This document shows, piece by piece, positions 1-64,000 of a stretch of DNA of 64,000 bases. Where the stretch lies: the sequence record PQ898399.1; one strand, 5' to 3'. Position 1 is the stretch's first letter. Each line of letters opens with the position of its first letter. The position numbers and the translations under genes were made by a program. Below the pieces are notes generated by a model that made no database searches, had not been told where the DNA came from, and worked only from the letters and a program-made list of their open reading frames with translations.

Positions 1-186
1 TTGATGAATCATTATACAATCAATATCAATGACGCTGAGCGTTATAGAGTGACTCTAGCCAACAAAAATAAACTGTCTGAGACATTAAAACGTCTTAAAG
101 GTACAGTGACTGATGAGCTGGTCAAAAGCATTACCAAAAACGTGAAAGAACAAAAGCAACTTAAAAAATTAGCATTGGAATGGTAA
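1..186 (+). CDS. 62: Clamp loader small subunit gp62, C-terminal part (5' truncated by window edge)
   Basis: Ends [16 protein letters not shown] as T4 gp62 does; directly upstream of regA. Confidence 0.9.
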
Positions 187-187
187 A

Positions 188-553
188 ATGATTGAAATTA
201 CTCTGAAACAACCTGAAGATTTTCTGAAAGTGAAAGAAACCCTAACTCGTATGGGTATTGCTAATAACAAAGATAAGGTACTATATCAAAGTTGCCACAT
301 TCTTCAGAAACAGGGCAAGTACTACATCGTTCACTTCAAAGAAATGTTGAAGCTTGATGGTCGTCCTGTTACTATTGATTCTGAAGACTACATCCGTCGA
401 GATTCAATTGCCCAACTGTTACAAGGATGGGGCTTACTTGATATCGTGACTCCGGATGTTCATCTTGCTGAAATGCAGAATAACTTCCGTGTTATCACAT
501 TCCAGCAGAAATCTGAATGGACTCTCAAATCAAAATACACGATAGGTGCATAA
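188..553 (+). CDS. regA: Translational repressor RegA
   Basis: MIEITLKQPEDFLKVKETLTRMGIANNKDKVLYQSCHILQK is nearly identical to T4 RegA as recalled; position 62-regA-43. Confidence 0.97.
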   Translation: MIEITLKQPEDFLKVKETLTRMGIANNKDKVLYQSCHILQKQGKYYIVHFKEMLKLDGRPVTIDSEDYIRRDSIAQLLQGWGLLDIVTPDVHLAEMQNNFRVITFQQKSEWTLKSKYTIGA

Positions 554-714
554 TGTTTGAAGGTACTCCGCAAGAACAACTAGCTCGTCAAATTGCTTCA
601 CTTAAAAGTCAGTTCTCGTCAGATGGCACTCCTCTTTATCCAGAAGGAACAGTGATTACTCTGCCATACAAAGACGAAAATGATGTAATTCAGTATGAAG
701 AAATTACGCTTTAA
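553..714 (+). CDS. Hypothetical 53-aa protein between regA and 43
   Basis: ATG overlaps the regA stop (TAATG); followed by a terminator hairpin. Confidence 0.65.
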   Translation: MFEGTPQEQLARQIASLKSQFSSDGTPLYPEGTVITLPYKDENDVIQYEEITL

Positions 715-716
715 TT

Positions 717-736
717 AAAGGGCCTTCGGGCCCTTT
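717..736 (+). terminator. UUCG-loop hairpin terminator
   Basis: AAAGGGCC-TTCG-GGCCCTTT. Confidence 0.85.
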
Positions 737-773
737 CTGCTATCAGCAGAGCGGAGTATAATAGACATACCAA

Positions 774-791
774 AGACCAATCACTCGGTCT
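774..791 (+). promoter_or_regulatory. Gene 43 autogenous translational operator hairpin
   Basis: AGACC-AATCACTC-GGTCT: 5-bp stem with 8-nt loop just upstream of the gene 43 SD; the T4 operator loop is AAUAACUC. Confidence 0.8.
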
Positions 792-813
792 ATAGGAAAA
801 ACTAAGGAAACTC

Positions 814-3522
814 ATGGCACAAGAATTTTATATCTCTATTGAAACCGCAGGTAATGACATCATTGAACGTTATATTGACTCCAATGGTGTAGAACGTCAA
901 CGACGAGTTGAATATTCTCCAACTATGTTTTCTCATGCTCAACAAGGTGTGAAGACAAAGTTCTTTGATATCTATGGGAAACCATGTGTCAAGAACACAT
1001 TCCCAACCATGAAAGATGCTCGTGATTGGATTCGTCGTATGGAAGATATCGGTCTTGAAGCCATGGGTATGGATGACTTCAAACTTGCTTATATCTCCGA
1101 CACTTATGGTTCTGAAATTGTTTATGACAAGAAATTCATTCGTGTTGCGAACTGTGACATCGAAGTTACAGGTGATAAATTCCCAGACCCAATGAAAGCT
1201 ATGTATGAAATCGATGCAATCACTCATTATGATTCAATCGATGATAAGTTCTACGTTTTCGATTTGCTGGATTCTCTGTATGGCTCAGTTTCAGAATGGG
1301 ACGTGAAGTTAGCTGCACGAAGTGATAAAGAAGGCGGTGATGAAGTTCCGCAGCATATTCTTGACCGTGTAGTGTACATGCCATTCTATTCAGAGAAAGA
1401 ACTTCTGTTGGAATACATCAATCTCTGGGAACAAAAGCGTCCAGCAATTTTCACAGGCTGGAACATTGAAGGCTTCGATATTCCATACATCATGAACCGT
1501 GTTAAGCATGTATTGGGTGAACGTTCAATGAAACGATTCTCTCCAATCAATCGAGTGAATTCAAAACTCATTCAGAACATGTACGGTGAAAAAGAAGTAT
1601 TTAGCATCGATGGTGTAACAATTCTGGATTACATGGATTTGTACAAGAAGTATTCATTCACGAACCAACCAACTTATAACTTGGACTACATCGCTCTGTA
1701 CGAGACTAAACGTGGTAAGTTGCCGTACGATGGTCCAATTAACAAACTTCGTGAAACAAATCACCAACGATACATTAGCTATAACATTATGGACGTTGAG
1801 TCCGTAGGTGGTATTGACCGAGTTCGCGGATTCATTGACCTGGCACTTAGTATGTCTTATTATGCAAAGATGCCGTTTGGCGGTGTAATGTCTCCGATTA
1901 AAACTTGGGACGCAATTATCTTTAACTCCCTGAAAGAACAGAACAAAGTTGTTCCTCAAGGTAAGCGTCATATCAAGCAAAGTTATCCAGGTGCATATGT
2001 ATTTGAACCATTAGCATGTGCTCGTAAGTACATCATGAGTTTTGACTTAACATCTCTGTATCCGAGTATCATTCGTCAGGTGAATATTTCTCCGGAAACT
2101 ATTGTTGGTCAATTCAAACTTTATGATATTGAAGCTTATATTAATAAGACTGCACCACGTCCAAGTGACGAGTATTCTTGCTCACCGAACGGTTGGATGT
2201 ATCGTAAAGATATTGAAGGTGTCATCCCAGTAGAAATCGCTAAGGTATTCTTCCAGCGTAAAGATTGGAAGAAAAAGATGTTCGCAGAAGAACGTAACGC
2301 AGAAGAAATTAAGAAAGTTCTGGCAGCTGGCGTATTCGGTGACATTGATACTCCAGATGAAACTCGTTACACTCAGTACACTGACGAACAGAAAGCGTCT
2401 CTGAATAAGTACACGAAGTTGGTTTTGGAAACTATGCTGGCTCGATGTGAAGCTGCTGCTATTCTAGCAAATACAAACCAGTTGAACCGTAAGATTCTTA
2501 TCAACAGTCTTTATGGCGCTTTGGGTAACATCTACTTCCGTTATTATGACCTTCGTAACGCATCTGCTATTACACTGTTTGGTCAAGTAGGTATTCGTTG
2601 GATCGCTCGTAAAGTTAACGAGTATCTGAATAAGGTATGTGGAACTGAAGGATTTGATTTCATCGCAGCAGGTGATACTGACTCAATCTACGTTTCAGTT
2701 GACAAAGTTATTGAAAAAGTAGGTCTTGAACGTTTCAAAACGACTGACGAAGTGGTTGAATTCATGAACCAATTCGGTAAGAAGAAAATGGAACCGATGA
2801 TTGATACTGCTTATCGTGAACTGTGCGAGTACTTCAATAACCGTGAACATCTTATGCACATGGACCGAGAAGCTATTTCTTGTCCGCCGCTTGGTTCAAA
2901 AGGTTGTGGTGGATTCTGGAAAGCTAAGAAACGTTATGCACTGAACGTTTACGACATGGAAGATAAGCGTTATGCTGAACCACACTTGAAGATTATGGGC
3001 ATGGAAACTCAGCAATCCTCTACTCCAAAAGCGGTTCAGAAAGCACTGGAAGAAAGTATTCGTCGTATGGTTCAAGAAGGCGAAGAATCACTGCAAGAAT
3101 ACTACAAACAGTTTGAGAAGGAATATCGTCAGCTGGACTACAAAGTTATTGCAGAAGTTAAAACTTGTAATGACATTGGTAAATATGACGATAATGGTTT
3201 CCCTGGTCTGAAATGTCCATATCACGTTCGTGGTGCACTGACTTATAATCGTGCAACAGCCGGATTCTCTGTCACTCCGATTCTCGAGGGTAACAAGGTG
3301 ATGGTTCTTCCACTTCGTCAGGGTAACCCATTTGGTGACAAATGTATTGCATGGCCATCTGGCACAGAACTTCCACAGGAAATTCGTCAAGATGTTCTGG
3401 CTTGGTTGGACTACACGACTCTGTTCCAAAAGTCTTTCGTTAAACCACTTGCTGGTATGTCAGAAGCTTCTGGATTAGACTATGAAGAAAAAGCGTCTTT
3501 AGACAATATGTTTGATTTCTAA
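814..3522 (+). CDS. 43: B-family DNA polymerase gp43
   Basis: Exonuclease DIEV motif, FDLTSLYPSII, KILINSLYG and GDTDS motifs; C-terminal clamp-binding tail SLDNMFDF; 902 aa, unsplit. Confidence 0.99.
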   Translation: MAQEFYISIETAGNDIIERYIDSNGVERQRRVEYSPTMFSHAQQGVKTKFFDIYGKPCVKNTFPTMKDARDWIRRMEDIGLEAMGMDDFKLAYISDTYGSEIVYDKKFIRVANCDIEVTGDKFPDPMKAMYEIDAITHYDSIDDKFYVFDLLDSLYGSVSEWDVKLAARSDKEGGDEVPQHILDRVVYMPFYSEKELLLEYINLWEQKRPAIFTGWNIEGFDIPYIMNRVKHVLGERSMKRFSPINRVNSKLIQNMYGEKEVFSIDGVTILDYMDLYKKYSFTNQPTYNLDYIALYETKRGKLPYDGPINKLRETNHQRYISYNIMDVESVGGIDRVRGFIDLALSMSYYAKMPFGGVMSPIKTWDAIIFNSLKEQNKVVPQGKRHIKQSYPGAYVFEPLACARKYIMSFDLTSLYPSIIRQVNISPETIVGQFKLYDIEAYINKTAPRPSDEYSCSPNGWMYRKDIEGVIPVEIAKVFFQRKDWKKKMFAEERNAEEIKKVLAAGVFGDIDTPDETRYTQYTDEQKASLNKYTKLVLETMLARCEAAAILANTNQLNRKILINSLYGALGNIYFRYYDLRNASAITLFGQVGIRWIARKVNEYLNKVCGTEGFDFIAAGDTDSIYVSVDKVIEKVGLERFKTTDEVVEFMNQFGKKKMEPMIDTAYRELCEYFNNREHLMHMDREAISCPPLGSKGCGGFWKAKKRYALNVYDMEDKRYAEPHLKIMGMETQQSSTPKAVQKALEESIRRMVQEGEESLQEYYKQFEKEYRQLDYKVIAEVKTCNDIGKYDDNGFPGLKCPYHVRGALTYNRATAGFSVTPILEGNKVMVLPLRQGNPFGDKCIAWPSGTELPQEIRQDVLAWLDYTTLFQKSFVKPLAGMSEASGLDYEEKASLDNMFDF

Positions 3523-3527
3523 AGCAT

Positions 3528-3556
3528 TGTACATTACCACACGGATGTGGTATAAT
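3528..3556 (+). promoter_or_regulatory. Early-type promoter variant with internal inverted repeat
   Basis: TGTACA-17 bp-TATAAT; TACCAC/GTGGTA inverted repeat in the spacer. Confidence 0.65.
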
Positions 3557-3581
3557 TCTCCTATACACAAAGGAGAATAAA

Positions 3582-3806
3582 ATGATTTACTCAATCACAG
3601 ACGATAGCTACATTCCAGTACTGAAGTTCAATCTCAAAAGCACTTTTTACTTCCTGAGTGCTGGTGGTGCTGATAAGATTTTCTTTGACGATGGCATTGA
3701 AATCACCGAAAAGAATCTACGAGCTAAACTTAAAGAGACTTCTATCGTTAACATCTATCGTGAAGATGAAAGTGATTGGACTTATAAACTTGTAACTCAC
3801 AGATGA
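3582..3806 (+). CDS. Hypothetical protein, 74 aa
   Basis: Strong SD (AAGGAG) directly behind a promoter. Confidence 0.75.
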   Translation: MIYSITDDSYIPVLKFNLKSTFYFLSAGGADKIFFDDGIEITEKNLRAKLKETSIVNIYREDESDWTYKLVTHR

Positions 3807-3816
3807 GGATATTGAA

Positions 3817-4257
3817 ATGAAATTTTTAGCAGTAGCTGCTGCTATGTTACTGGCAGGTTGTGCTTATCAAGGAGACACTGTTCATGCTAGTACTGTAGGG
3901 CAAGTTAAGTATGTAGGCGGCACCGGTTTGGTGTATGCTCGTTCAAACCCTCAAATCAATCAGTCTTCTGTTCGTGCAGGTGAAGAGTATCTTGCTCAGC
4001 AGCAGGCTAATGACCCTATCGCTCGTGACCAAGCGCGCGTTATGAAAAAGCAGCGAGAACTTGACGCTACTTATGAAAAGCGAGTAGCCGCTCGTAAATG
4101 TCAGTTTGTCATTGAAGCACATGGTGCTGCTTTATATCAAACAATGTATAATAATCCTACCCGCAAAAATATCAACGCATTTGAAAACTTCAGGTCTTCT
4201 GGCCAATATGAAGCATTTAAACGTTGTATGAAGAAAAACTACGAAGAGGCAAAATGA
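3817..4257 (+). CDS. Predicted lipoprotein at the imm.1/imm position
   Basis: MKFLAVAAAMLLAGC signal peptide with lipobox LAGC; SD GAGG. Confidence 0.75.
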   Translation: MKFLAVAAAMLLAGCAYQGDTVHASTVGQVKYVGGTGLVYARSNPQINQSSVRAGEEYLAQQQANDPIARDQARVMKKQRELDATYEKRVAARKCQFVIEAHGAALYQTMYNNPTRKNINAFENFRSSGQYEAFKRCMKKNYEEAK

Positions 4258-4991
4258 TTGTAACTCCACTGACTAACGAAGATATTCGTGATGAACTGTG
4301 CCATGCTCTGTTCAACGAGATGTTTGTAATTGACAAAACTGGCGCAAAGACCATTGAGTTAATTGGTCCATCTTTTGTAGTAACCGAAGATTCAATTTTC
4401 GGAACAGTTAACCAAGAATATGTTGAACGTGAACTTGCGTGGTACAAATCCAAGTCTCTGTTCGTGAAAGATATTCCGGGTGGTACTCCAGCAATTTGGG
4501 AACAAGTTTCATCTTCAAAGGGTGAAATTAACTCAAACTATGGCTGGGCAATCTGGTCTGCTGAAAACTATAATCAATTCTCATTCTGCGCAACTGAGCT
4601 GATTGAAAAACCAGATTCTCGTCGTGCAATTATGATTTACACTCGTCCAAGTATGCAAGTTGATTTTGAACGTGATGGTATGAGTGATTTCATGTGCACT
4701 AACACAGTTCAATATCTTATTCGTGATGGTCGTGTAAACGCTGTCGTTAATATGCGAAGCAATGATGTTGTATTTGGTTTCCGCAATGATTATGCTTGGC
4801 AGAAATATGTGTTAGAATCATTAGTAGAAACAGTTAATGCAGGTTCTGGTGAAAAATATGTTCCAGGTGACATTATTTGGAACGCTGGGTCTCTGCACGT
4901 GTATGAGCGTCATTTCTATCTGGTTGACCATTATCGTCAAACCGGCCGGATTGATGTTAAGAAATCTGACTACAAAGGCAAATGGAAATGA
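4254..4991 (+). CDS. 42: dCMP hydroxymethylase gp42
   Basis: EINSNYGWAIWS, DSRRAIMIYTRP, MSDFMCTN, MRSNDVVFGFRNDYAWQ and GSLHVY match T4 gp42; start taken at ATG 4254. Confidence 0.96.
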   Translation: MIVTPLTNEDIRDELCHALFNEMFVIDKTGAKTIELIGPSFVVTEDSIFGTVNQEYVERELAWYKSKSLFVKDIPGGTPAIWEQVSSSKGEINSNYGWAIWSAENYNQFSFCATELIEKPDSRRAIMIYTRPSMQVDFERDGMSDFMCTNTVQYLIRDGRVNAVVNMRSNDVVFGFRNDYAWQKYVLESLVETVNAGSGEKYVPGDIIWNAGSLHVYERHFYLVDHYRQTGRIDVKKSDYKGKWK

Positions 4992-5818
4992 TTCAATTTG
5001 TAATTCCGAGTTACAATCGTGTCGGGGCAGTAACTGCCCTGGATATGTTCCCTACTGGTTATGTACCTCATTTAGTAGTTCGTGAGTCTCAGAAAGAAGA
5101 ATATGAGATGCATTACAGCGCGTTAGCTAAAATCGTAACTATTCCAGATGATGTAAATGGCATTGCTGGTACTCGTCGTTTGATTACTGAAATGTATCAA
5201 GGCCAACGAATCTGGATGCTAGACGATGACACTACAATTCATACCACTGAGATTCGTGCTAAAGACGACCGTCGTATTCTTCATGATGTTGGAATGACAT
5301 GGGACGAATTCAATAAACTCACACAGTATGTTGAAGCAGCTATGGACTGTGGATTCTATCACGGCCATGCTCGTTTGCCTATTTTCAAGATTGATTCTAA
5401 GTGGGGTCATTTCCGTGAGAACTCTTATGGATTCACTAACACTTTCTACGATTTAAGCAAACTTTCTGCTGATGACATTGGATATGGTATAGTAGACCTG
5501 TCCGAAGATACATACGCATTCCTTAAACTCATTAATATGGGTTATCCTCATCTGGCGATTTTCAAATATCTCGTCAAATCTGGCAAAGGACAAGCTCCAG
5601 GCGGCGTATCATCTATGCGTAATGCAGCTAAACAAAATCGCGCATTAGAAAAAATTCATGCTGACTTCCCAACTCAAGCTCGTTGGAAATCAGAAGGTGA
5701 CCCAACCAAAACTATGTTTGGCACTGACGAGCCTCTGAAAGTACTTCGTATGTGCGTAGCCAAGAAACAAAAGTCAGATGCTTTCAAAAAATTCAGTGAG
5801 ATTGAGCCTACTTTATGA
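4988..5818 (+). CDS. Beta-glucosyl-HMC-alpha-glucosyltransferase-like glycosyltransferase (GT-A fold)
   Basis: MIQFVIPSYNR start, LDDD DxD motif and SEDT motif resemble the T2/T6-type second glucosyltransferase; overlaps genes 42 and bgt. Confidence 0.82.
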   Translation: MIQFVIPSYNRVGAVTALDMFPTGYVPHLVVRESQKEEYEMHYSALAKIVTIPDDVNGIAGTRRLITEMYQGQRIWMLDDDTTIHTTEIRAKDDRRILHDVGMTWDEFNKLTQYVEAAMDCGFYHGHARLPIFKIDSKWGHFRENSYGFTNTFYDLSKLSADDIGYGIVDLSEDTYAFLKLINMGYPHLAIFKYLVKSGKGQAPGGVSSMRNAAKQNRALEKIHADFPTQARWKSEGDPTKTMFGTDEPLKVLRMCVAKKQKSDAFKKFSEIEPTL

Positions 5819-6891
5819 AAATTGCTATCCTGAACTTAGGTAACAACATCCAGGGGTTTAAAACAACCCCTGCTTCTGAGACAATTTATCTGTCCGAATG
5901 CTTAAAAGATATGGGGCTTGATGTTGACCTCATTTCAATGAAAAATACTCAATATGGCATCGCATTTGATGATGTCCCAGACCCGAATGTATATGACCGA
6001 GTTCTGGTAGTTAATGCTTCTCTGAACTTCTACGGTGGTGAAGAGAACAAGATGAATAAAGCGGCTTATATGTTCTTGAACAAATATAAGTCAAAGATTT
6101 ATTATCTGTTCACTGATATTCGTCTTCCGTGGGAACAAGCGTGGCGCCGAATGTCGAAGAAAAAATGGTCCAGTAAATACACTGAAGAGCAGTTCATTGT
6201 TCGCTCTCCAATTCGTGTAATTTCTCAGGGCCGTGACCTTGAACAAGCTAAACGAATTCACTCTGACCGTTTAGTTGGTGTCTCTAAAGACCGAATGGAA
6301 TTTGTACACTTCGCATTGGACCGGCATAAGATGTATCACAGCGTCTTCAAGATTGCTGCTGATGGCATCAAAATGCGTGACCTGATTTATGGTGGAACAT
6401 TCCGTTCAGGTAATCGCGAAGCTAAGATGGTTGAATATCTGTTTGACACTGGCCTGGATGTTGAGTTCTTTGGTTCAGTAAAGGCAGACCAATTCAAGAA
6501 TCCAGAATTCCCTTGGACTACTCCTCCAGTATTTCCTGGGAAGGTAGATTCTCGTGAAATGGTTCAACGTAACTCAACCGCGTATGCTACTATCGTACTC
6601 GGTGATAAGACTTACGATAATAACCAAATCACTCCTCGTGTATGGGAAGCTCTGGCATCTACTGCAGTGGCATTCTTCGATAGCACATTTGACCCTGACA
6701 TGAATATCATGGAAGGCAATGAGTTCTTCTATGTGAGCAATCGTCAAGAGCTTGTTGACAAAATTAATAAAATCAAAAACGACGAGGACTTTAGAATTGA
6801 AACTCTCGAATATCAGCATAAAATTCTTCAAAAATATCTTGATGAAAAACCAATTTGGCAAGCTGAATTCAAGAAAGCAATTGAAATCTAA
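5815..6891 (+). CDS. bgt: DNA beta-glucosyltransferase
   Basis: MKIAILNLGNNI, KYKSKIYYLFTDIRLP, YGGTFRSGNRE and GDKTYDNNQITPRVWE parallel T4 BGT. Confidence 0.95.
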   Translation: MKIAILNLGNNIQGFKTTPASETIYLSECLKDMGLDVDLISMKNTQYGIAFDDVPDPNVYDRVLVVNASLNFYGGEENKMNKAAYMFLNKYKSKIYYLFTDIRLPWEQAWRRMSKKKWSSKYTEEQFIVRSPIRVISQGRDLEQAKRIHSDRLVGVSKDRMEFVHFALDRHKMYHSVFKIAADGIKMRDLIYGGTFRSGNREAKMVEYLFDTGLDVEFFGSVKADQFKNPEFPWTTPPVFPGKVDSREMVQRNSTAYATIVLGDKTYDNNQITPRVWEALASTAVAFFDSTFDPDMNIMEGNEFFYVSNRQELVDKINKIKNDEDFRIETLEYQHKILQKYLDEKPIWQAEFKKAIEI

Positions 6892-7054
6892 AGAATACAC
6901 CACCGACTCTGTCGGTGGTCATTGTAATGCTTGTTGTTACACACCTTGTCAAAATGATTCACCGCATTGCAATCCGCTTTAAACCGTAGTTGATATAATT
7001 ACTCTATCTTAAACCTGTGAGAAAAATATTATGGAGACTTATGGAAAATAATTA

Positions 7055-8218
7055 ATGTCTGATTTAAAATCTCGTCTGATTAAAGCATCCACTTCTAAAA
7101 TGACCGCATCTCTGGATAAATCCAAATTCTTCAATGAAAAGGATGTAGTTCGTACTAAGATTCCGATGCTTAATATCGCGATTTCAGGTGCATTAGATGG
7201 TGGCATGCAATCAGGTTTAACAATCTTTGCGGGTCCGTCAAAGCACTTCAAGTCAAATATGAGTCTGACTATGGTTTCCGCTTATATGACAAAATATCCG
7301 GATGCTATTTGTCTGTTCTACGACTCAGAATTCGGTATCACTCCAGCATATCTTCGTGCAATGGGTGTTGACCCGGACCGTGTAGTACACACTCCTGTGC
7401 AATCTGTTGAGCAGCTTAAGATTGACATGGTCAACCAGCTGGAAGAAATTGAACGCGGTGAGAAAGTTATCGTATTCATCGACTCCATCGGTAACCTTGC
7501 TTCTAAGAAAGAAACAGAAGATGCTCTGAACGAAAAATCAGTTGCAGATATGACTCGTGCGAAATCACTGAAGTCTCTTTTCCGTATTGTTACACCTTAC
7601 TTCTCTATTAAAAACATTCCATGCGTTGCGGTTAACCACACAATCGAAACAATTGAGATGTTCAGTAAGACTGTGATGACTGGTGGTACAGGTCCAATGT
7701 ACTCAGCAGATACTGTGTTCATCATCGGTAAGCGTCAGATTAAAGATGGTACAGACCTTCAAGGTTATCAGTTTGTTCTGAATGCTGAGAAATCTCGTAC
7801 CGTTAAAGAGAAGAGTAAGTTCTTCATTGATGTTAAATTCGATGGCGGTATTGACCCATACTCTGGTCTGTTGGATATGGCGCTGGAACTTGGTTTTGTA
7901 GTTAAACCTAAAAACGGTTGGTATGCTCGTGAATATCTGGACGTAGATACCGGTGAAATGGTTCGAGAAGAGAAATCATGGCGTGCAAAAGATACTTCAA
8001 GCACCGCATTCTGGGGCCCTCTGTTTAAACATCAGCCATTCCGCGATGCTATTAAAAATCGCTATCAGTTGGGTGCTATTGAAACCAATGCAGTAGTAGA
8101 TGAAGAAGTTGATGCTCTGATTAATTCGAAGACCGAAGAGTTCCATGCTCCGGAAGGCGAAGTAAGAGCAACTCCAGCTTCAATCGAAGATGAACTGGAA
8201 AATTACGATGAAGAATAA
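7055..8218 (+). CDS. uvsX: RecA-like recombinase UvsX
   Basis: MSDLKSRLIKAST start; GPSKHFKS P-loop; DSEFG. Confidence 0.98.
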   Translation: MSDLKSRLIKASTSKMTASLDKSKFFNEKDVVRTKIPMLNIAISGALDGGMQSGLTIFAGPSKHFKSNMSLTMVSAYMTKYPDAICLFYDSEFGITPAYLRAMGVDPDRVVHTPVQSVEQLKIDMVNQLEEIERGEKVIVFIDSIGNLASKKETEDALNEKSVADMTRAKSLKSLFRIVTPYFSIKNIPCVAVNHTIETIEMFSKTVMTGGTGPMYSADTVFIIGKRQIKDGTDLQGYQFVLNAEKSRTVKEKSKFFIDVKFDGGIDPYSGLLDMALELGFVVKPKNGWYAREYLDVDTGEMVREEKSWRAKDTSSTAFWGPLFKHQPFRDAIKNRYQLGAIETNAVVDEEVDALINSKTEEFHAPEGEVRATPASIEDELENYDEE

Positions 8219-8576
8219 TTTCGAGGACTTAGACCTCGATTTGACTGAAGTTGAAGTTCAGGACGAAACCCCCTCTCAGGAGGGGGAATTTGAAAGAACT
8301 GAGCGGATGTTTAAAAAGAGTCTAGAAATAGTCCAAAAGGCTATGGAGAATGTCGTTCAGGAAATCCTGATAACCCTAGAGGATGGCGAGGAACATATCG
8401 TATATGTTACCTCATTACACTTGGATGAAAGCGGCCAGGTGTCACTAGAGTTCTCTACGTTGGACGAATCACGAAAAGCCGACCTTGCACCACATGTTGA
8501 AAAATGTATTAAAATACAAATTCAACAGGCTCACGCCGAAATTATGAGAAAGAAAAAACGTTTCAAACTATTTTAA
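8208..8576 (+). CDS. 40: Head vertex assembly chaperone gp40
   Basis: AMENVVQEILITLEDG..HIVYVT and LAPHVEKCI; located between uvsX and 41. Confidence 0.93.
   Translation: MKNNFEDLDLDLTEVEVQDETPSQEGEFERTERMFKKSLEIVQKAMENVVQEILITLEDGEEHIVYVTSLHLDESGQVSLEFSTLDESRKADLAPHVEKCIKIQIQQAHAEIMRKKKRFKLF
8269..8286 (+). promoter_or_regulatory. GC-rich hairpin inside gene 40
   Basis: CCCCCTC-TCAG-GAGGGGG, a 7-bp stem in AT-rich DNA; T4 has a transcription termination/pause site between uvsX and 41. Confidence 0.45.
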
Positions 8577-8586
8577 TGAGGTTATC

Positions 8587-10029
8587 GTGGTAGAAACAAT
8601 CTTATCTCATTTGCTGTATAATCAGGCCTTCTTCGCGAAGGTTTGGCCTTATATGGGAGATGAGTATTTTGAACATGGCCCAGCCAAAAATGTTTTCAAA
8701 CTGATTCATCAGCACGTTCTTAAATATCAAGCTGTTCCAAGTAAAACTGCATTAGCGGTAGCTTTGGATAATAGTCAGTTAGTTGAAACTGAAGTACAGG
8801 GCGCAAGTGAGTTAATTAATAAGCTTCAAGATACTCCAGAAGATTTAAACTGGCTCGTAGCCGAAACTGAACGTTTTGTTCAAGAATCTGCGATGTACAA
8901 TGCAACATCAAAGATTATTGAAATTCAGACTAACGCCCAACTTCCACCAGAAAAACGAAACAAAAAACTTCCTGATGTAGGTGCAATTCCAGACATCATG
9001 CGAGCTGCTCTGTCAATTTCATTTGATAGTTACATTGGTCATGATTGGATGGAAGACCATGAAGCTCGTTGGTTAGCTTATCAGAATAAAGCTCGTAAGG
9101 TTGCATTCAAACTCAATATTCTGAACCGAATCACAAAAGGCGGTGCAGAGACTGGTACTTTGAACGTATTACTCGCCGGTGTAAACGTTGGTAAGTCATT
9201 AGGTCTGTGTTCTCTTGCTGCTGACTATCTTCAGATGGGTAAGAACGTTCTGTATATCTCCATGGAAATGGCAGAAGAAGTTTGCGCAAAACGTATTGAT
9301 GCTAACTTACTTGATGTATCGCTGGACGATATTGATGATGGTCATATTTCATATGCTGAATACAAAGGTAAGATGGAAAAATGGCGCTCAAAGAATACTC
9401 TTGGTCGTCTGATTATCAAGCAATATCCAACAGGTGGAGCTCATGCAAATACGTTCCGTGCGTTATTGAATGAACTTAAACTGAAGAAGAATTTCGTTCC
9501 TGATGTCATCATTATTGACTATCTGGGTATCTGTGCTTCTTGCCGTATTAAAGTTTATACCGAAAACAGCTACACATTAGTTAAAGCTATTGCAGAAGAA
9601 CTTCGTGCATTGGCTGTTGAATCTGAAACTGTTTTGTGGACAGCAGCTCAGACAACTCGTTCAGGTTGGGACGCTTCTGACGTTTCAATGAGTGATGTTG
9701 CAGAATCCGCGGGTCTACCAGCAACAGCAGACTTTATGCTAGCGGTAATTGAAACTGAAGAACTTGCTCAACAAGGTCAACAGCTCATCAAGCAGATTAA
9801 GTCTCGTTATGGTGATAAGAACATCAACAATAAGTTCTTGATTGGTGTAAGTAAAGGCAATCAGCGTTGGGTAGAAATAGCTCAAGAACATGGTGAACAA
9901 CCAACTTCAGTCAAAGAGACTTCTGGCGCTCAGCAACGAGTAGCAGAAGGAAACAGAATGACTCGTGTTGAACAAAACGCTAGTGCAAGAGCTAAACTCG
10001 ATGCATTGGCTGAAGACCTCAAATTCTAA
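8587..10029 (+). CDS. 41: Replicative DNA helicase gp41
   Basis: GTG start MVETILSHL; AGVNVGKS Walker A; IDYLGIC; ESAGLPATADF. Confidence 0.98.
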   Translation: MVETILSHLLYNQAFFAKVWPYMGDEYFEHGPAKNVFKLIHQHVLKYQAVPSKTALAVALDNSQLVETEVQGASELINKLQDTPEDLNWLVAETERFVQESAMYNATSKIIEIQTNAQLPPEKRNKKLPDVGAIPDIMRAALSISFDSYIGHDWMEDHEARWLAYQNKARKVAFKLNILNRITKGGAETGTLNVLLAGVNVGKSLGLCSLAADYLQMGKNVLYISMEMAEEVCAKRIDANLLDVSLDDIDDGHISYAEYKGKMEKWRSKNTLGRLIIKQYPTGGAHANTFRALLNELKLKKNFVPDVIIIDYLGICASCRIKVYTENSYTLVKAIAEELRALAVESETVLWTAAQTTRSGWDASDVSMSDVAESAGLPATADFMLAVIETEELAQQGQQLIKQIKSRYGDKNINNKFLIGVSKGNQRWVEIAQEHGEQPTSVKETSGAQQRVAEGNRMTRVEQNASARAKLDALAEDLKF

Positions 10030-10031
10030 CC

Positions 10032-10061
10032 GTTTACATTCATGTAGGGCTATGATACTAT
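10032..10061 (+). promoter_or_regulatory. T4-type early promoter
   Basis: GTTTACA, 17-bp spacer, TACTAT. Confidence 0.85.
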
Positions 10062-10092
10062 AGCCCTATCAAAAACAGATGAGGACAATAAA

Positions 10093-10380
10093 ATGACACT
10101 TAATCAACTACTAATTGCTGCAAACAACACTTACGACAACACCAAACCACAAGCTGAAATCAAAGACTGTCTCCCTGGAACTTTGGTTGTTAAATCAGCC
10201 AATGCTGTACTACATTGTGAAGGTCCTGTTAGAGAAGCTCTTGATGCGGGTGAACAGGTGGTTGTAGTTGTTCCTCCGTTTAATGATAAGCATGGTGCTG
10301 TGACTATTGGCGTTGGAACTCTTACTAACAGCGATTTCAAACTAATTCGTCTAACTAACGTTAAACACGCGGTGGCATAA
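10093..10380 (+). CDS. Hypothetical early protein, 95 aa
   Basis: SD GAGG; first gene behind the early promoter. Confidence 0.75.
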   Translation: MTLNQLLIAANNTYDNTKPQAEIKDCLPGTLVVKSANAVLHCEGPVREALDAGEQVVVVVPPFNDKHGAVTIGVGTLTNSDFKLIRLTNVKHAVA

Positions 10381-10661
10381 TGAAAAAGCTCGTACTTGCA
10401 CTAATCTTTGCTGTATCATCATGCTCTGCTGTTCCGGCTATGGCTAAAGCAGATTACACCTCAATTCCATGCATCAAGTTCGTTGAAGGTGACTGGGACA
10501 AAGTTAAGCCTAAGCTGATTCATGACCTTGAAGCTGGTGCAGATAAGAACCAAAAGATGCTTATCGAAGACCTGGGTGAAGGTGACCTGGTAGTAGCTGG
10601 CACAAATCTGTATTGTGAAAATGCTTCCGTTCCAGAAGTTTTAGAGTGGATTGGCTTATGA
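10380..10661 (+). CDS. sp: Spackle-like periplasmic inhibitor of the gp5 tail lysozyme
   Basis: Signal peptide MKKLVLALIFAVSSCSAVPAMA resembles T4 Sp; two Cys at equivalent positions (LYC); located between 41 and 61. Confidence 0.75.
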   Translation: MKKLVLALIFAVSSCSAVPAMAKADYTSIPCIKFVEGDWDKVKPKLIHDLEAGADKNQKMLIEDLGEGDLVVAGTNLYCENASVPEVLEWIGL

Positions 10662-10855
10662 TTTTTGAAGGCAGAGACCTTGTAGATTATCATGACGCTG
10701 AATTGGCTCAGCTTCGTTTACGTTTTGAACGTGAAATTGAAACTGGACTTACTCGTTGGGGATTTCCGGCAGACCCTCGTGAATCTTATCGTAAAGGTTT
10801 AATATTGGTCGCAATTAAAACAGAGCAGGAAAGACGATGCACACATTCATTTTAA
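10658..10855 (+). CDS. Hypothetical protein, 65 aa
   Basis: ATGA overlap with the sp stop. Confidence 0.6.
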   Translation: MIFEGRDLVDYHDAELAQLRLRFEREIETGLTRWGFPADPRESYRKGLILVAIKTEQERRCTHSF

Positions 10856-11025
10856 TCATGACTCTTATTAGTGAACACGGCGGAGTCGCTATGAATCAAA
10901 TTGAATTCAAGCCAACACAAACCGGCCCAACTGCCGAAGAACTGTGTAACCAAGCTGGTGAAGAGTGGCGCACTTCTGCTCGTGATTTTTCAACCTCTGC
11001 TAAATTCGTTTGTGTTAAACGATAA
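10837..11025 (+). CDS. Hypothetical protein with hydrophobic N-terminus and two Cys
   Basis: SD AGGA; MHTFILIMTLIS...C...CVKR. Confidence 0.65.
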   Translation: MHTFILIMTLISEHGGVAMNQIEFKPTQTGPTAEELCNQAGEEWRTSARDFSTSAKFVCVKR

Positions 11026-11028
11026 ATA
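11021..11028 (+). promoter_or_regulatory. Late promoter-like element
   Basis: GATAAATA (T4 consensus TATAAATA) just before the SD of the 61.1-like gene. Confidence 0.55.
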
Positions 11029-11040
11029 GAAGAGGAGACT

Positions 11041-11505
11041 ATGTCAACTATTAAAAGCGGTATTGACGCCGTCTATGCGTATAAGTTTATCCGGCTAATG
11101 CAAAAACCATTCACTGAATGGAAAGCATATGAAGCCAAGATAATCGATGAAAAGGGTACGGTTCTGAAGCGACCTACTACTCCAGAAGAGAAAGCATCTT
11201 ATACTGCTTTCCACGCATCTGTGCGTTCAATCAAAAGAATGTTAACAACTGTACCAGGACTCAATGGAGTAGCATCCATGATGAGTGCATGGTCAGCAGT
11301 AGCTTCACGTTACAATATCACCGAATCCGAACAAAAAGAGATATTTGAGGCTCTTCCCTTGTTCGAGGACATGGTAGCCGGAGATTCCGGTGGAAGTGTC
11401 CAGAATATCGCCTCTGGTACCACAACCGGAGCAATCGTCAATAAAGGTCCTGAGACCCTACCAAAGAAACGTAAGCGCATCAAAGTAAATCTCAATAAAC
11501 TGTGA
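11041..11505 (+). CDS. 61.1: gp61.1-like conserved protein (long form)
   Basis: C-terminal AGDSGGSVQNIASGTTTGAIVNKGPE motif; immediately upstream of primase. Confidence 0.7.
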   Translation: MSTIKSGIDAVYAYKFIRLMQKPFTEWKAYEAKIIDEKGTVLKRPTTPEEKASYTAFHASVRSIKRMLTTVPGLNGVASMMSAWSAVASRYNITESEQKEIFEALPLFEDMVAGDSGGSVQNIASGTTTGAIVNKGPETLPKKRKRIKVNLNKL

Positions 11506-11544
11506 TATAATGGCCTTAGAAATAAGGCCACTAAGGAGAATATA

Positions 11545-12570
11545 GTGAGTTGGGTTGATAACGAGTTTGCGTACCGCGCATTTTCACACCTTCCAAGATT
11601 CAAACAAGTAACAAACGGTCATCGTTTTAAATTGAATTTTCGTTGCCCAATTTGTGGTGACTCACAAAAAGACCAATTCAAAGCTCGTGGATGGGCATAT
11701 GAACAACCGACTGGCGGAATTGTAGTCCATTGCTATAACTGTGATGCACACTTAGGATTAGCTAAATATCTGCGAGAAAATGAACCTGACTTATATCGAG
11801 AGTACATTCTTGAAGTTCGTAAAGAACAAGGTCAAGCTCGTTCAGCTCCTAAGAAAGAAGTTAAACTTCCTCCGGTTGAAAAGAAATTCATTCAAAAGCT
11901 TGATTATTGTGAGCGATTAGATAGGCTTTCACCGGCTCATCCAATATGCAAATACGTCGCAGGACGTAAAATTCCTAAAGATAAATGGAACCGACTGTGG
12001 TTTACTACTCAATGGCCGGCTCTCGTTAACTCAGTAAACGAAGGTACATACTCACATGAGAAAAATGAACCGCGCTTGGTTATTCCAATCTTTAATGAAA
12101 AAGGCAAAATTGAATCCTTCCAAGGGCGAGCCCTCTCAAAAGACGCTCCCCAAAAATACATGACAATTAAAGCTCATGAGCTTGCTACGAAAATTTATGG
12201 TCAAGATACCGTTGACCCTAATAAGCTCGTGTTTGTTATGGAAGGACCATTAGATAGTTTGTTCATCAACAATGCTATCGCAATTACTGGTGGTTCTATT
12301 GAGTTGAACATGGTTCCGTATGAAGGTAATCGTGCTTGGATTATGGACCATGAACCTCGTCATCCAGATACAATAAAGCGTATGAAGAAGCTTATTGATG
12401 CTGGAGAAAAAGTAGTCTTTTGGGACAAGTCACCTTGGTCTTCAAAAGACGTGAACGACATGATTATGAAAGAAGGTGCTACACCTGAACAAATCATGGA
12501 TTACATCAACAACAATATCGAATCAGGCTTAATGGCTAAGATGAGATTTACTCGGTATGCTAAAATATGA
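11545..12570 (+). CDS. 61: DNA primase gp61
   Basis: CPICGDS..HCYNC zinc finger; EGPLDSLF TOPRIM motif; GTG start with SD AAGGAG. Confidence 0.97.
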   Translation: MSWVDNEFAYRAFSHLPRFKQVTNGHRFKLNFRCPICGDSQKDQFKARGWAYEQPTGGIVVHCYNCDAHLGLAKYLRENEPDLYREYILEVRKEQGQARSAPKKEVKLPPVEKKFIQKLDYCERLDRLSPAHPICKYVAGRKIPKDKWNRLWFTTQWPALVNSVNEGTYSHEKNEPRLVIPIFNEKGKIESFQGRALSKDAPQKYMTIKAHELATKIYGQDTVDPNKLVFVMEGPLDSLFINNAIAITGGSIELNMVPYEGNRAWIMDHEPRHPDTIKRMKKLIDAGEKVVFWDKSPWSSKDVNDMIMKEGATPEQIMDYINNNIESGLMAKMRFTRYAKI

Positions 12571-12851
12571 ATAAAGAACAACATGCCTTTCTTAAGTTAG
12601 GTGAAGAATGTACTGAAGTCGCAATGCTTTGCTCTAAGATTATTCAATTCGGAATTGACTCAGAATATGAAGGCAAAACTAATCGTGAAAGATTAATAGC
12701 TGAATTAAACGACATCATGGGTTGTCTTCTTAATTTGCGAGTGCATACTGATTTCGATTTCGTAGAAGACAGAGAAGAAGTTTGGAAGAAATTTGAAAAG
12801 ATGGAAAAATTCCGCAAAATGTCTGAAAACCTTGGATTCGTTGCTAAATAA
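12567..12851 (+). CDS. MazG-like (all-alpha NTP pyrophosphatase) protein
   Basis: KLGEECTEV...AELNDIMGC pattern of acidic metal ligands. Confidence 0.6.
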   Translation: MNKEQHAFLKLGEECTEVAMLCSKIIQFGIDSEYEGKTNRERLIAELNDIMGCLLNLRVHTDFDFVEDREEVWKKFEKMEKFRKMSENLGFVAK

Positions 12852-12896
12852 AGTTAATGATATAATTTATTTCTGATTTGACAAAAGGAAAACACA

Positions 12897-13415
12897 ATGG
12901 CTCATTTTAATGAATGCTCACATCTAATTGAAGGCGCGGACCAAGCAAACGGTGCGTATAATGCAGTAATTGATAATCATCAAGACCCTCTGCAAGTAAT
13001 GCTCGATATGCAGAAATCTCTTCAAGTCCGTCTTGCTGAAGATAAACCATTCAGTAATCGTCATCCAGATTCTCTGGAAACCGCAGGTGAAGTACTAGCT
13101 TGGTTGCGTGCTCAAGACGATTATATTGCAGATGAAACTCGCGAATTGTATACTGCACTTGGCGGTATGAGCAATGGTGAAAAAGCAGCATCTGCTGTGT
13201 GGAAACCTTGGAAAGCTCAACATGTAGAAATGCAGTCTAAGAAAATTAAAGACTTATCACCAGAAGACCAGCTTGAAATTAAATTTGAGTTGATTGACCA
13301 GTTACACTTCTTCCTGAATAAAATTATGGCTCTTGGTATGACAGCTGAAGAAGTGTTCAAACTGTATTATCTGAAAAATGCAGAGAACTTTGCTCGACAA
13401 GACCGAGGTTATTAA
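12897..13415 (+). CDS. 56: dCTP/dUTP pyrophosphatase gp56
   Basis: MAHFNECSHLI, DETRELYTALGGMS, WKPWK, ELIDQLHF and KNAENFARQDRGY match T4 gp56. Confidence 0.96.
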   Translation: MAHFNECSHLIEGADQANGAYNAVIDNHQDPLQVMLDMQKSLQVRLAEDKPFSNRHPDSLETAGEVLAWLRAQDDYIADETRELYTALGGMSNGEKAASAVWKPWKAQHVEMQSKKIKDLSPEDQLEIKFELIDQLHFFLNKIMALGMTAEEVFKLYYLKNAENFARQDRGY

Positions 13416-13780
13416 TGAAATTTGATTATTACGCGTGGCAGAAAGCTGGGAGACCAGCTTCTCCGGCTGAGCATAGCACGGCTTACGCTGACAGAGCTCA
13501 TTGGAAGTTTAACACTCCTGAAGACTATGTAGCTATAAAATCCAGTTTTGGAAAATGGGTTATCGCAGCCAAGGGTCAATACACCTTTGAAGTTCCTAAA
13601 GAGTTCTTTAAACTTGAAATAACTCAACAAGAGTTCATGGAAAGAAGCGAAGAACTCGTTAATCTTCATGAAAGTTTTTCTGATATTGTTGTTAGCGGAA
13701 ACACAGAAGAAATGAATTCGGCTATTGAAACTATCAGAACTAAAAACTTTGAGTTACAGGTTGCCAGTATTATTGAATAA
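13415..13780 (+). CDS. Hypothetical protein, 121 aa
   Basis: ATG overlaps the gene 56 stop. Confidence 0.7.
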   Translation: MKFDYYAWQKAGRPASPAEHSTAYADRAHWKFNTPEDYVAIKSSFGKWVIAAKGQYTFEVPKEFFKLEITQQEFMERSEELVNLHESFSDIVVSGNTEEMNSAIETIRTKNFELQVASIIE

Positions 13781-13783
13781 ATA
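13776..13783 (+). promoter_or_regulatory. Late promoter of soc
   Basis: AATAAATA about 30 nt upstream of the soc ATG. Confidence 0.7.
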
Positions 13784-13811
13784 GACTTGTAACTAATTAA
13801 AGGAGATTACA

Positions 13812-14048
13812 ATGGCCGGTTATGTAAACGTAAAAACTTTCGATCATCAGACTTCTGCTGGTGAAGTAAAAGGTAAAGAAATTTCTGTAGCATTTGAACT
13901 GTATTCTGACGTTCATCGTATCGCTAATGCTCACTACCAGGTTTTCCCATCTGAAAAACCAGCGTATTCTACGGTGTTTGAACGAAATCAGCGTGCCGAG
14001 TGGATTGCTGCTAACGAAACTCTGTTTGACGTTACGCCTTCTGAATAA
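13812..14048 (+). CDS. soc: Small outer capsid protein Soc
   Basis: MAGYVNVKTF..EVKG.EISVAFELYSDVHRIANAHYQVFPSEK resembles RB69-type Soc; late promoter and own terminator. Confidence 0.92.
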   Translation: MAGYVNVKTFDHQTSAGEVKGKEISVAFELYSDVHRIANAHYQVFPSEKPAYSTVFERNQRAEWIAANETLFDVTPSE

Positions 14049-14055
14049 TAAGTTT

Positions 14056-14082
14056 AGGGACTCCTTCGGGAGTCCCTTTTTT
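14056..14082 (+). terminator. Rho-independent terminator after soc
   Basis: AGGGACTCC-TTCG-GGAGTCCCT followed by a T-tract. Confidence 0.92.
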
Positions 14083-14130
14083 GCTTTTATAGAGTAGTGT
14101 ATAATGACTTCACTAAATGAGGAAAATACT

Positions 14131-14382
14131 ATGAATGTTAAAACAACTCCATGGCGTAAACCTGTAGGTGATTGTGGTGGAATCAGCGATTTAGTTCGCT
14201 TAAAATATATAGAAAGAGAAACTAATACCGATTTCTTTGTTGATGTCAAGTTACATGCTTACAGAGAAGTTGGAACGTCTCTTGAATGTGCTATTGAAGT
14301 TCTGTATTATGATTTAGTTAAAGTTGATGGCGTTTACAAAAGAAATGTATTCAACATTCAATTTTTGAACTGGAGTTATTGA
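14131..14382 (+). CDS. Hypothetical protein
   Basis: SD GAGGA; TTTGCTTT..TATAAT middle-type promoter upstream. Confidence 0.7.
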   Translation: MNVKTTPWRKPVGDCGGISDLVRLKYIERETNTDFFVDVKLHAYREVGTSLECAIEVLYYDLVKVDGVYKRNVFNIQFLNWSY

Positions 14383-14774
14383 TGGTTATGAATTTTGTAA
14401 GAGGGTTATTCGGTAATCCTCGTCCAGATACTCAAATCAAGGCTGAAGAAGCTCGACTTGATGAAAGCATCAATCAACATATGTATGGAGCCAATGATAT
14501 GGCTGTTGCATATGAGGAAGGCGCAAATGAACAACGTGAATGGATTTACATGGGCGACGGAATGATGGAAGAAGTGATAACGAAGAAAGAGAAAGTTCAA
14601 CGAAATGGACAGACTTATACTGGACGCGTAACTCATACTCCAGTTAATCACCAGAATCACTCTAGTTCATCCAGAGCATCTTATTCTGATAGTCCAATGA
14701 TACATACAACATCATATATTGATAGTCCCTCAAATACATCCTGTGACACTGGCGGAGGCTTCACCTGTGACTGA
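14382..14774 (+). CDS. Hypothetical protein with Ser-rich tail
   Basis: SD GGAG; ends SSSSRASYSDS...SCDTGGGFTCD. Confidence 0.7.
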   Translation: MVMNFVRGLFGNPRPDTQIKAEEARLDESINQHMYGANDMAVAYEEGANEQREWIYMGDGMMEEVITKKEKVQRNGQTYTGRVTHTPVNHQNHSSSSRASYSDSPMIHTTSYIDSPSNTSCDTGGGFTCD

Positions 14775-15276
14775 TAAACAATACAAAATTACTACATTCG
14801 GCTTGGAATTTGTTTCTCGCGATTTTCCATCGTTCACCGATAAAAGGCATCCTCTTCATAAAAGGGAAATTATGGTAGCTATCTGCTATAATCCATTTTT
14901 AGAATATGGAACTGGTTATCGTGATAATGTTGACCCAAGTGAATTGAAAAATGGTTGGCCTGAAGGTGTTGATGTTATCATCAAAGAATACAACACTTAT
15001 GTGAAAACTAAAAATTCTCCATTTGATGTTAAAGACGGTTTCTTGCTTAGTGGCTGGAAAATTCCACAAAGTAATTTGATTGATATTATTCCAGAACCTA
15101 AATTCGGTGATAAAAGCGTCGATACTGTGAAAATTCCAAACATGATGGATACTGATGGATACGGAATTACACATGTGAATAATTGGTTAATCGCAGATCA
15201 ATTTGATATTATTCTTTTTCGTAGAGGTATTTGGCATCTTTTAGGTGTTCCTAAAACGGAGGCACTTCCGCGTTGA
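14767..15276 (+). CDS. Hypothetical protein
   Basis: GTG start with SD GGAGG, overlapping the previous stop. Confidence 0.65.
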   Translation: MTDKQYKITTFGLEFVSRDFPSFTDKRHPLHKREIMVAICYNPFLEYGTGYRDNVDPSELKNGWPEGVDVIIKEYNTYVKTKNSPFDVKDGFLLSGWKIPQSNLIDIIPEPKFGDKSVDTVKIPNMMDTDGYGITHVNNWLIADQFDIILFRRGIWHLLGVPKTEALPR

Positions 15277-15482
15277 GTAACATTTTCGATATGTTTGAAG
15301 AAGACATTCCTGAAGGATATGTTGAGGTTGATATGAAATCTGGTCCGAAGGTGGACCAGAGTATCGCTACTGAGTTAGAACTAATCTTCAAAAAGCATGG
15401 TGTAGATTACACAAAAGCTTTATGTGAAGAACTGTCCTCGTTATGGGCAGACCCTCCGCCTTGGACTCCCTGGGCAAAATAG
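15273..15482 (+). CDS. Hypothetical protein (T4 mrh/srh-region type)
   Basis: TTG start with SD GGAGG; ends WADPPPWTPWAK. Confidence 0.65.
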   Translation: MSNIFDMFEEDIPEGYVEVDMKSGPKVDQSIATELELIFKKHGVDYTKALCEELSSLWADPPPWTPWAK

Positions 15483-15484
15483 CT

Positions 15485-15514
15485 GTTTACATCCCTTCTC
15501 TTCTGTGTTATGAT
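15485..15514 (+). promoter_or_regulatory. T4-type early promoter
   Basis: GTTTACA-17 bp-TATGAT. Confidence 0.85.
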
Positions 15515-15541
15515 AGCTTCCGTAAACAAACGGAGGTTATC

Positions 15542-16219
15542 ATGGCATTCTATCAAAGTCCTGTCATTGAAGTAGAAATCACATCATCAATTCCAGTTCC
15601 ATCAGGTGGAACGTACGAGTACTGGGAAGACCCAGAAGAGCTAAAACGCAGACAGCTTGAATCTGAAGTTAACAAACTCTTCACAGATAAAGAGCAAGCT
15701 GTTCTATGGAAGTGTTTAAACGATAAGGTTGAAGATTGGGTAAATGCTGGGTTGGATAAAATCATTCGTCGCCGTATGACAACTGCTACTCCTGAAGTGC
15801 TTTATCGTGGTGTCAACAGACGAATGCTTAATGTTCTTTGTAACATCGAAGTTGGAGAAATTTTTACTGCTGAAAAAGTTGTAAGCTTTTCAACTGAATT
15901 TAACACAGCAAGAAGCTTTGCTAGTTTCGGATGTTATGGAACTAAGACTATCATTAGCTGGTCTAACCCTACGATGGCTTACAACTATCAGGAAGATATG
16001 CTTAAGCTGCTTTTAGCAGCTCCTAACTGCGAGTTCAGTGCAGCACCTTACGACCCACAAGCAAAAATTGACCGTAAAAATAAAGTCAATATGGTCCAGG
16101 ATGAGCAAGAATGGATGATGCCAATCGGAACGAAGTTCCGAGTAACTAACATTGAGGATGTTGATTTCAATCCAGGTGGAATGCATACAGTTTATCATGT
16201 AGAACTTATTTCATTCTGA
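15542..16219 (+). CDS. mod: Mod-type NAD:arginine ADP-ribosyltransferase
   Basis: LYRG, VSFST and EQEW form an R-S-ExE catalytic triad; AVLWKC resembles T4 ModA/ModB; upstream of srd. Confidence 0.88.
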   Translation: MAFYQSPVIEVEITSSIPVPSGGTYEYWEDPEELKRRQLESEVNKLFTDKEQAVLWKCLNDKVEDWVNAGLDKIIRRRMTTATPEVLYRGVNRRMLNVLCNIEVGEIFTAEKVVSFSTEFNTARSFASFGCYGTKTIISWSNPTMAYNYQEDMLKLLLAAPNCEFSAAPYDPQAKIDRKNKVNMVQDEQEWMMPIGTKFRVTNIEDVDFNPGGMHTVYHVELISF

Positions 16220-16221
16220 CC

Positions 16222-16251
16222 GTTTACAACCAGAACCAGATGATATAGAAT
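16222..16251 (+). promoter_or_regulatory. T4-type early promoter
   Basis: GTTTACA-17 bp-TAGAAT. Confidence 0.8.
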
Positions 16252-16304
16252 ACTCCTTGAAACCATTATACCGCTACTTTCGCAAAAGCATATAAGGATA
16301 TCAT

Positions 16305-17057
16305 ATGGCCAAGCCATTAGAAATTGTCATTGCAACTCGTTTAGTTAACACTTATGCTTCAGCTACGAAACGCCAAAAAGATTTTGGATTAACTATGGCG
16401 TATCTTGCTAACATCGCTCAACAGAAAGTATGTGCTTACTCAGGTGAGCCATTTAGTGAAGGTGTTAACGATGACATGATGACACTTGAGCGTTTTGACA
16501 ACGACAAAGGTTATGTGCCGGGTAATGTCATCCCAGTTAAGAAGAAGTACAATTCTGCCCGTGGAAACTTCTCCTTAGAGGAGCTGATTGAGAAACGAGA
16601 TGAGTTAGCTTCTCGTATTGTTCGCGCTGCAGATGCTGGCGGCCACGTCATCGTAGACCAACAAGAACCTGAATCAGAAGACCCATTAGCCGGCATTGCC
16701 AAAAAGTATCACAAACAGTACTTGGCTATTCTTAACAACATCGCTAAGCGTGAACAACATATGAAGCAGAAGGGTGTCACAGAGGAAGTGAAAAAGTCTT
16801 TACAGGCTCGTATCACTGGCGGCAAAGCTGAACTTAAGCGTCTTCGTAAAGTCTCTGGGAACACTGATAAGTTGGCTTCAAAAGCTGCAACTACAACTAA
16901 AAAGGCTACAAAAGCAGAAAATTCTGTCCACAATTATGATATAGTAATTAAGGGATTAACTCGCTTCCAGAACTTATCTTTTATTGATAAAGCTAAGCTG
17001 AATAAAGGTCTCCCATTGTCTGCTTCAATGTTTCAACTTATTCGAGGTAAAATGTGA
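16305..17057 (+). CDS. srd: Srd putative sigma-factor decoy
   Basis: QKVCAYSGEPF, LERFDNDKGYVPGNVIPVKKKYN and FQNLSFIDK match T4 Srd. Confidence 0.9.
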   Translation: MAKPLEIVIATRLVNTYASATKRQKDFGLTMAYLANIAQQKVCAYSGEPFSEGVNDDMMTLERFDNDKGYVPGNVIPVKKKYNSARGNFSLEELIEKRDELASRIVRAADAGGHVIVDQQEPESEDPLAGIAKKYHKQYLAILNNIAKREQHMKQKGVTEEVKKSLQARITGGKAELKRLRKVSGNTDKLASKAATTTKKATKAENSVHNYDIVIKGLTRFQNLSFIDKAKLNKGLPLSASMFQLIRGKM

Positions 17058-17371
17058 TGCACTACGGTTATGCATTGATTACAAAAGATAAAGACGGATT
17101 TGAGATTCCGTTCTATGAGTCTTGGGATAAAGACCCACTTGGAATGTGTATTATCTTCACAGGTAAATATGCAGCTGAGCGTTATTGTGGAACTCAACTT
17201 GGAAAACTTCAATATCTGATGAAGTATGGTCGTAAAGTTGAATACCAAGAAACCAAATGGCTTTTCTTCAAACGTGATATTATTGAACATATCCCGCTCA
17301 CTGAACAAGAGCGTCGAAATGTTCAACAAATGATTAACACATTGCAAGTTAAAAAGGTTAAAGTCGCGTAG
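17054..17371 (+). CDS. dda.1-like hypothetical protein
   Basis: Between srd and dda; overlaps the srd stop. Confidence 0.7.
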   Translation: MMHYGYALITKDKDGFEIPFYESWDKDPLGMCIIFTGKYAAERYCGTQLGKLQYLMKYGRKVEYQETKWLFFKRDIIEHIPLTEQERRNVQQMINTLQVKKVKVA

Positions 17372-17379
17372 GAGAAGTT

Positions 17380-18711
17380 TTGAATATTACATTTGATATG
17401 CTCAACGAAGGCCAGAAGGCTACGTTCAATCGTGTAGTTGAACGTATTAAAGCTGGTCGTGGTGGTCACATCACTATTAATGGTCCTGCCGGCACAGGTA
17501 AGACCACGATGACAAAGTTCATCATCAATTATTTGATTTCAACCGGAGTATCGGGTGTAATGCTGGCTGCTCCTACTCACGGAGCTAAACGAGTACTTAG
17601 TAAGCTTGCGGGTATGGCTGCTAACACTATTCATAGCATTCTTAAGATTAACCCGACCACTTATGAAGAGAACATGCTCTTCGAGCAAAGTGAAGTTCCG
17701 GACATGGCTAAATGCCGAGTTCTAATTTGTGACGAAGCTTCAATGTATGACCGTAAGCTTTTCCAAATTATCATGGCAACAATTCCAAGCTGGTGTCTGA
17801 TTATTGCCATTGGTGACAAGTCTCAGATTCGTCCAGTAGAACCTGGAAGCACTGTTCCGGCTCTATCTCCGTTCTTTACTCATAAAGATTTTGAGCAACT
17901 CTATCTCACTGAGGTAATGCGAAGTAATGCTCCAATCATAAAAGTAGCGACAGACATTCGTAACGGTGAGTGGATTTATGAGCATCTCGTAGATGGCGAA
18001 GGTGTCCATGGTTTCACTTCTCAAACTGCTTTACGCGATTTCATGATGACATACTTTGAAAATGTCAAAACCATGGAAGACATGTTTGAGAACCGAATGT
18101 TAGCATTCACCAACAAATCCGTTGATAAATTGAACTCTATTATTCGTCGACGAATTTTTCAGACGGAAGAGCCATTTATCGTTGGTGAAGTTGTAGTGAT
18201 GCAGGAACCACTCATCAAAGAGTTGGAATATGACGGTAAGAAGTTCTCTGAGGTCATCTTCAACAATGGTCAATATGTTCGTATTCTTTCATGTAAAGAG
18301 TCCTCAGATTTCATTGGGGCGAAAGGAGTTCCAGGCGAATACATGGTTCGCCATTGGGATTTAGAACTTGAAACTTACGGCGAAGAAGACGATTACTACA
18401 GAGAAACTATCCGAGTAATTGCCGATGAACAGGAACAAAACAAGTTTCAGTTCTTCTTGGCTAAAGCAGCTGATACTTACAAAAATTGGAACAAAGGTGG
18501 TAAAGCACCTTGGAAAGATTTCTGGGCTGCTAAGCGCCGTTATCATAAGGTGAAAGCACTTCCATGCTCAACCTTCCACAAAGCACAGGGCGTTTCAGTT
18601 GATAACTGCTATGTTTACACTCCATGTATTCATATGGCTGATGCTGAATTAGCTCAACAGTTGCTTTATGTCGGCACAACTCGTGCTCGTAAAAATGTTT
18701 ATTATGTGTGA
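17380..18711 (+). CDS. dda: SF1B DNA helicase Dda
   Basis: GPAGTGKTT, AAPTH, CDEASM, GDKSQI, TFHKAQG, YVGTTRAR; TTG start. Confidence 0.96.
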   Translation: MNITFDMLNEGQKATFNRVVERIKAGRGGHITINGPAGTGKTTMTKFIINYLISTGVSGVMLAAPTHGAKRVLSKLAGMAANTIHSILKINPTTYEENMLFEQSEVPDMAKCRVLICDEASMYDRKLFQIIMATIPSWCLIIAIGDKSQIRPVEPGSTVPALSPFFTHKDFEQLYLTEVMRSNAPIIKVATDIRNGEWIYEHLVDGEGVHGFTSQTALRDFMMTYFENVKTMEDMFENRMLAFTNKSVDKLNSIIRRRIFQTEEPFIVGEVVVMQEPLIKELEYDGKKFSEVIFNNGQYVRILSCKESSDFIGAKGVPGEYMVRHWDLELETYGEEDDYYRETIRVIADEQEQNKFQFFLAKAADTYKNWNKGGKAPWKDFWAAKRRYHKVKALPCSTFHKAQGVSVDNCYVYTPCIHMADAELAQQLLYVGTTRARKNVYYV

Positions 18712-18959
18712 GAGATATGTACACAATTACTGTTGAAGACGCAGAGGCTATTGTAGCCGGTGTCAAAGATAACATGGTGTCAAATCCATCTACTACAACT
18801 GAGCGCGGAATCAATATGAAAGGTAGCCAGATTGTGTTGGAATTAAACGATATTATCCGAGATGCTAAAGCTATTTCGTGGTATACTGGATATTATCCAA
18901 AAATTACTCTGTCTGAATTTGTAGCAGGTAATCTCCGCGAATTTAAGGAAATGACATGA
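18708..18959 (+). CDS. dexA.1-like hypothetical protein
   Basis: Overlaps the dda stop and the dexA start. Confidence 0.65.
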   Translation: MRDMYTITVEDAEAIVAGVKDNMVSNPSTTTERGINMKGSQIVLELNDIIRDAKAISWYTGYYPKITLSEFVAGNLREFKEMT

Positions 18960-19645
18960 TTAAAGATTTTATTATTGACTGGGAGACGTTTGGTAACGTC
19001 TCTCGTTCTGCTGTTATTGATGTGGCCGCGGTTGTATTTGACCCGAACCCAGAAGTAGTTGAAACATTTGACGAACTTGTTCAGCGAGGTATGAAACTGA
19101 AGTTCAACCTTAAAGCACAACAAGGTGTTCGTCTGTTCGGTGCTTCTACTATGAAGTGGTGGAAATCTCAATCTGAAGAAGCTCGTAAAAACCTGCTTCC
19201 ATCTGATGAAGATATTGACCATGTTGAAGGTCTGTACAAGCTGCTTCAATTCCTGAAAGACAATGGTGTTGACCCATGGAAATCTTTCGGTTGGTGTCGT
19301 GGTCAATCTTTCGACTTCCCAATTCTTGTGGATATTCTCCGTGAAGGCGAAGCTCGTAAAGGTATTGTTGAAAAAGATATCGATACTTTCGGCTTAGAAC
19401 CTTGCAAGTTCTGGAATCAGCGAGATATTCGTACAGCTATTGAATCTCTGCTTTTAACCCGTGACTTGACGACAACTCCTCTTCGTAAGGGTGTCCTGGA
19501 CGGTTTCATTGCGCATGACTCTATTCACGATTGTGCTAAAGATATTTTGATGTTAAAATACGCTCAACGCTATGCTCTTGGTTTAGAAGATGCTCCAGAA
19601 GGTGATGAAATTGACCCTCTGTCTTTACCAAAAGGTCGCGGTTAA
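18956..19645 (+). CDS. dexA: 3'-5' exonuclease DexA
   Basis: DFIIDWET DEDDh motif; RGQSFDFPIL; AHDSIHDCAKD. Confidence 0.94.
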   Translation: MIKDFIIDWETFGNVSRSAVIDVAAVVFDPNPEVVETFDELVQRGMKLKFNLKAQQGVRLFGASTMKWWKSQSEEARKNLLPSDEDIDHVEGLYKLLQFLKDNGVDPWKSFGWCRGQSFDFPILVDILREGEARKGIVEKDIDTFGLEPCKFWNQRDIRTAIESLLLTRDLTTTPLRKGVLDGFIAHDSIHDCAKDILMLKYAQRYALGLEDAPEGDEIDPLSLPKGRG

Positions 19646-19699
19646 TCTGCTTTAACTTAATGTGTTAGAATTGAATTCTCTTAAATGAAAGGTGATAAG

Positions 19700-20137
19700 A
19701 TGGCTAGTAAAATGATTGGTAAAAGTGTTAAAGTTATTGGTGGTCAGAACAAAGGTCTGGTCGGTTGGATTGTCTCTGACAACGTAGCCCGCGGTCAGTA
19801 CATCATTAATGTTGCAGGTCCTACTCTCGGTTCAAGCGGTTTTAAGATTTCTGCTAAGTATCGCTTCGTTGAAGTCAATGAGCCAATTGATACTGCGCTT
19901 GTTAAAGCAAAGTCTAAGTTCGAAGGCAAACCAGTTTCTGTAGATTTGCATGGTGCATTGGAAAACACAAGCGGAAAGACTATCAACGGCATGGGTGCTT
20001 GGGTATCTCTGGTTTATCGTGATGAAGATACTGATCAAATCGTAGCCAACGTTGTGTTCATGGGTGAGTATGCTGTAGTTCCTACCGATAACATCAGATA
20101 TGTAATGTTCGGCACCGCCCGTCCGGGACGTGCATAA
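19700..20137 (+). CDS. motB: MotB-like nucleoid-binding protein
   Basis: C-terminal ANVVFMGEYAVVP resembles T4 MotB YNVVFLGTYKVIP; between dexA and cef; TCTGCTTTA..TAGAAT middle promoter upstream. Confidence 0.7.
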   Translation: MASKMIGKSVKVIGGQNKGLVGWIVSDNVARGQYIINVAGPTLGSSGFKISAKYRFVEVNEPIDTALVKAKSKFEGKPVSVDLHGALENTSGKTINGMGAWVSLVYRDEDTDQIVANVVFMGEYAVVPTDNIRYVMFGTARPGRA

Positions 20138-20140
20138 ACC

Positions 20141-20170
20141 GTTTACTTTCCTTGAGGGCTATGATACTAT
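20141..20170 (+). promoter_or_regulatory. T4-type early promoter
   Basis: GTTTACT-17 bp-TACTAT. Confidence 0.85.
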
Positions 20171-20200
20171 AGCCCTATCAAAACCAATGAGGAAAAAATT

Positions 20201-20419
20201 ATGAAAAACGAACCTATCATTACCGGCATCACTCGTGACGAATTTGAAGATACTCTGTACAACCCAGACTTAGTGGTAGTTCAGAAAGATGTTACGGGTC
20301 ACCTTGAGCACACCCAAATTGCTTATGTTTATGAAAACGCTGGTGACGCTCTACCAATCTATGGTATGTTCCGTCAAATCTCTAATGATGGCACAGAATA
20401 CTGGAAGGAAACTTACTAA
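20201..20419 (+). CDS. cef: Cef, modifier of suppressor tRNAs
   Basis: DEFEDTLYNPDLVVVQK..YVYE..PIYGMFRQISNDGTEYWKETY matches T4 Cef. Confidence 0.9.
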   Translation: MKNEPIITGITRDEFEDTLYNPDLVVVQKDVTGHLEHTQIAYVYENAGDALPIYGMFRQISNDGTEYWKETY

Positions 20420-21096
20420 TGGCCACAGAATATAAGCTTGGATTAACTTACCGTCTTGACCCAGAATTAGAAGATTCATTTGTTAAATTAGAGCCGTATA
20501 ACGAAGATATTAGCCGCTTTATTGAAATTCATGGAGGTTCATTTACTGTTGCGGCCATGGATGGAAAGGACGTTTCTGAGGCTGTAATGGCAGATGGAAC
20601 TCGTTCGCCAGAGTTCTTTTATCTTTATGATAAAGAATCTAATTATTTTGATGTTGTCGAAAAATCATCAGAATGGGTTCCAGGAACAGTATATCGTTGC
20701 AAAGATTTGCATTCTTTTGTTGCTCTTAGTCCAATCAATAAGCGCTGGGCTTTAAGTGTAGGAACAAAGCCATTTACTGTAGAAGTTGTTGACTATACTT
20801 GTGGTTATTCTCGCACTAAAAGAATTTCGTTCCGTGACGTAACCGGAACTCTTCAAGTGCTTAATTTCGCTTTAGTTAAATCTGAACTTAAATATTTTGA
20901 CGTGGTTCATCCAGGGTTTATTAACGAACACTTTTTCGAAGATGAAGAAATGACTCTTGAAGATGAGATTGAAAATATTTCTGAAGCTGAAGAGTGGAAC
21001 GCAGAAGTTGAAGGCGTGATGGTGTTCAGAATTGAAAGCGAATCTGAACGCAAGAAAGCTATTGAAATTCTCAAAACTATGAAATGGAAGAAATAA
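20419..21096 (+). CDS. GoF/frd.2-family protein with duplicated domain
   Basis: Position after cef; Y.L.P..FV..GGSFTV motif present twice; acidic tract then short C-terminal domain. Confidence 0.6.
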   Translation: MATEYKLGLTYRLDPELEDSFVKLEPYNEDISRFIEIHGGSFTVAAMDGKDVSEAVMADGTRSPEFFYLYDKESNYFDVVEKSSEWVPGTVYRCKDLHSFVALSPINKRWALSVGTKPFTVEVVDYTCGYSRTKRISFRDVTGTLQVLNFALVKSELKYFDVVHPGFINEHFFEDEEMTLEDEIENISEAEEWNAEVEGVMVFRIESESERKKAIEILKTMKWKK

Positions 21097-21431
21097 TGCA
21101 AGTATTAGATATCACTCCAGTACTTCGTGTTTCGGCTAATTATACCGAACGTAAACCATGGCGCAACATCACATCCGTAATGTTACAGCTTTCTTCTGAA
21201 ACTGGTGAAATGTGCGATTGGATTAATCGTCCTCATCGCCAGAAGGAAATCTTTGCTGGCGAATGTGCAGATGTAATTAATTGTGTAATTGATGCTCTTT
21301 GGTTGCATATGCGTGATAAAATGGACGGAGCTTCTCATGAAGAAGTTGCTCTTGCAGTTACCGAAGAGTTGAATCGTCAACTTCATCTTAAAACTAAAAA
21401 GTGGTCGGAGGCTGTCAATGCCATTGTATGA
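21096..21431 (+). CDS. MazG-like nucleotide pyrophosphohydrolase
   Basis: QLSSETGEMCDWI...AGECADVINCVID: ExGE...ExAD pattern. Confidence 0.75.
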   Translation: MQVLDITPVLRVSANYTERKPWRNITSVMLQLSSETGEMCDWINRPHRQKEIFAGECADVINCVIDALWLHMRDKMDGASHEEVALAVTEELNRQLHLKTKKWSEAVNAIV

Positions 21432-21594
21432 TTATCAATGCGAAGCTTGTGGTGAAAAATCAGAAAAGAATGTTAAAATTTCTGAGCGCGATAATCCGCA
21501 GCCATGCAAATTCTTGAATTGTGAAGGCGAAATGAAACGAGTAGTTTCTGCTCCGGCAGTTCATTATGACGGACTTAAAAGTGGTGACTATTAA
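21418..21594 (+). CDS. 39.2: gp39.2 / FmdB-type zinc-ribbon protein (58 aa; not in ORF track)
   Basis: MPLYDYQCEACG...SERD...C...C..RVVSAP, my translation. Confidence 0.85.
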   Translation: MPLYDYQCEACGEKSEKNVKISERDNPQPCKFLNCEGEMKRVVSAPAVHYDGLKSGDY

Positions 21595-21689
21595 TGGGTA
21601 CGCGTCCACGTATTAAATTCATGAAATCCGGCGAAAGCCGGGTTATTAAACTTCATAGCGGCAAAATTATTAAGGTAACCAAGAAATGA
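21594..21689 (+). CDS. 31-aa basic peptide (not in ORF track)
   Basis: MGTRPRIKFMKSGESRVIKLHSGKIIKVTKK; overlapping start/stop on both sides. Confidence 0.55.
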   Translation: MGTRPRIKFMKSGESRVIKLHSGKIIKVTKK

Positions 21690-21946
21690 AAGTGTTTGTA
21701 ATGGGTTTGATTGCAGCTATTCTATCTATTGGTATTCTGTCTAGTTGCACAGATGAAACAGGCGCAGAGCGTATTCTTAAAGCTAATGGATTTAGCGAAA
21801 TTGAATTCACAGGTTACGCATGGTTGAGTTGTGATAAAGATGCTTTCTCTACAGGTTTCACTGCTAAAGGTCCTACGGGTATTCCTGTCAAGGGTGCTGT
21901 TTGCTCTGGTATGTTCTTTAAGAACTCTACAATTAGGTTTGAATGA
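21686..21946 (+). CDS. 39.1: gp39.1-like lipoprotein
   Basis: Signal plus LSSC lipobox; CTDETGAERIL..GF..TGY..C...TGF.A.GPTG..V.G.VCSG.FFK.STIRF. Confidence 0.8.
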   Translation: MKVFVMGLIAAILSIGILSSCTDETGAERILKANGFSEIEFTGYAWLSCDKDAFSTGFTAKGPTGIPVKGAVCSGMFFKNSTIRFE

Positions 21947-22155
21947 TGGAAATTAAAAAGAGTTTTGGCAAACATCCGTACCGCAAAGATTTGACTTTTA
22001 TGACTTCAGTCAAAATTAATAAGCGTACAATTTCAAGCTATACTTCAACTCCATTAACTCGCCGACAATTACGTCAATTAAAGCGCAATGCTCGTTCTTT
22101 GGCCGCTTGGCCTCATAATTTTATCCATGAGCATCCTTTCTTTAGTAAAGCTTAA
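21943..22155 (+). CDS. Hypothetical basic protein, 70 aa
   Basis: Overlaps the previous stop. Confidence 0.55.
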   Translation: MMEIKKSFGKHPYRKDLTFMTSVKINKRTISSYTSTPLTRRQLRQLKRNARSLAAWPHNFIHEHPFFSKA

Positions 22156-22162
22156 ATAAATA
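22155..22162 (+). promoter_or_regulatory. Late promoter of the Hoc-SGNH gene
   Basis: AATAAATA, the same variant seen before soc and gene 36. Confidence 0.7.
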
Positions 22163-22186
22163 TCTATAGACTATAAGGAGAACATT

Positions 22187-23722
22187 ATGGCTATAGATAT
22201 TTGGACCACGGTACATCCTATTCCGTGGCGTAATACAAGTTTTCTTTACCTTCCTTGGTGGATTCATAACATCCTTATTAAAGCCAAGGAAGAAGGTAAA
22301 GATTGGCGTGAATACGCTGACCCTCAATATGCCCCTCAAATTGATACTCTCAAACAAGCTTATGTAGATTATGGTGAAGTTAATTTCATTGAATCTAAAA
22401 ATGGTTATCAATACACATTAAGCGAATATACTGTAGATGTTCCAGACCCTCAACCGCCGTTAGGACCAATGCTTCAACCGGTTGCGGTAATGTCAAATCC
22501 GCCTACTCAAAAATTGATTAAAGGCGTTGGATTATCTGGAACTGCTACTATAATTTCTGGTGGTACTGGATATGTGTTCGGAGATATTGTTGATATCCCC
22601 GGAGCAGAAGGAGATGTTCCTGGACAGATTCGAGTAACTGCTGTAGGTGCTGATGGCGCAATTACAACAGCTCAAATTCGCAAACCTGGTGTGTACGCAA
22701 CTGCTCCTACCGGTGAAATTTCAGCGACAGGCGGAACTGGCACAGGTGCTAAATTCACTGTAACAACTAATGCTGGTGTAGCTTCAACGATTTATGCTGG
22801 TGTAACGATTGCTCGTACTGATGCTAAAATCACTTATTGGGGTTCTGATATCAAAGACGCAGTTTCTGGGTTCAGAGGAAATGGTACCGGCAACGGAACT
22901 CAATGCCGAGTTAATTTCAAAACCGATTCAAGCAAAATTGATTTCAAACTCGCTGGCAATAACTCCAAGTATGATCTTTATGTAGATGGACAGCGTATTT
23001 CTGCAACTTCAGTCACTACTGATTCTTCTGGTGCAGTTTACATCTATAGCATCGATTGGAACGGTGTTGAGCAAATGCGTGAATATTCTCTGGTTGGCGT
23101 GAATACTGCCTTTGGTGGAATTTATGTTGATACTGGAAAAACTATCACTGCGATTACTCGTCCGGCTAAGATGATTTGGCAGCTTGGTGACTCTTACACC
23201 TTCGGTACAATGGCAACTCAGGCGTCGTTTAACGACTTCCGTTTCTATTGTGATAAGCTTGGTTTAGTTGGATTAGCTGATGGCATCGGTGGTTCTGGTT
23301 GGACTTCAACAAACTCAACTCAGCCTCAAGCTCGTATCACAGCTAAGCTTGCAACTCTGAGTTTCACTCCAGATATCATTACTTTAGCTTTAGGCTATAA
23401 TGATGCTCCAGCCGGTAGAATTGATTTGCTCAAAACCAACTTCAGAGAGTCAATTGCTCTGATTAAGCAATATCAGCCACAAGCTAAAATTATCGTCTTT
23501 GGACCGGCAACTCCTCTTGGAATGACTGACCAAATCGCAGCGGTTCGTGACGCACTGATTGAACTTACTACTGAGTTAGACTTAGAGTTCGTAGATGTTA
23601 AAGGTTGGGTTACTGCAGAGAACGCAAATCTGTATACCTCAAGCGATAACGTTCATCCGAATGACCAAGGATACTTCTGGCGTGGTTCGCAGTTCACTAA
23701 CGTTCTGCAAGGTAAAGTATAA
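22187..23722 (+). CDS. Hoc capsid-binding-domain-like / SGNH hydrolase fusion protein
   Basis: N-terminus VHPIPWR..WW..EEGKDW..TL..Y.EV..ESKNGY resembles the Hoc C-terminal domain; C-terminal GDS(334-336), GYND(403-406), DNVH(487-490). Confidence 0.8.
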   Translation: MAIDIWTTVHPIPWRNTSFLYLPWWIHNILIKAKEEGKDWREYADPQYAPQIDTLKQAYVDYGEVNFIESKNGYQYTLSEYTVDVPDPQPPLGPMLQPVAVMSNPPTQKLIKGVGLSGTATIISGGTGYVFGDIVDIPGAEGDVPGQIRVTAVGADGAITTAQIRKPGVYATAPTGEISATGGTGTGAKFTVTTNAGVASTIYAGVTIARTDAKITYWGSDIKDAVSGFRGNGTGNGTQCRVNFKTDSSKIDFKLAGNNSKYDLYVDGQRISATSVTTDSSGAVYIYSIDWNGVEQMREYSLVGVNTAFGGIYVDTGKTITAITRPAKMIWQLGDSYTFGTMATQASFNDFRFYCDKLGLVGLADGIGGSGWTSTNSTQPQARITAKLATLSFTPDIITLALGYNDAPAGRIDLLKTNFRESIALIKQYQPQAKIIVFGPATPLGMTDQIAAVRDALIELTTELDLEFVDVKGWVTAENANLYTSSDNVHPNDQGYFWRGSQFTNVLQGKV

Positions 23723-23724
23723 TG

Positions 23725-23744
23725 AAAGGGCCTTCGGGCCCTTT
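23725..23744 (+). terminator. UUCG hairpin terminator
   Basis: AAAGGGCC-TTCG-GGCCCTTT. Confidence 0.88.
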
Positions 23745-23747
23745 GTT

Positions 23748-23777
23748 GTTTACTTTCTCTACAAAGTATAATAAAAT
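23748..23777 (+). promoter_or_regulatory. T4-type early promoter
   Basis: GTTTACT-17 bp-TAAAAT; CTCTACAAAG repeated at 23757 and 23780. Confidence 0.7.
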
Positions 23778-23800
23778 AGCTCTACAAAGAGGAGAACAGT

Positions 23801-24187
23801 ATGAGATTCGGTTTAACTGTAGAGCATAAAAATTTGCTCAAGCAACTCAAAATTGTGAACAATGCGCTTGGGCGCAGGAAGTTTGCTTTATGGCCTACCC
23901 GTATAGTCGATGGAAGCTATATTTGGCTTGAAAAGTATTATGAGATTCGTCATGAGCATGTTCATCAAAACGAAGACGGAAGCTATGAGTGCGAAGCGTA
24001 TTATGGTGTTGATATATACGCATATACGAATTTTCGTGAAGTGCGCCATAAGTTCTATAAAAAGCGTCGTGAAAAGGGACTGTATAGCATGTATAACCCA
24101 ACCTATGATGCAATTTATGGTGAAGAAGCTAAAACTCATTTGTTACAATACAAAGCAGAACTTGAAGAAAAAATCTCTCGGATGTAA
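23801..24187 (+). CDS. Hypothetical protein, 128 aa
   Basis: SD GAGGAG behind an early promoter. Confidence 0.75.
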   Translation: MRFGLTVEHKNLLKQLKIVNNALGRRKFALWPTRIVDGSYIWLEKYYEIRHEHVHQNEDGSYECEAYYGVDIYAYTNFREVRHKFYKKRREKGLYSMYNPTYDAIYGEEAKTHLLQYKAELEEKISRM

Positions 24188-24232
24188 CGCTTTAAGATTT
24201 GAATGTTAGAATGTTCACCTAAACGAGGACAA

Positions 24233-26077
24233 ATGATGATTAAGAACGAAATTAAAATTCTGTCAGACCGAGAGCATATCATTAAGCGCTCTGGTATGTA
24301 CATCGGCTCTTCAGCTATGGAAGCTCATGAACGTTTTCTGTTTGGTAAATTCCAAAGTGTAACTTACGTTCCGGGTGTTATCAAGCTGATTGACGAAATC
24401 ATTGATAACTCAGTCGATGAAGCAATTCGTACCAACTTCAAGTTTGCAAATAAAATTTCAGTTGAGCTCAAAGGCAATAAAGTTATCGTAACAGATAATG
24501 GTCGTGGTCTTCCACAAGCTCCAGTAGTTACTCCAGAAGGTGATGAAATTCCTGGACCAGTAGCTGCTTGGACTCGTCCACGTGCCGGTGGTAACTTTGG
24601 CGATGATGCTGAACGCAAAACTGGTGGTATGAATGGTGTCGGTTCTGCACTGACTAATATTTTCTCTGTAACTTTTGCAGGAGCTACTTGTGACGGACAA
24701 AACGAAATCATCGTTCGATGCTCTAATGGGGCTGAGAATATCTCTTGGGATAGTAAGCCAGCAAAGGAAAAAGAGTTCATTCAAACTAAGACCGGAACTC
24801 GAGTATCGTTCATTCCTGACTTCAGCCACTTCGAAAGTTCAGGACTTACAGAAGTAGATGAATCTATTGTTCTGGACCGTCTTCAAACTCTGGCAGTAGT
24901 ATTCCCGGATATTGAATTCAAATTCCAAGGCAAAAAAGTCAATGGCGGATTTAAGAAATTCGCTAAGCAATTCGACGAAGAAGCTATTGTAGCCGATGAA
25001 GATAATTGTTCAATTGCAATTGGTCGTTCTGATGATGGTTTCCGCCAACTGACTTACGTGAATAACATCCATACTTCTAAGGGTGGTTCTCACGTTGATT
25101 TGGTTGTTGACGAATTGTCAAATGAACTAATCCCAATGCTCAAACGCAAGTACAAATTGGAAGTAAACAAAGCTCGTATCAAAGAGTGTTTTACTTTTGT
25201 GATGTTCGTTCGTGATATGAGCAACATGCGATTTGATTCTCAGACTAAAGAACGTCTGACATCTCCGTGGGGTGAAGTTAAAGCTCATTTGAATTTGGAC
25301 TACAAAAAACTTGCTCAACAAGTTATGAAGTCCGAAGCAATTCATATGCCAATTATTGAAGCTATGTTGGCTCGTAAATTGGCGGCAGAAAAAGCTGCTG
25401 AAACTAAAGCTGCAAAAGCTGCTTCAAAAGCTAAGGTTGCTAAACACATTAAGCCAGAACTTTATGGTAATGATAAAGAAGAAACCACTCTGTTCTTAAC
25501 AGAAGGTGATTCTGCGATTGGTTATCTTCTGACTACTCGTGACCGTAAACTTCATGGTGGTTATCCACTTCGTGGTAAGTTCCTGAATACTTGGGGAATG
25601 ACTGCAGCAGAAGCAATGAAGAACAAAGAAGTCTTCGATATCTGTGCAATCACTGGACTGACTATTGGTGAAGATTATGAAAATCTGAACTACAAAAACA
25701 TCGCTATCATGACTGACGCGGATGTTGACGGAACAGGTTCAATCTATCCAAGTCTTTTGGCATTCTTTAGTAATTGGCCTCGTCTGTTTGAAGAAGGTCG
25801 AATTCGCTTCGTCAAAACTCCTGTTATCATTATGAGTAAAGGAGACAAACAGAAGTGGTATTACACTGCCGCTGAATATGAAGCTGAAAAAGATGAACTT
25901 GCTGGTTGGAAACTTCGTTACATCAAAGGGCTCGGTTCTTTGGAAGAAGACGAATATGAACGAGTAATCCAAGAACCTCATTATGATGTAGTTTCTCTTC
26001 CGGAAAACTGGAAAGAACTCTTCGAGATGGTTATGGGTTCTGATGCTGCTCCACGCAAGGTCTGGATGAGCGAATAA
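24233..26077 (+). CDS. 39: Type II topoisomerase large subunit, gp39 and gp60 in one ORF
   Basis: LSDREHIIKRSGMYIGS, EIIDNSVDE, GGMNGVG GHKL motifs, TEGDSA TOPRIM, DADVDG, YIKGLGSL. Confidence 0.97.
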   Translation: MMIKNEIKILSDREHIIKRSGMYIGSSAMEAHERFLFGKFQSVTYVPGVIKLIDEIIDNSVDEAIRTNFKFANKISVELKGNKVIVTDNGRGLPQAPVVTPEGDEIPGPVAAWTRPRAGGNFGDDAERKTGGMNGVGSALTNIFSVTFAGATCDGQNEIIVRCSNGAENISWDSKPAKEKEFIQTKTGTRVSFIPDFSHFESSGLTEVDESIVLDRLQTLAVVFPDIEFKFQGKKVNGGFKKFAKQFDEEAIVADEDNCSIAIGRSDDGFRQLTYVNNIHTSKGGSHVDLVVDELSNELIPMLKRKYKLEVNKARIKECFTFVMFVRDMSNMRFDSQTKERLTSPWGEVKAHLNLDYKKLAQQVMKSEAIHMPIIEAMLARKLAAEKAAETKAAKAASKAKVAKHIKPELYGNDKEETTLFLTEGDSAIGYLLTTRDRKLHGGYPLRGKFLNTWGMTAAEAMKNKEVFDICAITGLTIGEDYENLNYKNIAIMTDADVDGTGSIYPSLLAFFSNWPRLFEEGRIRFVKTPVIIMSKGDKQKWYYTAAEYEAEKDELAGWKLRYIKGLGSLEEDEYERVIQEPHYDVVSLPENWKELFEMVMGSDAAPRKVWMSE

Positions 26078-26080
26078 ATA
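26073..26080 (+). promoter_or_regulatory. Late promoter overlapping the gene 39 stop
   Basis: AATAAATA followed by hairpin TATCGGGC-GTCTT-GCCCGATA and SD AAGGAG. Confidence 0.65.
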
Positions 26081-26116
26081 TATCGGGCGTCTTGCCCGAT
26101 ACAATAAGGAGCTATT

Positions 26117-26272
26117 ATGTCACAGATTTGGGTAACATTAGTAGATGGAAGTTACGGCTACATGTGGGGAGATGCTCTGCCGCTCCCAGGTGATACTGTC
26201 ACTATCCGTGTAAGACATACCAACGGCTCTTATACTAAAGTCACAGGCATTGTTTCTCGTGCTTCGTGGTAA
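26117..26272 (+). CDS. 51-aa late protein (not in ORF track)
   Basis: MSQIWVTLVDGSYGYMWGDALPLPGDTVTIRVRHTNGSYTKVTGIVSRASW; SD AAGGAG, late promoter and terminator. Confidence 0.75.
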   Translation: MSQIWVTLVDGSYGYMWGDALPLPGDTVTIRVRHTNGSYTKVTGIVSRASW

Positions 26273-26278
26273 TGATTA

Positions 26279-26304
26279 GGGACTCCTTCGGGAGTCCCAT
26301 TTTT
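26279..26304 (+). terminator. Rho-independent terminator
   Basis: GGGACTCC-TTCG-GGAGTCCC-ATTTTT. Confidence 0.88.
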
Positions 26305-26317
26305 ATGAGGTGAACAG

Positions 26318-26602
26318 ATGATTCTTGATGATGGAACTTTGGTAAATCTTGAAAACGTAGCAGAATGTATCAAACAGAACGGAGAACGACATCTAACTGA
26401 GCATGGAGGTTCACCAGATGACCCCTATCACATTAAATTCAAACAGGCAATAGATTATATTGTTAACTGTATTGAAACTCGCCAGACCATTCCTATGAAC
26501 CTTCGGACGTTCGCGTTGAAGGTGGTTTACAATCGCCGAGAAAAGTATACAATAAAACAAATGGCGAAAATCCTTAACTCAATAGGAACTATCAAATGTT
26601 AA
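26318..26602 (+). CDS. Hypothetical protein, 94 aa
   Basis: SD GAGGTG. Confidence 0.7.
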   Translation: MILDDGTLVNLENVAECIKQNGERHLTEHGGSPDDPYHIKFKQAIDYIVNCIETRQTIPMNLRTFALKVVYNRREKYTIKQMAKILNSIGTIKC

Positions 26603-26802
26603 CTTTAAAACCTTCTGCTGAACTGTTCGACGATGCTGTCTACAAAGAGTATCGTATCATTCAACGCTTCTTTGACATTGGAGAAGCTGAAGAATTCAAA
26701 GAGCGCTTTAAAGAAATTCGTAATAAAATTTTTATCACCGATACGGCTACTGCGGAAGAACTTCTGGATGTAGCTAACCTAATAAAACGACACTGTGACT
26801 GA
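26596..26802 (+). CDS. rIIA.1: rIIA.1 protein
   Basis: ELFDDAVYKEYRIIQRFFDIGEAEEFKERFKEIR matches T4 rIIA.1. Confidence 0.9.
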   Translation: MLTLKPSAELFDDAVYKEYRIIQRFFDIGEAEEFKERFKEIRNKIFITDTATAEELLDVANLIKRHCD

Positions 26803-26807
26803 GAGAT

Positions 26808-29021
26808 ATGAAATTAATTGCTGATAATGAAGAAGTTTTAGGTTCTGCTGGTAAGAAAACTAAATTCACCATTCAGGCCTCTCCAAAGGCCTTTATGATT
26901 TTGTCTGATAAGCTCTATAAGAATAAAATCCGTGCTGTTGTTCGTGAGCTTACAACTAACTGGCTTGATGCTCACATTCTGAATGGAAAGCAAGACGTTC
27001 CATGTGAAATCAAGTGTCCGAATAAGTTAGACCCACGATTCATTATTCGTGACTTTGGTCCAGGTATGAGTGATTTCCAGATTCGTGGTAATGACGAAGA
27101 ACCTGGTCTGTACAATAGCTACTTTGCTTCGACAAAAGCTGAAAGTAACGATTTCATCGGTGCTCTGGGTCTTGGTTCAAAATCTCCATTCAGCTACACA
27201 AAGTCATTCACTATCGTTTCTTATCACGAGGGTGAAGCTCGCGGTTACATGGCTGTGATGAACAATGGTGAACCTGATATTCGTCCTCTGTTTGTTGAGC
27301 CAATGAAAGAAGGTGAGCAGACTGGTATTGAAATTACGGTTCCTGTTCGTCTTGAAGATGTAGAAAAATTTGCGCATGAAATTGCTTATGTAATGCGTCC
27401 TATGCCAGTTAAGCCAATCATCACTGGCGCAAGCATTAACATTGAATCTTTCCCACAAGATGTAGAGTGGTTCCATTCTCCTAATGGATTTGGAAAAGAT
27501 AGTCGTGGGCTGTATGCGGTTTACGGTAAGATTGTTTATCCGATTGACCAATTCCAAGGCCTTGAATGTTCTTGGCTTCTGAATCGTTATGGATGTGTTT
27601 ACGTCAATTTCCCTCTCGGCGAATTGGATATCACTCCATCTCGTGAAGAACTTTCACTTGACGATGTCACAATTGAGAACATCAAGAAACGTGTTAACAG
27701 CTTAGAAAAAGCTACTCTTGAAGCTGATATTGCGCATCTTCAGTCTATTGAGAATAAGCGTGAGTTAGTTCGTCAGCTGTCTCAATTTGATTCAAACCAG
27801 CGCGCTATTCTGAATCGTCAGAACATCATGTTTGGTGATAAGACTTATGCTGAATGGTGTAACGTTTATAATACTGACAATATTCAAAAGAAAATCGAAG
27901 ATGCAATGATTTATACTTACCGTGTAAACATTGATTCTGAGCGCTGGCGTTTAACATCTTCGTGGTCCACAAGAAAGCGTATGTCGGTGACAAGTCTGCT
28001 GAATGTTCAGAATGATAAAGTGCATATCATGATTGATGATAAGCCTTCACGTCGCGCAGCAATGTTCCGCGGAATGTATCTGAAAGACTTTCATCGTTAT
28101 GCTAACTTCATTATGCTTAATCCAGAAGAACCTAAGCATATGAAGATTAAAGATGAAATCGTTAAACTGTTTGACCAAGACGAAATCATTATTCTGAAGT
28201 CTTCTGAGATGGAAGAATACCGCAAGTTTGAGAAAGAGCATTACTCAAACTCATCTAAAGGTGATGGTGGACCACGTCCAAAATCTCCGAACGGTCAATT
28301 GCATAAGTTAGATGCTAAAGGTGGTTGGTGGACTTCTGAAGACCTCTTCATGAATAAGGACGATATTGCGGAACTTGAAGGTTATGCAATTTTCCGTTCA
28401 CGCGATGAGATTCGTACGTTCCCTGAAGAGCTGTACTGGTCTGGAATTGATATTGAAACTGTCAGAACTTTGGCTAAAGAACTAGGTGTAACTGAGTTCT
28501 ACGTTATTCGTCCGAACTCGGCTAAAGCTGCTAAGTTAAATGATAATCTTGAATCGTTGGACCGTTTCATTGTTGATGAATTCATCAAGATTATTGATGA
28601 CCTGGATGCTGACGAATATCTGCCATCAACATTCTTTAACCGCCGTGTTGTAAGTAACATCATCAATACTCCTGAGTTAAAGTGGCTGCTGAAGTTCATC
28701 ACTGGCAAAGATAACGGTGAGCGAGTATCTCGTATCAATGAAATCGGACGCAATCTGAAGAACACTTATATCACGGCAAGTCCTGATGGTTCTTCACAGA
28801 TTCGTGAAGATTTAGCTTTATGTGTTCGGATTTATAATAAACTCACGGATGCTGCTTCAGCTGAAGTAGATGCTGCATTCAAAAAGTTTGAGAAAGAATA
28901 TCCTGTCATCGAGCATATGCTAAACGAATGGCGTGTAGCTAATTATGCCGAAGATATTTCCCGTATTATGAGAGCGCTGGAAAGCGCTCCTTCCTTAAAA
29001 GGTGAAAGTGAAGATGAGTAA
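26808..29021 (+). CDS. rIIA: rIIA protein
   Basis: LYKNKIRAVVRELTTNWLDAH HATPase-like domain; GALGLGSKSPFSY. Confidence 0.96.
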   Translation: MKLIADNEEVLGSAGKKTKFTIQASPKAFMILSDKLYKNKIRAVVRELTTNWLDAHILNGKQDVPCEIKCPNKLDPRFIIRDFGPGMSDFQIRGNDEEPGLYNSYFASTKAESNDFIGALGLGSKSPFSYTKSFTIVSYHEGEARGYMAVMNNGEPDIRPLFVEPMKEGEQTGIEITVPVRLEDVEKFAHEIAYVMRPMPVKPIITGASINIESFPQDVEWFHSPNGFGKDSRGLYAVYGKIVYPIDQFQGLECSWLLNRYGCVYVNFPLGELDITPSREELSLDDVTIENIKKRVNSLEKATLEADIAHLQSIENKRELVRQLSQFDSNQRAILNRQNIMFGDKTYAEWCNVYNTDNIQKKIEDAMIYTYRVNIDSERWRLTSSWSTRKRMSVTSLLNVQNDKVHIMIDDKPSRRAAMFRGMYLKDFHRYANFIMLNPEEPKHMKIKDEIVKLFDQDEIIILKSSEMEEYRKFEKEHYSNSSKGDGGPRPKSPNGQLHKLDAKGGWWTSEDLFMNKDDIAELEGYAIFRSRDEIRTFPEELYWSGIDIETVRTLAKELGVTEFYVIRPNSAKAAKLNDNLESLDRFIVDEFIKIIDDLDADEYLPSTFFNRRVVSNIINTPELKWLLKFITGKDNGERVSRINEIGRNLKNTYITASPDGSSQIREDLALCVRIYNKLTDAASAEVDAAFKKFEKEYPVIEHMLNEWRVANYAEDISRIMRALESAPSLKGESEDE

Positions 29022-29994
29022 GAAAGTCTCTGTTGTTAAAATGTTTGATGCAGCGCAAAAGCGTGAAATTTATGATGCTTATATGGGTGGTTACACTCAG
29101 GAAGAAGTCGCAAAATTCTTCAGCTGTTCTGTTGACACAGTGCGTCGAGTAATCAAAGAAATTAAAGCTGCTAGTTCAGTTGGTATTGAAGCTGTTGTTG
29201 GTCATACTGAAGCTGCAAAAATTGCAGAAACTAATGCAATCAGTCAAGCTGCAACTAATCAATTCAGACCAGAAGATGTTGTATGGGCCGGTTCTTCTAA
29301 GTTCCTGTCTATCACTTATGGTCGTGATACATATGCAGCAGATAAAGACCATCCGAACTTCAAACAAGCTCTTCAGCTGTGTGTTGATGGCGAATTTGAA
29401 GAAGCAATTAATCTGATTAACATTGAGAAGGCAATTACTTCTTATGTTGACGGTAACATTCGCATTGAAAATGGTCAGCTGTTCTACCAGGACATTGAAA
29501 TCAAATCTGGTCTGGTTGACCGCATCATCAATGATATGCAGAATGGTGAAGATTTTGAATTTTATCTGCCGTTCCTGGAAAATCTGCTGGAAAACCCAAG
29601 CAAAACTGCAGTGACTCGTCTGTTTGACTTCCTCCAAGCCAACGACATCGAAATCACTGAAGATGGTCATTTCCTGGCATGGAAAGTTATTCGCAACGAT
29701 TACACTGACTGCTATACCGGTCGTTTTGATAACTCTGTAGGTCGAGTAGTTAAAATGCCTCGCACACACGTTGTTGAAGATGAAAATCTCACCTGTGAAG
29801 CTGGTCTGCATGTTTGCGCTCGTAGTTACATCAAGCACTTCCGCGGTGGAAATGACCGTCTGGTGGTTGTTAAAGTACATCCGCGTGACGTAGTATCTAT
29901 CCCGGTAGATTATAACAACGCTAAAATGCGTACTTGTCAGTACAAAGTAATCCGTGAAGCGGAATACAACCAAGAAACTGATTCTTATATCTAA
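29014..29994 (+). CDS. rIIB: rIIB protein
   Basis: N-terminal HTH; LENLLENPS, GHFLAWKVIRNDY, CEAGLHVC, VVSIPVDYNNAKMRTCQY. Confidence 0.96.
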   Translation: MSKKVSVVKMFDAAQKREIYDAYMGGYTQEEVAKFFSCSVDTVRRVIKEIKAASSVGIEAVVGHTEAAKIAETNAISQAATNQFRPEDVVWAGSSKFLSITYGRDTYAADKDHPNFKQALQLCVDGEFEEAINLINIEKAITSYVDGNIRIENGQLFYQDIEIKSGLVDRIINDMQNGEDFEFYLPFLENLLENPSKTAVTRLFDFLQANDIEITEDGHFLAWKVIRNDYTDCYTGRFDNSVGRVVKMPRTHVVEDENLTCEAGLHVCARSYIKHFRGGNDRLVVVKVHPRDVVSIPVDYNNAKMRTCQYKVIREAEYNQETDSYI

Positions 29995-29996
29995 TG

Positions 29997-30016
29997 AAAG
30001 GGCCTTCGGGCCCTTT
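29997..30016 (+). terminator. UUCG hairpin terminator after rIIB
   Basis: AAAGGGCC-TTCG-GGCCCTTT. Confidence 0.88.
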
Positions 30017-30034
30017 ATTTTTGAGGAAGATGTC

Positions 30035-30364
30035 ATGATTAATCCAATGAATATTGGCGATAAAAGCATTAAAAATAGTTACTTACATGGTAATCATTAT
30101 GTAGGTGTTGTTTATTGTAAAGACCTATTCGCAGGAGATAATAAAGCATCGGGTTGTCTGTATTGTGATGATGTAGTAATCATGCCAGAAGATGAGTTGA
30201 AAGAGCTTGATTTAAGCAAACTCAATCATAATGACAGAATCTATTATGGCACTTTACACGTGACAGATGCTATTTTCAAAAATGAAGAAGGTGAATATGA
30301 AAAAATCGAATCCAGGGTTGATGAGATTGAAAGCCCTGAAGACTTTTACCCGGTCGTTCAATAG
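30035..30364 (+). CDS. Hypothetical protein upstream of denB
   Basis: SD GAGGA; overlaps the denB start by 68 bp. Confidence 0.6.
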   Translation: MINPMNIGDKSIKNSYLHGNHYVGVVYCKDLFAGDNKASGCLYCDDVVIMPEDELKELDLSKLNHNDRIYYGTLHVTDAIFKNEEGEYEKIESRVDEIESPEDFYPVVQ

Positions 30365-30854
30365 TTTAACTTCAAGCGACAGAGTAAAAATCAAGGATAC
30401 TGCAGCTTATTCTATGCGTCAAGACCCCGACCAAGATAAAGCTGCCGTAAACAAGCGGTGCGCCATCGCTCAACTCGCTGAACGAACTGTTGCCGATTGG
30501 ATGGACGGATATGTTGCGGGCGGTCAAGAAAATCATGATGACCCTTACACTTATGCCTGGGACGTTCTTGCTCATCCTCGATTTTGTGGGCTTCGGATTG
30601 AGGTGAAGACTCATCAATCAGATTCTAAGTGGATTTCAGTCACTACTGGCTATTCAGGAGACTATCCAGGTGGTTCAGGGATAAACCTAGGACCCTTCTT
30701 GACGCATAAAGTCGCGGACTGTATTATCATATTAGATGTGGTAGAAAGTTCGTCTGGTGTTTACCAGTTTACCCTAAAGTTCGCCGGAGACCACGAAGAC
30801 CTCAAATCAGTTGTTCGTAAGAGCAACTACCAAGGCTGGTATCTAAATCTTTAA
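30297..30854 (+). CDS. denB: Endonuclease IV DenB
   Basis: DDPYTYAWDVLAHPRFCGLRIEVKTHQSDSKWISVTTG matches T4 DenB. Confidence 0.93.
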   Translation: MKKSNPGLMRLKALKTFTRSFNSLTSSDRVKIKDTAAYSMRQDPDQDKAAVNKRCAIAQLAERTVADWMDGYVAGGQENHDDPYTYAWDVLAHPRFCGLRIEVKTHQSDSKWISVTTGYSGDYPGGSGINLGPFLTHKVADCIIILDVVESSSGVYQFTLKFAGDHEDLKSVVRKSNYQGWYLNL

Positions 30855-30861
30855 CTCAACC

Positions 30862-30891
30862 GTTTACATTCTCCGTTAGTTATGTTATGAT
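30862..30891 (+). promoter_or_regulatory. T4-type early promoter with SD-masking inverted repeat
   Basis: GTTTACA-17 bp-TATGAT; perfect 13-bp inverted repeat 30869-30881 / 30904-30916. Confidence 0.85.
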
Positions 30892-30920
30892 AGTCTCGTA
30901 ATCAACTAACGGAGAAACAA

Positions 30921-31040
30921 ATGAACATCATCAAAAAGATTCTCAAAGCTATCTGGACTTTAACTCTTCTGATGGTGCTCTTTGGAGCCTTTGCATTCGC
31001 TTTAGCACATGATGTCGTAATGGCATGGATTAACTTCTGA
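30921..31040 (+). CDS. 39-aa membrane peptide (ndd.x-type; not in ORF track)
   Basis: MNIIKKILKAIWTLTLLMVLFGAFAFALAHDVVMAWINF; SD GGAG. Confidence 0.7.
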   Translation: MNIIKKILKAIWTLTLLMVLFGAFAFALAHDVVMAWINF

Positions 31041-31050
31041 GGAAAATATT

Positions 31051-31257
31051 ATGGGTCGCAAAATTTATAGCTCGCGTATGGATAAAATGCAAAAGATTTT
31101 CTGGATTTTCTTTTCTATCGTAGCTATCATGATTTTTGTTGGAATTGGTTTTAGCATCTGGGCTACTGTTGAAATCGTTCATGTCATTCAAACTGAAGGT
31201 TTGAAAGGTGTTGCAGAAGTTTTGATGAATGGTGTTCAGCAAGGGACTGAATTATGA
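31051..31257 (+). CDS. Small membrane protein (ndd.x-type)
   Basis: Single long hydrophobic segment; SD GAGGA. Confidence 0.7.
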   Translation: MGRKIYSSRMDKMQKIFWIFFSIVAIMIFVGIGFSIWATVEIVHVIQTEGLKGVAEVLMNGVQQGTEL

Positions 31258-31379
31258 AAATCTTAAAATTGTGGTACACGGGTATCATTTTTACTACAGC
31301 GGTTTACGTTGGGTTCAATTTGGCATATTGGCTTGGTTTAAGTAGTTATGAATTAGTGTTTGAAATTGTTAAGCACTAA
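31254..31379 (+). CDS. 41-aa membrane peptide (not in ORF track)
   Basis: MKILKLWYTGIIFTTAVYVGFNLAYWLGLSSYELVFEIVKH; ATGA-type overlap with the previous stop. Confidence 0.6.
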   Translation: MKILKLWYTGIIFTTAVYVGFNLAYWLGLSSYELVFEIVKH

Positions 31380-31434
31380 TTCAGGGCCTTCGGGCCCATT
31401 GAGGATAAACTTTTAATTGATTGAGGAAAATGAT

Positions 31435-31881
31435 ATGCGTGATTACATGACTCGTGGTGACCTTGAAGCTGTTGGTGCAACTATTGTGTGTACTGTTAAA
31501 AATGGTGAAACTGTAGGATATGTCGACCCATCAATCCTTGCTGAACCAGGTTTCTACTTCATGGTTAAAGGTGCTTCAGCTTGGCGCGCAGTAGCGGCAC
31601 GATTCTACGTTGGTCGTCAACGTTCAAAATCTGGCTTTATGAATGTTCTGTCGCAGATTCGTCAAGGACGTTCTCAGCTTGGTCGTACTATGCGCTCAAA
31701 TAACGTCATTTACGATGTGTACTTCATCCCGGCTGATAAAATGAAGCCTTTGACTACTGGTTTTGGTAAAGGTCAATTGGCGCTGGCATTCACACGTAAA
31801 CATAACGATTCTTATCAGAACCTGGAAGAAATGAATCGCATGTTGAATGATAACTTCAAATTTATTCTTCAGGCATATTAA
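31435..31881 (+). CDS. ndd: Nucleoid disruption protein Ndd
   Basis: [61 protein letters not shown]. Confidence 0.95.
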
Positions 31882-31882
31882 T

Positions 31883-32065
31883 ATGAGTCCGTTCAAACAG
31901 ATTTGGGCTTTGGTGTTCTTGCTCATGGCTCCGCTTTTCATCGCTTCTGGTCTGTTTATTTGGGAGGGGTTAACCCCTCCGCCAAGAGTCATTGGAAGCA
32001 TGTGCTTTGGTGTAGCTGCATTAGCTGTAGAACGTTTGTTCTATTACACAGGCTTAATAAAATGA
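31883..32065 (+). CDS. Small two-TM membrane protein (ac/52.1 region)
   Basis: Two hydrophobic segments; between ndd and 52. Confidence 0.65.
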   Translation: MSPFKQIWALVFLLMAPLFIASGLFIWEGLTPPPRVIGSMCFGVAALAVERLFYYTGLIK

Positions 32066-32196
32066 AACTCTCAATAGGCGTTATTGGTGTGTCAATATTA
32101 CTCTCCGGCGCTTTAGCCGGAGCAGTTTATGTGATGGGCGAAATAGTGCTTTTTCTTGCTCGTGTTATGATGAACATCGGTAATTTAATCTGGTAG
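32062..32196 (+). CDS. Small membrane protein (52.1-like)
   Basis: MKLSIGVIGVSILLSGALAGAVYVMGEIVLFLARVMMNIGNLIW; directly before gene 52. Confidence 0.6.
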   Translation: MKLSIGVIGVSILLSGALAGAVYVMGEIVLFLARVMMNIGNLIW

Positions 32197-32202
32197 GGTA
32201 AT

Positions 32203-33582
32203 ATGACAACTATTTTTGACATGATGTCTAAACAACTCGATGACTCTGTTGGTCAACTTAATGTAAGAAACCTTCAAAGCATCATTGACAATGAAGCCAA
32301 AGAATTTGCAATCTACACAGTAGAAAACCGTGCAATTCCTAACTTAATTGATGGCTTCAAGCCAGTTCAACGATTTGTTATTGCTCGTGCGCTAGATTTG
32401 TCTCGTGGTAATAAAGAAAAATTCCATAAATTGGCTTCTGTGGCAGGTGGTGTTGCTGACCTCGGTTATCACCATGGCGAAGGCTCGGCGCAAGATGCTG
32501 GAGCGCTGATGGCTAACACTTGGAACAACAACTATCCTCTTTTGGATGGTCAAGGCAACTTCGGTTCACGATTGGTACAAAAAGCAGCAGCATCTCGTTA
32601 TATCTTCTGTCGTATTTCTGACAATTTCCGTAAGGTCTATAAAGACACTGAAATTGCTCCAGAACATAAAGATAAAGAGCACGTTCCGCCTGCATTCTAT
32701 CTTCCAATTATTCCAACTGTCCTTCTGAACGGTGTGCAGGGAATTGCAACTGGTTATGCTACTAAGATTCTTCCACATAATTTTGAATCAGTAGTTGAAT
32801 GTACTAAATTAGCTCTTCAAGGAAAACTGGATAAAGAACCAGAAGTTCAAATTCCACAATTCCGTGGAGAAGTAGTGCGTCTCGAAGATGGCTCAATTGA
32901 ATGCCGTGGTCTTTACAAATTCACTTCAGCATCTCAAATGTACATCAGTGAGATTCCAGCTAAGTTTGACCGCGAAACTTATGTTGAAAAAGTACTGGAG
33001 CCAATGGTAGATAAGAACTTCATCTCTTATGTAGATGACTGTTCAAAGACCGGCTTTGGCTTTAAAGTGAAGTTCAAGAAAGATTATATGCTTGGCCAAG
33101 ACGATGAGCAGCGTCATGAGAAAATCATGCGTGACTTCAAATTGGTTGAGAAGATGTCTCAATTCATCGTGGTCATTGATGAAAACGGAAAGCTAAACGA
33201 TAAGTTCCAAAGTTCTTCTGAACTTATCAAGCACTTTGTGGAAGTTCGTAAGACTTATATTGTCAAACGAATTGAACACAAAGTCAAAGAATGCGATGAA
33301 GCATTCAAATTGGCTTTGGCTAAAGCGATGTTCATCAAAGAAGTTATTGAAGGTAGTATTGTCATTCAAGGCAAAACTCGTAAACAACTGACTTCTGAAC
33401 TTGAATCTCGTCCAACTTATGCACCATTTGTTGACAAGTTAGTGTCAATGAACATCTATCACATCACAAGTGACGAAGCAAAGAAACTTGCTCAACAAGC
33501 TAAAGACCTGAAAGCTGAGCTAAAGTACTGGCAAGAAACTACTCCAGAAATTGAGTATATGAAGGACCTGGAGGCTCTCTAA
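32203..33582 (+). CDS. 52: Type II topoisomerase medium subunit gp52
   Basis: RAIPNLIDGFKPVQR, YHHGEGS, GQGNFGSR and AASRY active-site Tyr. Confidence 0.97.
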   Translation: MTTIFDMMSKQLDDSVGQLNVRNLQSIIDNEAKEFAIYTVENRAIPNLIDGFKPVQRFVIARALDLSRGNKEKFHKLASVAGGVADLGYHHGEGSAQDAGALMANTWNNNYPLLDGQGNFGSRLVQKAAASRYIFCRISDNFRKVYKDTEIAPEHKDKEHVPPAFYLPIIPTVLLNGVQGIATGYATKILPHNFESVVECTKLALQGKLDKEPEVQIPQFRGEVVRLEDGSIECRGLYKFTSASQMYISEIPAKFDRETYVEKVLEPMVDKNFISYVDDCSKTGFGFKVKFKKDYMLGQDDEQRHEKIMRDFKLVEKMSQFIVVIDENGKLNDKFQSSSELIKHFVEVRKTYIVKRIEHKVKECDEAFKLALAKAMFIKEVIEGSIVIQGKTRKQLTSELESRPTYAPFVDKLVSMNIYHITSDEAKKLAQQAKDLKAELKYWQETTPEIEYMKDLEAL

Positions 33583-33706
33583 GAGCTTCTGTATCACTCT
33601 AAACGGCTCTAGTTAATTCTAGAGCCGAGTCCATATAATTAATCATCCTTTCTACGCACAATCCCTCAACCGTTCTGGTTAACTTTAAAAATTCTTTAAC
33701 TCAACC

Positions 33707-33736
33707 GTTTACATCACCGTTTGCTTATGGTATTAT
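33707..33736 (+). promoter_or_regulatory. T4-type early promoter
   Basis: GTTTACA-17 bp-TATTAT. Confidence 0.85.
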
Positions 33737-33767
33737 AGCACTATCAAAACCAAACGGAGTAAACAAA

Positions 33768-34031
33768 ATGATTTCAATTATCGTTGCTGCCTTAACAAAT
33801 GCTGGTATTATCGCGGAAACTTCTGATTTCGCTTATGTTAAATTTAACAGAATGTCAATTGACAAGAATACTCAAGCACGTTATTGGGCTATGGTTTATG
33901 ACCATAATGAAAGTCAATACATTTTAACTGAAGTTCTGATTGATTTAGAAACTTTAGAGGCAGATTTCGCAGGATGTCCTGAACTTGAAGGCGAATTTGA
34001 AGAAGTCTTAGAAGCTTATGTTGCAAAATGA
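33768..34031 (+). CDS. Small acidic protein, 87 aa
   Basis: SD GGAG behind an early promoter; 16 D/E vs 5 K/R. Confidence 0.8.
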   Translation: MISIIVAALTNAGIIAETSDFAYVKFNRMSIDKNTQARYWAMVYDHNESQYILTEVLIDLETLEADFAGCPELEGEFEEVLEAYVAK

Positions 34032-34038
34032 GGAAATC

Positions 34039-34311
34039 ATGGAAACTTTAATCAATAACTTAAATGCTTTATTGGCTAACTCAGGTGTTGACCTTGATGA
34101 TACAATGCATGCTGCCCGCCTGCACTCATCAAACACTGATAGCAATAGCTATCTGACAATCTGGTATAACAGCGAAAGTGAGAACTACGTGCTGGTATGG
34201 GTGTACGTCAACAACTATGACATGGTAGCAGTGCTTGATGCAGAAGTTGAAGATGTTGCTGAAACTCTGAACGAAGCGAAGAAGCTCTTCGCAGACTTCT
34301 TCCGAGGCTAA
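34039..34311 (+). CDS. Small acidic protein, 90 aa
   Basis: SD GAGGA; 15 D/E vs 4 K/R. Confidence 0.8.
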   Translation: METLINNLNALLANSGVDLDDTMHAARLHSSNTDSNSYLTIWYNSESENYVLVWVYVNNYDMVAVLDAEVEDVAETLNEAKKLFADFFRG

Positions 34312-34320
34312 GCTGTTTGA

Positions 34321-34344
34321 TAGCATCTTTTTCGGAAGGTGCTA
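34321..34344 (+). terminator. UUCG hairpin after the acidic gene pair
   Basis: TAGCATCTTT-TTCG-GAAGGTGCTA (two G-U pairs). Confidence 0.6.
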
Positions 34345-34352
34345 AACTAACC

Positions 34353-34382
34353 GTTTACATCGGCTTAAAAGTTTGATACTAT
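34353..34382 (+). promoter_or_regulatory. motA early promoter
   Basis: GTTTACA-17 bp-TACTAT. Confidence 0.85.
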
Positions 34383-34420
34383 TATCTCATCAAAACAAAT
34401 ACAGAACCTGGAGAAACAAA

Positions 34421-35065
34421 ATGTCTAAAGTAATCTATATCGTTAAAGCTTCTGAAAACTCTATCTCTGAAAATGCTGCAAACGTTCTGATTGTAGTCGC
34501 TAAGAAAGACTTCATCACTTCTTCCGAAGTTCGTGACATTCTCGCAGATAAACTTTCAGCTGCTTCAGTTAACAGCAACATCGGTGTTCTGATTAAGAAA
34601 GGTCTGATTGAAAAATCAGGTGATGGTCTGATTGTATCTGCTGAAGGTCAAGAAATCATCAACCAGGCAGCAGTTATCTACGCAGAAGAAAATGCACCAG
34701 AACTTCTTGAAAAACGTAACACTCGTAAAGCTCGTCCGATTACTGACCAGATGGAAGCAGACAAAAATCTGATGATGGAGCTTCTGGCAACCAAAGATAA
34801 TCTGTTCACAATCAAAAAACTGGACGTCTATCGTAGCAACTTCATCGCGGTACTCGAAAAACGAACTTTCGGTATTCGCAGCTTCGAGGTATCAAACAAA
34901 GGTAACTTCCGTATCTCCGGTTACAAAATGACTGAAGAACAAGTTAAACACTTCGAAGACCTCGGAATGGTTGCTAAACATTCTAAAAATGGCAATGTAT
35001 ACCTGGACATTCCACGTACTCAGGAAAACATTGAAAACATCATCCACGCTGTTGACACTCTGTAA
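34421..35065 (+). CDS. motA: Middle transcription activator MotA
   Basis: MSKVIYIVKAS, AKKDFIT, VNSNIGVLIKKGLIEKSGDGL, KNGNVYLDI. Confidence 0.97.
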   Translation: MSKVIYIVKASENSISENAANVLIVVAKKDFITSSEVRDILADKLSAASVNSNIGVLIKKGLIEKSGDGLIVSAEGQEIINQAAVIYAEENAPELLEKRNTRKARPITDQMEADKNLMMELLATKDNLFTIKKLDVYRSNFIAVLEKRTFGIRSFEVSNKGNFRISGYKMTEEQVKHFEDLGMVAKHSKNGNVYLDIPRTQENIENIIHAVDTL

Positions 35066-35079
35066 TAAGGAAATTGAAG

Positions 35080-35484
35080 ATGAAAAACTTAAACTCTCAT
35101 GTACTTCGTGTTAAAAAGTTAATGAATCGTCCAGAAACTTTGAATGAACTGCAGCGTTGTATTGAACGAGTAACTGATAAGTACTATTTGCCAACCGATG
35201 CATGGGAAGTCTGGTTCCGTGGAACACATCTTGGCAGTATTGAACTTAAAGCTAAAAATGTTTACGCAGTTTATAGTTCTCATGGTCGTCACTGCGGTGA
35301 ACATTCTAACTTCATGAAAGCACTCGCAGAATTCATAGATTCATGTGCGGTGGTTATCGCCTATGATGAAATTAAAGCAACAGAAGAATGGATTAAAGAA
35401 GTTACTAAAGAACCTGAACTTCGTACTTGGGGTCTCCGCGAACCAAAAACAATCTGGCAGAAAATTAAAGGATTCTTCAAATGA
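35080..35484 (+). CDS. arn-region hypothetical protein
   Basis: SD AAGGA; follows motA. Confidence 0.7.
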   Translation: MKNLNSHVLRVKKLMNRPETLNELQRCIERVTDKYYLPTDAWEVWFRGTHLGSIELKAKNVYAVYSSHGRHCGEHSNFMKALAEFIDSCAVVIAYDEIKATEEWIKEVTKEPELRTWGLREPKTIWQKIKGFFK

Positions 35485-35909
35485 GCAAATTTTCAGAACA
35501 AATGAATAAATTTGTAGAAGCAGCTCAAAACGGTGATTTAATCGAAACTCAGAACGTCAATGAACGGATTCCTGAAATCTGTTTCGTTAAAGCCGATTGG
35601 TGGGATGGTCGTTTACTTCAACGAGTTATCGTCTGTGCAGCTAATCGTTTTAAATTGAAAGATGGCGGAGAGTTAGTTATTCCAGGGACTCGTCATTATT
35701 CAAAAGATATGGCTCTGGTGTTAGACCAAATGCGCGATAAAGTAGTTTCTGAACAGGTTTATGGTGATGACCAAGGTTTCTTGGACCAATGGGGAAATTA
35801 TTTTACTCGAAAAGAAGCATTAATCATTGCAACTCATGCCGGTCAAATTAATACTCGCCGTGTTAAAAGTGGACCAGCTGATACATTATTCTCCGAGGAT
35901 TTATACTAA
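35481..35909 (+). CDS. arn.3: arn.3-like protein
   Basis: ADWWDGR..QR.IVCAANRFKLKDGG.LVIPG.RHYSKDM..DDQGF..SEDLY. Confidence 0.85.
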   Translation: MSKFSEQMNKFVEAAQNGDLIETQNVNERIPEICFVKADWWDGRLLQRVIVCAANRFKLKDGGELVIPGTRHYSKDMALVLDQMRDKVVSEQVYGDDQGFLDQWGNYFTRKEALIIATHAGQINTRRVKSGPADTLFSEDLY

Positions 35910-35986
35910 TGAAAATGAATATTAAGTTGCTTCAAATTGAATCTCTGCGTAATCAAATCAATGCTCTTAAAAAGCAAATGAGATGA
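35909..35986 (+). CDS. 25-aa coiled-coil micro-ORF (not in ORF track)
   Basis: MKMNIKLLQIESLRNQINALKKQMR; overlaps the flanking stop and start. Confidence 0.4.
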   Translation: MKMNIKLLQIESLRNQINALKKQMR

Positions 35987-36213
35987 TGCATGAGCAATGG
36001 ACTTCATTAACAAACGAATCAGGTTGGTCTTGGTTATCAGAAGCTGTCGTGAAGAAGCTGACAATTAATAATGATCCATGGATGTGGAATGGAACCATTA
36101 AGCCATTGTTTGCGCAATACTATGTTATGCTTAACCTTGAAATAATTAAAGAACTTGAACGCCAAATTAAGAAACTCGAGGAACAAGATGAACAATCCAG
36201 TAGCAAAGCATGA
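35983..36213 (+). CDS. arn-region hypothetical protein
   Basis: Fits the tightly packed operon. Confidence 0.6.
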   Translation: MMHEQWTSLTNESGWSWLSEAVVKKLTINNDPWMWNGTIKPLFAQYYVMLNLEIIKELERQIKKLEEQDEQSSSKA

Positions 36214-36310
36214 TTTCAATAAAGGCGGCGCTCATAAAGATATGAAGCGCCAGGAAAAAGAATCTCGTCGTAAGCAAAAGCATAAAGGAAAAGGCTATGA
36301 GCATATCTGA
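36188..36310 (+). CDS. arn.1: arn.1-like 40-aa basic peptide (not in ORF track)
   Basis: MNNPVAKHDFNKGGAHKDMKRQEKESRRKQKHKGKGYEHI resembles T4 arn.1; SD GAGGA. Confidence 0.75.
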   Translation: MNNPVAKHDFNKGGAHKDMKRQEKESRRKQKHKGKGYEHI

Positions 36311-36575
36311 AATTAAAATGGTACCTTACGTTACTTATACCAGTGAAAGACTTCGTGAGTTCCAGGACCAATTTAATGGCACTGGCATTTTCTATGATAC
36401 TCTAAGTGAAATTGAAAATGATGTCAAATCAGATATTAATGACAATGATTTTATCATTCGCATGTTTTTGAATGGTACATTTGAAATCGTAGCAATTTCT
36501 GATAAACGAATTGAAGATGCCATTGCTCATATTGATAATATCATTGACGAAATGACGGAAGGATACTATGAATAA
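36297..36575 (+). CDS. arn: Arn anti-restriction DNA-mimic homologue
   Basis: 92 aa, 20 D/E; NDFII, KRIEDAIAHI and EGYYE weakly parallel T4 Arn; syntenic. Confidence 0.65.
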   Translation: MSISEIKMVPYVTYTSERLREFQDQFNGTGIFYDTLSEIENDVKSDINDNDFIIRMFLNGTFEIVAISDKRIEDAIAHIDNIIDEMTEGYYE

Positions 36576-36918
36576 AATTTCTCATATCGAAGCAGAACGT
36601 AAAGCATGGGATGAACACACCAGTGTTGTAGATGCAATAACTCCTGTGTATAATCTTGTGGTATGGTTCTCTTTGACTCGAGATGACCAAGATTGCTCTT
36701 GGAAATATTTTGAAGATACAACATTTCAAAAATTTGTAAATGCTGTTAATCATCCAGAATCTCTACTCACTCATTGCGAAATAAAAGCAAGTGAAGAAAC
36801 ATTTTGTTATTTCACTGTAAGTTCTAAGCGCAGTATTGCTGATGTCATGCAAGGTTATCAATTCCTCAAAGGTGTTGCTGACGAATTTGAATTGAAAATC
36901 AATTACGAGAAAATTTAA
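36568..36918 (+). CDS. Hypothetical protein (asiA.1 region)
   Basis: Overlapping operon, SD GGA. Confidence 0.7.
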   Translation: MNKISHIEAERKAWDEHTSVVDAITPVYNLVVWFSLTRDDQDCSWKYFEDTTFQKFVNAVNHPESLLTHCEIKASEETFCYFTVSSKRSIADVMQGYQFLKGVADEFELKINYEKI

Positions 36919-37175
36919 TGAACCAGACAGTAGAGATTCAACGCTATCTCGAAGGAATGATGAACAAGCTTGCGCTTGGTGACATGGTAGATTACAGCTA
37001 TCAAGAGGCCATGGAGATTTGTCACTGGATGAAACGTAGGGTTCGTGTAGTAGGAGCCGAATGGTATATATCAGCTGAGTTGATTGATGGTCGCTACGCC
37101 ATTCGCTATGACTCTGGTGACGAATACGTAACTTTACCTGGCCATGTACTTCAACGCTGGGAAGTGGTGAACTGA
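36918..37175 (+). CDS. Hypothetical protein (asiA.1 region)
   Basis: TAATG overlap with the previous gene. Confidence 0.7.
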   Translation: MNQTVEIQRYLEGMMNKLALGDMVDYSYQEAMEICHWMKRRVRVVGAEWYISAELIDGRYAIRYDSGDEYVTLPGHVLQRWEVVN

Positions 37176-37177
37176 CC

Positions 37178-37207
37178 GTTTACATTCACCGTTGACTGTG
37201 TTACTAT
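37178..37207 (+). promoter_or_regulatory. asiA early promoter
   Basis: GTTTACA-17 bp-TACTAT. Confidence 0.85.
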
Positions 37208-37242
37208 ATCCTCAATCCATTAAGTCGTAGGAAATACTTGAT

Positions 37243-37515
37243 ATGTCTAAAATTGAAATTGTTCGCGAAATTGTTACTGTGGCTTCTGTATTGATTAAAT
37301 TTGGTTCTGAACACATTCTTGAAAAACGTGAACATTTTATTGCATTTTTGAATGAAATCGGAATTAAGAATGATTTAGGTCGTCCTCTAAATCAGAGTAA
37401 CTTCCGTAAAATGATTGAAGAAATGACAGCTGAAGAAAAACAACAGCTAGTTGAAGAGTTTAATGAAGGTTTTGAATCAGTGTATCGTTATATGATGATG
37501 TATAGCAAGCCGTAA
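37243..37515 (+). CDS. asiA: Anti-sigma70 / co-activator AsiA
   Basis: VREIVTVASVLIKF..FIAFLNEIG..LNQSNFRKM..EFNEGFESVYRY. Confidence 0.96.
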   Translation: MSKIEIVREIVTVASVLIKFGSEHILEKREHFIAFLNEIGIKNDLGRPLNQSNFRKMIEEMTAEEKQQLVEEFNEGFESVYRYMMMYSKP

Positions 37516-37523
37516 CATCCTTG

Positions 37524-38180
37524 TTACTTGGCTCTTCCTAAAGTTCTTGCAGCTTGTCCACAAATTGCAGCAAGCCTGTCTTCATTTAAGAGTGGTTTGC
37601 TATACCAGTACATGGAAACTGTTCCGGCATATACATTGTCCAGGTTGAAATACGGGCACGAGTACATGTACTTCAACTCCCCATCCTTTTTCTTAGTCGG
37701 CAAGAAAACAAATTCATTTTCAGAAGAGAAATATGCACCTCTCAAATGAGCAGAATATTCGTTTGAAGTCTTATCAACTGGAAATCCTCCTAAATTTTTT
37801 TCATTGACTGTGCTAGGCAGTCGCCCTTCATATGCAATTAAATCTACAAAGTAGTTTAAGTTGCGTGGTCTAAACGAGTAAATTGCGGAAAAATCTGCAT
37901 TGCTCGACACGTGCGCTATCTGAAGTTGTTCTAGAGCTGATGCTTCAAATTTAGCCTCTTTATCTTGTTGCAGGACTTTAGTGTACGTCTCGTAACGAGA
38001 CTCTTTCCACACTTGCATAATAGAATCTAAACGATACCATGTAAGTGAAAGAACGAAAACAACTACAAGCGCAACAACCCGGGAAGCGAGTACCCTCCCG
38101 GTTGCGTTATCTTTGAAGAGCCGGTCTAGAACACCAAATAAAATGTCAGATATTCCTGGTAGTGGTGTTCTCTGGGTCAT
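37524..38180 (-). CDS. t: Holin T
   Basis: LFGVLDRLFKDNATGRVLASRV, single TM, FRPRNLNYFVD, CPYFNLDNVYAG, ICGQAARTLGRAK. Confidence 0.96.
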   Translation of the reverse strand: MTQRTPLPGISDILFGVLDRLFKDNATGRVLASRVVALVVVFVLSLTWYRLDSIMQVWKESRYETYTKVLQQDKEAKFEASALEQLQIAHVSSNADFSAIYSFRPRNLNYFVDLIAYEGRLPSTVNEKNLGGFPVDKTSNEYSAHLRGAYFSSENEFVFLPTKKKDGELKYMYSCPYFNLDNVYAGTVSMYWYSKPLLNEDRLAAICGQAARTLGRAK

Positions 38181-38207
38181 ATACCCTCCTTTTCAAGGGT
38201 ATTTATG
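38181..38207 (-). promoter_or_regulatory. t late promoter plus SD-occluding hairpin
   Basis: Minus strand CATAAATA; ATACCCT-TGAAAAGG-AGGGTAT stem includes part of the SD. Confidence 0.7.
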
Positions 38208-38296
38208 CTTTAAACTCTTGTGTAAGGTTGGAGCATTTCCATAAACTCAGCTAAGCATAACCTTGACCGCTTGGTAAACTAATAGATTCATTAGCT

Positions 38297-38815
38297 TTAT
38301 CTACGGGTTAACAATCCTTCTAGCACAGAACCTGTTTTAGAATTCAAATAATCATACCAAGCTCCAACTTGGCTCTCGACTATTTGATATTGTCTATATC
38401 CGCCATCCATTCTTCCATCAGTCCCAAAATCAAATGCTCTTCCATCACTAAAAGTAAGGCGTAAATTTACAGCAGGGCCGTTTTGAATTGTCACAACACT
38501 AATTCTTTGAAGATTCTGGACAGCCACGCAAGTCCCTAAAGCGAGACCTTCAAAATTGCCTTCTATCGCTGGATAGCCAGAAGGTTTAGATGCAAAATGA
38601 TACCAACCAACTCCCCACTGCCCACGGTATCTGGTGTTATTATAATAGCGTTCGTAAACAGTAAAACGTATATTATAAACAGATAGCCCAGCCATTTGGG
38701 ACATCCAAAATGGCGGCGTTAATCTCACTTTTGATCCGGCTTGAGCCATCCATCTTTCACCTGTTTCATCAACGGCTGAAGACCCAATCCAGCCGGGTAC
38801 ACCTACAATTGCCAT
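38297..38815 (-). CDS. 38: gp38 adhesin (T2-type N-terminus, short form)
   Basis: MAIVGVPGWIGSSAVDETGERWM...PFWMSQMAG is the Trp-rich gp37-attachment domain; only 172 aa. Confidence 0.85.
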   Translation of the reverse strand: MAIVGVPGWIGSSAVDETGERWMAQAGSKVRLTPPFWMSQMAGLSVYNIRFTVYERYYNNTRYRGQWGVGWYHFASKPSGYPAIEGNFEGLALGTCVAVQNLQRISVVTIQNGPAVNLRLTFSDGRAFDFGTDGRMDGGYRQYQIVESQVGAWYDYLNSKTGSVLEGLLTRR

Positions 38816-38827
38816 ATTATTTCCTCA

Positions 38828-38843
38828 AGGGCCCGAAGGCCCT
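38828..38843 (-). terminator. UUCG hairpin between 37 and 38
   Basis: Minus strand AGGGCC-TTCG-GGCCCT. Confidence 0.7.
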
Positions 38844-38846
38844 ATA

Positions 38847-41696
38847 TTATTTTGATTCAAGATATTCAACACGAGCCTTAAGCTCTTTGATAGCGTTAAC
38901 CAGCAGAGCAATAGTACCTGAAGCAGAAACGTTTAAAATACCTTCTTTTTCAACGACAGCTTCTGGTAAAACTTCCTGAAGGCTCTGAGCGATAATACCA
39001 GCTTCTACAGACTCATATTCAGTTGAAGTAGGAGTGTTTTTCTTCTCGTAAATCAAACCATCAAGCTTATCAACTTTATCAAGAGCGTTTTCAATTTTCT
39101 TGAAGTTACGTTTTAAAGTAACATCAGAACGAATATAAACGTTGTTAAAGTTTGCGTCGCCATTTCCATATACTGTTCTTGAAAATTGAATATCTGAAGC
39201 GCGTAAGTTAATATTAGTATTTAAAATATAGTTATGCAGAGTTAAATCATTGCCTGACCCGCCAAAGCCCATATAAAAACCATTGACACCTGCTCGTTGG
39301 CCTAATACATAAACACTTTGGTTGGAAGCCGTAGCATTTAAACGAAGTGCACCACCATTCGCCTGTATTGTTAACATACCGCTCATGGTATCGCCGGCTT
39401 TGGCAACATTATTATTGTTAACCCAGCTTAAAGCATCACCAGCCCATTCAGAATTGCCAAAGGATTTCCAACGCGAGCCTTTTAAGTTACCATCATTTGC
39501 CAGACAAGCACCTAAATTACCCCAAGAAATAGCATTACCAGCAGTACTAGTAACGTTAATACCTGAGGCGCCGTTAACAGTCAATCCATTACCTACTGTT
39601 AAAGCACTACCAAATGATGAAGAACCACCAACGGTCAATGAATGACTCATTGTTACGTTGCCGTTAGAGTTATTAATAGACAGCGGGCGAAGACCATTCC
39701 AAGTCCCCATTTGGTCGCCGGAGTTTGTCAACATGAAATAAGTATTGCCACCATCGTTTCTGATAAAGAAACCATAATTGCCATATGCAATACGGAAGCC
39801 ATCGCTGTTTTTAGATACAAACTGAAGAGGAATTCCAGTTTTCAAATAATCTTCTGTTAACACTCGGTCCCATGGGCGCCATGAGTCAGAACTATATTTC
39901 GCACGTAAATACACGCGGGTGCTGTTATAAACATGATATCTTTGTTGAACACCAGCACCAGAAGTAACTGTTAAATGGCCTGCTTGAGCTTCGGGGTAAT
40001 TCAAAGCCAAAGACGTGTTTACGTTCATGTTCTGAGCATATTCGCCCGCATGACCATCGGCACTTAGCGTATCTAAGTTTACATTTGCACCCAATTGGTG
40101 CAAATTCTGATAACGTGAATCAAAGTTACCAAAATCGCCTGGTTGAACTTGTCTTGGAACAGTAAAATGTCCATCTTCGCCAAATACAAAATCACCTGAA
40201 CCCGAACTGGCATTAGGAGCCGTACAGTTAACACGAATACCAGGACGTCTGGTAGTATTGCTAGGTCCATCTTTAAAAATATAACCATCTACTGCAGTTG
40301 CACCGGATGAATTTGTATATTCAAAACGAATATGGCGATTCACTGTATTTTTAAATGCAATATCACCTAATGCATCAAAACGCGGTGCAGATAGAGTACC
40401 GGAAAATGCACTATTACCATTAACATTTAACCCGCCTTTATTAATGCTAACACCTAAAGACATATCAAATACGGCATTACCATTTCCGCGAAAATAATGA
40501 TAATATTTACCACCAGAATTATAACCCAATAAAGTCAATCCATTGCCGCCAGAATTATTGGAATCTAGCGAAGTATCAATTTCTAATAATGGGTTGTTAT
40601 TAGTCGGCAAAATTGGTGTGTTAGCATTATCAGTGTGAGTGATTCTAGTTGCTTTTCTGTGTTCAATTTGGTATTTAACGGCTGATGAGTTATAATTAAT
40701 TAACTCACGAGAATTAGCCATTACGCTAAACGCACCATCTCCATCATTTCTTAATCCGGTATCGTTATCACCTAACGCTAAAGAGCCTTCACCCATTCCG
40801 GATATTACCCCAAGGCCGCCACCACCAGAACCTAAGAATAAGCTTCCTGTAAATTGCGCGTGCCCGAGTGAACCAGCTGAACGTATATTAAACATTTTGC
40901 GTTCAGGCCCTGAACCAGTATAAATAGCCCAATCGGCGCCATCGCGCTCGTCAATTAGCTGGTGCCAAATTGTTCCTGATGCGTGAGCCCTGCCTTTATA
41001 AACATAGTTCAGAGCAATAGCTCCACTCTGACCAGCGGTGTAATTTACAGTATCGTCCCAGCCGTAGCTTTGGTTAGTGCCAAACTCGTTAAACGCTCTA
41101 TTTCTTGTATAAAGCCGTGAAGTATTCATTGTAGGAGCAACAGACTCAATACTTAAACGAGAGCGCTGGCCGTACAAATCTTTAGGAGCGGCGAAATCCC
41201 CAGCACCGTTAAACACGAACAATGCGTTATTTGTATTAGCCGCGTGGGCTTTACCATTGTAAACTCGAAGGTTTACTCGCCCATCGGTATCTGTTTGCTG
41301 TGTAGCATATAAAACACCTCGTTCTTTATTACGGTTTTCGCCAGTTACTTCTTCGCCTTCAAACCATAAATGAGCGTTGCCTGAAGCAGCAGCACGAGTT
41401 CTAATTACACCCCTTTCAGCAACAATATCACCATTTGATGAAACACCTGCTGAGGCTAAAAAGGTTTTAGCACTAATATCACCAGAAGTGGTGTAATTAC
41501 CTACTTGAGTAACGTCGCCGTCGATTTTACCACCTTTAGCAAAACCGAGGTCAATAATTTGTCCATCAGCGTTCTTTGTAAATAACGTGGAATCTTTGAT
41601 GTTAATTGCTAATTCGCCTTCAGCGATATCAGCTGGAAGCGGTCTTTTACCAGCAACATTAGAACGCTTAAATTGAATTTGTTTGATAGTTGCCAT
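38847..41696 (-). CDS. 37: Long tail fibre distal subunit gp37 with C-terminal intramolecular chaperone
   Basis: MATIKQIQFKRS..EGELAIN..LFTK start; C-terminal RSDVTLKRNFKKIENALDKV..AGIIAQ..LPEAV..LLVNAIKEL peptidase-S74-type domain. Confidence 0.94.
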   Translation of the reverse strand: MATIKQIQFKRSNVAGKRPLPADIAEGELAINIKDSTLFTKNADGQIIDLGFAKGGKIDGDVTQVGNYTTSGDISAKTFLASAGVSSNGDIVAERGVIRTRAAASGNAHLWFEGEEVTGENRNKERGVLYATQQTDTDGRVNLRVYNGKAHAANTNNALFVFNGAGDFAAPKDLYGQRSRLSIESVAPTMNTSRLYTRNRAFNEFGTNQSYGWDDTVNYTAGQSGAIALNYVYKGRAHASGTIWHQLIDERDGADWAIYTGSGPERKMFNIRSAGSLGHAQFTGSLFLGSGGGGLGVISGMGEGSLALGDNDTGLRNDGDGAFSVMANSRELINYNSSAVKYQIEHRKATRITHTDNANTPILPTNNNPLLEIDTSLDSNNSGGNGLTLLGYNSGGKYYHYFRGNGNAVFDMSLGVSINKGGLNVNGNSAFSGTLSAPRFDALGDIAFKNTVNRHIRFEYTNSSGATAVDGYIFKDGPSNTTRRPGIRVNCTAPNASSGSGDFVFGEDGHFTVPRQVQPGDFGNFDSRYQNLHQLGANVNLDTLSADGHAGEYAQNMNVNTSLALNYPEAQAGHLTVTSGAGVQQRYHVYNSTRVYLRAKYSSDSWRPWDRVLTEDYLKTGIPLQFVSKNSDGFRIAYGNYGFFIRNDGGNTYFMLTNSGDQMGTWNGLRPLSINNSNGNVTMSHSLTVGGSSSFGSALTVGNGLTVNGASGINVTSTAGNAISWGNLGACLANDGNLKGSRWKSFGNSEWAGDALSWVNNNNVAKAGDTMSGMLTIQANGGALRLNATASNQSVYVLGQRAGVNGFYMGFGGSGNDLTLHNYILNTNINLRASDIQFSRTVYGNGDANFNNVYIRSDVTLKRNFKKIENALDKVDKLDGLIYEKKNTPTSTEYESVEAGIIAQSLQEVLPEAVVEKEGILNVSASGTIALLVNAIKELKARVEYLESK

Positions 41697-41703
41697 AAAT
41701 TCC

Positions 41704-42357
41704 TCAATAAGTTCCAAAATCTTGAATAGAATCTCTTACGACAATCTGATCAAAACGAGGAACGTGTTGTGGCGCAGAAGCTGCATTCAAAGAACTTAAG
41801 TTCGGGGCAGCTAATGAACCTGTCATTGTTTGTAATTCGGTTGTATTTATTTTCACCTGAGTGTCATTAGTAACATTACCTAAACCAACATCAACATTGG
41901 TAGGTTTATTTCCAGGTGAATAAACTCGTCCAGATTCATCATATAAAAACTTACCTAAGACATCTCCCATCACAATAAGCCGAGGCTTAGTCATATCAGT
42001 AACTGGGTCAAAAATTACAAACGGCTTGCCTTCACCAGTTTCAAACGCAAATTGAGCAGGTACTTTAATTGAAGCAGTATATGTTGCTCCTAATGTTCCA
42101 GTTGCTTTTCCTATTGTAACTTCAGCACCAGCGCTATCAAGGAAAGTCATTCCTTGATTAAAGTTAACTGACTGTAGATATGTTCCGCCATTAGCTTTAG
42201 AAACAAAGTCGTTATCTACAGCTTGAGGCTTGTCGTATTCGGTATAGACTTTATAAGTCTTGTAAAGCAGAGTATCGTTTATTGGAAAAAGAGGGAAATT
42301 CCCCTGGTGCCAAATCGGTAATCCGCCAATTGTACTGTTAGCTTTTAAATCAGCCAT
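41704..42357 (-). CDS. 36: Long tail fibre hinge connector gp36
   Basis: MADLKANSTIGG..IWHQGNFPL..YKTYKVYTEYDKPQA.DNDFVSKANGG; ends DFGTY. Confidence 0.94.
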   Translation of the reverse strand: MADLKANSTIGGLPIWHQGNFPLFPINDTLLYKTYKVYTEYDKPQAVDNDFVSKANGGTYLQSVNFNQGMTFLDSAGAEVTIGKATGTLGATYTASIKVPAQFAFETGEGKPFVIFDPVTDMTKPRLIVMGDVLGKFLYDESGRVYSPGNKPTNVDVGLGNVTNDTQVKINTTELQTMTGSLAAPNLSSLNAASAPQHVPRFDQIVVRDSIQDFGTY

Positions 42358-42381
42358 GGCCTTCCCCTTATGTGTTTGTTG

Positions 42382-42389
42382 TATTTATT
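42382..42389 (-). promoter_or_regulatory. Late promoter of gene 36
   Basis: Minus strand AATAAATA. Confidence 0.7.
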
Positions 42390-42400
42390 CAGAAACAACA

Positions 42401-42418
42401 AAAGCCCCGAAGGGCTTT
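42401..42418 (-). terminator. UUCG hairpin terminator after gene 35
   Basis: Minus strand AAAGCCC-TTCG-GGGCTTT. Confidence 0.8.
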
Positions 42419-43565
42419 AGTCATTATACTCTCTGAAGTCAGCTGAGTAGATATTACCAGACTTATCATCTTCAGTATCAGGAAGGACTAATAGAGTATT
42501 TTCATTTACTCCATCAGAAATCATATTATTCATACGAATACCATTGACACCGAATCCGGCTGGGTCCATAAGAGGTTCAACCAATCTTGACACTTGAGTA
42601 AGCATCATTTCTCTAATGGCTCCGCTTCCTTCAGAACCAGCTACTTCTGGATAACGAGAAGCTATGATAGTAAATCCATCAGCAGTGTCTGGTACAGTGA
42701 CATATCTTTGATGCCAAGCCCATTTGTCTGCATCTAAAGGATTTGTTTCGACTACAGCTCCAGATAAATAAGAGCTTCCTTTAAACCATCTTAAGTTAAC
42801 TCTAATATTTTGTCCAGGAGCATTTAAAGAAGCATCACCTTTAACTTCAAAGTTCCATTGCATTTTATCTCCAGGAGAAATTCCATACTCGCTTATTGGA
42901 GATATTTGTTCAAATTGCTGTGGAAATCTTTTACTAGTATTATCTTTATTAATGATATAAGTTTCAGGGTCATCAATTGCTTTTTGAGAATATCCAGTAG
43001 CTCCTATATCACTAGGTTTATCATAAATGAATTCAAGTGCTGGCCTAATGTCTCTGTCTTCTTTTTTGAAATCAGAGTAAGTAGCATTTTCAGCAATTAT
43101 CTTTTTACGATTTATAGAATACAATGCACAATAATTGCAACTATAATTGGTCGTTAAGAATATGCTTGGCCATAAAACTGAGCCAATTGATTTCATTAAT
43201 GCTTCAACAGACGGGCTTGAATATAATCTATCGTATGAAGTAATTATAAGCAAATTGTCAGAAGATACTAATGTTTTCATATGATCGACAAACGCTTTTG
43301 TTCCAGCATTTGTATCTTCAGGCTTTATATTAAAAGTCTTGAAGTTAATCATTTGGTTGTTAGTTGGATTAAACTCTCTCAAATTTATGCCGGGACCGTC
43401 ATATTGAACACCAGCAGGTTCATCCTGGAAAGTATAATAAGCTTCAGAAGGGGTAGACTGAGCTACCCCTGCAGCGAATGCTAGCTTATACTTGACGGAA
43501 TTGTTCTCAGAGAGAACTTGAGTTTGGACAAATCCTTGTCCAAAGCTCGCCATCATTTTAGCCAT
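42417..43565 (-). CDS. 35: Long tail fibre knee gp35
   Basis: MAKMMASFGQGFVQTQVLSENNSVKY matches the T4 gp35 start; syntenic. Confidence 0.92.
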   Translation of the reverse strand: MAKMMASFGQGFVQTQVLSENNSVKYKLAFAAGVAQSTPSEAYYTFQDEPAGVQYDGPGINLREFNPTNNQMINFKTFNIKPEDTNAGTKAFVDHMKTLVSSDNLLIITSYDRLYSSPSVEALMKSIGSVLWPSIFLTTNYSCNYCALYSINRKKIIAENATYSDFKKEDRDIRPALEFIYDKPSDIGATGYSQKAIDDPETYIINKDNTSKRFPQQFEQISPISEYGISPGDKMQWNFEVKGDASLNAPGQNIRVNLRWFKGSSYLSGAVVETNPLDADKWAWHQRYVTVPDTADGFTIIASRYPEVAGSEGSGAIREMMLTQVSRLVEPLMDPAGFGVNGIRMNNMISDGVNENTLLVLPDTEDDKSGNIYSADFREYND

Positions 43566-46500
43566 TATTCATCAACCCATATGAAGTCAACAGTGCGAGT
43601 AGTTTCATTAGGAACAATACGAACGTTCTTAATCTGTAACCAATCGCGAATTGTCAAGTTATTGAAAGCTGAACCAGAAGTTGATACAGCACCAATTTCC
43701 CCTGCAGTAGGTCTCTGAACTGAGGTGTACATCTTACCAAATTCGTCCCACTCGCCAGTGACGATGTTGAAGTTACGAATCCAGAAAGTCTGAGCATTGT
43801 GGTTTAACTCTTGCACAGTTGGGCGTGGCGCCCAAATTTGATAGACCGCAGTCTTACCAATACCATGCTGAGTTAATACACCAGGACCTTTAACATATTC
43901 GTAATGGTCTACGAAACCGGTGTCTTGTCCTTCAGCATCTTTTTCCATAACTGGAACACCATAGCCAGGCAATTTGTTGTAAATTGCTGCTGACGTAATT
44001 GATGCAGACCATGAAGCTGGGTTATCATCTGATGGTTTAACATCAGGAGCAACTCGTCCTTCAGGAATCTGAACAGTCAATGGAGCTTGAATTTGAAGTG
44101 GCCCAGTCATTGAATCACCTGCTTTCTTAACGAACCCTTGAGCCGTTATTTCAAAAGCATTCTTGGTATTCAGAATGGTGTAAGTGCCAGAAGGGTCTAC
44201 AACTGAGAATGTCTTAGCATCTTTGTTCTGCAATGTTACTTGCTTAGATTGAGTACCAATGACAATTTCAGTAGAGGAAGGATTGATAACCATTGTACCA
44301 CCTTCAACTGAAAAGCCCTTATTAGCGTCAACTTTGTTCATTGCTGTCAGAGTCTGAGCAACCGTTACGTTTCCATTACGATTAAGCGTCAGAACTTTAT
44401 CTGTAGCAGTAAAATCAAGAGTTGAACCATTCGCCAGAGTTTCAATGTTCCAGCCATTCGCCAGAGTATTCAAATTGATTCTAGAATTACCCAGAGTGTC
44501 ACCAATATCAACAGATATAGTAGCATTCACGGTAGTGAATTTGGCCGTACTAGAGGACACCAGAGGAGCTTCTAGAGTAACATCCTTTTTGAATGTAATT
44601 TTGCCATTAACTACTTGGTCGATATCGCGGCGAACAAACTGAGTTGAATCAATTCCATCCAGTAAATCCGAATCAACAGCTTTTGCTTTAGCCGGCAAGA
44701 AGTATTGCAGAGCACGGTTCATCTCGTATGGAGATACTGCATAACCTTCTTTAGGCAAATCTGTTAAAGCGGGTTCGTTAATTAAATCACCTGGAAGCAG
44801 ACGACCAGAACCATTTAAAGTATCACCCTTAAAGGTGAGTGCTTTTTCTGATAATTTAACGAAACCACGCTGAGCTATAGTAGATTCCCAAGTTTTTTCT
44901 TCTTGGACAACATACTTAAAGTTCTTAGGAGAAACTGCTTTATTAGCAATAGTACCGGCTACCGTTTCAGCTTGGTTAGCAACTTGAATAATACCTTCGG
45001 TAGTTTCAGTAGCTTTCTTAGCATGCAATTTCTTAGGCGTAACAATCGTCTTATCATCAGTACCAGCATCAACTTGTACTTGAGTGGCCAGAGCAGCAGT
45101 ACCACGCTGAGTCTCAGATGCTTCTTTGATATCTAATGTATAATGGTCCCACAAGGTTCCTTGCTCAACTAATCCAGACAGAGCAACAACAGATGTTCTA
45201 TCGGTTGAATTGAAACGAGTTTTAACCTTTAATGGAGTTACGATACGTGTATCGTCCGTTCCGGTATCAAATTCAACTTGAGTTGCAATTTCAGCAATAC
45301 CACTTAAATCTTCACGAGCCTTACGGTCATTCAGAGTTTTAGGAGTAACTGCTTTTGTGTAATCTGTACCAGTATCTACTTCAGCTTGTTTAGCAATTTG
45401 AATCAAACCGATTCTTGAATCAGTTGAAGTTTTGCCATGAAGCGTTTCTGGAGTAACAACTACTGGGAAACCAGGTTGAGCTGGACCACCGGCAATTACT
45501 TCATTTTGAGTAGCAAGATAAACACCGCCCTGAGCTTGCTCAGTAGACTTGAATTGGAACAACGATTTTGGAGTTACCGCATCAATGTTGTTATCATAAT
45601 CATAAACGTTAGTACCTTTAGTATCACGTCCAATACCCGCAAGAGTTCCAGTTGTTCTGACTAATTTAAGAATACCAGTCAAAATCTCAGAAGCAATACG
45701 GTTATGCAGCTTCTTCGGAGTGATGATACGTTCATCGTCGGTTGAACCATTTGCTTCAGCTTGAGTAGCAGTTTCAGCAACACCACGACGAGTTTCTGTT
45801 GCTGTTTTTTCATTCAGCATCGCAGGAGTGACAATAACATCATCCAAATGCGGCCCAGGAGTTAGAGCTTGTATTTCAGTTAAAGTAACTAAACGAGCAA
45901 TACCGCGACGAACTTTAGTAGCAACACGGTTTGCCAGAGTTTGAGGAGTAATTGCTAACTCTTTTTCTGGATTATTTTCGTGGTCAACGTTTGCTTGGTC
46001 TTGACTTGCTAAAGCAATAACGCCTAAGCGTTTACGAGTTTCATTATCTTTAGAGTCAACACGCTCTACGGTCGGATCATTATCAGCAACAATCCAGTAT
46101 TTACTTCCAGAATGTTCAATATAAGATAATTGCAATACTGGAACATAAGAAGTAGTACCGTCAAAAGTAAGAACATCATTCATTACCCAAGTGGCATCAG
46201 GCGGATACTCTGAGCGTTTAGGGAATTGCAGTAATTGAAGACTTGAAGCAATTTTATCTCCAGTAGCTGCTCTGATATTTACTTTCTGTCCTTTGCGCAT
46301 ATAATTCATTGCAATAGTGACAGTATCGCCAATAGCAATATCAGTAGGTAAAGTTATATCAATAGTTTTCTGAGTGCTGTTATTTACACCAAAAACAGTA
46401 ACAACCTCATTTGGAATTAAAGTTACGTTGTCGGTGATCACACGCATGCGCGGACGTAAGTCGCCTTCCCAGATTCTCCAGATTGACTCTGATTCATCAT

Positions 46501-47359
46501 ATACAATGAATCCGTCACCAGAAGTACGAACTTCTACAGATTTTTGACCGACAGTACCGATATTGGTGTTATCATCGAAAGTACTAACAATCATGTGGAA
46601 TTGAGGGTTCTTTCCATCAAGGTCAGTAAAGTTGATGATATCTCCAGTGTTTGCATGTTTAGGCAAAGTAACACGGATTGGGTCTGGAGAAGTATATCTG
46701 CGAACTATAAAGTCGTTAGATTGAGCTTGAACGACTGCGCTTGGTGTTACAATACGAGCAACTCTTTCGTAATCAGAAACGTAAAGATTCCACAATCTAT
46801 TGCTGAACACAAACACATATTGAGACAGTGGATGAGTCATTTTGACCGAGCGAACTTTATTCGTAGGGCCACGCAGTACAATGTCTTGAATAGATGCGTT
46901 GATAGTTACACCAACGGTACCGGTTTTATTACCGATATCCTTCAGCATAATTGTATCGCCATCTTGTGGATTATTTGGTAAAGTGAAAATCATGTCATTA
47001 CCTTTTGCGGTATCGACAGAAATAAATTCACCTGATTTTAAAATTGTTGTTCCGCTTGAAACTACACGCCATTTTGCGTCGGTACGAACCGAAGTCCAAT
47101 AAAGTTCATTAAAATTGCCAGCAGGTTTTGCAATATCACGATTTGAAACCCAAATGCGGTTGTCGTAAATTACTGCGAAACCGGAAGTGTAGCCACGAGT
47201 AGAATCATACTGTTGTAATGTGTTTTCTTGGATAAGGAATTCAACGTTGACGCCATCGGATAACACCGTGCGGTCAGCAGTAGCAACGTTGACTATTTTT
47301 TCACCCGCAGCATCGAAGCCGTCAGCGCCACGAAACTTGCGTTTGATTGAATCTGCCAT
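43565..47359 (-). CDS. 34: Long tail fibre proximal subunit gp34
   Basis: MADSIKRKFRGADGFDAAGEKIVNVA; repeated AT..E..GTDD..VTP.KL units; ends VDFIWVDE. Confidence 0.97.
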   Translation of the reverse strand: MADSIKRKFRGADGFDAAGEKIVNVATADRTVLSDGVNVEFLIQENTLQQYDSTRGYTSGFAVIYDNRIWVSNRDIAKPAGNFNELYWTSVRTDAKWRVVSSGTTILKSGEFISVDTAKGNDMIFTLPNNPQDGDTIMLKDIGNKTGTVGVTINASIQDIVLRGPTNKVRSVKMTHPLSQYVFVFSNRLWNLYVSDYERVARIVTPSAVVQAQSNDFIVRRYTSPDPIRVTLPKHANTGDIINFTDLDGKNPQFHMIVSTFDDNTNIGTVGQKSVEVRTSGDGFIVYDESESIWRIWEGDLRPRMRVITDNVTLIPNEVVTVFGVNNSTQKTIDITLPTDIAIGDTVTIAMNYMRKGQKVNIRAATGDKIASSLQLLQFPKRSEYPPDATWVMNDVLTFDGTTSYVPVLQLSYIEHSGSKYWIVADNDPTVERVDSKDNETRKRLGVIALASQDQANVDHENNPEKELAITPQTLANRVATKVRRGIARLVTLTEIQALTPGPHLDDVIVTPAMLNEKTATETRRGVAETATQAEANGSTDDERIITPKKLHNRIASEILTGILKLVRTTGTLAGIGRDTKGTNVYDYDNNIDAVTPKSLFQFKSTEQAQGGVYLATQNEVIAGGPAQPGFPVVVTPETLHGKTSTDSRIGLIQIAKQAEVDTGTDYTKAVTPKTLNDRKAREDLSGIAEIATQVEFDTGTDDTRIVTPLKVKTRFNSTDRTSVVALSGLVEQGTLWDHYTLDIKEASETQRGTAALATQVQVDAGTDDKTIVTPKKLHAKKATETTEGIIQVANQAETVAGTIANKAVSPKNFKYVVQEEKTWESTIAQRGFVKLSEKALTFKGDTLNGSGRLLPGDLINEPALTDLPKEGYAVSPYEMNRALQYFLPAKAKAVDSDLLDGIDSTQFVRRDIDQVVNGKITFKKDVTLEAPLVSSSTAKFTTVNATISVDIGDTLGNSRINLNTLANGWNIETLANGSTLDFTATDKVLTLNRNGNVTVAQTLTAMNKVDANKGFSVEGGTMVINPSSTEIVIGTQSKQVTLQNKDAKTFSVVDPSGTYTILNTKNAFEITAQGFVKKAGDSMTGPLQIQAPLTVQIPEGRVAPDVKPSDDNPASWSASITSAAIYNKLPGYGVPVMEKDAEGQDTGFVDHYEYVKGPGVLTQHGIGKTAVYQIWAPRPTVQELNHNAQTFWIRNFNIVTGEWDEFGKMYTSVQRPTAGEIGAVSTSGSAFNNLTIRDWLQIKNVRIVPNETTRTVDFIWVDE

Positions 47360-47389
47360 AATGGTGCTCCTATTTGCTATTATAGAACT

Positions 47390-47397
47390 TATTTATA
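47390..47397 (-). promoter_or_regulatory. Late promoter of gene 34
   Basis: Perfect TATAAATA on the minus strand. Confidence 0.85.
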
Positions 47398-47428
47398 ATG
47401 ACTCTGTTACTAAATGAACGAGGTTCTA

Positions 47429-48352
47429 ATGTCTAATTTAAACTGTCTGTTCGACGAAGAAGACCAAGTAAAAGATGGTTACATTCTAGTCGACTTGTCT
47501 CAAATCGCATTGGCGACGGCGATGCACACCTTCAAAGATAAAGAGAAAATCACTACTCCGATGCTTCGTCATCTGGTATTGAGCACTCTGAAATTTAACG
47601 CATTCAAATTCCGCAAAGACGGTTACAACAAGGTGATTATTTGTTGTGATAATGCTAAGTCCGGTTATTGGCGTCGTGATAAAGCTTATTACTACAAAAA
47701 GAACCGTGCTGATGGCCGTGAAGAATCTGAATGGGACTGGGAAGGTTATTTCGAAGGTATTCGTACTGTAATTGAAGAATTTGAAAAGTACATGCCTTAT
47801 CATATGATGAATATCGATAAAATGGAAGCGGATGACCATATTGCGGTCCTTACTAAAAAGCTTTCGTTAGAAGGTAATAAAGTACTTATCGTTTCATCAG
47901 ATGGTGACTTTACTCAGTTGCACAAATATCCGAATGTAACTCAGTGGTCTCCAATGCAGAAGAAATTTGTTAAAGCGAAGACAGGTTCTCCTGCACTTGA
48001 TTGTATGATGAAAGTAGTGAAGGGCGATAAGAAAGATAACGTAGCAGCAATTACTGTGCGTTCTGATTTCTGGTACACTCGCGTAGATGGTGAACGTACC
48101 CCACCAACCAAAACTGCATTTGTTGAACAATGTTGTGACGCTGAAGATATCACAACTGTTCTTGAAGGTGAGCAGCTCAAACGTTTCTATGAAAACCGAG
48201 TGCTTATCGACTTCGATTATATTCCAGAAGATATTGCTAATCAAATTCTGGATTATTATAACTCTTATAAAGTACCTCCACGTGGTAAAATCTATCCTTA
48301 CTTCGTGAAATCAGGACTTTCAAAATTAACCAAAAACGTTAACGATTTCTGA
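47429..48352 (+). CDS. rnh: T4 RNase H (5'-3' exonuclease)
   Basis: VDLSQIALA, SGYWRRDKAYYYKKNR, EADDHIAVL, SSDGDFTQL, KGDKKDNVA. Confidence 0.96.
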   Translation: MSNLNCLFDEEDQVKDGYILVDLSQIALATAMHTFKDKEKITTPMLRHLVLSTLKFNAFKFRKDGYNKVIICCDNAKSGYWRRDKAYYYKKNRADGREESEWDWEGYFEGIRTVIEEFEKYMPYHMMNIDKMEADDHIAVLTKKLSLEGNKVLIVSSDGDFTQLHKYPNVTQWSPMQKKFVKAKTGSPALDCMMKVVKGDKKDNVAAITVRSDFWYTRVDGERTPPTKTAFVEQCCDAEDITTVLEGEQLKRFYENRVLIDFDYIPEDIANQILDYYNSYKVPPRGKIYPYFVKSGLSKLTKNVNDF

Positions 48353-48359
48353 GGAAATT

Positions 48360-48635
48360 ATGGCTAAAGAAAAGAAAGAACCAGTTGAATTTGACGAAGC
48401 AGTGCATGGTGCTGACCTCAAGAAACTAATTGTTGAAGCTGCTGACCATAAACTGAAAATCTCTGGTTTCCAGGTTCTAATCAAAGACATTCGTGACCGC
48501 GCCAAAGATGAACTTGGCGTTGACGGTAAGATGTTTAACCGACTGCTGACTCTGTACTTCAAATCTGCTCGTGATGAATTTGAAGCCGAAACTGAAGAGG
48601 CGATTGAGCTGTATGACACTGTTTTCCCTAAATGA
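48360..48635 (+). CDS. dsbA: Double-stranded DNA-binding protein DsbA (T4 family)
   Basis: KDIRDRAKDELGVDGKMFNRLL; between rnh and 33. Confidence 0.92.
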   Translation: MAKEKKEPVEFDEAVHGADLKKLIVEAADHKLKISGFQVLIKDIRDRAKDELGVDGKMFNRLLTLYFKSARDEFEAETEEAIELYDTVFPK

Positions 48636-48912
48636 TGAAACTCCGGCTGAAAAGCCGGATTCTGTTACTACATTAGTAGATAAACAGAACAATGGCTTCG
48701 CTATCGAAGCTTTAGTTAATGAACATGGAATGAGTTATCTTGAAGCTGCTACACATTGGTTAGAAGAAAATTCTTTCCCTGAAACTGCATTCGCTAAATA
48801 TATTCCTGGTAATATAATTGAAAAGATTATGAGCGAAGCATTAGACGATAATTTATTGCGTCCATCCTTTAGTAAACAGCAAAAGACAAATACACTCGAT
48901 TTCCTGTTATGA
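48613..48912 (+). CDS. 33: Late transcription co-activator gp33
   Basis: DKQNNGFAIEALV..MSYLEAAT.WLEENS..EALDDNLLRPS. Confidence 0.92.
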   Translation: MTLFSLNDETPAEKPDSVTTLVDKQNNGFAIEALVNEHGMSYLEAATHWLEENSFPETAFAKYIPGNIIEKIMSEALDDNLLRPSFSKQQKTNTLDFLL

Positions 48913-49562
48913 TTAAATTGCGCATGCCACCAAATGGTGGACGATATATCGACGGTAAGTCTGTGTACAAGTTGTACTTGATGTTGAAGAATCACTTCAA
49001 CGGTCGATATGATGTTGTCAAGTACAACTGGTGCATGCGAGTATCAGATAAGGCTTACGATAAACGTCGTGACAAATACTTCTTCAAGAAGTTATCTGAG
49101 AAGTACACATTAAAAGAATTGACCTTGATATTCATCAGTAACCTGGTAGCTAACCAGGACGCTTGGATTGGTGAAATTTCCGATGCAGATGCGTTAGTGT
49201 TTTATCGTGAATATATTGGTAAGCTGAAATTAATCAAGTCGAACTTCGAAGAAGATGTTCGCAATATTTACTATTTCAGCAAGAAAGTTGAAGTTAAATC
49301 GCTTAATGAATTATTTGATTATAATGATAAGGTTAACTCGTCATACATATTCAAATTACTTCAAAGTAATATCATCTCTTTCGAGACTTTTATAATTCTG
49401 GACTCGTTTCTGGACATTATAAATAAACATGACCAAGCAACCGATAATCTGGTCTGGTCAAACTACTCTACAAAGTTACATGCGTATCGAAAGATACTTA
49501 ATGTTGACCGCGAAGAAGCAAAACAACTGTTCATAAAAACTGTCAAAAACTGTAAATATTAA
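48909..49562 (+). CDS. 59: Helicase loader gp59
   Basis: [36 protein letters not shown]; ends KNCKY. Confidence 0.96.
49418..49425 (+). promoter_or_regulatory. Late promoter inside gene 59 that could serve gene 32
   Basis: Perfect TATAAATA about 150 nt upstream of gene 32. Confidence 0.55.
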
Positions 49563-49572
49563 GGTAAAATAT

Positions 49573-50493
49573 ATGTTTAAGCGTAAAAATCCTGCTGCCC
49601 TGGCTTCCCAACTGGCTTCCCTGTCTGGTTCTAAAGGTTTCAATTCCGAAGATAAAGGTGAATGGAAACTGAAGTTGGATAATGCTGGTAACGGTCAAGC
49701 GGTCATCCGTTTCCTGCCAGGTAAAGGTGATGAAGGCGTACCATTCGCTGTTCTGGTGAATCACGGCTTCAAGAAAGGTGGTAAATGGTACATTGAAAAC
49801 TGTACTTCTACCCACGGTGATTATGATTCTTGCCCAGTATGTCAATATCTGTCCAAGAATGATTCATATAACACCAACAACGAAGAATACAAGCTGTTGA
49901 AACGCAAAACTTCTTACTACGCGAACATCCTGGTTGTTAAAGACCCGGCTGCTCCAGAAAACGAAGGTAAAGTCTTCAAATATCGTTTCGGTAAGAAAAT
50001 TTGGGACAAAATCAATGCAATGGTTGCCGTTGACGTTGAAATGGGCGAAACACCAATCGACGTAACTTGTGCGTTTGAAGGTGCTAACTTCGTTCTGAAA
50101 GTTAAGAAAGTATCTGGTTTCAGCAACTACGATGAATCCAAGTTCCTTGGCCAATCTGAGATTCCTAACATCGAAGATGAAGCTTATCAAGCACAGCTGC
50201 AGGAACAAATGGTTGACCTGTCTACTCTGACTGCGAAAGACCAGTTCAAATCTTTCGAAGATAACCAGAAGAAATTCCTTCAGGTTATGGGTACAGCTGC
50301 TATGGGTACTGCCGCTTCTCGCGCATCTGCTCAGGCTGATAAGGTTGGTGAAGACCTGGACAACTTTGAAGATGACCTCGCGAGCTTTAACGCAGGTTCT
50401 CAGAAATCAGCACCAGCTGAAGACTTCATGGAAACTGGCGGTTCTGCCTCCAGCGGTGATGAAGACCTCGACGAACTGCTGAACGGTCTGTAA
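49573..50493 (+). CDS. 32: Single-stranded DNA-binding protein gp32
   Basis: [35 protein letters not shown] zinc site, acidic tail DLDELLNGL. Confidence 0.98.
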
Positions 50494-50500
50494 TAAAAAG

Positions 50501-50522
50501 AAGGAGCCTTCGGGCTCCTTTT
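50501..50522 (+). terminator. Gene 32 terminator
   Basis: AAGGAGCC-TTCG-GGCTCCTT followed by T-rich sequence. Confidence 0.9.
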
Positions 50523-50536
50523 GTTGTTTTTGAACT

Positions 50537-50595
50537 AAGTAACTTTTACGTTACATTAGCCTCCCAATTCCCACCTAAAGTAACTTTTACGTTAC
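50537..50595. repeat. Two exact copies of 18-bp AAGTAACTTTTACGTTAC
   Basis: 50537-50554 and 50578-50595; each contains a GTAAC-N6-GTTAC inverted repeat. Confidence 0.9.
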
Positions 50596-50607
50596 GTTAA
50601 TTCTGCC

Positions 50608-50637
50608 GTTTACATCCTCTTTAAGCTGTGTTACTAT
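50608..50637 (+). promoter_or_regulatory. T4-type early promoter
   Basis: GTTTACA-17 bp-TACTAT. Confidence 0.85.
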
Positions 50638-50669
50638 ACTCTTACACCAACCAAACGGAGTAAAACAAA

Positions 50670-50894
50670 ATGGCACATATCTATCTCGGCGTTGCAGATG
50701 AAGAACATTTCGAAGTTGAAGTTGAAAAATTCGGTCTTAACTGTGAATTAGCAGGCGATGTAGAATGGGGATATGAATACAAAGTATTCGGTCCTCGTGA
50801 GAAAATTGTAAAATTCTTAACTGAATCTTACTGTGTAGGCGCTGATGAAACTGGCGAATTCTTGGCTGACACTATTTCTGAAATTTGCAACTAA
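50670..50894 (+). CDS. frd.3-like acidic protein
   Basis: GP.E...FL...YC.G.D pattern resembles T4 frd.3; 17 D/E in 74 aa. Confidence 0.7.
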   Translation: MAHIYLGVADEEHFEVEVEKFGLNCELAGDVEWGYEYKVFGPREKIVKFLTESYCVGADETGEFLADTISEICN

Positions 50895-50896
50895 CC

Positions 50897-50926
50897 GTTT
50901 ACATCACCACATGGATGTGGTATTAT
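50897..50926 (+). promoter_or_regulatory. T4-type early promoter
   Basis: GTTTACA-17 bp-TATTAT. Confidence 0.85.
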
Positions 50927-50958
50927 AGCACTATCAAAACAACAGAGAGTAAATCAAA

Positions 50959-51231
50959 ATGAAACAACTTGTAATTGACATTGTATGCGATCTCGTTAAA
51001 GAAAACGGTAAAGTAGTTGATTTAGAGTTTGATGACGGCTCTCGTTTCAATAGCCCATTTAGTGGTTTGAAATTTGAAGTTGTAAATGAAAGTGGTCAAG
51101 GCGGCGGATGGCCAGAAATTAAATTAATTGGTCATCAAGTAGACATCGGTCTTTGGGTTAAAGATTTTTATGCCCAAGACGAAGAAGATTATGAATACAT
51201 CATGGAAATGGTGGAAGATTGCACCGCTTAA
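50959..51231 (+). CDS. Second frd.3-like acidic protein
   Basis: IDIV start, GGWPEIKLIG, acidic C-terminus; 20 D/E in 90 aa. Confidence 0.65.
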   Translation: MKQLVIDIVCDLVKENGKVVDLEFDDGSRFNSPFSGLKFEVVNESGQGGGWPEIKLIGHQVDIGLWVKDFYAQDEEDYEYIMEMVEDCTA

Positions 51232-51235
51232 TAAT

Positions 51236-51254
51236 GGGGCCTTCGGGCCCCTTT
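51236..51254 (+). terminator. UUCG hairpin
   Basis: GGGGCC-TTCG-GGCCCC-TTT. Confidence 0.75.
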
Positions 51255-51264
51255 GGAGATTAAA

Positions 51265-51513
51265 ATGTTTTATGTTCTTTCTGAAGATTATAGCTATGAC
51301 GGCAGCAAAAACATTTGGGCTGGCAACAATTTAGTTCAGTTGTTTGACAAAGCTTGTACTCCAAAATGCATGCATCTCGTTGAAGACGAGTGTTATGACA
51401 TGGTAGTTGAAGTCTTCTCCCTTGAAGGCAAGATGGTTAAGCATGTGTATCTTGAGCCAAAGCACATGAAATCATTTGATGCTTTCAAAAAGTTGCTAAA
51501 AGTAGACGACTAG
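51265..51513 (+). CDS. Hypothetical protein
   Basis: SD GGAG. Confidence 0.7.
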   Translation: MFYVLSEDYSYDGSKNIWAGNNLVQLFDKACTPKCMHLVEDECYDMVVEVFSLEGKMVKHVYLEPKHMKSFDAFKKLLKVDD

Positions 51514-51515
51514 CC

Positions 51516-51545
51516 GTTTACATCAGGGCTATAGTGTGTTACTAT
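51516..51545 (+). promoter_or_regulatory. T4-type early promoter with 11-bp inverted repeat
   Basis: GTTTACA-17 bp-TACTAT; AGGGCTATAGT/ACTATAGCCCT. Confidence 0.88.
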
Positions 51546-51572
51546 AGCCCTATCAAAACAAAGGAGAATAAA

Positions 51573-51857
51573 ATGAAACTTCAACGTCAATCAATTAAAC
51601 TCGGAAGTGAATACAATGGCAAGTGGTACTTTATCATCGAAGGGAATGACCCGGAAGCTATTGAAGCTGCTGAAGACCGCCTTCGCGAAATGGAAACTGG
51701 TGCTGTTCGTGGTGATGGTGTGGTACTTACTTGGGACCATTACTGCGATGGCTGTCCCTGCTATGACGATGGCTTTGGTAGCGGTTTTTGGATTGAAATT
51801 TCTGAAGTCGAAGCTTTCAAAGCTGCCTGGAAAATTGCTAAAAAGGAACCAAAATAA
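51573..51857 (+). CDS. frd.1: frd.1-like protein
   Basis: MKLQRQSIK..GKWYF...CDGCPCYDDG..GFWI..EAFKAAWK matches T4 frd.1. Confidence 0.85.
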   Translation: MKLQRQSIKLGSEYNGKWYFIIEGNDPEAIEAAEDRLREMETGAVRGDGVVLTWDHYCDGCPCYDDGFGSGFWIEISEVEAFKAAWKIAKKEPK

Positions 51858-52183
51858 TGTCTAAATCTAGCTTCCACGTAACTGGTTACCCTAAAGTTAA
51901 AGTACGTTGTCAATTCGATAATTTTCCGGGTGTATCTTGGATTACTATGGAGTTTGACCCACATTCTCGCGGAAACCAAGTGAATGGCGTAATTGAAACT
52001 GGCTATGGCACCTTCCCGCTGGATGACCAAATCATCAACGGTTATCTTCAACGCCAGAAAGTAGGTGCGGCTTTCATCTTCACTAAAGCAGCATTTGAAG
52101 AACTCGCTGGTGCTGTTGAAGACGGAATGGAACTGATGCGTCGTCTTGTAAGGGCTGCTGGTTATGATTCGAATTCTTTCTGA
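51857..52183 (+). CDS. Hypothetical protein, 108 aa
   Basis: TAATG coupling to frd.1. Confidence 0.7.
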   Translation: MSKSSFHVTGYPKVKVRCQFDNFPGVSWITMEFDPHSRGNQVNGVIETGYGTFPLDDQIINGYLQRQKVGAAFIFTKAAFEELAGAVEDGMELMRRLVRAAGYDSNSF

Positions 52184-52262
52184 TTGGGAATGCAAATATT
52201 GCGGAACTAATCTAATGTTCGCTGGTGGTCGTTGTATCAAATGCGGAATGAGGCAAGGTTAA
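52164..52262 (+). CDS. 32-aa CxxC...CxxC zinc-finger peptide (not in ORF track)
   Basis: MIRILSDWECKYCGTNLMFAGGRCIKCGMRQG; stop overlaps the next ATG. Confidence 0.65.
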   Translation: MIRILSDWECKYCGTNLMFAGGRCIKCGMRQG

Positions 52263-52501
52263 TGGAACTTGAATACAAAAATATCTGTCTGATGAAAATT
52301 GGGCCAGACTTCTGTTTGGATACTTTGTATGCAAATGAAGCCTATGATAAACCATTTGTCATTGAAACGACGTATGGAACAGTTCATACTGTAGAATTAG
52401 TGTGGGAACAAGGTCGCAATAACAATTATCGTTTTGCTATTGGTTCAGGCGATGATGGTTATGTTCTTCCTAAGTACGTTGCTTATATTGAGGTACGATA
52501 A
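52262..52501 (+). CDS. Hypothetical protein
   Basis: TAATG coupling on both ends. Confidence 0.65.
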   Translation: MELEYKNICLMKIGPDFCLDTLYANEAYDKPFVIETTYGTVHTVELVWEQGRNNNYRFAIGSGDDGYVLPKYVAYIEVR

Positions 52502-53094
52502 TGATTCAATTAATTTATGCTTATTGTGGAACAAAGACTGTTGACGGCGAAAACGAATATGCTTTTGGTCTTAAAGACGGCTTGCCGTGGGGTCATATCA
52601 AGCGCGACATGCAAAACTTTGCAAAACGCACTAAAGATACAACTCTCATCATGGGAGCAAAAACTTTCATGAGTTTCCCAGAGCCACTTCCAGGGCGTAA
52701 GTCTATTGTTGTTCAAGATATGTCTCGTCCATTAGCAATTGCTAAAAATGGATTCTTTGCTGATGCTTATGTAAGTGAGCTTGAATTCATTGGATTCTTA
52801 GGCGGCGATATTATGGCTGCACAGACTTCATATAACAGCACAATTACTTTCAATCCAGGCCACGATTATTCTGTTATTGGTGGCAAGAGGATTCTAGAGA
52901 CGGCTCAGCCATACGCAGACCGTATTATCCAAACGTCAATACAGAAGAAACATCGGGTTAACTCTGATGTCACTCTGGACATGAGCTTCATTTCATATCC
53001 GGCATGGGAAAATGCGTTTCAAATGGTAGAAACGTCTTGGGTTCGTTGTGATGAACTAACTTCATTGACGGAGACTGTCTATGAAAGGGTATAA
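52501..53094 (+). CDS. frd: Dihydrofolate reductase
   Basis: AFGLKDGLPWGHIKRDMQNF, IMGAKTFMS, LPGRKSIV, SVIGG. Confidence 0.95.
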   Translation: MIQLIYAYCGTKTVDGENEYAFGLKDGLPWGHIKRDMQNFAKRTKDTTLIMGAKTFMSFPEPLPGRKSIVVQDMSRPLAIAKNGFFADAYVSELEFIGFLGGDIMAAQTSYNSTITFNPGHDYSVIGGKRILETAQPYADRIIQTSIQKKHRVNSDVTLDMSFISYPAWENAFQMVETSWVRCDELTSLTETVYERV

Positions 53095-53401
53095 TCTTCG
53101 TCTGTTAGAGACCTATAAAACTCAAAAGAAATGGAAGAACTGGAATAAAGTTCACGGTGTGTATGAGTTATCCTTTGCAATTGAAGATATCAGAGAGTAT
53201 CGTAATGCAGAGTACACTATCTATGATAGCAATGGAAATAACCCAATTGAACTTTGTCGTTCAATGAAATCAGTGCTACTTGCTTCAATGAATGGTAATG
53301 TTAGCTTTTCAAATGGCTATGTTACAATGATTGGAGACTTCTTTAAAAGCGGAAGTCAAGTATTCTTCAATCCGTTGGAAGAACAATATGAAAATCAATA
53401 A
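53081..53401 (+). CDS. Hypothetical protein (paralogue A)
   Basis: Ends MIGDFFKSGSQVFFNP. Confidence 0.7.
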   Translation: MKGYNLRLLETYKTQKKWKNWNKVHGVYELSFAIEDIREYRNAEYTIYDSNGNNPIELCRSMKSVLLASMNGNVSFSNGYVTMIGDFFKSGSQVFFNPLEEQYENQ

Positions 53402-53735
53402 TCATTTGACTCTGTTACAAGAAGAAGCCCAAAAGAATTGGGCTTTAGTAATCGAGGGTAATGCTCCTACTATTGAGCAATATAAGCGAAAGCCTGAGTT
53501 ATACAAAACAATTCCACATGGATTGTATCGCATTGATGTTGAAATCAATGACACTTGGGCAGCTGATGAAGGCATCAGAATTGCTCGCGGATTAGGTGTT
53601 AAAATTATGATGAACACTCGTCAAACAATTCATCATATTGCTAAAGGTAATGTAGTCATCACTGGTAATACGATGACTGTTTTTGGTCGGTTTGATAAAC
53701 AAGGCCGTGAAATCTTCTTTCGTCCAGGAAAATAA
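53388..53735 (+). CDS. Hypothetical protein (paralogue B)
   Basis: Ends VFGRFDKQGREIFFRP. Confidence 0.7.
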   Translation: MKINNHLTLLQEEAQKNWALVIEGNAPTIEQYKRKPELYKTIPHGLYRIDVEINDTWAADEGIRIARGLGVKIMMNTRQTIHHIAKGNVVITGNTMTVFGRFDKQGREIFFRPGK

Positions 53736-54595
53736 TGAAACAATATCAACAGCTAATTCAGCATATCTTTGATGAAGGTTACGTGACTGATGACCGCACA
53801 GGAACTGGTACTTGTGCTGTGTTTGGCACTCAGCTTCGTTTTGATTTGCAACAAGGTTTTCCAGCAGTAACTACTAAGAAGCTTGCCTGGAAAGCATGTA
53901 TTGCAGAACTTCTGTGGTTCTTGTCCGGTTCAACAAATGTAAACGATTTACGTCTTCGTCAGCATGGTTCTCCGACAAATGGTAAAACCGTCTGGGACGA
54001 CAATTACGAAAATCAAGCTCGTTCAATGGGATACGTTGATGGTGAGCTTGGTCCGGTTTATGGTAAGCAGTGGCGAGACTTTATGGGTGTTGACCAATTG
54101 ACTTTGGTTATTGACCGAATTAAAGAACTACCTAATGACCGTCGTCAAATTGTGACCGCCTGGAACCCTCTAGACATCCCTAAGATGGCGCTTCCACCAT
54201 GCCATATGATATATCAGTTCAACGTACGCAATGGGTTTCTGGACCTCCAGTGGTACCAGAGGTCGGTAGATGTATTCCTTGGTCTACCATTCAATATTGC
54301 ATCATATGCTGCTTTGATTCATATCGTAGCTAAAATGACTGGCTTAAAACCTGGTCATTTGGTATTTACTGGTGGCAACACTCACATTTATTCAAATCAT
54401 ATTGAGCAGTGCGAAGAAATTCTTCGTCGAGAGCCAAAAGAACTGTGTGAGCTTGAAATTGATTTTCCAATTGAGTTTGAGCGCTGGCAAACTTCATCTC
54501 AGCTTAAGTGGATAAACCGATTTGCTGTTATCGAAGACTTCAAGTTAGTTAACTATGAAAGTCACCCAACAATCAAAGGAAAAATGGCTGTATGA
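53735..54595 (+). CDS. td: Thymidylate synthase (intron-less)
   Basis: DDRTGTGT, ELLWFLSG, LGPVYGKQWR, MALPPCH, YQRSVDVFLGLPFNIASY. Confidence 0.98.
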   Translation: MKQYQQLIQHIFDEGYVTDDRTGTGTCAVFGTQLRFDLQQGFPAVTTKKLAWKACIAELLWFLSGSTNVNDLRLRQHGSPTNGKTVWDDNYENQARSMGYVDGELGPVYGKQWRDFMGVDQLTLVIDRIKELPNDRRQIVTAWNPLDIPKMALPPCHMIYQFNVRNGFLDLQWYQRSVDVFLGLPFNIASYAALIHIVAKMTGLKPGHLVFTGGNTHIYSNHIEQCEEILRREPKELCELEIDFPIEFERWQTSSQLKWINRFAVIEDFKLVNYESHPTIKGKMAV

Positions 54596-54780
54596 TTACT
54601 AAATTTACAAATGCTTTGGGAAGTATCGTTTATGCTCAAACTGATGAGCAACTGTGCGATGCTGACTTCAAATTAAACTCTTCTATTATGATTAATGGCT
54701 ATTTTCACATAGTTCTGGCTCATCACATTGAAATTGTCGGTGAATCTGCTGAACGCATTATTATTGTGAGTAAAGCATAA
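54592..54780 (+). CDS. Hypothetical protein
   Basis: Overlaps the td stop. Confidence 0.6.
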   Translation: MITKFTNALGSIVYAQTDEQLCDADFKLNSSIMINGYFHIVLAHHIEIVGESAERIIIVSKA

Positions 54781-55013
54781 TGCCACATCTTAGAATTGTA
54801 ATTCAAAATAACGAAGAAGACCCAATTGCGGAAGTTTATAACATCCGTGATTCTGAAATTCCAAAAGTCGGTTCAGTCATTCAAGTTCGTGGAGCACGTC
54901 TTTATGTTCGTAACGTTGTCCATGCATACGAAAAAGCGCACGATTTTGAAGAACTAGGATTTAAATCTAATCCATTGATTCATGATACATGGTTTATTGT
55001 GGAAGTTAAATGA
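54780..55013 (+). CDS. Hypothetical protein (nrdA.2 position)
   Basis: TAATG coupling. Confidence 0.6.
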   Translation: MPHLRIVIQNNEEDPIAEVYNIRDSEIPKVGSVIQVRGARLYVRNVVHAYEKAHDFEELGFKSNPLIHDTWFIVEVK

Positions 55014-55321
55014 GAGCGTGTCGAGTGGTTAATAAATACCATTCCGATTTCGACGTTAATATCCAACGAGGTACAATGTGGGGTAATGACGTTGGTAAAA
55101 ATGCTGGCAGCCGTGAGGCTGCCATTGAAGCCTTTAAAGAGGACTTCATTAAGCGTATTAGGAGTGGTGAAATAAAACGTGAGCACTTGGAGACCCTCCG
55201 TGGAATGAGATTAGGATGCACTTGTAAACCTAAAGCTTGCCATGGTGATATAATAGCTCATATAGTAAACAGACTATTCAAAGACACATTTACGCTAGAG
55301 GATTTGCATGAAAGTAATTAA
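55010..55321 (+). CDS. nrdA.1: nrdA.1 / DUF4326-type protein
   Basis: FDVNIQRGTMWGN..AIEAFKE..LRGMRLGCTCKPKACHGDII. Confidence 0.85.
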   Translation: MRACRVVNKYHSDFDVNIQRGTMWGNDVGKNAGSREAAIEAFKEDFIKRIRSGEIKREHLETLRGMRLGCTCKPKACHGDIIAHIVNRLFKDTFTLEDLHESN

Positions 55322-57563
55322 GTCCAGTGGTACCTCTCAAGAATTTACTCCAGAAAAACTTATCAAAGTTCTGGAATGGGGCTGTGAAAACACCCGAGTT
55401 GACCCATATGAGCTATATCAAGCTATCGTTCCACATCTGCAAGATGGAATGACAACTTATGACATTCAACGCGCAGCTACTAAAGTTGCAGCTTCAATGA
55501 TTTCAATTGAAGAACCAGATTATCAATATGTAGCAAGTAATCTGTCGATGTTCAATCTTCGTAAGCAGGTTTACGGACAATTTGAACCTCGTTCGTTTAT
55601 TGACCAGATTTCATTTGGTGTTAATCACAACAAATACGACAAAGAAATTCTTGCCAAATGGTCTGCTGAAGAAATTGCTCTGCTTGAAAGTAAAATTGTT
55701 CATGACCGTGATTTTGAAATGACGTATGCTGGCACGATGCAGCTCATTGAAAAATATCTGGTCAAAGACCGCAGCACTGGTCAAATCATCGAAACTCCTC
55801 AATTTGCATTCATGCTCATTGGTATGACTCTGCACCAGGATGATGGTGAAAATCGTTTAGTTAACACTATTCGTTTTTACGATGCTGTGTCAACTAAGAA
55901 AATTTCTCTGCCTACTCCTATTATGGCAGGTGCTCGTACTCCTACTCGTCAATTCAGCTCTTGCGTTGTTATTGAAGCTGGTGATTCACTGAAGTCAATT
56001 AACAAATCAGCTGAATCAATTGTAGAGTACATCTCTAAACGTGCTGGTATCGGCATTAACGCAGGTATGATTCGTGCAGAAGGTTCAAAAATCGGCTTCG
56101 GAGAAGTCAAGCATACTGGAGTTATTCCTTTCTGGAAACACATCCAAACAGCAGTTAAATCTTGTTCCCAAGGCGGAGTTCGCGGTGGCGCGGCGACATT
56201 GTACTATCCAATCTGGCACTTGGAAGTTGAAAACCTCCTCGTACTCAAGAACAACAAAGGTGTAGATGAAAACCGAATTCGTCACTTGGACTACGGTGTT
56301 CAAATCAACGACCTGATGTTTGAACGTCTGATTAAAGATGATTACATCACTCTGTTCTCTCCGGACATTGATGCTGGTCGCCTTTATGAGAACTATTTCA
56401 AAGATGCTGCTGCGTTCCGTGAACAGTATGAAGCTCTTGAAAAGAACCCTGATGTTCGTAAGAAGCGTGTCAAAGCTCGTGAATTGATTGAGTTATTCTT
56501 AACTGAGCGTTCAGGTACTGCTCGAATTTACCCTTACTTCGTAGATAACGTTGGTAATTATGGTCCTTTTATTCGTGATGTGGCTACGATTAAGCAATCG
56601 AACCTCTGCGCAGAAATTGCGTTACCTACTAAAGACGTCTACTCAGAAGACGCAGAAATTGCGCTGTGTACGTTGTCTGCGTTCGTGCTCGGCAACTTCG
56701 ATTGGCAAGACCAAGAAACTATTAACGAGCTCGCAGAAGTCCAAGTCCGAGCACTCGACAACCTCTTGAGTTATCAAGGTTATCCGGTTAAAGAAGCTTT
56801 GAAAGCTCTTAAACGTCGAGCATTGGGTGTTGGTGTAACGAACTACGCTGCTTGGTTAGCAGATAACTTTGCTACATACGCTGATGCAAATGACCTGACT
56901 CACGAACTGTTTGAAAGGCTGCAATATGCACTCATCAAAGCATCAATTAAACTTGCAAAAGAAAAAGGACCTTGCGAGTATTATAAAGACACTCGTTGGT
57001 CTCGAGGTGAATTACCTATCGACTGGTACAATAAGAGAATTGACCAGCTCGCGGCCCCGAATTACGTTTGTGACTGGGAAGCACTCCGTGCAGAACTCAA
57101 GCAATATGGCATCCGTAACAGTACATTGTCCGCACTCATGCCATGTGAGTCCTCCTCCCAGGTTTCCAACAGCACAAACGGTATTGAGCCGCCACGAGGT
57201 CCAGTCTCTATTAAAGAGTCTAAAGAAGGAAGCTTCAACCAAGTAGTTCCGAACGTTGAACTGAACGCTGACCTCTATGATTATGCATGGAAACTTGCTA
57301 AGCAGGGTAACAAACCTTATCTGACTCAAGTAGCTATTATGTTGAAGTGGGTATGTCAATCTGCATCAGCTAATACTTACTATGACCCTCAGAACTATGA
57401 GAAAGGTAAAGTGCCAATGTCTGTTATGATGGACGACTTGCTTTACTTCTGGTACTTTGGCGGTAAGACATTGTACTATCATAACACTCGTGATGGGTCC
57501 GGTAACGATGATTTCGAAATCGAAAAACCAAAAGCCGAAGATTGTTCTGCATGTAAGCTTTAA
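55308..57563 (+). CDS. nrdA: Class Ia ribonucleotide reductase alpha subunit
   Basis: ATP-cone MKVIKSSG, PTPIMAG, RQFSSCV, QSNLCAEI, MPCESSS, C-terminal CSAC. Confidence 0.98.
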   Translation: MKVIKSSGTSQEFTPEKLIKVLEWGCENTRVDPYELYQAIVPHLQDGMTTYDIQRAATKVAASMISIEEPDYQYVASNLSMFNLRKQVYGQFEPRSFIDQISFGVNHNKYDKEILAKWSAEEIALLESKIVHDRDFEMTYAGTMQLIEKYLVKDRSTGQIIETPQFAFMLIGMTLHQDDGENRLVNTIRFYDAVSTKKISLPTPIMAGARTPTRQFSSCVVIEAGDSLKSINKSAESIVEYISKRAGIGINAGMIRAEGSKIGFGEVKHTGVIPFWKHIQTAVKSCSQGGVRGGAATLYYPIWHLEVENLLVLKNNKGVDENRIRHLDYGVQINDLMFERLIKDDYITLFSPDIDAGRLYENYFKDAAAFREQYEALEKNPDVRKKRVKARELIELFLTERSGTARIYPYFVDNVGNYGPFIRDVATIKQSNLCAEIALPTKDVYSEDAEIALCTLSAFVLGNFDWQDQETINELAEVQVRALDNLLSYQGYPVKEALKALKRRALGVGVTNYAAWLADNFATYADANDLTHELFERLQYALIKASIKLAKEKGPCEYYKDTRWSRGELPIDWYNKRIDQLAAPNYVCDWEALRAELKQYGIRNSTLSALMPCESSSQVSNSTNGIEPPRGPVSIKESKEGSFNQVVPNVELNADLYDYAWKLAKQGNKPYLTQVAIMLKWVCQSASANTYYDPQNYEKGKVPMSVMMDDLLYFWYFGGKTLYYHNTRDGSGNDDFEIEKPKAEDCSACKL

Positions 57564-57610
57564 TTCTTTCAGTTTATAATTGGACCACGGATGGTCCTAA
57601 GAGGTAAATA

Positions 57611-58825
57611 ATGAGCACAGTTTTTAATACGCAACAAGTAGATTTGATGACCGAGCCAATGTTCTTCGGAAGTGGGCTTGGTATTGCACGATATGATATT
57701 CAGCGTCACCGTACATTTGAAGAACTGATTGAGAAACAACTCTCGTTCTTCTGGCGTCCTGAAGAAGTTAACCTGATGACTGACCGAGCTCAATTTGAAA
57801 AGCTTCCAGTTGGCCAGCAAAACGTATTCCTTGATAACCTGAAATATCAAAGTCTTCTGGATTCAATTCAAGGTCGAGCTCCGGCGGCTGTTCTTTCTGC
57901 TTTAATTTCTGACCCATCACTCGATACATGGAACCAGACCTGGACGTTCTCTGAAACGATTCACTCTCGTTCATATACGCACATCATGCGTAACTTGCTG
58001 AATGACCCGGCGAAGGTGTTTGATGAAATCGTTCTTGACGAAGCAATCATGAAACGAGCTGAGACAATCGGTCATTATTACGATGATGTAATTCTGAAGA
58101 CTCGTCTTTGGGAAAACGCTAAAACTGAAGTTTCGTATTGGAAATTTGAAGCATGCCAGTATATTGCTGATGGTGAAGAAGTAGATGATAGTGTGTTGGG
58201 CGAACTTGATAAAGCTGAACAGCGGGAACGCTCTACTAAACGTGCTCTGATGAAAGCACTTTATCTGTGTCTGCATGTCATCAATGGTCTTGAAGCAATT
58301 CGTTTTTACGTATCTTTCGCATGTACCTTCAATTTCCATAAGAACATGGAAATCATGGAAGGTAACTCCAAGATTATGAAGTTCATTGCACGCGATGAAC
58401 AGCTTCATCTGAAAGGCACGCAGTACATTATTCGTCAGCTTCAACTTGGCACTGATGGCGAAGAATGGGTTCAGATTGCTCGTGAATGTGAACAGGAAGC
58501 AGTTGATATCTTCATGGAAATTAACCGCCAAGAAAAAGAATGGGCAGTTCATCTGTGGCGTGATGGTGGAGTTCCTGGTCTTTCAGTGAAAATCCTTCAT
58601 GACTTCATCGACTATCTGACCGTTTCACGTATGCGTAGCTGTGGTCTTCCATGCCCGATTACTGACGCTCCTGTTCGTCACCCAATCCCATGGATTCGTG
58701 AATACTTAAACTCAGATGCGGTACAATCTGCTCCACAAGAAGTTGAAATCTCAAGTTACCTTGTAGCACAGATTGACAACGATGTCGATGCTGATGTGCT
58801 GCTGAAATTCAGAAAGTATTTGTAA
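57611..58825 (+). CDS. nrdB: Class Ia ribonucleotide reductase beta subunit (intron-less)
   Basis: FFWRPEEVNL, YQSLLDSIQGR, ETIHSRSY, LEAIRFYVSF, IARDEQLH, APQEVEISSY. Confidence 0.97.
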   Translation: MSTVFNTQQVDLMTEPMFFGSGLGIARYDIQRHRTFEELIEKQLSFFWRPEEVNLMTDRAQFEKLPVGQQNVFLDNLKYQSLLDSIQGRAPAAVLSALISDPSLDTWNQTWTFSETIHSRSYTHIMRNLLNDPAKVFDEIVLDEAIMKRAETIGHYYDDVILKTRLWENAKTEVSYWKFEACQYIADGEEVDDSVLGELDKAEQRERSTKRALMKALYLCLHVINGLEAIRFYVSFACTFNFHKNMEIMEGNSKIMKFIARDEQLHLKGTQYIIRQLQLGTDGEEWVQIARECEQEAVDIFMEINRQEKEWAVHLWRDGGVPGLSVKILHDFIDYLTVSRMRSCGLPCPITDAPVRHPIPWIREYLNSDAVQSAPQEVEISSYLVAQIDNDVDADVLLKFRKYL

Positions 58826-58829
58826 GGAG

Positions 58830-58845
58830 AGGGCCTTCGGGCCCT
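58830..58845 (+). terminator. UUCG hairpin after nrdB
   Basis: AGGGCC-TTCG-GGCCCT. Confidence 0.7.
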
Positions 58846-58851
58846 TCTGTT

Positions 58852-59265
58852 ATGAAAGATATTGCTAACGAGTTTTCTTTTATAGAATACACTCAACTGA
58901 AGCTGCTACCTGATTGCACTATAGACCAAGTCCAAGTTCCAAACAAGTTGAACGTGGTATATGCAATTGCAGTTGATGATGAGTTGGTCTACATCGGTAA
59001 GACCAAGAATCTCAGAAAGAGAATAAATTATTACAGGACAGCGATTAATCGCAAAGACCAGACATCAGATTCAACTAAGTCAGCTAAGATTTATGATGCT
59101 CTGATGTCAGGAAAGACTGTTAGCTTTTATGCTCGACAGTGCTTTAATCTCCTGATAAACAACGAACTCGGTGAAATGTCAATCTCAACGATGGACCTTG
59201 AAGAACCGATGTTCATCAAAAAATTCAATCCTCCGTGGAATACTCAACATAAGGGTAAAAAGTGA
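58852..59265 (+). CDS. denA: Endonuclease II DenA (GIY-YIG)
   Basis: NVVYAIAVDDELVYIGKTKNLRKRINYYRT; LEEPMFIKKFNPPWN. Confidence 0.95.
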   Translation: MKDIANEFSFIEYTQLKLLPDCTIDQVQVPNKLNVVYAIAVDDELVYIGKTKNLRKRINYYRTAINRKDQTSDSTKSAKIYDALMSGKTVSFYARQCFNLLINNELGEMSISTMDLEEPMFIKKFNPPWNTQHKGKK

Positions 59266-60392
59266 AAAAATTATTCAATGAGCTCATGACTCTATGTAAC
59301 GATGAAACTCGTTTCTTCTACCGTGATGATGTATCTCCAATGGGGTACAAATATCGCACGTTTTCTTACCATTACGCATCTTACTCTGACTGGCTCCTGC
59401 CGTCTGCATTAGAGTGTCGTGGCATTATGTTTGAACTTGATGCAGACGATACCCCGGTGCGTATCGCATCTCGTCCAATGGAAAAGTTCTTCAATCTTAA
59501 TGAAACTCCATTCACTATGAATCTGGACCTTTCTAAGATTAAGTATATGTTAGCCAAAGAAGATGGCTCCTTGGTTTCTACTTATTTGGACGGTGAAAAT
59601 CGTATTCGCTTTAAGTCTAAGACTTCTATCAAATCTGAGCAGGCTGTTGAAGCTTCTGCTATGCTAGCAAGTATCGATCATCTGGATTTGGCTGAAGCTC
59701 TGATTGATTTAGCAAAAGATGGTTTCACTGCTAACTTTGAATACTGTTCTCCACAAAACCGAATTGTTCTGAACTACCATGAAAAGATGCTTATTCTTCT
59801 GAACGTTCGCGAAAATGACACCGGCGAGTACATTGATTACGAAGACCTTTTGGCACACCCGGTTCTTCGTAAGTATCTGGTAGAAGCATTTGAAGTTCCT
59901 GATGGAGATTTTGTTTCCAAGATTCGTGCTGAAGAACAAATTGAAGGCTATGTTTGTGTAATGGAAGATGGTCTTCGTTTCAAACTGAAAACAGAATGGT
60001 ATTGTGCTCTCCATCATACAAAGGATTCTATTATCAACAACCAACGTCTGTTTGAATGCATCGTGAACAATGCTGCTGATGACCTTCGTGGCATGTTTGA
60101 TAATGATAAAGTAGCTATCGATAAGATTAATGCCTTTGAAACCCAGTACTTAGACTATCTTCGTTCAGCTCTTAAACTGTGCCAAGACTTCTACGCTACT
60201 CATCGTGGTAAAGATCGTAAGACTTATGCAGCAAATGCTCAAGCGGCTACTGCCGCAGCGGGTCTACCTCAGATTTTCGGTATCATCATGAAAATGTATG
60301 CAGGAGACCTTGATGACGACCAGCTCATCACGAAGCTGAACACAGCGTTCTTGAAGAACTCTAAGCCGTTCACTCCGGCTAAGTACATCTAA
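59262..60392 (+). CDS. rnlA: RNA ligase 1
   Basis: ECRGIMFE, RPMEKFFNLNE, KEDGSL (motif I), EGYV, FKLKTEWY; GTG start. Confidence 0.95.
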   Translation: MKKLFNELMTLCNDETRFFYRDDVSPMGYKYRTFSYHYASYSDWLLPSALECRGIMFELDADDTPVRIASRPMEKFFNLNETPFTMNLDLSKIKYMLAKEDGSLVSTYLDGENRIRFKSKTSIKSEQAVEASAMLASIDHLDLAEALIDLAKDGFTANFEYCSPQNRIVLNYHEKMLILLNVRENDTGEYIDYEDLLAHPVLRKYLVEAFEVPDGDFVSKIRAEEQIEGYVCVMEDGLRFKLKTEWYCALHHTKDSIINNQRLFECIVNNAADDLRGMFDNDKVAIDKINAFETQYLDYLRSALKLCQDFYATHRGKDRKTYAANAQAATAAAGLPQIFGIIMKMYAGDLDDDQLITKLNTAFLKNSKPFTPAKYI

Positions 60393-60394
60393 CC

Positions 60395-60424
60395 GTTTAC
60401 ATCTCCATTTGGTTGTGTTACTAT
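60395..60424 (+). promoter_or_regulatory. alc early promoter with SD-masking inverted repeat
   Basis: GTTTACA-17 bp-TACTAT; perfect 13-bp inverted repeat 60402-60414 / 60436-60448. Confidence 0.88.
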
Positions 60425-60455
60425 GTCTCTACACTAACCAAATGGAGAAAACGAA

Positions 60456-60962
60456 ATGCTGAACTTAATCACTGCTGAAGAACTAATAGAAATTTACGGT
60501 GGCACTCATCATGACGGGATTCGTATTTTCAAAAATTCTCGTCCTCTGGGTTACATCACCGATTTGCGTGTAGCTTATTCTCGCGACCAAAAACGTCAAA
60601 AGGCCCGTAAAGAATACAGCAACCGCGTAAATGAAAAACGCGCTGAGAAGATGCCTGAAGCAGTAGAAGAAATGCGCAGCTTCTTGGATAATCATCTGAC
60701 CAAGTATGGTGCAGAAGTAATGATTAACATTTCTCAACCAAACGTTCATGTTAATGGTTGTAAGTGCTACGTCATTGTAGACCCAATCTATGGAAAGCAT
60801 CGTCTGAGTGTTTCAAATCCACGTCTGTCCGCTTCAGAAATGGCAGAGATGGTGGACCCCTGCTTCAAAATTCAAAACTCTCCTGCTGAACATCATATTC
60901 TTATCAATGGTCTTTCTCAGGACGATATTGTACAGGCAATCATCAAATTATGTTCAAAATAA
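60456..60962 (+). CDS. alc: Alc, terminator of transcription on cytosine-containing DNA
   Basis: LITAEELIEIYGGTHHDGIRIFKNSR.LGY.TDLR.AYSRDQK; NISQPNVH.NG.KCY. Confidence 0.93.
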   Translation: MLNLITAEELIEIYGGTHHDGIRIFKNSRPLGYITDLRVAYSRDQKRQKARKEYSNRVNEKRAEKMPEAVEEMRSFLDNHLTKYGAEVMINISQPNVHVNGCKCYVIVDPIYGKHRLSVSNPRLSASEMAEMVDPCFKIQNSPAEHHILINGLSQDDIVQAIIKLCSK

Positions 60963-61306
60963 CAAACACACATGTTATTGTAGTAGCATTAGGACTAGCA
61001 GCTTATGGATTTATCCAATTCCAGTCAATGCGAATCGATAACTTAAAACTTGGACTAAAAGAAGTTCAAGAAGTAGCAGAAGCTCAAGGTAAAGCTATTG
61101 ATAAGCTTCAGCTAGATATCAAAAATTTGAATACGTACGATGAAGTACGTAAAGAAAACAGAGCGGAGGCTGATAAATCCGATGCTAAAATGGCTAAAGA
61201 TGCTAAACGTGAGCATGTGGTCAAAGCTAAGCCTAAGCTGGTTGAAAAGCAGTTAAATGAGTCTTTCAACAAATTGACTCTAGAGTTCCAGGAGGCCACC
61301 AAGTGA
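60950..61306 (+). CDS. pseT.3: Inner-membrane spanin (Rz-like, pseT.3)
   Basis: N-terminal TM, coiled coil, AK....AKPKLVEKQLNESF. Confidence 0.85.
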   Translation: MFKITNTHVIVVALGLAAYGFIQFQSMRIDNLKLGLKEVQEVAEAQGKAIDKLQLDIKNLNTYDEVRKENRAEADKSDAKMAKDAKREHVVKAKPKLVEKQLNESFNKLTLEFQEATK

Positions 61307-61605
61307 AACTCTTAGTAGCCACCGTATTATCAATTGGACTATTGGCTGGATGTTCCCAGAAGACACCAGAGTTACCCCAGCCAACTGTAGTGCATCCATC
61401 TTGGCCTGACCAAATTAAACCTTGGAATGGGCATTGGACTATCGTCGAAGTTGATGGCCGTCCGTTTGTAGGAATGCCTTATTCTGATTCTCAGGAGTTT
61501 AGAATTTGGTTGAATGATGTTCTTCGTTATACCAAAGATGCTAATGGTATGATATGTTACTATCGCTCCGAATTAAAGGAACCAAAATGCGTAAATTCAC
61601 GTTAG
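61303..61605 (+). CDS. pseT.2: Outer-membrane lipoprotein spanin (Rz1-like, pseT.2)
   Basis: LAGC lipobox; HPSWP; DSQEFRIWLNDV.RY..D...MICYYR..L.E..C. Confidence 0.88.
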   Translation: MKLLVATVLSIGLLAGCSQKTPELPQPTVVHPSWPDQIKPWNGHWTIVEVDGRPFVGMPYSDSQEFRIWLNDVLRYTKDANGMICYYRSELKEPKCVNSR

Positions 61606-61685
61606 GTGCAAAGCTGTTTTGTTTTGGTCTGTTCATCGCTGCAGTTGCATGTACAGTAGCTCTTGCAGCCGTAGTTGTATTTTAA
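61587..61685 (+). CDS. 32-aa hydrophobic peptide (not in ORF track)
   Basis: MRKFTLGAKLFCFGLFIAAVACTVALAAVVVF; SD AAGGA; followed by a hairpin. Confidence 0.55.
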   Translation: MRKFTLGAKLFCFGLFIAAVACTVALAAVVVF

Positions 61686-61686
61686 T

Positions 61687-61704
61687 TGAGGCCTTCGGGC
61701 CTCA
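61687..61704 (+). terminator. UUCG hairpin without U-tract
   Basis: TGAGGCC-TTCG-GGCCTCA. Confidence 0.55.
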
Positions 61705-61733
61705 TCGGGATAATAAACTTTGAGGAAAATAAT

Positions 61734-62213
61734 ATGCGTTATTTTGTAAAAGATGGCTCATTTTTATCTGCAATTAAAAAGACCCAGTTACGCAAATTGT
61801 GTATGCAGGGTGCCCGTCACAAAACTCCATTAATGCGTAAAGCTACCGTGAGTCCCTGGTTTGAAATCATTGATGGAAAACCGACAGTAGTTTCAGTTAG
61901 AGTTTTTGCTCCAGGAACTGAAACTATCCCATCTCACGTCTTTAAACTTAAAGAACAAACTTATATTTCAGAAGAAACTTGGTTCAAAATCTTTGCTCCT
62001 ATAGAAGATTACGATGAATGGTATGGCATTCGTATGGAAGAAGACTATAAACGTGATTTGATTGATAAGCTTATTGAAGCTGCTTCAATTTACGGTCAAG
62101 TTAAATCCAATTGTGCCAATGGCTTTATCTCAGATATTGAAGGCGCAATGCGACCAGCAGGTAAAGACGTTCGTGAAATTCGTAAATCTTTATATGAGGC
62201 TCTTGGACTATGA
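61734..62213 (+). CDS. Hypothetical protein
   Basis: SD GAGGA. Confidence 0.72.
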   Translation: MRYFVKDGSFLSAIKKTQLRKLCMQGARHKTPLMRKATVSPWFEIIDGKPTVVSVRVFAPGTETIPSHVFKLKEQTYISEETWFKIFAPIEDYDEWYGIRMEEDYKRDLIDKLIEAASIYGQVKSNCANGFISDIEGAMRPAGKDVREIRKSLYEALGL

Positions 62214-62425
62214 ACAAATTTGCTAAAATGGCTCTTGAAGGAGCTATCTCTGAACTTAAGGCTCGTGCGATTGATTATGGTTCAGCAAAGACTCGTATGC
62301 AGCTTGAAGATGGCTATTTGACTTATGAAGACCTGGCTACTGAAACAATGCAAGCCAAAGCTCGATATGATGAAGCTGAAGCACGTGTAAACCTCATTAT
62401 CGAGGAAATTGCTAATGCCCATTAA
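62210..62425 (+). CDS. Hypothetical alpha-helical protein
   Basis: Overlaps the previous stop; SD GGA. Confidence 0.65.
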   Translation: MNKFAKMALEGAISELKARAIDYGSAKTRMQLEDGYLTYEDLATETMQAKARYDEAEARVNLIIEEIANAH

Positions 62426-62756
62426 ACTTCTGCTCGAAAAATATTGTAAAGCATCTTATGGATATGCTTATGGACTTCGTGTAAATGACAATTCTGTTAA
62501 AGCAGAACAAGAGCTTGAAAGTATAGCTCGTGATTTAGACGAAGCTGGAGATAATTTACGTAAAGCAATTAAAGAATATAACTCAATTGCTTTGTCAAAT
62601 CGATTAATAAGTTTGCTTAGTAATCATGTATTTGCTCAAGGTTCATATCTTTCAGCATTACTAGATGGTCGCAAAGAAGAATGGTTAGCTAAAACTCTGG
62701 AAGATTATAATAAGTCTAAATCTGACCTTAATGACTTTGTAAAGGAACTTGAATGA
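62415..62756 (+). CDS. Hypothetical alpha-helical protein
   Basis: SD GAGGA; overlaps the pseT start. Confidence 0.68.
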   Translation: MPIKLLLEKYCKASYGYAYGLRVNDNSVKAEQELESIARDLDEAGDNLRKAIKEYNSIALSNRLISLLSNHVFAQGSYLSALLDGRKEEWLAKTLEDYNKSKSDLNDFVKELE

Positions 62757-63640
62757 AAAAGATTATTTTGACTCGTGGTGCGCCGGGTTGCGGAAAGTCA
62801 ACTTGGGCTAATGAATATGTTGCTAAAAATCCTGGTTGGTACATTCTGTCTCGTGATGATTTCCGTGAAAAGCTGTTTGGCCTTGATGCTCGCAATGCTT
62901 ACAAATATTCTAAGCATAAAGAGCGTGCAGTAACAGCTGCTCAAATTTCTGCTGCAGTGTCTCTGCTTGACCTTGAACACACCAAAGGTGTTATCGTCTG
63001 CGACACTAACTTGAACCCTAAAACCGTCGAGAAATGGGAACTTCGTTTCAAAGGTCTGTATGAAATGTCTTTCCAGGACTTCCATGTTCCTTGGACTGAA
63101 CTGGTTAAGCGCAACCAATATCGTGGTGATAAAGCAGTCCCGATTGATGTTCTGCGCCATTTTTATGCGCTGATGGAAGTTGAGAAAGTTTACGTTCCTG
63201 ATTTGTCTAAACCAAAAGCGGTTATCTTTGACCTTGATGGAACTCTTGCAGATAACCATCATCGTTCACCATTTGACCTTGATAAATGTGCTGAAGATGC
63301 TCCAAAAGAAATGGTTATTGAACTCCTGAAAATGCTTCGGCAGAAAGGGTTTAAAATTCTTACTGTATCTGGGCGCGAATCTGGTACAAAAGAAGATGAA
63401 ACTGTCTATCGTCGCATGACTCAGAAATGGGTATTAGACCATGTCGGTGAAACTCATGGGCATTGGCAGCGTAAGCAAGGTGATTCTCGTAAAGATGATA
63501 TCGTAAAAGAAGAAATCTTCTGGCGAGATATTGCTCCTCATTATAACATTAAGCTTGCAGTTGATGACCGAGCACAAGTAGTTGAAATGTGGCGTCGTAT
63601 CGGTGTTGAATGCTGGCAAGTTGCTCATGGAGATTTCTAA
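62753..63640 (+). CDS. pseT: Polynucleotide 5'-kinase / 3'-phosphatase
   Basis: GAPGCGKST P-loop, SRDDFR, DLDGT HAD motif, VSGRE, AVDDRAQVVEMWRRIG. Confidence 0.97.
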   Translation: MKKIILTRGAPGCGKSTWANEYVAKNPGWYILSRDDFREKLFGLDARNAYKYSKHKERAVTAAQISAAVSLLDLEHTKGVIVCDTNLNPKTVEKWELRFKGLYEMSFQDFHVPWTELVKRNQYRGDKAVPIDVLRHFYALMEVEKVYVPDLSKPKAVIFDLDGTLADNHHRSPFDLDKCAEDAPKEMVIELLKMLRQKGFKILTVSGRESGTKEDETVYRRMTQKWVLDHVGETHGHWQRKQGDSRKDDIVKEEIFWRDIAPHYNIKLAVDDRAQVVEMWRRIGVECWQVAHGDF

Positions 63641-63831
63641 TGGGTAAGCATGAATGTTGGGTTATCATTAATAGCGATACTGGTTGTGTAGTTGTATTTG
63701 AAAAACAGTATTGCGCGTATATGGATGAAGGTTCGGCTTGGGAAGTATGTTTGAAAGCTCGTAAAACCAATCCAGAGCTAAATTTTACTGTAAAGAAAAC
63801 TAAGCTCATGCTTCCATGGTATCGTCAATAA
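63640..63831 (+). CDS. Hypothetical protein
   Basis: TAATG coupling to pseT. Confidence 0.6.
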   Translation: MGKHECWVIINSDTGCVVVFEKQYCAYMDEGSAWEVCLKARKTNPELNFTVKKTKLMLPWYRQ

Positions 63832-63844
63832 TGCATAAGGTGAA

Positions 63845-64000
63845 ATGATGTATAATAAACACGAACAGGTCAAAGAGGAAGCTTACAAGCTTCTTCGTGA
63901 AATTGTCGGTATGAATATGACGCCTGAGCTAATCAATAAGCTTGCTCAAATTCGCACCGATATGAACTCTCGATACAAAGATGAGTATTATGTAGAGTTC
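63845..64000 (+). CDS. Hypothetical protein, 3' truncated by window edge
   Basis: SD AAGGTG; open to the end of the window. Confidence 0.6.
   Translation, partial: MMYNKHEQVKEEAYKLLREIVGMNMTPELINKLAQIRTDMNSRYKDEYYVEF

Follow-up and report, generated by a model that had tools for sequence, protein, structure and literature searches.

A Hoc-Like Capsid Anchor Joined to a Predicted SGNH Esterase in the T4-Like Enterobacter Phage SonariX, and the Mobility of Its Esterase Cassette

Results

The Locus and Its Orthologs

The DNA analyzed in this study was a window of 64,000 nucleotides from sequence record PQ898399.1, whose source is Enterobacter phage SonariX, a T4-like phage similar to CC31 and PG7. 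An ORF at 22187..23722 on the + strand starts with ATG and encodes a polypeptide of 511 amino acid residues (55.1 kDa, pI 5.0), which is referred to here as the reverse-Hoc esterase. It matched phrog_9703, a family labeled "head decoration," over its full length (E 1.4e-267). From the N- to the C-terminus, the polypeptide consists of a Hoc capsid-binding domain, a Pro-rich linker, a small β domain, a CE2-like β-sandwich and an SGNH domain. The ORF was confirmed exactly as given in a first-pass annotation that had been made from the sequence alone, and re-reading of the sequence found all of the motifs listed there in place, such as VHPIPWRNTSF at residues 9–19, EEGKDW at 35–40, ESKNG at 69–73 and GIGGSG at 366–371. 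As that annotation also held, the gene lies in an early region, a + strand block of the early/middle genes dda, dexA, gene 39 (topoisomerase) and rIIA.

The GC content (0.43) and GC3 (0.30) of the gene are phage-like, and its GC3 resembles that of soc. The codon composition is fully phage-like, and the gene has therefore probably been maintained for long. Recent horizontal transfer of the cassette was also considered and was ruled out by the same values, which are near those of soc. Full-length orthologs with identical architecture neighbor gene 39 in PG7 (96.7% nucleotide identity) and in CC31, where the gene is p007 (91.7%). The labels of the orthologs vary by record and include "hypothetical protein," "hoc," "lipase," and "capsid and scaffold."

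For the 511-residue protein of PG7, the architecture and the idea of capsid display were already published (Fokine et al., 2023; PMC10385173), and the RefSeq note of CC31 gives the same architecture and the same idea. Both descriptions are one-sentence bioinformatic remarks, without residue, structure, promoter or evolution analysis and without experiments. Thus, the Hoc-esterase architecture and the display idea are known and not new, and since the Hoc-GDSL architecture is in the earlier literature, its finding here is not a discovery. What is new here is the mobility of the esterase cassette and a sister gene in which the cassette is fused to Soc. A literature search found no virion proteomics, enzymology or other experimental test of the 511-residue protein. 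The one virion mass spectrometry study of a Karamvirus found in the literature, that of ECLFM1, named five proteins from gel bands and left the rest as hypothetical; the reverse-Hoc esterase was not reported among them. The literature on virion proteins of Pet-CM3-4, Entb_43/45 and KP15/KP27 yielded nothing usable.

The Hoc-Like N-Terminal Domain

Hoc docks at the hexamer centers via its C-terminal domain and usually displays Ig domains. The corresponding capsid-binding domain of the reverse-Hoc esterase occupies residues 1–85 (22187..22441, + strand) and is composed of four β strands plus helices. In a phmmer search against the PDB, residues 9–75 aligned with residues 294–361 of T4 Hoc (E 2.4e-9), and the Hoc-like PHROGs families phrog_1149, phrog_14282, and phrog_11091 matched with E values of 4e-19 to 5e-39. 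The likeness of residues ~7–80 to Hoc, which the first-pass annotation had pointed out, is thus real and well above chance. Moreover, ESKNG was found at the position of the Hoc capsid-binding loop as proposed (residues 69–73), and the anchor is indeed N-terminal, which reverses the order found in Hoc. Neither the Pfam scan nor the AF2 model of the 511-residue protein contained an Ig-like domain. The protein belongs to the Hoc anchor domain family, not to the canonical Hoc architecture.

As SGNH matches dominated the Foldseek search with the whole model and masked the Hoc domain, the N-terminal domain was modeled separately. The isolated AF2 model was of moderate confidence (pLDDT 72.7), with residues 1–8 disordered, β strands at 9–12, 17–22, 64–69, and 75–77 and helices at 24–36 and 46–62. 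Its sole significant match in the PDB was 8t1x_X, the C-domain of T4 Hoc bound to gp23* (E 2.8e-6, TM 0.65, 81 columns); the next match had an E value of 0.47. Modeling of the N-terminus as the fourth domain of Hoc had been set in advance as a check capable of refuting the proposal, and the proposal came through it.

The capsid-contact set of T4 Hoc used for comparison, which included His295, Arg300, Trp309/310, the ESRNG loop and Tyr360, has counterparts in the reverse-Hoc esterase, where the loop reads ESKNG with K71. Of the T4 contact or loop residues, nine are retained unchanged (H10, R15, W24, W25, E69, S70, N72, G73, and Y74), three are conservatively replaced and four positions are changed (Y293 to T8, H299 to W14, D313 to N28, and Q354 to I68). 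In addition, Lys71/Asn28 replace the Arg357–Asp313 salt bridge of T4 Hoc. The moderate pLDDT of 72.7, the four changed contacts and the altered salt bridge were counted against the display reading. In the reversed order, the chain exits the anchor after β strand 4, which is part of the capsid-facing sheet, and this exit was also counted against it.

The capsid-contact residues of the anchor are kept across orthologs with identities as low as 52%, and the best-conserved positions of the anchor are capsid-contacting ones (H10, P11, R15, W25, E69, S70, N72, and G73). The gp23 of SonariX is outside the window, and the docking site was compared in the gp23 of the close relative PG7, where 18 of the 19 residues of the docking segment (Gly326–Arg344 in T4) are identical and D336, P337, and R344 are kept.

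The Linker and the Middle β Domains

The Pro-rich linker covers residues 86–106 (22442..22504, + strand) and is modeled with low confidence, the pLDDT dipping to ~55 at residues 81–90. As previously noted from the sequence, it is rich in proline, with PDPQPP beginning at residue 86. Homology with cassette relatives that lack the anchor begins at about residue 98 (PVAVMSNPPT). The GGTG-rich β domain proposed to follow the linker was recovered as a small GGTGY domain at residues 107–196 (22505..22774, + strand; phrog_32129), which is all-β in the AF2 model with pLDDT of 96–98. Nine of the 54 members of the family matched PF22639, the best with an E value of 1.3e-5, whereas the match of the 511-residue protein itself had an E value of only 0.011. 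BLASTP aligned this domain to residues 102–168 of PG7 gp18 with an E value of 0.054. These matches tentatively suggest that the GGTGY domain may be related to domain I of the tail-sheath protein gp18. A β-sandwich then occupies residues 197–325 (22775..23161, + strand; AF2 strands within 206–314), at the place of the N-terminal jelly roll of CE2 enzymes. PF17996 (CE2_N) matched weakly (E 0.07), and its 13.6 bits were below the cut-off of 27.9.

The resemblance of the small GGTGY domain to a tail-sheath surface domain, a domain order opposite to that of all Hoc proteins studied by experiment and the four changed contact residues would suit a Hoc-like domain that no longer binds the capsid and serves in folding, in oligomerization or in the binding of a tail component; the protein would then be a tail/baseplate-associated or non-structural enzyme. 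However, the best-conserved positions of the anchor are the capsid contacts, the gp23 docking site is conserved (as seen in PG7), and in the fusion described below the cassette is carried by Soc, another protein of the capsid surface that is unrelated to Hoc. We consider such an exaptation of the N-terminal domain very improbable and continue with a capsid-binding role.

The SGNH Domain

The SGNH/GDSL hydrolase domain comprises residues 326–511 (23162..23719, + strand) and matched PF13472 with a score of 67 bits (E 4e-18), above the Pfam curated cut-off of 32.9. All four SGNH blocks reported in the first-pass annotation are present: Ser336 within GDS at 334–336 (block I), Gly371 (block II), Asn405 within GYND at 403–406 (block III) and Asp487/His490 within DNVH at 487–490 (block V). 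These five residues are invariant among 54 homologs. SGNH enzymes are often carbohydrate O-acetylesterases.

The full-length AF2 model had a pLDDT of 87.8 and matched more than 100 SGNH structures at E ≤ 1e-3 in Foldseek, in agreement with the flavodoxin-like fold of the superfamily. Matches to CE2 esterases and SsfX3 spanned two domains, with 336–398 aligned columns, E values of 1e-14 to 1e-16 and TMt of 0.53–0.70; the CE2 structures aligned over both domains were 2wab, 2wao, 2waa, 4xvh, 4dev, and 3u37. As modeled, the protein is CE2-like in architecture, with a sandwich packed on a C-terminal SGNH domain, and is not a CE2 member by sequence. The best structural match, SsfX3, is an acyltransferase, and the lower-ranked matches include thioesterases and lipases. 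These matches and the sub-threshold CE2_N match were counted against the esterase reading.

Whether the cassette acts by catalysis or by binding can be weighed from the same data. The CE2-like module could mainly bind host or mucosal glycans in place of the Ig domains of Hoc, with catalysis being secondary; the title of 2w9x, a CE2 structure among the top structural matches, credits the active site with divergent functions, catalysis as well as non-catalytic binding, and the nearest relatives of the anchor bear purely binding-type Ig-like passengers. Given that the full catalytic set (S336, G371, N405, D487, and H490) is invariant in 54 of 54 homologs, a purely binding role is not expected, and we judge an adhesin to be distinctly unlikely.

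Another possibility is that the enzyme acts on the cell envelope during entry or lysis, either as a peptidoglycan O-acetylesterase similar to Ape1 or as an outer-membrane lipase/lysophospholipase. Foldseek did match Ape1 (E ~1e-10) and TesA/lysophospholipase L1 (E ~1e-6), the cassette is right after the lysis genes in lambdoid prophages, and "lipase" is among the GenBank labels. However, the Ape1 matches were poor (TM 0.25–0.35) compared with those to CE2 (TMt 0.53–0.70), the protein has neither a signal peptide nor a membrane segment, its N-terminus being the Hoc domain, and a capsid-tethered enzyme is remote from peptidoglycan during infection. Peptidoglycan of Enterobacter is not known to be O-acetylated. 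An envelope function of this kind appears very unlikely, and a capsid-displayed polysaccharide esterase is the reading that we prefer.

Expression Signals

A late-promoter-like octamer, AATAAATA, which matches TATAAATA at 7 of 8 positions, is located at 22155..22162 (+ strand), where it overlaps the stop codon of an upstream ORF of 70 aa and ends 24 nt before the ATG. It is followed by the Shine-Dalgarno sequence AAGGAG at 22175..22180 (+ strand), 6 nt ahead of the ATG as read from the sequence. Downstream of the gene, an intrinsic-terminator-like element at 23725..23754 (+ strand) consists of the hairpin AAAGGGCCTTCGGGCCCTTT (23725–23744) and the T-rich tail GTTGTTTACT. The strong Shine-Dalgarno sequence and the gene's own terminator that had been claimed are thus both present.

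The claim that the gene shares a late promoter with soc and gene 36 also held for the predicted motif. The distance from the end of AATAAATA to the start of the gene is 28 nt for soc and 24 nt for gene 36, and gene 34 is preceded by TATAAATA at a distance of 30 nt. Among 102 annotated starts, four had [T/A]ATAAATA ending 24–30 nt upstream, namely those of soc, gene 36, gene 34 and the reverse-Hoc gene; the expectation was 0.11–0.52, with P between 7e-6 and 2e-3. Moreover, AATAAATA is invariant in Pet-CM3-4, COW86c, CC31, the S13 ortholog (52% identical) and the Soc fusion of Entb_45, while its flanks diverge. From this placement and conservation, the reverse-Hoc gene may have its own T4-type late promoter. 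Enrichment of the motifs was tried as evidence for late promoters and rejected, as their counts in the window were at chance level (TATAAATA, 3 found vs. 3.45 expected; AATAAATA, 6 vs. 5.0), and placement relative to annotated starts and conservation were used instead. The 7/8 match and the chance-level count in the window were weighed against the late-expression reading.

Canonical Hoc in SonariX

The canonical Hoc that had been presumed to lie beyond the window is present and intact. It is 373 amino acid residues long and is encoded at 85830–86951 of the record. The capsid-binding domain of this Hoc and the anchor of the reverse-Hoc esterase are 35% identical. As an intact canonical Hoc is present, it is plausible that the two proteins compete for the hexamer centers. 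A "split Hoc" in PG7 was considered as a feature of the genus and ruled out: the PG7 locus is 1123 nt, compared with 1122 nt and a single annotated ORF in SonariX. The hoc locus is also 1122 nt in at least nine further relatives.

Mobility of the Esterase Cassette and the Soc Fusion

The esterase cassette was found on at least 12 unrelated N-termini. The majority of cassette relatives have merely a 37-residue N-peptide ahead of it, and others carry it on tail-fibre-type N-termini within prophage late operons; in lambdoid prophages, the cassette directly follows the lysis genes. Conversely, N-terminal Hoc-type anchors exist separately with Ig-like passengers.

In five Enterobacter phages, Entb_45, CIP9, IME523, Q7622, and ZX14, the cassette is fused to Soc (PF16855). 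The fusion gene is in tandem with stand-alone soc and has the same promoter motif, and an analogous hairpin is found 3′ of the fusion gene of Entb_45. In GenBank it is named "hoc," "lipase," or "virion structural protein," and never Soc. A search of the literature for such a fusion of Soc and esterase brought up nothing but unrelated papers on plants and lipases, which is not proof of absence. In a midpoint-rooted tree with two Soc rows only, the Soc-fused cassettes were nested (96/96) inside the clade of Hoc-fused cassettes (100/99). This nesting suggests a transfer of the cassette from one capsid anchor to another, unrelated one, implying one capture followed by a probable swap of the anchor from Hoc to Soc, and argues for selection for capsid display. 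Independent captures by Hoc and by Soc were ruled out by the joint clade (100/99) and the nested position of Soc (96/96), as far as two Soc rows and a midpoint root allow.

The swap also bears on whether the enzyme stays on the head. It could be a soluble esterase made late that occupies few capsid sites or is cut at the linker and deacylates nearby cells, debris and matrix after lysis, the Hoc domain being a transient tether or vestigial. The long low-confidence Pro-rich linker, the plausible competition of canonical Hoc for the same sites and the 37-residue N-peptide of most cassette relatives agree with such release. So does gp84 of phage phi24B, a capsid-decorating esterase shown experimentally, in which the catalytic part, of the NanS-p family, is proteolytically removed from an N-terminal DUF1737 anchor at the hexon centers (bioRxiv 10.64898/2026.04.10.717836). 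Against it, even an ortholog of 52% identity keeps the contact residues of the anchor, the swap of Hoc for Soc points to selection for attachment as such, and neither a cleavage motif nor a protease domain was identified. A released enzyme is therefore regarded as unlikely, and stable display on the capsid is preferred.

Discussion

As far as sequence analysis reaches, the interpretation offered in the first-pass annotation is supported. The head of SonariX is probably studded with an esterase. Capsid binding, enzyme activity and substrate are what we infer from the features described above, and the explanation as a whole, a late-made reverse Hoc that carries an esterase cassette, docks on the capsid and deacylates polysaccharide, seems to us reasonably probable. 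The reverse-Hoc esterase would be a paralog of Hoc in which the Ig-like passengers were replaced by a three-domain cassette, comprising a spacer similar to sheath domain I, a CE2-like sandwich and an SGNH domain with a Ser-Asp-His triad and oxyanion residues. It would be transcribed late from the gene's own T4-type promoter. After head expansion, its N-terminal domain may dock at the centers of gp23* hexamers via a His/Arg/Trp-Trp/ES(K)NG surface, in rivalry with the 373-residue canonical Hoc for sites that number 155 on the T4 head. The Pro-rich linker and the spacer domain would keep the enzyme off the shell. Judging from its fold and family, the enzyme may strip O-acyl groups, most likely O-acetyl, from polysaccharide, candidate substrates being the O-antigen, capsule, ECA and colanic acid of the host and biofilm matrix. 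This could help the virion to pass through or cling to a glycan layer, or to get free of debris. The gp84 protein of phi24B and the SGNH deacetylases of tail fibers were counted as precedents for the display reading.

A broader proposal is that T4-like phages of Enterobacter, Cronobacter and Edwardsiella display an enzyme on the capsid. Its cassette, which is also found in proteins of prophage late operons and in those of the tail-fibre type, would have been acquired in a single event by a reverse-Hoc paralog, with a later transfer onto a duplicated Soc. We hold this to be evenly balanced. If true, selection favors an enzyme on the head surface regardless of site or copy number, and the capsid, besides the tail, would be a catalytic organelle that remodels glycans of the host and the environment. 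The Hoc/Soc pair, with 155 and 870 sites on the T4 head, respectively, would then be a comparative system for the contribution of capsid enzymes to infection. The natural role of Hoc and other dispensable decoration proteins has been debated mostly as passive, Ig-like adhesion. A naturally displayed capsid enzyme would be a different answer, a catalytically active head, for which phi24B gp84 is the one analog shown.

The Soc-fused sister gene is a natural replicate that is independent of the reverse-Hoc gene, which makes experiments more worthwhile. The system is tractable: E. coli is given as the host in the GenBank record of CC31, and T4 heads without Hoc and Soc are standard reagents for in vitro binding. 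Annotation is also affected, as the gene labels are inconsistent across records. For Enterobacter phage-therapy candidates, the enzyme is listed as a possible anti-biofilm factor, with its probable capsid attachment unmentioned.

Comparison With Known Systems

The best structural matches of the cassette, the CE2 esterases (CtCE2, 2wab/2wao; CjCE2, 2waa/2w9x; Est2A, 3u37/4dev) and SsfX3 (3skv), have the same two-domain build; the CE2 structures, however, are only 12–18% identical to the reverse-Hoc esterase. CE2 enzymes are described as Ser-His dyads, whereas Asp487 of block V is invariant in the reverse-Hoc family.

Similar to the reverse-Hoc esterase, the tail-fibre O-antigen deacetylases gp63.1 of E. 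coli phage G7C and gp66 of Pectobacterium phage Possum have an SGNH domain that is borne on the virion and acts on surface polysaccharide of the host, and O-deacetylation by Possum gp66 was shown by NMR (PMC9569702). Different from the predicted mount on the capsid, theirs is the adsorption apparatus, where they take part in receptor recognition. Deacetylases of this type were absent from the top 50 PDB structural matches.

The design of phi24B gp84, a small N-terminal capsid anchor followed by a carbohydrate esterase, is like that of the reverse-Hoc esterase by analogy only. It differs in its DUF1737 anchor, which binds as a hexamer, in its SASA/NanS esterase, in its T=9 podovirus capsid and in its proteolytic processing, and the Pfam scan of the 511-residue protein matched neither DUF1737 nor SASA.

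T4 Hoc (8t1x, 5vf3) has a homologous anchor with the same fold and most of the contacts, and the gp23 docking site is conserved. Like T4 Hoc, the reverse-Hoc esterase is acidic (pI 5.0), and its gene looks non-essential and has a late-promoter-like motif. T4 Hoc, however, is composed of three Ig-like domains and a C-terminal anchor, whereas the reverse-Hoc esterase has an N-terminal anchor, no Ig domain and an enzyme as passenger, and its gene neighbors gene 39 and is not part of the inh-hoc locus, where canonical hoc lies. The nearest relatives of the anchor, with identities of 53–63%, are the "reverse Hoc" proteins of phrog_14282 and phrog_11091, whose passengers are Ig-like, from Citrobacter phage Miller, Klebsiella phage KP15 and Enterobacter phage Taquito. 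These are 165–246 amino acid residues long and have one or two Big_2/Ig_3 domains in place of the esterase cassette.

Finally, T4 Soc binds as trimers between capsomers, with 870 copies per head. The Soc-esterase fusion shares with the reverse-Hoc esterase a cassette of ~52% identity, a similar Pro-rich linker and bracketing by AATAAATA and a terminator. The fusion, too, is a paralog, retained beside the canonical decoration gene, and the two differ in the anchor, which is Soc in the one and Hoc in the other.

Gene Setting and N-terminal Anchor

In a nucleotide comparison, the window was 100% identical to the first 64 kb of Enterobacter phage SonariX PQ898399, at the same coordinates. SonariX is a T4 relative of the CC31/PG7 type, and its nearest classified relatives belong to the genus Karamvirus (Tevenvirinae, Straboviridae). 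The deposited record is 248,734 bp long and labelled 'partial genome'; its relatives are each about 165–175 kb, including vB_Ecl_id4496 (172,413 bp), whose copy of the esterase gene is 100% identical. It is possible that part of the SonariX record is redundant or concatenated.

The ORF at 22187–23722 (+) encodes a 511-aa product with a computed mass of 55.1 kDa and pI of 5.0. It lies in a + strand block of early/middle genes that comprises dda, dexA, a gene 39.1 homolog, the esterase gene, the gene 39 topoisomerase subunit and rIIA, and it was present in 30 phage records with nucleotide identities of 85–100%. Every protein motif named in the first-pass annotation was found at the residues assigned to it there.

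Alignment and model both identify the N-terminal domain as a capsid-binding domain of the Hoc type. Residues 9–75 aligned with residues 294–361 of T4 Hoc (E 2.4e-9, phmmer against all PDB sequences), and the 511-aa protein matched three Hoc-like families in PHROGs. The AlphaFold2 model of residues 1–95, built from a 52-sequence anchor alignment (pLDDT 72.7), contained strands at 9–12, 17–22, 64–69 and 75–77 and helices at 24–36 and 46–62. That the N-terminus should model as a Hoc domain had been set beforehand as a test of the first-pass reading; the PDB structure search with the anchor model bore this out, the sole significant match being 8t1x_X, the C-terminal domain of T4 Hoc on gp23* (E 2.8e-6, TM 0.65), and the runner-up having an E of 0.47. 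The capsid contacts were judged by the list of Fokine et al. (2023; PMC10385173) and the phmmer alignment. Nine T4 contacts were identical (His295/H10, Arg300/R15, Trp309/W24, Trp310/W25, Glu355/E69, Ser356/S70, Asn358/N72, Gly359/G73, and Tyr360/Y74), three were conservatively replaced (Tyr304 by F19, Trp306 by Y21, and Arg357 by K71) and four differed (Tyr293/T8, His299/W14, Asp313/N28, and Gln354/I68). The docking segment of gp23 was compared in the close relative PG7, in which 18 of the 19 residues corresponding to T4 Gly326–Arg344 were identical, with Asp336, Pro337, and Arg344 kept. That the Hoc-like domain has been exapted for another role is hardly probable at all.

Domains, Fold and Catalytic Residues

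The full-length model, made from a 54-sequence alignment (mean pLDDT 87.8), placed three domains after a Pro-rich linker of low model confidence (residues 86–106). The first is a small all-beta domain (residues 107–196, window 22505–22774; phrog_32129 in PHROGs), which was modelled very confidently. PF22639, domain I of the tail-sheath protein gp18, matched nine of the 54 relatives (best E 1.3e-5), and BLASTP against residues 102–168 of PG7 gp18 gave an E of 0.054; the matches are weak but recurrent. This GGTGY domain is probably, if tentatively, related to gp18 domain I, and may be a surface-exposed module common to sheath and decoration proteins. A beta-sandwich (residues 197–325) and an SGNH domain (residues 326–511; PF13472, E 4e-18, above the curated cut-off) follow.

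In Foldseek searches of the PDB, residues ~200–511 matched two-domain enzymes as a unit. The top matches were SsfX3 (3skv) and the CE2 esterases CtCE2, CjCE2, Est2A, and 4xvh (E 3e-16 to 1e-14, TMt 0.53–0.70); single-domain GDSL esterases and thioesterases ranked lower. When predicted viral structures were searched, a tail-fibre protein from a Clavibacter phage ranked at the top, together with SGNH proteins from Shigella phage Sf12 and other sources. From this fold we infer a carbohydrate O-acyl esterase, most likely acting on O-acetyl groups. Ape1 peptidoglycan O-acetylesterases matched far more poorly than CE2/SsfX3, and a role in the envelope or in lysis is very improbable. G334, D335, S336, G371, N405, D487, and H490 were invariant across the 54 homologs. 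This invariance argues that catalysis is being selected for in the family; a function mainly as an adhesin is decidedly unlikely.

A Mobile Esterase Cassette

The enzyme part with its small beta domain (residues ~98–511) was found behind at least 12 unrelated N-termini, at 35–60% identity. These included 37-aa peptides in enterobacterial chromosomes, as well as collagen-like sequences, tail-fibre repeats and a Tat signal peptide. For instance, the 37-aa-peptide form of Kosakonia lies in the late operon of a lambdoid prophage, with lysis genes on one side and the terminase on the other, and adjoins a separate PF08400 ORF. In a lambdoid phage contig the cassette is fused directly to PF08400, the 'prophage tail fibre N-terminal' domain.

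In these lambdoid prophage or phage contigs (L007 7187–9353 and L008 5747–7336), the late-operon cassette lies between lysis genes and terminase, either after a separate 166-aa PF08400 ORF and a 103-aa ORF or fused to PF08400, a position analogous to the moron/esterase region of Stx phages. A beta-sandwich plus SGNH homolog with 30–33% identity also occurs in Shigella phages Sd1 (~48 kb; NC_047847 32516–33478) and Sf12 (430 aa; BFVD A0A291AXQ0), and the one in Sd1 bears the label 'head decoration,' apparently through PHROG propagation. A distant relative, the 447-aa metagenomic protein P0057, begins with a twin-arginine signal peptide (MRRRDFLKGAG...), a hint that the family also takes in cellular esterases that are secreted or periplasmic. 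Such enzymes may be its ultimate source.

The most informative N-terminus was Soc (PF16855). A 504-aa Soc-esterase fusion was identified in five Enterobacter phages (Entb_45, CIP9, IME523, Q7622, and ZX14), where its GenBank names are 'hoc,' 'lipase' or 'virion structural protein'; we found no paper describing it. In Entb_45, a Kanagawavirus, the gene (ON630910 13902–15416; 4803–6317 of the extracted locus L002) encodes PF16855, a Pro-rich linker and the cassette. A separate soc (81 aa, PF16855 E 1.6e-19) lies immediately 5' of it, and the dCTPase gene 56 is nearby. The fusion gene has terminators on both sides and the same TAAATAAATAT motif upstream as the SonariX gene. In a maximum likelihood tree of the cassette alone, all Hoc- and Soc-fused cassettes formed one clade (100/99), within which the two Soc-fused sequences were nested among the Hoc-fused ones (96/96). 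The simplest history would be that a reverse Hoc, that is, a Hoc with its anchor at the N-terminus, captured the cassette once, and that the cassette was later passed to a duplicated Soc. The codon composition of the cassette is fully phage-like (GC3 0.30 vs. 0.29 for soc).

Reverse Hoc and Canonical Hoc

A search with residues 1–95 against 1.84 billion representative proteins returned 63 Hoc-domain proteins, of which only about 7 began with the domain (six of full length, 121–246 aa, and one 49-aa fragment). Among the 63, these were the nearest relatives of the SonariX anchor, at 40–63% identity. Four of the six full-length proteins carried Ig-like passengers (Big_2/Ig_3, Pfam); a Pfam scan of the other two gave no match. 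The Ig-like passengers of these relatives indicate that the reverse-Hoc lineage predates the addition of the esterase.

Canonical hoc, placed outside the window by the first-pass annotation, was indeed found there as an intact 373-aa ORF (SonariX record 85830–86951; L011, the hoc locus, 301–1422). Its capsid-binding domain was only 35% identical to the N-terminal anchor (E 4e-12), and the two would be rivals for the same hexamer centres. The second Hoc of PG7 was given as '233-residue' (Fokine et al., 2023; PMC10385173). In that record the locus (KJ101592 114847–115969; L006, the PG7 locus, 19848–20970) is annotated as split into 146 and 233 aa over 1123 nt. The locus measures 1122 nt in SonariX, where a single 373-aa ORF is annotated, and also in at least nine other relatives. 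Because of the additional nucleotide and the single ORF in SonariX, the short PG7 form is probably a frameshift or sequencing artefact particular to that record.

Expression Signals

An octamer resembling a late promoter, AATAAATA, lies at 22155–22162 (+), ending 24 nt before the ATG and overlapping the stop of an upstream 70-aa ORF. AAGGAG, a Shine-Dalgarno sequence, is read 6 nt before the ATG (+), and the stop codon is followed on the same strand by a terminator-like GC-rich hairpin and T-rich tail. The octamer, proposed as a late promoter in the first-pass annotation, is present and placed as for soc and gene 36; it was not over-represented in the window, where its count was at chance. [T/A]ATAAATA occurred within 45 nt upstream of 5 of the 102 annotated start codons in the window, and it ended 24–30 nt upstream of only four, those of soc, gene 36, gene 34 and the esterase gene (0.11–0.52 expected by chance; P 7e-6 to 2e-3). 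The octamer was invariant in Pet-CM3-4, COW86c, and CC31, in which the sequence immediately 5' of it diverges, and the motif also precedes the 52%-identical ortholog of Cronobacter phage S13 and the Entb_45 Soc-esterase gene. Placement and conservation together make late transcription of the esterase gene a well-supported inference.

The 70-aa ORF (21943–22155, +) separates the gene 39.1 homolog from the esterase gene. No ORF is annotated at this position in Pet-CM3-4, CC31, and COW86c, in which the 39.1 homolog stops ~30 nt before the esterase gene. Because the relatives become similar again from the AAATAAATA motif downstream, the region fits an insertion ending just 5' of the conserved promoter motif. 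A second AATAAATA at 26073–26080 (+) overlaps the gene 39 stop codon and ends 36 nt before a 51-aa ORF (26117–26272); it could be a candidate late promoter for a small gene of the early region.

Proposed Display on the Capsid and Comparison with Known Systems

The Hoc-esterase architecture and the idea of its display are already public. The RefSeq note for CC31 reads 'N-terminal part is similar to Hoc protein and C-terminal part is similar to lipolytic enzyme, G-D-S-L,' and Pet-CM3-4 is annotated 'Head outer capsid protein (c-part SGNH hydrolase).' The 511-residue PG7 protein, with N-terminal capsid-binding and C-terminal GDSL domains, was cited to illustrate how the surface of a capsid can be functionalised (Fokine et al., 2023; PMC10385173), and a 2025 paper listed the Entb_43 ortholog among possible biofilm-degrading enzymes. 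Our literature search found no experimental test of Hoc-esterase display. As far as we searched, the following are new: support for the anchor from single residues and from structure, assignment of the enzyme module as CE2-like, the evidence on the promoter, derivation of the anchor from a reverse-Hoc lineage, the mobile cassette with its Soc fusion and anchor swap, and the correction on the 'short' Hoc of PG7.

A capsid-displayed esterase, as proposed in the first-pass annotation, is the best explanation and is supported in silico by anchor homology, invariant catalytic residues and comparative fusions. The strongest argument for it is that the same enzyme is mounted on two unrelated capsid-surface anchors. 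The Hoc and Soc fusions are each an extra paralog besides the canonical decoration gene, and in other phages the enzyme is also found on virion-attachment modules. That the esterase acts mainly as a soluble, released enzyme is unlikely.

Each half of the capsid-display idea has an experimental precedent. For the capsid half, gp84 of phi24B was shown to be a capsid-decorating esterase with an N-terminal hexon-centre anchor (bioRxiv 10.64898/2026.04.10.717836), and similarly combines an N-terminal anchor with an esterase. For the SGNH half, G7C gp63.1 and Possum gp66 were shown to be virion-borne O-antigen deacetylases (PMC9569702), the mount there being the tail fibre.
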